From: a virus
Lineage: Duplodnaviria > Heunggongvirae > Uroviricota > Caudoviricetes
Strand: one strand, 5' to 3'
Length of the DNA: 4,533 bases
Virus record (IMG/VR): IMGVR_UViG_2711768021_000006
In this document: piece after piece, positions 1 to 4,533 of the stretch
Position numbering within the stretch: position 1 is the first letter of the stretch
How the letters are laid out: every line of letters begins with the position of its first letter
Made by a program: the position numbers and the translations under genes
Notes under the pieces: generated by a model
What the model was told of the DNA's origin: nothing
The model's database searches: none
What the model saw: the letters and a program-made list of their open reading frames with translations, nothing else

Positions 1-60
1 CTCTCGTCTGGGGAATATCTCCCCGGCAGCCTTCAGGGAAAAATATCATCAGATGGCTGC

Positions 61-414
61 TTAAAAAAAGAACAAATGGTAGTGTCCGCTATTGCCAGTA
101 CACCTCAATTGCTCTGCGGCTTCGCTCAGAGCTGGCGTATGTTCCCGGCCTACTGATTCACACAGGTAATCAACGAAACCGGACACCAGTTTTCGTTCGC
201 GAGGCGTGATCGCCCCACCGACCGGAGTCCAGTAATCGAAACCCAGTTGCAGGAGTTTGAAAAAACGCTTGTGGAATGCGTAGTTACACACACGCTTAAA
301 GTCTGCGTGTATCCACTCACCTATTTTGATTTGATGCAGAAAATCGCAACTCTCCGGCGTCGCCGGGAGAAGTAATCCGGAAGAGGTTTGTTTGACCAGT
401 TGTATATGTGCCAT
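61..414 (-). CDS. Hypothetical protein, 117 aa (MAHIQLVKQTSSG...), second gene of a two-gene cassette
   Basis: Open frame on the minus strand with stop at 61-63. ATG at 412-414 is preceded by GGAGA 6 nt upstream. The ORF track extends to a TTG at 456 that overlaps the upstream stop (TTGA), but the ATG with a Shine-Dalgarno is the more credible start. Codon usage looks coding. No family recognised. Confidence 0.55.
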   Translation of the reverse strand: MAHIQLVKQTSSGLLLPATPESCDFLHQIKIGEWIHADFKRVCNYAFHKRFFKLLQLGFDYWTPVGGAITPRERKLVSGFVDYLCESVGREHTPALSEAAEQLRCTGNSGHYHLFFF

Positions 415-452
415 CGGCTTTCTCCGGTGGCACGGTGTTACACAGCAGGAGT

Positions 453-740
453 TCAATCCTGCTCAAGATTGTAGATGAGTTTATTCTTCAGCAAAAGCAG
501 AAAACCAGCCTTAAAACCAATCTCTTTCAAAACCCGTAATGATGTGACAAATTCGTCCTCACGCAAAATAAAACCGTCCGTCAGAAGTCCATTACAAAAA
601 TAAAATAACACAGCACCGCTCTTCCTTTGTTGAGATTGCAAACATCTAATGCGGCAATGGCTGACAATCGCTCCATTCTCAACGCGCACAGCATAGAGGC
701 CATTTTCACTAAAAATTTCACGCAATTCTTCGATTTTCAT
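453..740 (-). CDS. Hypothetical small protein, 95 aa (MKIEELREIFSENGLYAVRV...), AT-rich
   Basis: ATG at 738-740 with GGAAGGA upstream and stop TGA at 453-455. Sits downstream of a promoter-like element and 38 nt upstream of the next ORF. Noticeably lower GC than the flanking genes. No family recognised. Confidence 0.5.
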   Translation of the reverse strand: MKIEELREIFSENGLYAVRVENGAIVSHCRIRCLQSQQRKSGAVLFYFCNGLLTDGFILREDEFVTSLRVLKEIGFKAGFLLLLKNKLIYNLEQD

Positions 741-821
741 CTTCAGAATCCTTCCAGATAAATAGCTCTCCCCTGTTCGGGGTCCATCCCTCTTCTCCCT
801 GCGCGCTACTTAAGTGAGTCG

Positions 822-849
822 ATTCTATCTGCGAAGGTGCGCGAATCAA
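822..849 (-). promoter_or_regulatory. Sigma70-like promoter (minus strand): -35 TTGATT (844-849), 16-nt spacer, -10 TAGAAT (822-827)
   Basis: Read on the minus strand: TTGATT-cgcgcaccttcgcaga-TAGAAT-CGACTCAC. Lies immediately downstream of a terminator and about 80 nt upstream of the ATG at 740. Confidence 0.45.
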
Positions 850-860
850 ATTCACCGGAA

Positions 861-914
861 ATAAACAACAAAAAACCCGCCGAAACGCTGAGAGATCACA
901 GCGATGGGCGGGTT
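861..914 (-). terminator. Rho-independent terminator (minus strand)
   Basis: Minus-strand RNA: AACCCGCC-cat-CGCTG-tgatctct-CAGCG-tttc-GGCGGGTT followed by TTTTTTGTTGTTTAT. Outer stem 874-881/907-914 with a nested inner stem and a U-run. The plus-strand orientation has no T-run, so it is unidirectional. Confidence 0.65.
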
Positions 915-953
915 AAGTGCGGGTGCGTTGAGGATGCCTGACACATCAGAGGT

Positions 954-981
954 GGGCGGGGATGGGATCAGCTCCCCGCCC
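954..981. repeat. Perfect GC-rich inverted repeat (9-bp stem GGGCGGGGA / TCCCCGCCC, 10-nt loop)
   Basis: Arms at 954-962 and 973-981. No adjacent T-run on either strand. Lies between the terminator and the 405-nt N-run. Confidence 0.4.
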
Positions 982-1447
982 GGTCACTCTTACTTCCTGG
1001 ATTCGTAGTCTANNNNNNNNNNNNNNNNNNNNNNNNNNNNNNNNNNNNNNNNNNNNNNNNNNNNNNNNNNNNNNNNNNNNNNNNNNNNNNNNNNNNNNNN
1101 NNNNNNNNNNNNNNNNNNNNNNNNNNNNNNNNNNNNNNNNNNNNNNNNNNNNNNNNNNNNNNNNNNNNNNNNNNNNNNNNNNNNNNNNNNNNNNNNNNNN
1201 NNNNNNNNNNNNNNNNNNNNNNNNNNNNNNNNNNNNNNNNNNNNNNNNNNNNNNNNNNNNNNNNNNNNNNNNNNNNNNNNNNNNNNNNNNNNNNNNNNNN
1301 NNNNNNNNNNNNNNNNNNNNNNNNNNNNNNNNNNNNNNNNNNNNNNNNNNNNNNNNNNNNNNNNNNNNNNNNNNNNNNNNNNNNNNNNNNNNNNNNNNNN
1401 NNNNNNNNNNNNNNNNNTGAAGCAGATAGCCTCAAGCACCCGCAGTC

Positions 1448-1477
1448 ATTCTACTTACCTCGCCAATATGAAATCAA
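1448..1477 (-). promoter_or_regulatory. Sigma70-like promoter (minus strand): -35 TTGATT (1472-1477), 18-nt spacer, -10 TAGAAT (1448-1453)
   Basis: Minus strand: TTGATT-tcatattggcgaggtaag-TAGAAT-GACTGCGG. Same hexamers and GACT-downstream context as the element at 822-849. Fires into the N-run at 1013-1417. Confidence 0.4.
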
Positions 1478-1498
1478 TCAGAAAGGTGCCCCATAAAA

Positions 1499-2185
1499 TC
1501 ACTCCTTCTCTTCTTTACCGTAGTGGAGTTGACCAATTTTGATAAGAGGGCGTCCCTGAGATTTGCGGTGTAGATTGGTATCGCGCAGAGAATACACACA
1601 GCCACAATATTCCTGCTGATAGAATTTTTCGCGCTTGCTGATTTCAATCATACGGGACGAGCCGCCCTGCTTGCGCCAGTTATAATCCCAGTACACCATG
1701 CCCGGATAATGCGCGACGGCTCGCCGCCCACAGTCGTTAACCTGCTGCATATTTTTCCAGCGTGAAATGCCCAGTGAACTGCTGATCACACTGAAACCAT
1801 TTTCAGCGGCGTACAGCGCTGTCCGCTCAAAACGCATGTCAAAACACATGGTGCAACGGATCCCTCGTTCGGGCTCCCATTCCATTCCTTTGGCTCGTTC
1901 AAACCAGTTGTCTGTGTCGTAATCAGCATCAATAAACGGCACGCCGTGTTGTTCAGCAAAGCGAATATTCTCATCCTTACGAATTAAATACTCTTTCTGA
2001 GGATGAATGTTCGGGTTGTAGAAAAAGATGGTGTAGTCGATTCCCGAGGCCTGAAGCGCCTCCATCACCTCACCGGAACATGGAGCACAGCAAGAGTGCA
2101 GTAGTAGTTTGTTTGCCCCGTTTGGGAGCTCCAATTTGGGCCGTTTGAAATCAGCAACTGTCATAAATATGTTTATTGGGGTCAT
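1499..2185 (-). CDS. queH: QueH-family (DUF208) epoxyqueuosine reductase-like Fe-S protein, 228 aa
   Basis: Translation contains [11 protein letters not shown] near the N-terminus, an internal CTMC, and [12 protein letters not shown] near the C-terminus, which I recall as hallmark Cys motifs of the DUF208/QueH family. ATG at 2183-2185 (alternative ATG at 2162-2164); neither has a clear Shine-Dalgarno. Stop TGA at 1499-1501. Confidence 0.7.
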
Positions 2186-2332
2186 AAAAATATCAAAGAG
2201 TGTAGCATTAGAACGGGGCTATCGGAAACAGATGTGTGACTGCTCCCCGCCCTTTCGGGTGGTCTCCTGATGATTTGAGGGTGCAGAAATCCCTCCGGTT
2301 AAGGATTAAATTTTTAACAGTGCTAAATTTAA

Positions 2333-2689
2333 TTATTCAGTTCTGGATTTTGTCGCCCTGCGTATCCGCGCTTTCGCGTTACGCTCAATCTGTATCAGCT
2401 TTTCTATATTTCTCCGCCTTTCCTGTTCCTCCTGGCGCAATAGCCTTACATCATCTGCCAGTCTGGTTTCTCTTTTTGCCACAGAGAGCATCCAGTCAAA
2501 CGGCTCCACAACCGCACCGCAGATTTTACAGCGGACCTGACGCTCTTTTTCGTCAACCCGTACAGAGGCGTGATGGCAATATGGTCTTTCCGATGGCTCA
2601 TAAAGAAAATTAACCTGATTACGAGGGTCATCCTCTTTTACCGGAAATAAAACGATATTGCTTAACTCATCTTCTGGTTTTATTTCCAT
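2333..2689 (-). CDS. Small zinc-ribbon-like protein with charged, probably helical C-terminal tail, 118 aa
   Basis: ATG at 2687-2689 preceded by AGGAGAGGAG. Translation MEIKPEDELSNIVLFPV...YCHHASVRVDEKERQVRCKICGAVVEPFDW gives a C-H-H...CxxC cluster, followed by an R/E/K-rich tail. The ORF track's longer version starts at 2746, directly abutting the upstream stop, which is less likely. Confidence 0.6.
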   Translation of the reverse strand: MEIKPEDELSNIVLFPVKEDDPRNQVNFLYEPSERPYCHHASVRVDEKERQVRCKICGAVVEPFDWMLSVAKRETRLADDVRLLRQEEQERRRNIEKLIQIERNAKARIRRATKSRTE

Positions 2690-2746
2690 GCTCCTCTCCT
2701 TTGATGCGAATGCCAGCGGTAATTGAAGCCTGATAGCTAATTTCAT

Positions 2747-3169
2747 TCACAGTATCGCCTCCTGAAAATTACCCTGATAGAAAGCCAGTACACGCTGCAT
2801 AGCTTCGCTCTTCCGGCACTCGCGACAGATTATATTCAGGCGCCTGTCGTAGCGGCGTATTTCTCCGTCAGGTAATGACCAGATAAGGTCCGGATCAACA
2901 ACAACCGGTTTCCTCACCTTTACTCTCGAGAGTTTTTTGCGGGCGCTTTGCCAGTCCTTGCGAGCCTGTTCAGACGGGAATAAGCCGTAGCCAGAATTAT
3001 ATACATCACCACTTGCGACCAGTTCTATGCATAAGCGACCGACAGACGCACGACTGATACCTGTTTCATCTGACAACTGCCGAATCGTGACCCGACCGTC
3101 CTGATGCACGAGTTCCACAATTCGCGTCTTCAGTTCTTCCCGCTGTTCGGGAGTAAAAGGTTTCGCCAT
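2747..3169 (-). CDS. Winged-helix/HTH DNA-binding protein, 140 aa
   Basis: ATG at 3167-3169 with strong AGGAGGA Shine-Dalgarno. N-terminal segment VTIRQLSDETGISRASVGRLCIELVASGDV looks like an HTH recognition helix. Tightly packed after the DnaC-like stop (14-nt intergenic). Confidence 0.65.
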   Translation of the reverse strand: MAKPFTPEQREELKTRIVELVHQDGRVTIRQLSDETGISRASVGRLCIELVASGDVYNSGYGLFPSEQARKDWQSARKKLSRVKVRKPVVVDPDLIWSLPDGEIRRYDRRLNIICRECRKSEAMQRVLAFYQGNFQEAIL

Positions 3170-3183
3170 AAATCCTCCTGAAA

Positions 3184-3745
3184 CTACTTAACAACCCTCG
3201 AATGGCTAACATTCGGACGCCAGCTCTCCCAGTTAAAATTCACCCAGCGCCCGCCGTTCATNNNNNNNNNNNNNNNNNNNNNNNNNNNNNNNNNNNNNNN
3301 NNNNNNNNNNNNNNNNNNNNNNNNNNNNNNNNNNNNNNNNNNNNNNNNNNNNNNNNNNNNNNNNNNNNNNNNNNNNNNNNNNGATAGCTGCCGCTAAGTG
3401 ATTCTTCCCGGTACCAGGTTTTCCGCTGAACGCAAAATTTGTACACCCGGTCATCAGTTCATCGGCGATGGATTTCGCCTGGCTTAACGCGTATCGCTGG
3501 CCGTCGTTCTGCACCTGGTAATTCGCAAACGAGCATTTACGGTGCAACGGCTGGATGCCTGAGCGATTCAGAATTTTTTCCACCCGCAACTGGCGATTCA
3601 GGCGGTTGATCTCCTCGCTACGTTTCTGGCCTTCAGCAAGTTGCCACTCGCGCCACTCCGCTACCGTTCTGAATGGGGCGGTTACATGTGGCGGGGTCAG
3701 TCGGCGGATGCGTTCCAGAACGCCGCCTGTCGCAATATTTTTCAT
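3184..3745 (-). CDS. DnaC-like replicative helicase loader (prophage paralogue), interrupted by assembly gap 3262-3382
   Basis: N-terminal 121 aa (MKNIATGGVLERIRRL...NRSGIQPLHRKCSFANYQ...FSGKPGTGKNHLAAAI) aligns by eye with E. coli DnaC, including the Walker A motif. After the N-run, a different frame (codons from 3261 down to stop TAG at 3184-3186) gives GGRWVNFNWESWRPNVSHSRVVK, matching the DnaC C-terminus (..LWVIFNWDSYRSRVTGKEY). About 100 residues are unaccounted for, so the 121-nt N-run under-represents the true sequence. Confidence 0.8.
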
Positions 3746-4100
3746 GGTCCGTTACCCCCTGAAGCCTGGCGGGATCGCACTGTCCGGCAACGAGACGGTG
3801 TTAACCTGTCGGAGCAACGTCTCAGGCCGAACACCTTTCGGCGCGAACAGGCCCTGGTATTCATTGGCGATGCTGTGTCGAATCACCTGCTCAGGTGTAA
3901 AACCCTGCTGACGGAATTTTTCCAGTTCCCGTATCGCCCCGTTAGCGCCCTGCTCCGTTCGAATCGGTTTTCGCAATGCCTGTCTGAACCGGACCCACTC
4001 ATGCCAGAGTGTTTCCGGCAACCAATCGGGCAGCTCAATAGCCTCCGGCTCGAATTTTTTAGACGCTCGTTTTTGGCGAGGGGGAGATCAGTATTTAGAT

Positions 4101-4120
4101 CTTCCTCTTCCTCTTCCTCT
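4101..4120. repeat. Tandem hexanucleotide repeat (CTTCCT)x3.3, encoding (Glu)6 on the minus strand
   Basis: cttcctcttcctcttcctct read directly. Falls in the linker frame of the initiator gene. Confidence 0.6.
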
Positions 4121-4230
4121 GGTAACGCTTTTTGATCCGTTTGTGTAACGCTGGCAGCGTTACCTTTTCGTTTCAGTTCGCGTATTTTTGTTACTCGCTC
4201 GTTTGTAACCGCCCGTTTTTTTTAGAGCTT
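4119..4230. repeat. Iteron-like cluster of GTAAC/GTTAC motifs with dyad symmetry plus T-rich tracts; candidate replication origin inside the initiator gene
   Basis: GTAAC at 4122, 4145 and 4205; GTTAC at 4159 and 4190. Perfect inverted repeat GTAACGCTG-g-CAGCGTTAC at 4145-4163. T-rich runs at 4129-4133, 4165-4173, 4185-4189 and 4216-4223. A related dyad GTAACGC-cgcga-GCGTTAC lies at 4354-4372. Confidence 0.45.
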
Positions 4231-4428
4231 TTTCCGTTATGACGTTCAAAGTTAGGTAGAGAAAGCCCTCCGTCATTTTCGACCAGCCATCCAACCTGAA
4301 TTAACGCATCAGCAAAACCAGACATAAAAGTGATGCGATCTATTGCACTTTTTGTAACGCCGCGAGCGTTACAATCTGCATTACCGTCTATCATTTGTTG
4401 ATCCGCCCATGCCCAGAAGCGAATAACC

Positions 4429-4533
4429 TGAGGTAGCCTGAGTTTAACGGACACTCCTTCCTGAAATAGAATGGCATCAGAAGGAGCTAATAATGAGCAG
4501 AAAAACCCAACGTTACTCTAAAGAGTTCAAAGC
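4429..4533 (+). mobile_element. Left end of an IS3-family insertion sequence (IS600-like), running off the window
   Basis: Sequence from 4429 begins TGAGGTAGCCTGAG..., and IS3-family ends typically start TGA. The orfA start follows about 64 nt later. The N-terminal peptide MSRKTQRYSKEFK matches my recollection of IS600 OrfA. The right end is not in the window, so the boundary is approximate. Confidence 0.55.
4493..4533 (+). CDS. IS3-family transposase OrfA (IS600-like), 5' partial at window edge
   Basis: AGGAG at 4481-4485 followed by ATG at 4493. Translation MSRKTQRYSKEFK... continues beyond the window. Confidence 0.55.
   Translation, partial: MSRKTQRYSKEFK

Follow-up and report, generated by a model that had tools for sequence, protein, structure and literature searches.

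What is the unit of two small genes that lies, with a promoter of its own, immediately behind a transcription terminator in a lambdoid prophage? In the stretch of DNA analysed here (the window, 4,533 nucleotides), such a unit occupies positions 61 to 860, and a preliminary description had read it as an AT-rich accessory cassette of the moron type that might encode a toxin-antitoxin, superinfection-exclusion or anti-defence pair. Our analysis points to a different answer: the unit is very probably an induction module, encoding the antirepressor, of a lambdoid prophage of the Qin/Rac type, and modules of this kind are already known.

The prophage remnant and its two small reading frames

All genes in the window lie on the minus strand and make up the early-right operon of a lambdoid prophage of the Qin/Rac type, now a remnant, from Shigella/E. 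coli. In the order of transcription, they comprise a truncated ydaU-like replication gene, the DnaC-like ydaV (partly masked by Ns), DUF977, a 137-aa zinc-ribbon protein, QueH, the hokD/sok locus (most of which is hidden by the N-masked positions 1013-1417), a 95-aa ORF and a 117-aa ORF. An intact prophage of E. coli FDAARGOS_944 (L001), the annotation of which was placed on the window with an offset of 4893, is 98.8-99.9% identical to window positions 108-4429 and continues beyond rem, the gene identified below, with DUF1367 (199 aa), DUF1364/YbcO, a DUF1133 Q-like antiterminator, tRNAs and lysis genes. Another locus (L012, CP102341.1) is 100% identical to the window over all of its readable length.

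The prophage is a decayed remnant with IS600 ends on both sides (positions 1-107 and ~4430-4533). Homology to intact loci ends at 4429, and at positions 4430..4533, on the plus strand, a second copy of IS600 is represented by its left end, including the transposase start MSRKTQRYSKEFK; L012 is identical up to position 4533 and has an IS3-family transposase called at the matching spot. This second copy cuts the ydaU-like replication gene and delimits the prophage fragment on that side. The IS600 beside rem is followed, in both L011 and L012, by an integrase fragment and by mod and gal genes, which indicates that the late region has been lost in these loci.

The 95-aa ORF (453..740, minus strand) is a homologue of rem. 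In a BLASTP comparison, its product is 68% identical over 80 residues (E 2e-34) to Rem of the K-12 Qin prophage (b1561), and in a large protein search the family PF27490 'Rem' was pre-assigned to this exact protein and to all 77 homologues returned. The PHROGs search placed it in PHROG 340, where the function is unassigned, and nothing significant was returned when Pfam, NCBIfam and PADLOC were searched locally; phage records label the homologous gene rem or 'prophage antirepressor'. A Shine-Dalgarno sequence, AAGGA, precedes the ATG by ~9 nt, and the family alignment reveals a conserved core, GA.L.Y..G...GF.LR.DEFVTSL..L.E...AG, at Rem residues 42-79. At E <=0.001, 57 representatives were counted among 1.84 billion proteins, which makes this a small family. 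The gene occupies the slot between hok and DUF1367/ydfU, followed by Q, in K-12 Qin, mEp460, Rac of strain 442/2, PPompW and Shigella loci, and the order hok, rem, DUF1367/ydfU is the same in at least seven independent lambdoid prophage loci. By homology and position, we assign the 95-aa ORF to the Rem family, as a predicted part of the phage lysis-lysogeny switch.

The function of K-12 Rem has been addressed directly: its expression lifts the DicA-repressed promoter dicBp 165-fold, and cells that express Rem filament in a DicB- and DicF-dependent manner (Ragunathan et al. 2023, J Bacteriol, PMC10448788). In the same study, DicA is described as a short, Gifsy-type repressor that is not cleavable; the mechanism by which Rem acts on DicA has been termed unknown (PMC11430063). 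Given the tested K-12 protein, the present allele can be expected to act as an antirepressor as well.

The second small ORF runs from the ATG at 414 to the stop at 61 (61..414, minus strand), 38 nt downstream of rem. Its codons 1 to ~102 (414..108) are the N-terminal half of the DUF1367/IrsA nin-region gene, into which the right end of an IS3-family element, IS600, is inserted (1..107, with a terminal inverted repeat at ~78-107); IS600 contributes the remaining ~15 codons and the stop (107..61). Accordingly, the Pfam match to PF07105 (E 1e-46) covers profile positions 1-102 of 198 only: a full-length match to the ~198-residue DUF1367 profile was not found, the match being cut at window 107/108. 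The ORF was assigned to PHROG 319 (labelled NinB/Orf), and the intact gene of 199 aa in L001 is 53% identical to the Gifsy-2 irsA homologue STM1020. Homology to intact prophages begins at base 108, L012 is 100% identical across the junction, and the 3,571 E. coli records that cover at least 80% of a query consisting of positions 1-125 are annotated as IS600 transposase ends. Because window positions 1-107 are an IS600 end, the 117-aa ORF is not a natural gene but an IS600-truncated pseudogene.

The two ORFs of 95 and 117 aa, separated by 38 nt, are thus present as first described, except that the second ends in an insertion sequence. The AT-richness proposed for the whole cassette is real for its first gene, rem having 39.6% GC compared to 48.9% for the window and 45-57% for the neighbouring genes, but does not extend to the second (50.5% GC), and both proteins belong to ordinary conserved families of the region. 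The suggestion that the pair might travel together was borne out: in loci of Escherichia, Shigella, Pantoea, Erwinia, Pluralibacter and Superficieibacter, DUF1367 comes next after a Rem-like gene. These results are of practical value for annotation, given that the exact 95-aa protein is labelled 'hypothetical' in many assemblies and that what looks like a second small gene is a pseudogene truncated by IS600.

The rem allele of the window differs from its relatives at the 3' end of the gene. DNA alignments with L007, PPompW and K-12, together with the protein alignment, locate a frameshift at positions 501..504 (minus strand), where the window has four Ts and the other loci have five (in K-12, an in-frame CTTTT); relative to all other rem alleles, one T has been lost from the run. 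As a result, the usual tail (SAFAEE in the closest allele, P0003) is swapped for LLLLKNKLIYNLEQD. In two AlphaFold models (pLDDT 64 and 72), two beta-hairpins lie between an N-terminal and a C-terminal helix; the new tail, which is hydrophobic, is modelled at pLDDT below 50. A Foldseek search of the PDB with the model yielded no informative structural neighbour (best E 3.7), and a sequence-profile search of the PDB yielded no relative of solved structure (best E 0.09). An Sm/Hfq-like fold, for which there was a weak Hfq lead, was rejected, no structural match to Sm-fold proteins being found.

The frameshift lends some weight to the alternative that rem in this prophage is a decaying relic without function, its altered tail inactivating or destabilising the protein in a remnant that has not yet been deleted. 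The destruction of the neighbouring DUF1367 gene, the position of the fragment between two IS600 copies and the loss of the late genes in L011 and L012 fit this reading, as do the deletion in the T-run and the low-confidence hydrophobic tail. However, the conserved core up to KAGF is unaffected, the frameshift beginning past the last conserved residues, and the tail is variable across the family: one relative stops two residues past the AG motif, and a separate clade of 92-aa proteins (P0044, P0045) has a comparably long tail. Moreover, the promoter, the Shine-Dalgarno sequence and the start codon of rem are intact, the repressor gene is still there, and the exact 95-aa protein is found in 4,517 blocks of the assembly collection. 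We therefore regard a relic as unlikely, and a loss of function of this Rem by the frameshift as possible but not likely.

Terminator, promoter and leader upstream of rem

The terminator belongs to the gene upstream. The hokD toxin gene (990..1145, minus strand) is visible through its last codons (...DYESRK stop) at 990-1012, the rest being masked; PF01848 HOK_GEF is detected in identical loci, and a match to the Rfam sok model (117 bits) lies just upstream in L001. Directly downstream of hokD/sok, positions 866..914 (minus strand) contain a Rho-independent terminator, which is the 3'-terminal hairpin of the hokD mRNA, as indicated by its fold, its relatives and its position. It consists of an 8-bp GC-rich stem (914..906 paired with 882..874) followed by a U-run, within a region (855-1012) that folds significantly (z = -4.3). 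In this lineage, the loop carries a 23-nt insertion, compared to the simple CCCGC-TTCG-GCGGG-T7 hairpin of the relatives. Between hokD and the terminator, CCTCAACGCACCC (921..933, minus strand) is invariant in six loci and complementary to the hok mRNA 5' end, GGGTGCTTGAGG, as taken from L001 and its sok Rfam match; by analogy with the known design of hok mRNAs, this is likely the fold-back (fbi) element, pairing with GGGTGCTTGAGG. The real toxin-antitoxin element at this locus is, accordingly, the neighbouring hok/sok, which is also the source of the terminator.

As the preliminary description stated, the terminator is followed by a promoter-like sequence. The predicted sigma-70-type promoter of the rem unit (822..849, minus strand) comprises a -35 hexamer TTGATT at 849..844, a 16-nt spacer and a -10 hexamer TAGAAT at 827..822. 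Taken alone, such a match carries little information, the scan having found one where 1.0 +/- 1.0 were expected, that is, about one per kilobase. The comparison of related loci is more telling. The spacing and hexamers are TTGAAG-N18-TAGAAT in K-12, mEp460 and PPompW, TTGAGG-N16-TAGAAT in 13P484A and Rac of strain 442/2, TTGAGG-N16-TAAAAT in L007 and TTGATC-N16-TAGAAT in L026, so that TTGAnn, a spacer of 16-18 nt and TA(G/A)AAT are retained in 5/5 diverged upstream variants, with the -10 either invariant or improved to TAAAAT. By our own estimate, TTGA would turn up by chance at one of three spacings with a probability of about 0.012 per variant. All this is in spite of the fact that the 40 nt upstream of the -10 are only 37-50% identical between loci. 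Furthermore, in L026 a Fic cassette lies between hok and the Rem-like gene, and a second terminator copy with the promoter stands directly before the Rem-like gene. Since the hexamers are retained in the five diverged variants and in this duplicated terminator-promoter arrangement, we conclude that the rem promoter is real, in the sense that it is evolutionarily conserved, and is presumably active. The claim that the unit has a promoter of its own behind the terminator is, in this respect, upheld.

These observations also bear on the possibility that the hexamers are not a working promoter and that rem is reached only by transcripts from the hok promoter or the early-right operon that read through the hok terminator, in which case Rem would be a feed-forward amplifier after induction rather than the trigger. 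The chance-level scan result would be compatible with such a scheme, the 23-nt loop insertion could weaken the hok terminator, and no known regulator site was found at the rem promoter. Against this stand the conservation across the five variants within poorly conserved sequence, the renewed terminator copy and promoter behind the Fic cassette, and the existence of relatives with LexA-controlled promoters of their own at the same place (see below). We consider transcription by read-through alone improbable.

Alignments of relatives predict a rem 5' leader of ~73 nt (741..815, minus strand). The segment comprising the -10 and the leader is 76-85% identical between loci and the rem coding sequence 71-100%, so that the leader is kept about as well as the coding sequence but no better. 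Given this level of conservation, together with the lack of significant RNA structure in the leader (fold z = -0.19) and of any Rfam match, a structured leader of the riboswitch or thermometer kind was rejected. The same applies to control by CsrA through GGA motifs of the leader, which number 6 compared to 4.6 +/- 1.3 in dinucleotide shuffles (p = 0.25) and for which literature support was not found. Control by the prophage's own repressor or Cro was also rejected: no 8-mer other than a T-run occurs in both the immunity region and the rem promoter, and mEp460 and Qin have the same type of rem upstream region but different immunity regions.

LexA boxes and the proposed mode of action

Control of rem by LexA can likewise be dismissed for the window and its close relatives. 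A LexA box, CTGT-N8-ACAG with at most two mismatches, is absent from window positions 741-860, and CTG-N10-CAG was found within 400 nt upstream in 0/11 Escherichia/Shigella Rem loci. The situation is the opposite among distant relatives. A profile built from distant relatives, run against a single genome from each species, recovered short genes of the Rem type (59-91 aa) in Citrobacter, Pluralibacter, Buttiauxella, Pantoea, Erwinia and Superficieibacter (L017-L025), which have the core GF.LR.DEFVTSL in common, and a LexA box (CTGT-N8-ACAG, 0-1 mismatch) lies 40-400 nt upstream in 7/7 of these distant relatives. In two Citrobacter loci, the box precedes dinI, which in turn precedes the antirepressor gene; dinI is confirmed by Pfam in L017 and looks degenerate in L019. 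In Pantoea and Erwinia, the box lies between hok and the Rem-like gene, and DUF1367 comes next; Pluralibacter and Superficieibacter have the box, the Rem-like gene and DUF1367 in this order. An invariant CTTAAGTAGCGCGCAG just past the -10 of rem matches only five of the eight LexA core positions, without the G of CTG, and is at most a relic of a LexA box.

By these comparisons, the Escherichia/Shigella Rem clade has this module in a form that lacks recognisable SOS control. The sharp division, with a LexA box in the distant relatives and none in the Escherichia/Shigella loci, is modestly new, and we did not find it stated in the literature; it fits the published view that the inducer of rem is unknown, the inducing condition being given as such in PMC10448788 and likewise in a later preprint. 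The comparison (7/7 vs 0/11) narrows the question of the inducer but does not answer it. Tentatively, the Escherichia/Shigella Rem clade might be an SOS-controlled antirepressor module that has lost LexA control and gained an N-terminal extension, and that has retained a promoter in which the -10 and leader are fixed and the -35 and spacer diverge freely. If this scenario is correct, the rem unit would be the missing signal input of Qin/Rac-type prophage switches, and the Pantoea and Erwinia relatives with a LexA box, which have the same order of hok, antirepressor and DUF1367, would offer a direct handle on what took the place of SOS control.

The presumed target of Rem lies outside the window and was read from the 100% identical locus L012. 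There, 6 kb upstream and adjoining a Cro-like gene, a 135-aa repressor (L012 3659-4066) consists of a helix-turn-helix domain only (HTH_3), without the S24 self-cleavage domain, and is 62% identical to DicA. Antirepressors can be specific to their repressor; compared to the K-12 pair that was tested, identity is 68% for the present Rem and 62% for the resident repressor.

Taken together, these findings translate into a simple model. The 3' hairpin of the hokD mRNA would end transcription arriving from the early-right operon, and the sigma-70 promoter would drive the ~73-nt leader, rem and, originally, the genes for DUF1367/IrsA, YbcO and the Q-like antiterminator. Rem would then inactivate the short, non-cleavable DicA-type repressor of the same prophage, and the early promoters would be derepressed as a consequence. 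As the early operons are silent in the lysogen, the promoter of an antirepressor must escape the phage repressor, and this need for a repressor-independent promoter accounts for the design in which a terminator is followed by a promoter. Inactivation probably involves direct binding of Rem to the repressor, a mechanism that we propose by analogy because the structural model of Rem is of moderate confidence and has no informative neighbour. The context of the short relatives, which lie behind LexA boxes with DinI before them or DUF1367 behind them, is what SOS-controlled antirepressors exhibit and thus supports the antirepressor reading of Rem. Rem-type antirepressors decide whether toxic genes, dicB and dicF among them, are switched on in cryptic Qin/Rac-like prophages, so the regulation of Rem affects host physiology.

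Comparison with known systems

A phage moron, in the sense of Hendrix and colleagues, is an autonomous promoter-gene-terminator insert in lambdoid phages. The rem unit resembles a moron in that its promoter stands right after a terminator and its first gene has a GC content below that of its neighbours, and the hok-rem interval does take true cassettes, for example the Fic cassette in L026-L028. In contrast to a moron, however, rem has a fixed slot, a Rem-family gene being present in the slot of every related locus examined with no pattern of presence and absence; the unit has no terminator behind it, the only candidate (363..346) being a 5-bp stem inside a coding sequence, at chance level; and the role of rem is regulatory, in the phage switch, unlike the lysogenic conversion brought about by morons. 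Given, in addition, that both protein families are fixed at this position in related phages, that PADLOC matches neither protein, that the second ORF is an IS-truncated 199-aa gene and not a small partner protein, and that a published function (PMC10448788) explains the first, an accessory moron encoding a toxin-antitoxin, exclusion or anti-defence pair is largely refuted and extremely improbable.

The closest characterized counterpart is rem of K-12 Qin. It occupies the same slot between hokD and DUF1367/ydfU, with the same -10 and a leader that is 80% identical, within an element that likewise encodes a DicA-type 135-aa repressor and lacks a LexA box at this promoter. The two loci differ in that the resident repressor is only 62% identical to DicA, the -35 and the spacer are not the same, the tail is frameshifted in the window (95 vs 83 aa) and the downstream gene is cut by IS600. 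The short Rem-like genes (L017-L025), presumably GfoA-like, share the core G..L.Y..G...GF.LR.DEFVTSL and are followed by DUF1367, with hok before them in Pantoea and Erwinia; unlike rem, most of them lack the N-terminal extension, and all have a LexA box.

A further parallel comes from the Gifsy prophages, in which ~1.3 kb past the replication genes a terminator-like palindrome is followed by a LexA-controlled promoter and an operon of dinI, a small antirepressor gene (gfoA or gftA) and an irsA homologue (Lemire et al. 2011, PMC3121763). The unit described here lies, similarly, about 1-2 kb downstream of the replication genes, behind a terminator-like palindrome and with its own promoter; a small antirepressor gene is followed by irsA/DUF1367 (53% identity), and the target is a short, uncleaved repressor. 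It differs from the Gifsy module in lacking a LexA box and dinI, no ORF being present between the promoter and rem, and in having hok/sok upstream instead; at the protein level, Rem has an extra N-terminal part of ~35 residues compared to the Gifsy antirepressor. Similarity to Gifsy-2 GftA, which we took to be the ORF between dinI and irsA, was not detected (hhalign probability 1%; HMM search of all six frames negative). The relationship of Rem to Gifsy-2 is positional, and the link to GfoA is the published two-step PSI-BLAST chain (PMC10448788). The two-gene unit behind the terminator is the Gifsy-type module described in 2011, with hok/sok replacing dinI.

IS600 bracketing and gene content of the prophage fragment

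The window begins and ends in IS600 sequence (1-107 and 4430-4533), and because these two ends lie in the same orientation at both termini, the bracketing of the 4.3-kb prophage fragment, judged from the sequence, resembles that of a composite transposon. Beyond the IS600 copy adjoining rem, the identical locus of CP102341.1 carries an integrase fragment as well as mod and the gal genes; the late genes have therefore been deleted.

Between the replication genes and hokD, the early operon of the prophage contains a gene for epoxyqueuosine reductase QueH (1499-2185, minus strand; Pfam E-value 2e-65), a metabolic gene that is unusual at this position. A further gene on the minus strand (2333-2746) encodes a 137-aa protein of PHROG 1621, annotated in RefSeq in a shorter, 118-aa form, with a weak zinc-ribbon match below the Pfam threshold. 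Inside the ydaU-like gene, a perfect tandem repeat comprises 3.5 copies of TCTTCC (4100-4120). Related loci align with a break or an overlap precisely at this repeat, which suggests, at the level of sequence comparison, that its copy number varies. Of two runs of N in the window, one (1013-1417) covers the hokD/sok locus and the other (3262-3382) a portion of the DnaC-like ydaV gene, so that the hok context can be read only through L001, a near-identical intact prophage.

The hok terminator and the hok and rem promoters

Comparison with relatives revealed that, in the lineage to which the window and L001 belong, the terminator loop of the hok mRNA carries a 23-nt insertion (883-905, minus strand) that is a small hairpin in its own right. 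In K-12, mEp460, PPompW and others, the hairpin is simply CCCGC-TTCG-GCGGG. The presumed hok promoter (TTGATT-N18-TAGAAT, L001 6245-6216) and the rem promoter (TTGATT-N16-TAGAAT, window 849-822) have identical hexamers, an identity that is probably coincidental.

A Fic cassette between hok and rem in other prophages

In other E. coli prophages (L026-L028), the hok-rem interval contains an inserted gene pair (3088-4174), namely a 59-aa gene and a Fic-domain gene (161 aa), and after the pair the hok-type terminator occurs a second time. The insertion has the look of a true moron-like cassette. Behind it lies a gene for a 57-aa Rem variant, P0067, which has only the first ~23 residues in common with Rem and differs in its C-terminal part.

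LexA-boxed relatives in other Enterobacterales

Among the distant loci L017-L025 (Citrobacter, Pluralibacter, Buttiauxella, Pantoea, Erwinia and Superficieibacter), every short Rem-like gene is preceded by a canonical LexA box. In the Buttiauxella locus L020 (1461-1961), two proteins are encoded ~0.9 kb upstream of the LexA-boxed Rem-like gene: one of the IrrE/Peptidase_M78 type and one of 135 aa without a Pfam match. The region may thus contain a different kind of system for inactivating the repressor. The Pantoea and Erwinia loci share with the window the gene order hok, antirepressor, DUF1367, but differ from it in the additional LexA box.

What the first reader, a model, noticed from the sequence alone, without database searches (positions are those of the whole stretch)
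861..1477. Discrete transcription unit hidden in the 405-nt N-run, bracketed by a promoter-like element and a terminator
On the minus strand a TTGATT-N18-TAGAAT element at 1448-1477 fires into the N-run about 25 nt downstream. On the far side sit a perfect GC hairpin (954-981) and a strong rho-independent terminator (861-914). The implied transcript is at least 530 nt if the N-run length is real, and could be a small gene, a toxin-antitoxin locus, a tRNA cluster or an sRNA, or the gap may mark an unassembled repeat such as an IS copy.
Basis: partly seen in the sequence, partly recalled or inferred. Interest (0 to 1): 0.5.

Follow-up and report, generated by a model that had tools for sequence, protein, structure and literature searches.

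The report
Masked hok/sok toxin-antitoxin locus

Summary
The N-run (1013-1417), the minus-strand TTGATT-N18-TAGAAT site (1448-1477), the 9-bp GC hairpin (954-981) and the terminator (866-914) are all present.

An IMG/VR contig (L018) matches the window at all 4,007 non-N bases. The match includes two IS600 junctions, a 10-nt deletion and a T8 run. In L018 the first N-run is replaced by 279 nt, not 405.

Those 279 nt plus the visible flanks form one hok/sok type I toxin-antitoxin locus:
- Rfam RF01794 scores 117 bits (gathering score 59), and model position 1 falls at window 1441.
- The 51-aa Hok toxin hits Pfam HOK_GEF at 81 bits and is 50/51 identical to HokW of phage 933W.
- An in-frame 70-codon mok is present.
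- An antisense Sok gene is present.
- The mRNA 5' end (1430-1441) pairs with a 3' fold-back element (921-933) at -21.5 kcal/mol.

The transcript is about 446 nt, not 530 or more. No tRNA and no IS lies in the gap.

RefSeq annotates the identical locus as hokD. The 933W/Sp5 homologue hokW-sokW has been characterised experimentally. The finding is already known and of low interest.

The parts
1448..1477 (-). hok mRNA promoter: -35 TTGATT (1472-1477), 18-nt spacer, -10 TAGAAT (1448-1453)
   Evidence: Found by the scan. The -10 is conserved in all 10 aligned hokD/hokW loci. The -35 depends on context: here a 10-nt deletion relative to L006/L007 brings TTGATT to -35 distance.
1418..1441 (-). Visible first 24 nt of the hok mRNA (GGGUGCUUGAGGCUAUCUGCUUCA). 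Nt 1-12 (window 1441-1430) are the tac element that pairs with fbi.
   Evidence: Position 1 of Rfam RF01794 maps to window 1441. Duplex with 921-933 is -21.5 kcal/mol; 5 of 1000 shuffles are as good.
1013..1417 (-). N-run of 405 N standing for 279 real nt. The hidden stretch holds the rest of the hok leader (mRNA nt 25-170, with ucb, mok SD GAGG at nt 102-105 and mok AUG at nt 114) and hok codons 1-44. On the opposite (+) strand it holds the Sok antisense gene (about 71 nt, complementary to mRNA nt 51-121) with its promoter TTGCCT-17-TAACCT.
   Evidence: L018 is identical to the window at all 4,007 non-N bases and has 279 nt here; L001, L020 and L022 carry the same 279 nt. Rfam 117 bits. Pfam HOK_GEF 81 bits. 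sokW is annotated in 933W at the homologous place. Sok alignment.
990..1012 (-). Visible 3' end of the hok and mok reading frame: ...(V)DYESRK, with stop TAA at 990-992
   Evidence: RefSeq annotates hokD at the homologous place in L001.
954..981 (-). 9-bp GC hairpin 9 nt after the hok stop (mRNA nt 335-362). Inferred to be the protective 3' stem-loop of the processed (truncated) hok mRNA.
   Evidence: Fold -20.9 kcal/mol, z -3.6. A hairpin is present at this position in all aligned relatives, with changed stem sequence. The role is inferred from the R1 model (PMC9841398).
920..934 (-). fbi (fold-back inhibitory) element UCCUCAACGCACCCG, mRNA nt 382-396, pairing with the mRNA 5' end
   Evidence: The MFE of the full mRNA pairs nt 1-12 with nt 383-395. 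The duplex test and its conservation at nt 352-402 in 15 of 16 loci are; the pairing changes on both sides between the prophage type (GGGUGC/GCACCC) and the plasmid type (GGCGC/GCGCC). The window itself was tested.
866..914 (-). Intrinsic terminator of the hok mRNA: compound hairpin 874-914 and U6 run 870-875. It carries a roughly 24-nt insertion in the loop compared with the CCCGC-TTCG-GCGGG terminator of most relatives.
   Evidence: Fold -22.8 kcal/mol, z -6.25. Alignment.

Best explanation
The N-run hides the core of a hok/sok-type (hokW/hokD subtype) type I toxin-antitoxin cassette. It sits in a lambdoid prophage remnant, between the QueH gene and the nin-region genes.

Shown from sequence:
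- A promoter at 1448-1477 starts an mRNA of about 446 nt at about 1441. The mRNA carries a structured leader, a 70-codon mok frame, the 51-codon hok toxin frame, a GC hairpin, the fbi element and a terminator.
- On the other strand, inside the gap, lies the roughly 71-nt Sok antisense gene, which covers the mok ribosome-binding site and start codon.

Inferred from the R1 hok/sok and Sp5 hokW-sokW literature:
- The full-length mRNA is locked by pairing of its 5' end (tac) with fbi, so it is neither translated nor bound by Sok.
- Slow 3' trimming back towards the GC hairpin removes fbi. The leader then refolds and mok, and with it hok, becomes translatable.
- As long as the unstable Sok RNA is made, it pairs with the leader and RNase III destroys the duplex.
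- If Sok supply stops, through loss of the element or prophage induction, the stable mRNA pool yields Hok. Hok inserts into the inner membrane and kills or lyses the cell.
For: Gap closure in silico. L018 (IMGVR_UViG_2671180821_000008) equals the window at 1012+1844+1151 non-N bases with 0 mismatches. The match includes two IS600 junctions, a 10-nt deletion and a T8 run. L018 holds 279 nt in place of the N-run. The same 279 nt occur in L001, L020 and L022.

Family evidence. Rfam RF01794 matches end to end at 117 bits (gathering score 59), E 1e-26, starting at window 1441. All 15 relatives fetched also hit it. Pfam HOK_GEF scores 81.1 bits (cut-off 22), and PHROG 251 'MokW-like host killing' gives 1e-32. 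The toxin is 50/51 identical to HokW of 933W. RefSeq annotates the same locus as hokD, and 933W annotates mokW, hokW and sokW at the homologous site at 91% DNA identity.

Structure. The full mRNA folds at -191.5 kcal/mol, z -8.8. The 5'-3' end pairing is -21.5 kcal/mol and lies at the same distance in 15 of 16 loci, with two-sided changes between subfamilies. Predicted Sok folds into a hairpin with a U-tail at -30.2 kcal/mol. The Sok promoter hexamers are identical to those of 933W.

Experimental work on homologues. HokW is toxic, sokW counteracts it with RNase III and Hfq, and sokW is a 71-nt antisense RNA (PMC8621323). The tac/fbi/ucb model is described in PMC9841398.
Against: - The central 279 nt are not readable in the window itself. 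They are inferred from an identical sibling contig.
- Expression and toxicity of this copy are untested, and it lies in a decayed prophage fragment bounded by IS600 copies.
- MFE folding of 3'-truncated mRNA (365-375 nt) did not reproduce the expected release of the mok SD. It showed only loss of the end pairing and a local 5' hairpin.
- The simple consensus scan does not flag the Sok promoter, whose -10 is TAACCT.
- The hok promoter is no better than chance as a bare consensus match.
Confidence: 0.93

Rival explanations
1. The hok/sok core is present but is an inactive relic. It would be a decayed copy in a dead prophage fragment that no longer makes toxin or antisense RNA in a regulated way, as with several chromosomal hok loci of E. 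coli K-12 (from my own knowledge of Pedersen and Gerdes 1999; not checked here).
For: The surrounding prophage is clearly degraded. The fragment is bounded by two direct IS600 copies. The DUF1367 gene is cut at about 108. The replication-initiator gene is cut at about 4428 and carries a 10-nt deletion and a +2 T frameshift. The -35 region and the terminator loop differ from other loci.
Against: Every defining element is intact and identical to loci in complete prophages: promoter -10, leader (full-length Rfam hit), mok, hok (1 aa from the experimentally toxic HokW), Sok region, fbi and terminator.
Confidence: 0.2
2. In the window's own source, the N-run is a true assembly gap holding something else: an IS element inserted into hok, or a longer variant of about 405 nt.
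For: The N-run is 126 nt longer than the 279 nt of relatives. The source lineage is rich in IS600, with three copies in 14.8 kb of L018. The hok core is multi-copy, which favours assembly breaks.
Against: Three independent contigs with the same IS600 junction have exactly 279 nt, and one of them is identical to the window at every readable base. The second N-run is also untrue in length, 121 N for 306 nt, so N-run length carries no information. No genome has these flanks 395-415 nt apart. Sampled E. coli spacings are 270-282 nt.
Confidence: 0.04
3. Promoter-like site and terminator belong to different units. For example, the terminator ends a QueH read-through transcript and the TTGATT/TAGAAT match is a chance match.
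For: The promoter match is at chance frequency. No terminator separates QueH (stop at 1499) from the hok promoter, so read-through from QueH into hok is possible.
Against: The conserved -10 lies 7 nt before the first nucleotide of the Rfam model. The first 12 nt after that point are complementary to fbi, which lies 50 nt before the terminator; this feature only makes sense if both lie on one RNA with that 5' end. The same unit occurs behind unrelated upstream genes in 933W, P1-like plasmids and F-type plasmids.
Confidence: 0.03

Closest known systems
hokW-sokW (with mokW) of Stx2 phages 933W / Sp5 (VT2-Sakai)
   Same: Same architecture and about 91% DNA identity over about 428 nt. The toxin is 50/51 identical. 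mok is in frame with hok and 70 codons long. Sok hairpin, Sok promoter hexamers, tac and fbi are identical. Both lie in a lambdoid prophage.
   Different: The 5' tail of Sok and the matching leader segment differ at several positions (CAAAGCAUGAAAUUGG against UUCAGCAUGGAUUGAG). The genomic neighbours differ: here it follows QueH and precedes the nin region, while in 933W it sits near the genome end beside a YgiW-like gene. This copy has an intrinsic terminator after fbi that the 933W copy lacks. The -35 differs.
hok/sok of plasmid R1 and F-type plasmids (hok, mok = DUF5431, Sok)
   Same: Same Rfam leader family at 93-109 bits. Same order of elements. The 5'-3' end pairing lies at the same distance, nt 378-402. 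Both carry a Hok/Gef toxin.
   Different: Only a stretch of about 47 nt is alignable by BLAST. The tac/fbi sequences differ, with compensating changes (GGCGCUU/AAGCGCC). In the plasmid loci mok is out of frame with hok. HokW, the close homologue, is reported as 44% identical to R1 Hok (PMC8621323). The plasmid loci serve post-segregational killing.
hokD (relF) of E. coli K-12 Qin prophage
   Same: RefSeq names this protein HokD (WP_014532198.1). From memory, the K-12 HokD sequence is nearly identical except at the C-terminus.
   Different: From my own knowledge, not tested here: K-12 hokD sits behind relBE and lacks the mok/sok leader. The present locus has the full leader, mok and Sok.

Membership tests
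hok/sok type I toxin-antitoxin | Small hydrophobic Hok/Gef toxin ORF (Pfam PF01848) | tested here: met
   The 51-aa ORF in L001/L018 scores 81.1 bits against a cut-off of 22. Only the last 7 codons (990-1012) are readable in the window itself.
hok/sok type I toxin-antitoxin | Conserved structured hok mRNA leader (Rfam RF01794, named 'sok') | tested here: met
   117 bits against a gathering score of 59, model 1-157 of 157, in L001, L018, L020 and L022. The window shows only the first 24 nt, so the window alone gives no hit.
hok/sok type I toxin-antitoxin | Overlapping upstream mok frame with its own SD, through which hok is translated | tested here: met
   GAGG lies at mRNA nt 102 and AUG at nt 114. 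The frame has 70 codons and ends at the hok stop, so it is in frame as in the annotated mokW of 933W. Translational coupling itself cannot be tested here.
hok/sok type I toxin-antitoxin | Cis-encoded antisense Sok RNA with its own promoter, complementary to the mok translation-initiation region | tested here: met
   The homologous 71-nt sokW is annotated in 933W. The aligned region has an invariant hairpin and U-tail, a predicted fold of -30.2 kcal/mol, and -35/-10 hexamers identical to 933W. Presence is shown by homology; expression is not testable with these tools. The consensus scan does not flag the promoter.
hok/sok type I toxin-antitoxin | Long-range tac-fbi pairing of the mRNA 5' end with a 3' element | tested here: met
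   The MFE pairs nt 1-12 with nt 383-395. The duplex is -21.5 kcal/mol against -14.8 +/- 2.3 for shuffles. It is conserved in 15 of 16 loci, with two-sided sequence change between subfamilies.
hok/sok type I toxin-antitoxin | 3' processing that removes fbi and refolds the leader to free the mok SD | tested here: inconclusive
   Folding of 365-375-nt truncations loses the end pairing, but the mok SD stays paired in the MFE structure. The processing itself needs experiment.
hok/sok type I toxin-antitoxin | Toxin kills and antisense RNA neutralises, in an RNase III-dependent way | not testable with these tools
   Shown for the 98%-identical HokW and for sokW by Takada et al. 2021 (PMC8621323). 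Not shown for this copy.
   ARAGORN finds none in L018, L020 or L022. Rfam finds no tRNA there. The four tRNAs of L001 lie more than 2 kb away, near the lysis genes.
   The flanks are 279 nt apart and that stretch is filled entirely by hok/sok sequence. IS600 copies lie at the window ends, not in the gap.

The most novel reading that the evidence does not exclude
This hok/sok allele might not be a passive passenger. It has its own Sok recognition tail, a -35 hexamer created by a 10-nt deletion and an enlarged terminator. It could be what keeps this IS600-bounded 4.4-kb prophage fragment (QueH, DnaC-like gene and others) in the genome, acting as an addiction or anti-phage module, with specificity separate from the other hok/sok copies in the same cell.
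Probability: 0.15. Interest if true: 0.25.

Novelty: already known. Interest (0 to 1): 0.08.

Why it matters
It matters little beyond correct annotation. The case shows that a masked or gapped stretch can be resolved from identical public contigs. It also shows that the flanking promoter, hairpin, fold-back element and terminator identify a hok mRNA even when its middle is missing. Hok/sok cassettes are common in lambdoid prophages: 4,472 of 5,426 complete E. coli genomes match this one. A near-identical homologue has been studied experimentally, so no open question is advanced.

Tried and rejected
- I scanned 185,579 species genomes for the two flanks 395-415 nt apart and found none. The 405-nt length is not real.
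- I searched for the window's IS600 junction. It was absent from genome contigs, metagenome contigs and complete E. coli genomes, where homology stops at the junction. It turned up in IMG/VR, which closed the gap.
- The tRNA-cluster and IS-in-gap readings are rejected.
- The built-in terminator scan missed the real terminator because of its loop limit, and the promoter scan missed the Sok promoter. I relied on folding and homology instead.
- MFE folding of truncated mRNAs did not reproduce the published open conformation. I treat this as a limit of MFE prediction, not as evidence against the family.
- Within the hokD/hokW subgroup, tac and fbi are almost invariant, so there is no covariation to count there. 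Covariation appears only against plasmid hok loci.
- L013 (E. albertii plasmid) is a truncated leader-only remnant without fbi.

Full report
**1. The observation**

The window has two N-runs: 1013-1417 (405 N) and 3262-3382 (121 N). Three features lie on the minus strand.

- TTGATT-18-TAGAAT sits at 1477-1448.
- A 9-bp perfect GC stem with a 10-nt loop sits at 981-954. It folds at -20.9 kcal/mol, z -3.6.
- A compound hairpin sits at 914-874, followed by U6 at 875-870. It folds at -22.8 kcal/mol, z -6.25.

The promoter match alone is no better than chance, with 4 sites found against 3.9 expected. The simple terminator scan missed the terminator because of its loop-size limit.

**2. Closing the gap in silico**

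The flanks are 99.9% identical to E. coli FDAARGOS_944 (L001): 904/905 and 1841/1844 bases. There the two flanks are 279 nt apart. RefSeq annotates hokD in that interval, between QueH and a DUF1367 gene.

Homology to L001 stops at both window ends, where IS600 ends begin. I searched public collections for the exact 40-mer across the right-hand junction.

- It is absent from the species-representative genomes, the metagenome contigs and the complete E. coli genomes.
- It is present in six IMG/VR contigs.
- One of these, L018 (IMGVR_UViG_2671180821_000008), equals the window at all 4,007 non-N positions with no mismatch. The match includes a 10-nt deletion, a T8 homopolymer and both IS600 junctions.

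In L018 the first N-run is replaced by 279 nt identical to L001. The second N-run is replaced by 306 nt of the ydaV (DnaC-like) gene. L020 and L022 also have 279 nt.

Across a spread of E. coli genomes the same flanks are 270-282 nt apart. No genome has them 395-415 nt apart. The N-run lengths therefore carry no information. Whether they are masks or scaffold gaps cannot be decided here.

**3. What is there**

With the 279 nt restored, the minus strand carries a complete hok/sok locus.

- Leader: Rfam RF01794 matches end to end at 117 bits (gathering score 59). This family is named 'sok' but models the hok mRNA leader on the toxin strand. Its first position falls at window 1441, 7 nt after the -10 hexamer.
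- Toxin: the 51-codon ORF (mRNA nt 171-326, stop at window 990-992) is a Hok/Gef toxin. It scores 81 bits on Pfam and matches PHROG 251 'MokW-like host killing'. It is 50/51 identical to HokW of phage 933W.
- mok: an SD (GAGG, nt 102) and an AUG (nt 114) open a 70-codon frame ending at the same stop. This is the in-frame mok arrangement annotated as mokW in 933W. Some relatives carry one extra T and have the classical out-of-frame mok.
- Sok: on the opposite strand, the segment homologous to the annotated 71-nt sokW covers mRNA nt 51-121. It has an invariant hairpin and U-tail and the same -35/-10 hexamers as 933W.
- 3' region: downstream of the stop come the GC hairpin (nt 335-362), the fbi element (nt 382-396, window 934-920) and the terminator. 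The transcript is about 446 nt.

**4. The two ends belong together**

The full RNA folds at -191.5 kcal/mol, z -8.8, with nt 1-12 paired to nt 383-395. In the window itself the readable 5' end pairs with 933-921 at -21.5 kcal/mol. Shuffled 5' ends give -14.8 +/- 2.3, and 5 of 1000 are as good.

The same pairing occurs at the same distance in 15 of 16 loci. The sequence changes on both sides between the prophage type (GGGUGC.UUGAGG / CCUCAA.GCACCC) and the F/R1-type plasmid loci (GGCGCUU / AAGCGCC). This is the tac-fbi fold-back that defines hok mRNAs (PMC9841398). It rules out the idea that promoter and terminator belong to unrelated units.

**5. Mechanism**

The anatomy above is shown directly by the sequence. 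The following steps are inferred from R1 hok/sok (PMC9841398 and the work it cites) and from Sp5 hokW-sokW (PMC8621323).

- The full-length mRNA is inert because of the end pairing.
- 3' trimming back towards the GC hairpin removes fbi and lets the leader refold.
- mok, and with it hok, then becomes translatable unless Sok pairs with the leader and RNase III cleaves the duplex.
- When the unstable Sok disappears, Hok is made and damages the inner membrane.

For hokW-sokW, Takada et al. showed toxicity and neutralisation that depends on RNase III and Hfq. They also showed loss of sokW after mitomycin C and a roughly two-fold aid to phage release.

My MFE folds of truncated RNAs did not reproduce the release of the mok SD. 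That step remains inferred.

**6. Comparison and novelty**

- Matches occur in 4,472 of 5,426 complete E. coli genomes.
- Matches occur in 110 phage records, including 933W, VT2-Sakai and P1-like plasmid prophages.
- Matches occur in 1,523 plasmids.

This copy has small peculiarities. A 10-nt deletion places TTGATT at -35. The terminator loop is enlarged. The Sok 5' tail differs from that of 933W. None of these changes the kind of system. The verdict is already known and of low interest.

**7.

The core interpretation, a discrete transcription unit that might be a toxin-antitoxin locus, a small gene or an sRNA, is supported. The tRNA-cluster and IS-in-gap options are rejected. The transcript is about 446 nt, not 530 or more.

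Noticed in passing
window 1-108 and 4428-4533: Both window ends are IS600 (IS3 family) ends in the same orientation: the right end at 1-108 and the left end at 4428-4533. The prophage fragment of about 4.4 kb is therefore bracketed by two direct IS600 copies. L018 holds two full copies and one partial copy within 14.8 kb. The DUF1367 gene is cut at about 108 and the replication-initiator (YdaU-like) gene at about 4428. The pattern is reminiscent of Shigella-like, IS-rich genomes.
   Followed up: yes
window 3262-3382: The second N-run (121 N) lies inside the DnaC-like ydaV gene, just after the Walker A motif (GKPGTGKNHLAAAI). It stands for 306 real nt in L001, L018 and L020. Neither N-run keeps the true length: 405 N stands for 279 nt and 121 N for 306 nt.
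   Followed up: yes
window ~4078 and 4216-4223: Relative to L001, the replication-initiator gene carries a 10-nt deletion between direct AGGGGGA repeats and a T8 run instead of T6. Both cause frameshifts. They are also present in L018, so they are real features of this lineage and not read errors in the window.
   Followed up: partly
window 822-849 (minus strand): A second promoter-like site with the same hexamers (TTGATT-16-TAGAAT) lies immediately downstream of the hok terminator and upstream of the 95-aa ORF at 453-740 (PHROG 340, unknown function).
   Followed up: no
window 874-914; alignment: The hok terminator of this lineage has about 24 extra nt forming an inner hairpin (CGCUG...CAGCG) in the loop. 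Most hokD/hokW loci have a simple CCCGC-UUCG-GCGGG terminator, and the 933W copy has no such terminator at all.
   Followed up: partly
window 1454-1477; L006/L007: Other QueH-linked hok loci have 10 more nt between TTGATT and TAGAAT, so TTGGCG serves as their -35. The deletion in this lineage creates a different -35 hexamer at 18-nt spacing and could alter hok transcription.
   Followed up: no
window 908-963; rows H60-H84: A 56-nt piece covering fbi and part of the GC hairpin matches an unannotated site in E. coli K-12-type genomes at 95-96% identity, without the rest of the locus. It may be a relic of a hok 3' end.
   Followed up: no
L003-L005 against L001/L002: A single extra T (AAAGGTCAAGG against AAAGGCAAGG) switches mok between out of frame and in frame with hok. 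In the in-frame form, Mok is an N-terminally extended Hok.
   Followed up: partly

What the first reader, a model, noticed from the sequence alone, without database searches (positions are those of the whole stretch)
1499..2185. QueH-family (DUF208) Fe-S enzyme encoded in a prophage replication/nin-like module
The translation carries the [11 protein letters not shown] and YCGC motifs I associate with QueH, the B12-independent epoxyqueuosine reductase that completes queuosine on tRNA. Enterobacteria normally use the unrelated QueG for this step, so a QueH homologue downstream of phage DnaT-like and DnaC-like genes is unexpected. It could be a phage tRNA-modification enzyme, or a repurposed member of a 7-deazaguanine pathway. 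No TGT/DpdA-like partner is visible in this window, so a DNA-modification role is pure speculation.
Basis: partly seen in the sequence, partly recalled or inferred. Interest (0 to 1): 0.65.

Follow-up and report, generated by a model that had tools for sequence, protein, structure and literature searches.

The report
Prophage-borne QueH epoxyqueuosine reductase
This is an intact copy of QueH, the vitamin-B12-independent enzyme that finishes the tRNA base queuosine, carried by a lambdoid prophage; databases already name it, about 18% of complete E. coli genomes have it alongside the B12-dependent QueG, and it most likely lets the cell complete queuosine without B12.

Summary
The minus-strand ORF 1499..2185 (conserved start probably Met8, 1499..2164, 221 aa) matches Pfam QueH over the whole profile (E = 1.9e-65). 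Its AlphaFold model superposes on T. maritima QueH (TM 0.92, rmsd 1.4 Å). All six motif cysteines are kept. The Asp13-equivalent position is Cys, as in all 120 Enterobacterales-type homologs examined.

The gene is not new. RefSeq names it QueH in 995 of 5,426 complete E. coli genomes, and all 5,426 also carry queG. It is 89–92% identical to chromosomal queH of Enterobacter and Scandinavium and about 84% identical to that of Providencia, so a phage captured it from an enterobacterial chromosome. It always sits between the replication module (DUF977) and the hokD/nin region. It is under strong purifying selection (dN/dS 0.03–0.06).

The complete prophage in a near-identical genome has no tgt/dpdA, queCDE or folE, so a DNA-modification role is not supported.

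Best explanation: a working oQ→Q reductase acting on host tRNA and giving B12-independent queuosine. Whether it benefits the lysogen or the lytic phage is untested.

In this window the prophage is a 4.3-kb remnant between two IS600 copies.

The phage carriage appears undescribed in the literature I could search. Interest is low to moderate.

The parts
1499..2164 (-). QueH coding sequence from the conserved start Met8 (221 aa plus stop); identical to RefSeq WP_012421537.1, 'epoxyqueuosine reductase QueH'
   Evidence: ORF. Pfam QueH E = 1.9e-65. PGAP CDS in the 100% identical copy of FDAARGOS_944. Start supported by the A10 allele and by homolog N-termini.
2165..2185 (-).
   Evidence: The A10 allele has ATT and an in-frame TAA here. 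Chromosomal homologs lack this extension.
2078..2092 (-). CCAPC motif (C32, C33, C36 in 228-aa numbering; equals C9, C10, D13 of T. maritima QueH)
   Evidence: Alignment to 7lc5. C32 and C33 are invariant in 240 homologs. Position 36 is Cys in 120/120 Enterobacterales-type homologs and Asp 107 / Cys 12 / Asn 1 in the Thermotoga-type set.
1844..1855 (-). CTMC motif (C111, C114; equals C87, C90 of T. maritima QueH)
   Evidence: C114 is invariant in 240/240 homologs and C111 in 239/240 (one Arg in the Enterobacterales-type set); both are invariant in alignment A1.
1598..1606 (-). CGC motif (C194, C196; equals C169, C171 of T. maritima QueH)
   Evidence: C196 is invariant in 240/240 homologs and C194 in 239/240 (one Val in the Enterobacterales-type set); both are invariant in alignment A1.
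2165..2229 (-). About 60-nt upstream block that travels with the gene in all prophage alleles. It contains the invariant TGCTACAC(T) at 2207..2199, which resembles an extended -10 element. It is a candidate own promoter and is not validated.
   Evidence: Alignment of six alleles with different upstream neighbours. Homology profile. The consensus scan did not call a promoter here. No Rfam element.
2333..2746 (-). Context: 137-aa zinc-ribbon-like ORF (PHROG 1621, function unknown), present between DUF977 and QueH in only some prophages
   Evidence: 10 of 80 IMG/VR contigs.
2747..3169 (-). Context: DUF977 / Ren-like HTH protein, the constant upstream neighbour of QueH
3233..3745 (-). Context: DnaC-like helicase loader (ydaV type), partly masked by N (3262..3382); its true 3' end cannot be read in the window
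3752..4429 (-). Context: O-like/YdaU-type replication initiator, defective here. It has +2 A in an A run and a 10-nt deletion relative to the intact 262-aa gene, and its 5' end is cut by IS600.
1013..1417 (.). Context: masked stretch that corresponds to the hokD toxin region in the near-identical genome
   Evidence: 405 N versus 279 nt in L001.
1..107 (+). Context: 3' end of an IS600 (IS3 family) copy, truncating the DUF1367/NinB-like gene
4430..4533 (+). Context: 5' end of a second IS600 copy (the transposase ORF begins MSRKTQRYSKEFK at 4493)

Best explanation
The ORF encodes a functional QueH. This is the cobalamin-independent iron-sulfur epoxyqueuosine reductase that converts epoxyqueuosine (oQ) to queuosine (Q) at position 34 of tRNA-Asp, -Asn, -His and -Tyr.

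A lambdoid phage lineage captured the gene from an enterobacterial chromosome. It now travels as a small cassette (about 60 nt of upstream sequence plus the CDS) in the cargo slot between the replication module and the hokD/nin region.

E. coli supplies the substrate, because it makes oQ-tRNA through its own Tgt and QueA. Its own reductase, QueG, needs cobalamin. The phage gene therefore gives the cell a second, B12-independent way to finish Q.

Shown here: family membership, fold, conserved cysteines, capture from a chromosomal lineage, constant slot, purifying selection, and co-existence with queG.

Inferred: catalytic activity in E. coli, which tRNAs it acts on, and the B12-independence benefit.

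Unknown: whether it is expressed from the repressed prophage (benefit to the lysogen) or only from the early-right transcript during lytic growth.
For: Family and fold:
- Pfam QueH, E = 1.9e-65, full profile length.
- phmmer to the T. maritima QueH crystal structure 7lc5, E = 5e-22.
- AlphaFold model pLDDT 93.5 and pTM 0.89. The top PDB fold hits are all QueH entries (7lc5: TM 0.92 normalised to target, rmsd 1.4 Å); the next hits are only generic PP-loop/AANH folds with E of about 1e-5.
- Cysteines C32, C33, C111, C114, C194 and C196 are conserved in 239-240 of 240 homologs each and invariant in alignment A1.

Origin:
- 79-92% amino-acid identity to QueH of many Enterobacterales.
- The four homolog contexts I examined are chromosomal and non-phage: Providencia next to tmcA/dapE/purC, Photorhabdus, Enterobacter next to mnmA-nudJ-rluE-icd, and Scandinavium.
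- Only 1 of 80 species-level loci (E. albertii) shares the phage neighbours.

Maintenance:
- dN/dS is 0.025-0.06 among prophage alleles, with dS up to 0.45.
- 985 of 995 E. coli copies cover at least 80% of the CDS, and every row listed is annotated QueH.
- At least 80 IMG/VR contigs hold copies at 99% identity or more.
- The isolated temperate phage HannyBb carries it.

Context:
- queG is present in 5,426 of 5,426 genomes.
- The QueG step depends on cobalamin (PMC4646009).
- QueH is a validated non-orthologous replacement for QueG (PMC5372724).
- Co-existence of QueG and QueH is documented in S. aureus (PMC13443448) and in streptococci (PMC12632869).
Against: - There is no experimental evidence for this protein or for any prophage copy.
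- T. maritima Asp13, which was targeted by mutagenesis (PDB 9dco, D13N), is Cys here. This is the norm for the enterobacterial subfamily, but I could not read the structure paper to learn the role of that residue.
- No convincing Shine-Dalgarno sequence precedes either candidate start. No promoter or terminator was called by the consensus scan next to the gene.
- As far as I know, the physiological difference between oQ-tRNA and Q-tRNA in E. coli is small, so the selective benefit is unclear.
- Part of the low dN/dS could reflect divergence accumulated while the gene was chromosomal, if there were several captures.
Confidence: 0.78

Rival explanations
1. The enzyme is the same, but it serves the phage rather than the lysogen. 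It is transcribed with the early-right (pR) operon after induction or infection and converts oQ-tRNA to Q-tRNA to tune decoding of NAU/NAC codons in phage late genes. It is silent in the prophage state.
For: The gene has the same orientation as the replication and nin genes and lies inside the early-right transcription unit. No strong own promoter or terminator was found. A viable temperate phage, HannyBb, keeps the gene.
Against: A lytic cycle is short compared with the time needed to re-modify the tRNA pool. The gene stays intact in a decayed, IS600-bounded remnant where the pR region is no longer adjacent. A conserved 60-nt upstream block with a -10-like element travels with the gene. The prophage's own tRNAs are not Q substrates.
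Confidence: 0.2
2. Passenger gene. The captured queH gives no benefit in E. coli, which already has QueG, and persists only by linkage to the phage backbone.
For: queG is universal in E. coli. As far as I know, queG mutants have no strong phenotype. The slot is a general cargo site that also holds unrelated genes.
Against: dN/dS is 0.025-0.06 over dS up to 0.45. Intact copies are found in about 985 genomes, with all catalytic motifs kept.
Confidence: 0.1
3. The gene is part of a phage 7-deazaguanine DNA-modification pathway (for example, making a Q-like base in DNA).
For: Only that QueH belongs to 7-deazaguanine chemistry and that phages use such bases in DNA (PMC6884629).
Against: The complete prophage in the 99.9% identical genome has no dpdA/tgt, folE, queD, queE or queC. 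Nor were any seen in the ±6-8-kb contexts of four other E. coli prophages and phage HannyBb. Hutinet et al. found no dQ in any phage DNA they tested. The protein is 89-92% identical to chromosomal tRNA-pathway QueH.
Confidence: 0.02
4. The gene has a defence or counter-defence role, suggested by its position in a slot that also carries restriction-modification and Kiwa systems.
For: NgoMIV-type R-M plus Dcm, or KwaB-like genes, lie immediately downstream of QueH in some prophages.
Against: No PADLOC model matches QueH. QueH occurs with or without those systems. Its sequence is that of a chromosomal QueH of the kind found in non-phage contexts.
Confidence: 0.04

Closest known systems
QueH (DUF208, Pfam PF02677 / IPR003828), structurally defined by Thermotoga maritima QueH (PDB 7lc5, 7lc7, 9deu)
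   Same: Full-length HMM match. About 30% identity to the T. maritima protein, with TM 0.92 and rmsd 1.4 Å. The CC, CxxC and CxC cysteines are the same.
   Different: Cys replaces T. maritima Asp13 (the CCAPC versus CCAPD subtype). It has about 25 extra C-terminal residues and a short N-terminal extension. It is encoded on a prophage rather than a chromosome.
Chromosomal QueH of Enterobacterales (Scandinavium 92%, Kluyvera 91%, Enterobacter 89-90%, Erwinia 86%, Providencia 84%, Photorhabdus 80%)
   Same: Same subfamily and the same CCAPC/CTMC/CGC motifs. Nearly co-linear over the whole length.
   Different: The homologs whose contexts I checked sit among chromosomal, non-phage genes. This copy sits between phage replication and nin genes and carries a phage-lineage-specific 60-nt upstream block.
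[quoted passage not shown]
   Same: It catalyses the same reaction (EC 1.17.99.6). It is present in the same cells: queG is in 5,426 of 5,426 E. coli genomes.
   Different: The fold and cofactor are unrelated. QueG needs cobalamin (PMC4646009). QueH is a non-orthologous replacement (PMC5372724).
Phage 7-deazaguanine DNA-modification clusters (DpdA with FolE/QueD/QueE/QueC; Hutinet et al. 2019)
   Same: Both are phage-carried genes from the queuosine/7-deazaguanine pathway.
   Different: Those clusters make preQ0-type bases and insert them into DNA with DpdA. They were reported to lack QueA/QueG/QueH. Here a lone late-pathway tRNA enzyme is present with no DpdA and no preQ0 genes.

Membership tests
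QueH (PF02677 / DUF208) epoxyqueuosine reductase | Significant full-length match to the family profile, above the curated threshold | tested here: met
   220.6 bits against a cut-off of 23.5, E = 1.9e-65, profile positions 1-174 of 175. No NCBIfam model matched, but PGAP names the identical protein QueH.
QueH (PF02677 / DUF208) epoxyqueuosine reductase | Fold of solved QueH | tested here: met
   AlphaFold2 model pLDDT 93.5. Foldseek top five hits are all T. maritima QueH entries; 7lc5 gives E = 6e-14, TM (target) 0.92, rmsd 1.4 Å.
QueH (PF02677 / DUF208) epoxyqueuosine reductase | Six conserved cysteines (CC..., CxxC, CxC) that are candidate ligands of the [4Fe-4S] cluster and the adjacent iron | tested here: met
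   C32, C33, C111, C114, C194 and C196 are present. Each is conserved in 239-240 of 240 homologs and all are invariant in alignment A1. The exact assignment of ligands comes from my memory of Li et al. 2021, which could not be read here.
QueH (PF02677 / DUF208) epoxyqueuosine reductase | Acidic residue at T. maritima position 13 (Asp13; a D13N mutant structure, 9dco, was deposited) | tested here: inconclusive
   Here it is Cys36. The same Cys occurs in 120/120 Enterobacterales-type QueH and in 12/120 Thermotoga-type homologs. It is therefore a normal subfamily variant, but functional equivalence cannot be judged with these tools.
QueH (PF02677 / DUF208) epoxyqueuosine reductase | Converts oQ-tRNA to Q-tRNA without cobalamin | not testable with these tools
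   This needs complementation of a queG mutant and LC-MS of tRNA nucleosides.
QueH (PF02677 / DUF208) epoxyqueuosine reductase | The host supplies the substrate (a Tgt/QueA pathway is present) | not tested
   It is established for E. coli that the full Q pathway exists (abstract of PMC5372724). Only queG was checked here.
Phage 7-deazaguanine DNA-modification system (Dpd-type) | A DpdA/TGT-like transglycosylase in the same phage | tested here: not met
   None is present among the annotated genes of the complete prophage, int to ipaHb, in the 99.9% identical genome.
Phage 7-deazaguanine DNA-modification system (Dpd-type) | preQ0 synthesis genes (folE, queD, queE, queC) in the same phage | tested here: not met
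   None is annotated in the complete prophage, nor in the ±6-8-kb contexts fetched for four other E. coli prophages and phage HannyBb.
Moron / lysogenic-conversion cargo gene of lambdoid phages | A discrete cassette found in a fixed slot with variable flanking modules | tested here: met
   Across 80 IMG/VR contigs and 5 genomes the order is DUF977 > QueH > (hokD or Dcm+NgoMIV or Kiwa) > one of two nin types. Shared homology runs from about -60 nt to the stop codon.
Moron / lysogenic-conversion cargo gene of lambdoid phages | Own promoter and terminator allowing expression from the repressed prophage | tested here: inconclusive
   A conserved TGCTACAC(T) -10-like element lies in the upstream block, but the consensus scan called no promoter or terminator there. 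No expression data were available.
Known anti-phage defence systems (PADLOC) | Match to a defence-system protein model | tested here: not met
   No PADLOC family matched at E <= 0.01.

The most novel reading that the evidence does not exclude
Lysogenic conversion of the tRNA epitranscriptome. A lambdoid-phage cargo gene, present in roughly one in five E. coli genomes (including ST131 and O157:H7 strains), makes the last step of queuosine synthesis independent of vitamin B12. E. coli takes up B12 rather than making it de novo (my own knowledge; not checked here), so carriers would have fully Q-modified tRNA in corrinoid-poor niches where non-carriers would stall at epoxyqueuosine. That could affect decoding of NAU/NAC codons and the fitness of the lysogen or the phage. 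It would also be the first documented phage-borne Q-specific tRNA-pathway enzyme, contrary to the 2019 statement that no virus analysed encodes QueA/QueG/QueH.
Probability: 0.4. Interest if true: 0.55.

Novelty: already known. Interest (0 to 1): 0.3.

Why it matters
The enzyme family, its reaction and its structure are established, and RefSeq already names this exact protein, so the identification adds nothing new.

What is not in the literature I could search is that a Q-specific tRNA-modification enzyme is routinely carried by temperate coliphages. A 2019 survey stated that no such gene was found in the viruses it analysed.

The gene also gives about 18% of complete E. coli genomes a cobalamin-independent back-up for QueG. 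If it is active, Q status in E. coli would depend on prophage content and on B12 supply. That is relevant to strain-to-strain differences in translation and to experiments that use oQ or Q as read-outs. It can be tested with a simple complementation and LC-MS experiment.

Tried and rejected
- **DNA-modification role.** Rejected. No dpdA/tgt, queCDE or folE in the whole prophage.
- **Action on phage-encoded tRNAs.** Rejected. The prophage tRNAs have anticodons CAT, TCT, TGT and TCC, none of them a GUN anticodon.
- **Defence-system membership.** No PADLOC hit.
- **Riboswitch or other RNA element near the gene.** No Rfam match at E <= 1 in the whole window.
- **Promoter and terminator consensus scan.** Nothing was called next to the gene: 3 promoter-like sites in 2.1 kb against 2.0 expected, and no terminators.
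- **Primary QueH papers.** Zallot 2017 (PMC5495094), Li 2021 (PMC8884141) and Miles 2011 (PMC3088584) are not held. Ligand roles therefore rest on my memory and on PDB entry titles.
- **Literature on prophage QueH.** Searches for QueH + prophage, QueH + queuosine + phage, epoxyqueuosine reductase + prophage, and the RefSeq accessions plus COG1636 found no paper discussing it. Several 'QueH' hits were author names such as Quehenberger and Quehl.
- **2012 suggestion that DUF208 is linked to RuvABC/Holliday-junction resolution** (PMC3403352). It predates the QueH assignment. Clustering of Q-pathway genes near ruv may explain it (my inference, not tested).
- **Deposited-phage search.** Only one isolated phage, HannyBb, carries a close copy. 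The other hits are unannotated metagenomic fragments or oversized records that probably include host DNA.

Full report
**1. The observation**

The window has an uninterrupted ORF on the minus strand at 1499..2185 (228 aa from the first ATG). The finding did not give the strand, which is minus.

Three lines of evidence put the conserved start at Met8, giving window 1499..2164 (221 aa):
- One E. coli allele (strain A10) has ATT and an in-frame stop in place of the first ATG.
- Chromosomal homologs begin within 2–3 residues of Met8.
- PGAP aa in the 100% identical copy.

**2. What the protein is**

- Pfam QueH (PF02677) matches at E = 1.9e-65 and 220.6 bits against a cut-off of 23.5, covering profile positions 1–174 of 175.
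- PHROGs places it in phrog_3217, 'unknown function', so phage databases hold it without a name.
- phmmer against the PDB finds only T. maritima QueH (7lc5 and related entries), E = 5e-22.
- An AlphaFold2 model built on a 38-sequence alignment is confident (pLDDT 93.5, pTM 0.89).
- The five best Foldseek PDB matches are all QueH entries. 7lc5 gives TM 0.92 normalised to the target and rmsd 1.4 Å. After those come only generic adenine-nucleotide α-hydrolase folds (TtuA, argininosuccinate synthase and others), with E-values about eight orders of magnitude weaker.

*Cysteines and the Asp13 position.* In an alignment of 240 homologs, C32, C33, C111, C114, C194 and C196 (228-aa numbering) are each conserved in 239–240 sequences, and all six are invariant in the 38-sequence alignment A1. 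They correspond to T. maritima C9, C10, C87, C90, C169 and C171.

The one difference from the crystallised enzyme is at T. maritima Asp13, which is Cys36 here. That position is Cys in all 120 Enterobacterales-type homologs. In 120 Thermotoga-type homologs it is Asp in 107, Cys in 12 and Asn in 1. CCAPC is therefore an ordinary subfamily variant and not a lost ligand. Deposited mutant structures (C9S in 9d86, D13N in 9dco) show that others consider these positions important. I could not read the structure paper, so the exact ligand roles rest on my memory of it.

**3. Where it comes from**

The protein is 79–86% identical to QueH of Erwinia, Photorhabdus, Providencia, Proteus, Gibbsiella, Pantoea, Serratia and others. 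In a one-genome-per-species scan it is:
- 99% identical to a copy in E. albertii;
- 92% to Scandinavium, 91% to Kluyvera and 89–90% to Enterobacter species;
- still 76–80% identical to copies in alpha-, beta- and other gammaproteobacteria.

Only the E. albertii locus shares the phage neighbours. In the other contexts I examined the gene lies among chromosomal, non-phage genes:
- Providencia: next to tmcA, dapE and purC.
- Photorhabdus: among non-phage genes.
- Enterobacter sp. ECC-175: mnmA–nudJ–rluE–icd–chorismate mutase–queH.
- Scandinavium: among non-phage genes.

The prophage gene is therefore a captured enterobacterial chromosomal queH. E. coli does use QueG, but QueH is common as a chromosomal gene elsewhere in the order.

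**4. Context in E. coli**

The CDS occurs in 995 of 5,426 complete E. coli genomes (18%). It covers at least 80% of the gene in 985 of them, is almost always chromosomal, and is annotated 'epoxyqueuosine reductase QueH' in every row listed. Carriers include ST131, O157:H7, O111, APEC O1 and strain 042. queG is present in all 5,426 genomes, so carriers have both enzymes.

In the 99.9% identical genome (FDAARGOS_944) the gene lies in a complete lambdoid prophage between ybhA and pgl. The gene order is: int … cI/cro … YdaT, O-like, ydaV (DnaC-like), DUF977, a 137-aa ORF, QueH, hokD, hypothetical, DUF1367, DUF1364, DUF1133, four tRNAs, lysis, head and tail genes, ipaHb. That prophage has no tgt/dpdA, queC/D/E or folE. 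Its tRNAs have anticodons CAT, TCT, TGT and TCC, none of which is a Q substrate.

The slot is constant in four further genomes, in the isolated temperate phage HannyBb and in 80 IMG/VR contigs. QueH directly follows DUF977, sometimes with the 137-aa Zn-ribbon ORF in between. It precedes hokD, a Dcm+NgoMIV restriction-modification pair or a Kiwa-like pair, and then one of two nin-region types.

Homology shared by all prophage alleles runs from about 60 nt upstream of Met8 to the stop codon. That upstream block contains an invariant TGCTACAC(T), which resembles an extended −10 element. The consensus scan called no promoter or terminator there, and there is no Rfam element in the window. An own promoter is a hypothesis only.

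**5. Is it maintained?**

Among six prophage alleles, dN/dS is 0.025–0.06 with dS up to 0.45. For example, window versus ST131 shows 19 synonymous and 2 non-synonymous differences, and ST131 versus A10 shows 46 and 12. All motif cysteines are kept. This argues strongly against a decaying passenger. One caveat is that some of the divergence could predate capture if there was more than one capture event.

**6. This particular window**

The window is not an intact prophage.
- Positions 1–107 are the 3′ end of an IS600. Positions from about 4430 to 4533 are the 5′ end of another IS600 in the same orientation.
- The DUF1367/NinB-like gene is truncated at the left IS.
- The O-like initiator has two frameshifting indels relative to the intact gene and is cut by the right IS.
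- The two N runs do not preserve length: 405 N replace 279 nt, and 121 N replace 306 nt of the near-identical genome. Frames across them cannot be trusted.
- QueH itself is 100% identical to the copy in the intact prophage.

**7. Mechanism**

Established knowledge:
- E. coli makes oQ-tRNA through its own Q pathway. The last step is carried out by QueG and depends on cobalamin (PMC4646009, citing Frey 1988).
- QueH is a validated non-orthologous replacement for QueG (PMC5372724, citing Zallot 2017).
- QueG and QueH co-exist in S. aureus and in some streptococci. There, different cofactor dependence is thought to be the reason (PMC13443448; PMC12632869).

My best explanation is that the prophage gene encodes an active oQ→Q reductase that acts on host tRNA-Asp, -Asn, -His and -Tyr. 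It would make Q formation independent of B12. Identity and fold are shown; activity and benefit are inferred.

Whether it is expressed in the lysogen (a moron) or only from the early-right operon during lytic growth is open. I give the lytic-only version about 0.2, a functionless passenger about 0.1, a defence-related role about 0.04 (no PADLOC hit) and a DNA-modification role about 0.02.

**8. Comparison with what is known, and novelty**

The protein passes every testable membership criterion for QueH. It fails the defining criteria for a phage Dpd-type DNA-modification system. Because RefSeq already names the identical protein QueH in about a thousand genomes, I rate it 'already known'.

The only fresh angle is the carriage by temperate phages. 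Hutinet et al. 2019 stated that no QueA, QueG or QueH homologs were found in the viruses they analysed (PMC6884629). None of my literature searches found a paper discussing a prophage QueH.

That makes a modest, easily testable hypothesis: prophage-dependent, B12-independent queuosine in about 18% of complete E. coli genomes. Interest is 0.3.

Noticed in passing
window 1-107 and 4430-4533: Both window ends are IS600 (IS3 family) sequence in the same orientation: the 3' end of one copy on the left and the 5' end, with the transposase start MSRKTQRYSKEFK, on the right. The phage DNA in between is therefore a 4.3-kb remnant bracketed by two IS600 copies, which suggests an IS-rich (Shigella/EIEC-like) source genome.
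   Followed up: yes
window 3752-4429 (minus strand): The O-like/YdaU-type replication initiator is defective here. It has an A8 run instead of A6 (about 4214-4222), a 10-nt deletion, and loss of its 5' end to IS600, compared with the intact 262-aa gene at L001 22498-23286.
   Followed up: yes
window 1013-1417 and 3262-3382: The masked N runs do not have the length of the sequence they replace in the 99.8% identical genome (405 N versus 279 nt over hokD; 121 N versus 306 nt inside the DnaC-like ydaV). ORFs that cross them in the ORF list are artefacts.
   Followed up: yes
window 2333-2746 (minus strand): A 137-aa ORF with a weak TFIIB-type zinc-ribbon match (PHROG 1621, function unknown) lies between DUF977 and QueH. 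It is present in only about 10 of 80 related viral contigs, so it is a separate optional insert.
   Followed up: partly
L009 3806-5816; L011 4153-5792: The position immediately downstream of QueH is a cargo hotspot. It holds an NgoMIV-type restriction enzyme plus Dcm methylase in an O157:H7 prophage and many IMG/VR contigs, a Kiwa KwaB-like pair in FDAARGOS_1277, and hokD elsewhere.
   Followed up: partly
L001 17161-17471; L003 8761-10587: The intact version of this prophage carries four tRNA genes (anticodons CAT, TCT, TGT, TCC) upstream of the lysis genes, and the T3SS effector gene ipaHb at its far end. None of the tRNAs is a queuosine substrate.
   Followed up: partly
L017 2677-5669: In Enterobacter sp. 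ECC-175 the chromosomal queH (89% identical) lies about 1 kb from icd. In E. coli, icd is a lambdoid/e14 prophage attachment site (from my own knowledge). This could be a route for capture by a phage, but it was not examined.
   Followed up: no
L002 2229-4990 (Escherichia phage HannyBb): The deposited annotation has about 20 tiny 'hypothetical protein' CDS (90-170 nt) in a row between the Q-like antiterminator and the holin. ARAGORN finds no tRNA there, so this looks like over-annotation of a non-coding or repeat region. QueH itself is annotated only as a hypothetical protein in this phage.
   Followed up: no
protein P0121: The cluster representative labelled T. maritima QueH has Asn at position 13. 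It apparently matches the engineered D13N mutant (PDB 9dco) rather than the wild type, which is a trap for alignment-based ligand checks.
   Followed up: partly
window 1448-1477 (minus strand): A sigma-70-like site (TTGATT, 18-nt spacer, TAGAAT) lies just downstream of the QueH stop and points into the masked hokD region. It plausibly belongs to the hok/sok locus rather than to QueH.
   Followed up: no

Follow-up and report, generated by a model that had tools for sequence, protein, structure and literature searches.

GTAACGC dyads inside a YdaU-family phage initiator gene form a candidate replication origin of the lambda style

Introduction

Location of the replication origin within the initiator gene is textbook knowledge for lambdoid phages, and the linker iterons of the lambda type are an experimentally established origin. 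In phage lambda, as in phi80, 82, 434 and the Stx phages, 19-bp units of dyad symmetry occupy the codons of a flexible linker, between a DNA-binding N-terminal domain (N-domain) and a C-terminal domain (C-domain) that recruits the helicase loader. An AT-rich tract lies on the C-terminal side of the sites, the N-domain and its sites are exchanged as one module, and the gene belongs to the early rightward operon, with the helicase-loader gene adjoining.

Two other systems can be compared with the locus described below. Iteron plasmids of the RepA/Pi/TrfA class have tandem direct iterons of 17–22 bp, unlike the present sites, which are mostly inverted dyads and lie within coding sequence. The dnaTC operon offers a DnaT that the tail of the present protein resembles and a DnaC to which the product of the next gene is likened, but DnaT is a replication-restart factor without an origin of its own. 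The Rac prophage has been reported to have an active origin, oriJ (PMC3945230); the Rac prophage of Escherichia coli K-12 shares with the present locus both the prophage type and the gene order, a ydaS/T-like gene followed by ydaU and ydaV.

Here we analyse a stretch of 4,533 nucleotides (hereafter referred to as the window) from the IMG/VR virus record IMGVR_UViG_2711768021_000006. On its minus strand the window encodes a replication module from a Rac-like lambdoid prophage, and it resembles lambda in the respects listed above, the DNA-binding and loader-recruiting functions of the two domains being predicted. It differs from lambda in that its N-domain is not Phage_rep_O, its half-site is GTAACGC instead of the lambda iteron sequence, its presumed loader is DnaC/IstB-like instead of lambda P, and its sites, rather than forming a single tandem array, fall into two or three groups that are separated by about 200 bp and of which one lies within the codons of the DNA-binding domain. 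Arguing largely by analogy, we propose, with a probability of roughly 0.7, that the GTAACGC dyads bind the N-domain of their own initiator and, together with an AT-rich tract, form a lambda-style origin inside the gene.

Results

The window contains a broken initiator gene of a Rac-like prophage

The order of the open reading frames in the window agrees with that of two intact prophage loci, which consist of cI/cro-like regulators, ydaT, the initiator gene (789 nt, 262 aa), ydaV and DUF977, followed in one of the two by QueH. The prophage with the initiator remnant resides in a Shigella/E. coli genome, and the segment 3383–4533 was found nearly identical in 3,523 of 5,426 complete E. coli genomes by megablast; in the matching loci the gene preceding ydaV is annotated as hypothetical or as a phage replication initiator of the 'YdaU family'. 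Relatives in IMG/VR are very close (96–100% identical for the present N-domain type and 95–100% for the K-12 type), and the initiator of the Rac-like phage vB_EcoS-673R7, deposited as a complete genome, is 96% identical. The genes and lesions of the window are as follows.

3233–3745, minus strand: ydaV, encoding a DnaC/IstB-like ATPase, the presumed helicase loader; partly N-masked (3262–3382)
3752–4429, minus strand: remnant of a YdaU-family (PHROG 2509) replication-initiator pseudogene, 98–99% identical to the intact 789-nt E. coli prophage genes
4078/4079: 10-bp deletion between two AGGGGGA direct repeats, found by alignment; the intact copies read GAGGGGGATTTAGGGGGAG
4216–4223: run of eight T residues, six in the intact genes, giving a +2 frameshift in the alignment with two intact genes
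4430–4533, plus strand: left end of IS600, 100% identical to IS600 of Shigella flexneri plasmids

The ydaV stretch of the window is about 185 nt shorter than that of the intact locus in the alignment; the intact YdaV homologue matches the Pfam families IstB_IS21 (1e-19) and Bac_DnaA (2.5e-8).

The initiator gene in the window is dead, with three lesions. Alignment with two intact copies shows that its first ~103 nt are missing and that the frame is broken at two internal positions. Homology to the intact prophages ends at 4429 and IS600, which cuts the gene at 4429/4430, occupies the sequence from 4430 on, so that the first ~34 codons and anything upstream of them have been displaced. The two internal lesions had both been assigned to homopolymers; this is correct for the slip from T6 to T8 at 4216–4223, whereas the other lesion is the 10-bp deletion between the AGGGGGA repeats.

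The initiator protein has a predicted winged-helix N-domain and a disordered linker

The intact 262-aa protein matched PHROG 2509, 'replication initiation protein', over residues 1–262 (E = 1.2e-89), and a Pfam search with it returned no family at E ≤ 0.01. As a candidate for the N-domain, Phage_rep_O (PF04492) gave no Pfam match, with Gifsy-2 O as a positive control scoring 1.5e-30; DUF1376 (PF07120) gave none either, with K-12 YdaU as the control at 2.7e-26. DnaT (PF17948/NCBIfam NF002770) was rejected as well: there was no Pfam DnaT match, and the NCBIfam score was 16.2 bits, from residues 244–262 only, against a cut-off of 201 bits.

The protein had been described as ending in a DnaT-like C-terminal domain. 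This description is upheld for the last ~19 residues (RQVNTVSLPDSAIPPGFRG), which closely resemble the DnaT tail and gave the only hit, to that tail, in a profile search of solved structures (E 0.17–0.49); the remainder stays below every DnaT threshold. Within the N-domain family, a true Pfam DnaT domain is present in two other members.

An AlphaFold model built with 36 homologues was poor overall (pTM 0.37), with a confident N-domain (residues 10–95) that models as a winged helix, a disordered stretch (residues 96–159, nearly all with pLDDT below 50) and a helical C-domain.

GTAACGC half-sites are clustered in the gene

The window contains 13 copies of GTAAC/GTTAC, as compared with 4.96 ± 2.06 in shuffled sequences, none of which (0/200) reached 13. 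Seven of the 13 lie within 4122–4372 (4122+, 4145+, 4159−, 4190−, 4205+, 4354+ and 4368−), and the five that had been counted within 4122–4210 are confirmed. The extended half-site GTAACGC is more concentrated still: five of its six copies in the window fall in the 256 nt of 4120–4375, where 0.07 would be expected from the rate outside (Poisson P~1e-8). The clustered sites have dyad symmetry over about 19 bp and comprise two exact dyads and three more half-sites.

4121–4129, plus strand: extra full-consensus half-site GGTAACGCT, outer partner of AGCGTTACC at 4156–4164
4145–4163: dyad B, GTAACGCTG-G-CAGCGTTAC, core GTAACGC-N5-GCGTTAC; exact palindrome and central site of the linker cluster
4190–4209: two weaker half-sites, GTTAC at 4190–4194 and GTAAC at 4205–4209, without the GC extension of the consensus
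4352–4374: dyad A, TTGTAACGC-CGCGA-GCGTTACAA, core GTAACGC-N5-GCGTTAC; exact inverted repeat in N-domain loop codons (peptide NARGVTK)

Dyad B proved to be exactly the 9-1-9 palindrome that had been reported, and the distance of the half-site GGTAACGCT from that at 4145 is 23 nt. Dyad A had been described as a 7-5-7 repeat at 4354–4372; it is present there but longer, 9-5-9 at 4352–4374. Relatives differ at the positions of the two weaker half-sites (gene nt 322 and 337), one of which is flipped in strain COL60J. In intact enteric copies a third dyad, TGTAACGC-TGCGA-GCGTTACA, is found at −33 to −13 from the start codon; the IS600 insertion has severed this dyad from the gene remnant, and it is missing from the window.

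The motifs had been placed in the linker as a whole. The cluster at 4122–4210 is indeed in the disordered linker, cluster B corresponding to codons ~108–137 between the folded N-domain and the helical C-domain, whereas the dyad at 4354–4372 belongs to N-domain codons, cluster A coinciding with a low-confidence loop (residues 53–57).

In three complete phage genomes (38–45 kb) full dyads occur solely at the initiator gene, and single half-sites elsewhere are few and scattered. Near the initiator gene there were no DnaA boxes. A search of a plasmid collection found no small replicon relying on the present initiator; 2 of 72,556 records matched, both of them 41–52 kb and phage-like.

The half-sites are conserved at the DNA level

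Homologues of the N-domain were gathered from phage records and from one genome per species, and genes more than 90% identical were removed. The resulting 78 non-redundant homologues, which are 40–76% identical in amino acid sequence to the intact version of the window's protein, come from Enterobacterales, Pseudomonas, Burkholderiales, phages of Xanthomonas, Verrucomicrobiota and Planctomycetota. Conservation of the half-sites in homologous initiator genes had been set beforehand as the refuting test of the original prediction, which came through it clearly, half-sites being found at the same gene positions in about 65–70 of the 78: at that of cluster A (gene nt ~149–196) in 70 homologues, and at that of cluster B (gene nt ~344–417) in 65. 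Site density was 20–40 per kb at gene nt 120–210 (cluster A) and 330–420 (cluster B) and about 1 per kb elsewhere in the loci. Both clusters gave the half-site consensus (G)GTAACGC(T) across the 78 homologues. Cluster B is mostly absent from a Verrucomicrobiota subgroup with the N-terminus MRRPWIKIE.

We considered whether the motifs could have arisen by chance or simply because a conserved peptide (GNA..SVT) is encoded there. In keeping with the latter, the codons of a conserved peptide, G-N-A-x-S-V-T-K, do coincide with cluster A. The synonymous positions, however, are nearly fixed at the motif codons only: GGT is used in 88%, AAC in 100%, GCT in 87%, AGC in 98% (out of six possible codons for the Ser) and GTT in 87%, while the Asp and Gln codons next to them are split ~50/50 and Gly codons elsewhere favour GGC. 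Cluster B is at odds with a coding origin in another way: it is predicted to be disordered, protein alignment fails across the stretch, and the DNA is read in several frames. Each half-site orientation is read there in two codon phases; in the intact E. coli copy, to which the window is identical there, dyad B is read as G-N-A-A-S-V-T, and in Klebsiella phage ST11-OXA245phi3.2 the same dyad DNA is read in another frame as V-T-L-A-A-L. The local enrichment given above (P~1e-8) speaks against chance. We give this explanation next to no credence, and on the codon evidence coding constraint alone is excluded.

Judged from codon choice and reading frame, the half-sites are selected as DNA rather than as protein, and it is close to certain that they constitute a cis element acting at the DNA level. 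Since they are conserved as DNA, and not as protein, across several phyla, the sites are most likely a phage replication origin.

Spacing and specificity classes of the half-sites

In convergent pairs the half-sites are spaced by 14 or 25 nt, two distances that differ by one helical turn, and half-sites in the same orientation are 11–12, 22–23 or 33 nt apart across the family (30 '++' and 21 '−−' cases of direct repeats). This geometry fits a protein bound on one face of the helix. Spacing tends to agree between clusters A and B of one genome (Fisher p = 0.001), and a minority class of half-sites, GTCACGC, appears in both clusters together (62 A/A, 6 C/C and 1 discordant; p = 6e-8), Fisher p-values being optimistic here because related genes were treated as independent. 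The GTCAC class includes a Vibrio phage, Rhodanobacteraceae, Paraburkholderia and Rhodospirillaceae. Its peptide has G-H-A in place of G-N-A because the changed base falls in that codon; with the sites lying inside the initiator's own codons, the change from GTAAC to GTCAC would necessarily alter a protein residue (Asn to His).

The palindromes might instead act as hairpins in mRNA or single-stranded DNA, serving as a processing, attenuation or priming signal and not as duplex sites. The linker RNA does fold better than its shuffles (z = −3.3), the main dyad forming a hairpin in the fold, and the change from GTAAC to GTCAC affects both arms of the dyad together, like a compensatory change in a stem. 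Yet the arm sequence is nearly invariant from Enterobacterales to Planctomycetota, while a stem would be expected to diverge through compensatory changes; many half-sites, being direct repeats 11–12 nt apart, cannot pair; and clusters A and B change class together with unpaired half-sites within a genome. An Rfam search of the window matched no family. We regard such a function as very unlikely.

A second explanation takes the main dyad together with CTTTTCGTTT on the plus strand as an intrinsic terminator of transcription antisense to ydaU. It is the sole terminator-like site found in the region by a consensus scan, but one such site compares with 1.4 expected in shuffled sequences, and its T-rich tail is the complement of the linker Lys/Arg codons. 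A terminator would leave cluster A, the upstream dyad, the direct repeats and the class switching unexplained, and we see only the slimmest chance that it is the reason for the dyad.

An AT-rich tract adjoins cluster B and marks a candidate junction of module exchange

On the C-terminal side of cluster B the window has a tract of unusual composition.

4085–4120: AT-rich, strand-asymmetric tract, a candidate DNA-unwinding element and module-exchange junction, assigned from composition and homology breakpoints

Positions 4101–4120 form an all-pyrimidine run of 20 nt on the plus strand, the coding strand being a GAA/GAG repeat that encodes EEEEEE in the acidic linker; the adjoining stretch 4086–4100 is AT-rich, with GATC at 4086 and 4098. 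In the 78 homologues, gene nt 390–420, after cluster B, exceeds the locus mean by 15% in AT and is 72% purine. A likeness to lambda had been proposed from the sequence alone and is borne out here, in that a winged-helix N-domain, dyads in the disordered linker, an AT-rich tract and a C-domain follow in the same order.

Homology between module types starts or stops at the acidic/AT tract, where both the homology to K-12 ydaU and the divergence from other C-domain types begin. Only the C-terminal 124 residues of K-12 Rac YdaU align with the present protein (81% identical, BLASTP); its N-domain is DUF1376, unrelated in sequence to the present one. The linker of K-12 ydaU holds three copies of ATGTTCAAAC (≤1 mismatch) in 68 bp, with one other in 9 kb, and also a local GC minimum. 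The O homologue of Gifsy-2 combines a Phage_rep_O N-domain and seven lambda-type linker iterons with a C-domain 40% identical to that of the present protein and, by these comparisons, directly links the lambda and present systems. Homologous C-domains thus follow three unrelated N-domains, each with its own linker repeats, and C-domains of at least two types are found behind the present N-domain and its sites.

The sites are always found together with the present N-domain. It is likely that the N-domain is the binder of the half-sites, because it is their only constant partner; the C-domains and the neighbouring genes differ among loci.

The upstream dyad and the primers for oriJ

The dyad at −33 to −13 abuts the ribosome-binding site in intact copies, and plasmid Rep proteins commonly autoregulate via inverted repeats. 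Given its overlap with the ribosome-binding region, this dyad could have a regulatory role alone, as an operator. All the dyads may be operators only, through which the initiator or another phage regulator represses or blocks the transcription or translation of its own operon, the true origin then being at another place, such as ydaV or an intergenic region. A published primer pair 'framing oriJ' could be taken to point the same way, as it maps inside ydaV of the K-12 Rac prophage, about 0.7 kb downstream of the ydaU linker.

Several observations argue against operators alone. Two of the three site groups are 150–400 nt inside the coding region, and a 1-kb scan around the gene revealed no promoter-like sequence. 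Operators would give no role to the conserved AT- and purine-rich tract after cluster B, and true origin iterons occupy the same position in the lambda-O-type relative. The K-12 ydaV stretch between the 'framing oriJ' primers has neither repeats nor an AT-rich dip. No other regulator is constant, the upstream and downstream genes varying among loci. We consider it unlikely that the dyads are operators only; for the upstream dyad, which such a role would mainly concern, it is possible.

In the literature searched, to which the original oriJ mapping papers did not belong, there was no position or sequence of oriJ beyond the primer pair and no mention of iterons in the YdaU family. Since the N-domain of K-12 Rac is a different one, data on oriJ would not transfer directly to the present gene.

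Discussion

The reading that we favour, an origin inside the initiator gene, suggests the following course of events in an intact prophage. Transcription of the early rightward operon would supply the initiator, and its dimers would occupy the dyads, one of which closely precedes the start codon, while one lies within the loop codons of the N-domain and a cluster within the codons of the linker. The nucleoprotein complex would destabilise the adjoining AT-rich tract, and the C-domain with its DnaT-like tail would bring in the host DnaB by way of the DnaC-like YdaV encoded by the neighbouring gene. By analogy with lambda, we infer that replication starts at the present sites and that unwinding takes place in the AT-rich tract.

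As a counterpoint to an origin, the sites extend over ~400 bp in three groups, unlike the tandem array of lambda.

What is new here is a half-site conserved across several phyla, in a family without a Pfam model, together with the split arrangement of the site groups, one of them within the codons of the DNA-binding domain, and the two specificity classes. The analysis provides a testable candidate origin for a widespread family of phage initiators that are mostly annotated as 'hypothetical protein'. The consensus, the two classes and the spacing rule could serve both for annotating prophage origins and for predicting cross-activation of origins between prophages. The gene also illustrates overlapping codes clearly: the choice among synonymous codons is fixed by predicted DNA-binding sites, and these sites are translated in several frames.

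The decayed Shigella prophage retains intact candidate origin sites beside a dead initiator gene. With the initiator broken three times and these sites intact, firing would be possible only with an initiator supplied in trans from a related prophage; a related phage, superinfecting or resident, could in principle still fire the relic sites.

Were the Asn/His residue that distinguishes the two classes used in base recognition, the site and its reader would switch specificity by the same single mutation. This is a speculative step to which we assign a decidedly low probability. If true, it would provide a self-referential route to new origin specificities, and hence to new types of replication incompatibility, in a family that extends across several bacterial phyla.

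Repeats in the initiator gene and the possible position of oriJ

The linker-coding segment of ydaU in the K-12 Rac prophage (L003 4505–4578) has a repeat of its own, (A/G)TGTTCAAACA, which occurs there three times, twice in direct orientation and once inverted. Weaker copies of the same repeat lie within the codons of the DUF1376 domain (L003 4263–4277 and 4348–4362), and the two sets together mirror the two-cluster layout of the initiator gene in the window. The K-12 repeat set is a candidate for the oriJ core. The primers said to frame oriJ (De Paepe et al., 2014) map in K-12 ydaV (L003 5241–5395), not in ydaU.

Outside the initiator gene, the half-site GCGTTAC occurs only once in the window, at 2376–2382, near the 3′ end of an ORF for a 137-aa zinc-ribbon protein; this lone copy is within chance (0.47 expected per window). 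Three GATC (Dam) sites fall within 50 nt (window 4086, 4098 and 4134), at the AT-rich tract and the edge of the linker cluster. Two such sites occur at the corresponding location in K-12 Rac.

Sites in front of the initiator gene

A third dyad, TGTAACGC-TGCGA-GCGTTACA, is located just 5′ of the initiator start codon, where it abuts the ribosome-binding site (5171–5191 in the intact E. coli locus L002; 1468–1488 in the Shigella flexneri locus L090; upstream of 1501 in the Pantoea locus L094). The Pantoea copy has four half-sites upstream of the start. This upstream dyad may serve as an autoregulatory operator. In the Verrucomicrobiota subgroup of homologues with the N-terminus MRRPWIKIE (L139, L146, L148, L151, L159, L160, L166 and L168), the linker cluster is mostly absent, and a single GTAACG stands near −55, with a TTGAC/TTGCA-like hexamer some 20 nt further on. 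It looks as if the half-site had been shifted to the promoter in this subgroup.

Interruption and decay of the initiator gene

The initiator gene of the window is interrupted by an insertion sequence:

4430–4533: left end of IS600, inserted in the initiator gene; 100% identity with the IS600 copies of virulence plasmids from Shigella flexneri

Because of this insertion and its identity, the sequence points to Shigella or a Shigella-like bacterium as the host of the prophage. Another Shigella-type copy of the initiator gene (L090, from S. flexneri SFBU1023, and L091) is free of the IS600 interruption; even so, a separate frameshift within the C-domain limits its reading frame to 210 aa, and the acidic tract is cut down to PVEEED. 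Since this copy is uncut by IS600 and yet broken by a different C-domain frameshift, its decay is independent of that in the window.

Masked stretches and cargo genes

A 121-nt run of N at 3262–3382 masks part of ydaV. Measured against the intact locus, the ydaV stretch of the window (3170–3760) falls short by about 185 nt; either the run of N replaces a segment longer than itself, or ydaV carries a real deletion. Two further features lie downstream:

1013–1417: run of N, 405 nt
1499–2185, minus strand: complete gene for QueH, epoxyqueuosine reductase (Pfam, 1.9e-65)

In the intact locus L002, hokD lies 228–383 nt beyond the end of QueH; by this synteny and spacing, the 405-nt run would cover the expected place of the hokD type I toxin locus. 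QueH itself modifies tRNA, and its gene lies within the prophage as cargo of the phage.

The C-terminal tail of the initiator

The C-terminal tail of the initiator, RQVNTVSLPDSAIPPGFRG (window 3752–3810; residues 244–262 of the L002 protein), is nearly identical to the tail of host DnaT, RDVNTVSEPDSQIPPGFRG. The two tails may be a common docking peptide for the DnaB–DnaC complex.

Follow-up and report, generated by a model that had tools for sequence, protein, structure and literature searches.

The initiator gene at the right of the window (the whole 4,533-nt stretch of DNA that was analysed) is, we hold with high confidence, dead: a ydaU-family gene that belongs to a Rac-like cryptic prophage of Shigella sonnei and has acquired three independent, heritable lesions by stepwise decay. 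What remains here is the 3′ 86% of the gene, on the minus strand at 3752-4428, running from nucleotide (nt) 105 of the intact 789-nt form to a TAA stop at 3752-3754. A functional member of the family has an intact open reading frame (ORF); this copy carries IS600 at nt 107, a frameshift at a tract of eight A residues (A8) and a 10-bp deletion. Any one of these lesions would be expected to abolish the initiator and so leave the prophage unable to replicate from its own origin, a loss of function that is read from the sequence. That the lesions exist, what each consists of, and that they recur in many independent assemblies is directly demonstrated.

Evidence for the identity of the gene came firstly from comparison with E. 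coli. DNA identity is 97-98% to intact genes in 681 complete E. coli genomes, and one such gene, from E. coli COL60J, bears the annotation 'phage replication initiator YdaU family protein' and has ydaV after it. The likeness to the Rac-like YdaU/YdaV pair of E. coli extends to gene order (cro-like, ydaT, ydaU, ydaV, DUF977): ydaV starts 6 nt past the ydaU stop, and in the S. sonnei loci (L004-L011), as in those of E. coli, a Cro-like gene and ydaT lie upstream. Judged on these grounds, the gene is the ydaU-family replication initiator of a Rac-like lambdoid cryptic prophage of S. sonnei, now a pseudogene. An intact 262-aa orthologue matches PHROG 2509, 'replication initiation protein', over its full length (residues 1-262, E = 1.2e-89) and has a weak second PHROG match to 'replication initiation O-like' phrog_678 (E = 7e-26).

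The preliminary description had named the product a DnaT-domain initiator. Pfam returned no family for the intact 262-aa orthologue or for either remnant ORF, even at E <= 10, and we therefore tested the proposed domain against PDB sequences and NCBIfam. Residues 170-262 resemble the C-terminal domain of DnaT (PDB 2RU8, E = 9.5e-5; 9ZBT, E = 3.2e-4), and the C-terminal tail is near-identical to that of DnaT (VNTVSxPDSxIPPGFRG). By contrast, the N-terminal two thirds are unrelated to DnaT, and the NCBIfam DnaT equivalog NF002770 scored only 16.2 and 17.5 bits against a 201-bit cutoff, over nothing but the last 19 residues. The name is thus acceptable at the level of the domain only, and we regard the protein as a phage initiator with a DnaT-like domain rather than as DnaT. 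The intact protein is laid out as an N-terminal domain, an acidic repeat-rich linker and the DnaT-like C-terminal domain.

The N-terminal domain also separates this initiator from another YdaU type. A 285-aa YdaU homologue, found in L009 and taken by us to be the K-12 Rac type, matches DUF1376 (PF07120) at 2.7e-26, whereas the 262-aa orthologue has no match to that family. The C-terminal 124 aa of the 262-aa initiator are 81% identical to the 285-aa homologue; the N-terminal ~135 aa are unrelated to the DUF1376-containing protein, are without a Pfam family, and presumably constitute an origin-specific domain. A further difference is that the gene in the window is a pseudogene with three lesions. 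Among better-known systems a parallel in organization is the O/P module of phage lambda, in which a two-domain initiator is likewise followed by a helicase-loader gene. The resemblance does not extend to lambda P: the loader here is DnaC/IstB-like, and it is the C-terminal domain of the initiator that is DnaT-like.

The reading of the gene in three successive frames, put forward from the sequence alone, is borne out by comparison with an intact orthologue. A tblastn search of the window with the intact 262-aa E. coli protein (L001:3898-4686) split the match among three minus-strand frames, with aa 33-105 at 4436-4218, aa 104-~151 at 4221 to ~4080 (the reported match extends to 4042, with identity lost past the site of the deletion), and aa 152-262 at 4087-3755. 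With E-values between 1e-63 and 1e-76 these matches lie far beyond chance and, lesions aside, the window frames are 97-100% identical to the orthologue over aa 36-262. The preliminary description had attributed the frame switches to two homopolymers, a T8 run at 4216-4223 and a G5 run at 4080-4084, and proposed that one base added to each would restore a single ORF. The runs lie exactly there, and the arithmetic is correct, each switch being a -1 shift. Alignment to the intact genes of E. coli FDAARGOS_944, E. coli COL60J and phage Rac 442/2, together with the flanks of the IS in L004, nonetheless calls, as we read it, for three corrections: the A tract has gained two bases rather than lost one, the second frameshift is a 10-bp deletion and not a change in the G run, and the 5′ end has been displaced by an insertion that left it in existence. 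Three independent disabling lesions of a prophage initiator were thus rightly recognized, and the T8 run does differ in length; the nature of the lesions assigned to the G5 run and to the 5′ truncation was not as supposed. A more general point for genome scans is that a repair that restores the frame by 'adding one base' can misname real mutations, and that comparison with orthologues is needed.

The first frameshift lies at the A8 tract (T8 on the plus strand; minus-strand gene, 4216-4223). Intact E. coli orthologues have A6 at this point, so that the tract carries a two-base excess and not, as a one-base repair would imply, a one-base deficit. The frameshift halts translation after 113 codons. 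It is shared by all eight S. sonnei assemblies inspected (L004-L011). When a 77-nt probe bearing A9 was matched against complete E. coli genomes, none of the 132 that matched had a tract longer than A6, and the best matches were all A6. The ancestral length in intact E. coli genes is six, yet the one-base repair has a natural counterpart in S. dysenteriae, where an A9 allele encodes a protein of 261 aa that is fully in frame (P0088). Alleles with A7, A8 and A9 all occur in nature, A7 and A9 being found elsewhere than in the window. We infer that expansion from A6 to A8 took place by slipped-strand mispairing within the linker, the region between the two domains that houses the A tract, a hexamer repeat and the 10-bp repeat alike.

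The second lesion is of a different kind. In place of the GATCTCCCCCTAAATCCCCCTCGCC of intact genes the window has GATCTCCCCCTCGCC: missing are 10 bp, TCCCCCTAAA, that in intact genes lie between two 7-bp TCCCCCT direct repeats. The layout in intact genes is GATC-TCCCCCTAAA-TCCCCCT-CGCC and in the window GATC-TCCCCCT-CGCC, with the deletion junction at the single remaining TCCCCCT (AGGGGGA on the plus strand; minus-strand gene, 4079-4085). The C5/G5 run is neither shorter nor longer in the window than in the three intact orthologues. Orthologues with an equal run and an intact frame are precisely what the preliminary description had named as grounds for abandoning its reconstruction at this site; the frameshift as such is real. 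Loss of one unit of the 10-bp direct repeat (TCCCCCTAAA/TCCCCCT), through slippage or a microhomology-mediated deletion, would account for this second shift. As a separate observation, dozens of draft contigs labelled S. sonnei (L015-L018) start at the downstream edge of TCCCCCT or slightly within it, at window positions ~4076-4079, with CTCGCC, TCGCC or CGCC, which suggests a further repeat boundary or an IS insertion at this place in some strains.

The third lesion is the insertion of IS600. Homology to ydaU stops at 4428/4429, and the left end (IRL) of this IS3-family element, on the plus strand at 4429-4533, opens at 4429 with TGAGGTAGCC... and is identical to the first 105 nt of L004:8763-10026; its orfA ATG lies at 4493. 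The element in L004 measures 1264 bp, is 100% identical to one annotated 'IS3-like element IS600', and encodes an orfA of 100 aa (HTH_Tnp_1) and an orfB of 272 aa (rve). Its ends are of the form TG...CA (TGAGGT... / ...ACCTCA), and the two agree at ~20 of their first 30 positions. The sequence upstream of the gene had already been likened to the left end of an IS3-family element, and it can now be named; similarly, the remark that the upstream frame lacks a start of its own holds, the only candidate being a GTG at 4452-4454 (minus strand) that sits inside IS600 and opens an 87-aa fusion ORF (4191-4454).

The 5′ end of the gene had been considered truncated by the IS. The flanks in L004 – ...GAAGGT/IS600/GGTTATT..., as against the uninterrupted GAAGGTTATT of intact genes – instead describe a simple insertion with a 3-bp target-site duplication, GGT (ACC on the plus strand). 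One copy of the duplication lies at 4426-4428 (minus strand) and the other beyond the IS, outside the window. Locating the other side of the IS had been proposed as a check, and in L004 it recovers the missing end: the first 107 nt of ydaU, together with the ATG and the upstream region, are intact on the far side of IS600 in complete S. sonnei genomes, where the 5′ fragment is called as a 41-aa ORF (MASNW...GKVEVYWQ*). The 1264-bp element, lodged at nt 107 (codon 36), lies with the promoter, the start codon and codons 1-35 on one side and the remaining gene on the other.

How the three lesions came together can be followed through a series of alleles, which we found by looking up designed allele products as exact matches and then inspecting the DNA. 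The intact form, with A6, the full repeat and no IS, is that of E. coli (the exact protein is on 74 contigs). The full repeat without IS also occurs with A7 (L024-L028; 113 blocks of the collection) and with A8 (L019, L020). A8 together with the 10-bp deletion, still without IS, is found in L021-L023; its 113-aa product is annotated in S. sonnei 53G and present in 236 blocks. Lastly, A8, the deletion and IS600 at nt 107 are combined, along with one private SNP (GGT>GGA), in the window and in L004-L011. Within S. sonnei the IS600 insertion at nt 107 is polymorphic: the product that requires it is found in 481 blocks, the IS-free A8 product in 236.

Alleles with A9 are also found. Besides the in-frame S. 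dysenteriae gene there is one contig with A9 and the deletion but no IS, and there is a rare allele labelled S. sonnei (L012-L014) that has A9, no IS at nt 107, and an IS600-like end at ~nt 409 after ...GATCAAAAAGCG; the last is a second, separate IS insertion in the same gene. Products expected of IS with A6, of IS with A9 and of IS-free A6 with the deletion were absent from the collection by exact look-up, as was the IS-free, full-length A9 product (3 hexamers), negatives that are weak to the extent that exact matches depend on SNPs and repeat number.

Because the alleles are nested – A8, then A8 with the deletion, then A8 with the deletion and IS600 – they suggest an order in which expansion of the A tract was followed by the 10-bp deletion and then by IS600. 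We infer this order by parsimony from a small number of loci. With A6, A7, A8 and A9 all seen, the tract is unstable, and A8 could have more than one origin; recombination between prophages could also have mixed lesions. We considered A9 as the ancestral state, given that the loci free of IS at nt 107 (L012-L014) have A9, and rejected it: A8 is found both with and without the deletion, and one A9 allele already has the deletion. The simplest history is the order given, and in it A9 alleles with other lesions represent later drift from A8.

All three lesions would be standard products of familiar processes, namely slipped-strand mispairing (for the expansion and for the direct-repeat deletion) and IS3-family transposition. 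Their accumulation may reflect neutral decay of a cryptic prophage or a mildly favoured immobilisation of it. In S. sonnei IS600 is among five expanded IS and its expansion is ongoing; IS account directly for half of all pseudogenes, and in another ~12% of interrupted genes an IS occurs together with a different inactivating mutation (PMC7373316). The initiator gene belongs to this class: an IS600 with a 3-bp duplication in a coding sequence, polymorphic, and accompanied by other inactivating mutations. Set against the Shigella pseudogenes produced by expansions of IS1, IS2, IS4, IS600 and IS911 there is no real difference; this is one more case, in a prophage gene. The phenomenon is routine Shigella prophage decay, already known in kind. 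It offers a clean example of stepwise decay – homopolymer expansion, direct-repeat deletion, IS600 – that matters little beyond annotation, although the three lesions could be of use as lineage markers.

Two further features of the gene bear on alternatives to decay. The first is a hexamer repeat, (GAGGAA)3, at 4102-4119 (minus strand), which is in frame and encodes poly-Glu in the intact protein. Copy number ranges from 1 to 7 among the otherwise near-identical loci examined (L004-L028), making this a variable-number tandem repeat in the initiator linker that might serve strain typing; when the literature was searched for earlier use of the hexamer as an S. sonnei MLVA locus, only irrelevant papers came up. 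The second is a perfect 19-bp palindrome, GTAACGC-N5-GCGTTAC, present twice within ydaU, at 4145-4163 and 4354-4372 (number expected in the window, 0.00). A third copy lies at L004:8624-8642. These three are the only copies in the 20 kb of L004, where 0 are expected by chance, and all lie in or just upstream of ydaU. In S. sonnei, IS600 splits the first palindrome from the other two. The iterons of the lambda origin lie inside gene O, and repeated palindromic sites inside an initiator gene, near its repeat-rich linker, make for a second parallel with lambda. The palindromes are candidate initiator-binding sites (origin iterons) or candidate autoregulatory operators.

Among alternatives to decay, the best placed – though we think it very unlikely – is that the poly-A tract and the hexamer form a phase-variable contingency switch of prophage replication, on with A6 or A9 and off with A7 or A8. 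Four tract lengths do exist in nature, each in many assemblies, with A6 and A9 giving full-length in-frame genes and A7 and A8 out-of-frame ones, and the neighbouring (GAGGAA)n varies as widely as described above. Yet tracts of A6-A9 are short for a classical contingency tract, no switching within a strain has been observed, and the out-of-frame alleles are in Shigella-type genomes, which are decaying generally. Moreover, in the lineage of the window the irreversible 10-bp deletion and IS600 follow, a sequel that speaks of relaxed selection rather than of a maintained switch. To a version of this idea that brings in the palindromes we give a similarly slim chance: the A tract, the hexamer and the 10-bp repeat of the linker, set among candidate origin palindromes, would act as a slippage-prone 'fuse' by which replication is time and again turned off (A7/A8) and sometimes back on (A9). 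Were it true, the tract would be a phase-variable control on whether prophages of E. coli and Shigella can replicate, and not a case of simple decay.

Less probable still, to the point of being hardly credible, is that A8 is a programmed slippage site, where slippage in transcription, or a -1 ribosomal frameshift, on A AAA AAA A would yield a functional initiator out of two frames. Runs of 8-9 A provoke RNA-polymerase slippage in enterobacteria, including at Shigella mxiE, and a -1 shift on A8 would read ...SSKKKRAVT..., exactly as in the in-frame A9 protein of S. dysenteriae. A true slippage gene has the slippery run and the two-frame architecture in its functional orthologues; here the intact orthologues in complete E. 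coli genomes have A6 and a single frame, so that the run does not qualify as a conserved signal for recoding. Nor could slippage rescue the gene in the window, where IS600 has cut off start and promoter and a second frameshift lies downstream.

There remains the question of whether the lesions are real, on which the preliminary description had left both answers standing: genuine pseudogenising lesions, or homopolymer sequencing errors in a draft. The exact 87-aa product of the fusion ORF requires both the IS junction and A8, and was used as a retrieval key. It is found on 492 contigs, in the 481 blocks already mentioned. Contigs of 2-5 kb are represented in 397 blocks, as expected of IS-bounded short-read contigs like the window, and contigs of >1 Mb in 14. 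Eight larger loci (L004-L011) were retrieved, six of them from contigs of 4.78-4.86 Mb, and all eight have A8 and a single TCCCCCT. The 715-nt remnant is reproduced base for base in three of the eight; the other five differ only in the GAGGAA count (6 or 7, as against 3). The lesions are thus genuine. That the frameshifts are artefacts of sequencing or assembly, with a real gene intact downstream of the IS, has almost nothing left to recommend it: the window does have N-runs and resemble a short IS-bounded contig, T8 is a type of run miscalled by some platforms, and an IS-bearing A7 variant, seen on 3 contigs of which one belongs to a 4.8-Mb assembly, might stem from long-read error, yet the A8-dependent product recurs throughout these contigs, the eight assemblies agree on A8 and on the deletion base for base, the second lesion involves no change in run length, and the intermediate alleles form a nested series.

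The surroundings of the gene tell of the same decayed prophage. All unmasked stretches of the window are 100% identical by blastn to a segment of L004, a Shigella sonnei-type chromosome, and the window proteins are annotated in S. sonnei genomes, FORC11 and Ss046 for example. The broken initiator gene lies in the replication/early region of the Rac-like lambdoid prophage. Directly downstream of it, on the same (minus) strand as the other genes listed here, is ydaV (3184-3745, coordinates mapped by blastn), encoding a DnaC-like helicase loader; in complete genomes the gene is intact and its 248-aa product has a Pfam IstB_IS21/Bac_DnaA match (L004-L011), whereas in the window it is partly masked by an N-run (3262-3382). 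There follow a gene for a DUF977 protein (2747-3169), a small hypothetical gene, QueH (1499-2185), an N-run (1013-1417) in place of the hok region, a Rem-family gene (453-740) and a truncated DUF1367 gene (61-414) of which 117 of 199 aa are left. The undamaged 89-aa C-terminal ORF of the initiator and the ydaV, DUF977 and QueH genes may have a residual role. In other respects too the prophage at these loci is heavily degraded, with several IS copies, the truncated DUF1367 gene and a frameshifted ydaT in L004. The frameshift in ydaT (L004:8150-8578, outside the window) is a feature of S. sonnei loci, in which a 101-aa ORF is called as against 140 aa in E. coli.

The two N-runs, 1013-1417 (405 nt) and 3262-3382 (121 nt), replace 279 and 306 nt respectively in L004. 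The runs do not keep length, and the listed ORF at 3233-3745 is for that reason an artefact, the real end of ydaV being at ~3184. The first run masks a hok/sok-type toxin region.

IS600 is present at both ends of the window, which is the stretch between two copies. Positions 1-107 are the right end of the second copy, in the same orientation as the first, and it is this copy that truncates the DUF1367 gene. It lacks a target duplication (flanks AAT and GTT in L004), which is indicative of a deletion or rearrangement brought about by the IS. Next to it in L004 come an integrase fragment and modCBA.

Two loci differ in what adjoins the remnant. On the 55-kb contig L009 the same IS600::ydaU remnant is joined to a different Rac-like prophage, the one with the intact 285-aa DUF1376 YdaU. 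We considered this as a second prophage home of the remnant and left it out: there is an N exactly at the IS junction, and the junction is probably a scaffold join, not a real recombinant. Between the IS-free L021 and the IS-bearing L004, the integrase fragment and modABC change sides relative to the prophage segment, a difference that indicates an IS600-associated inversion or rearrangement between strains.
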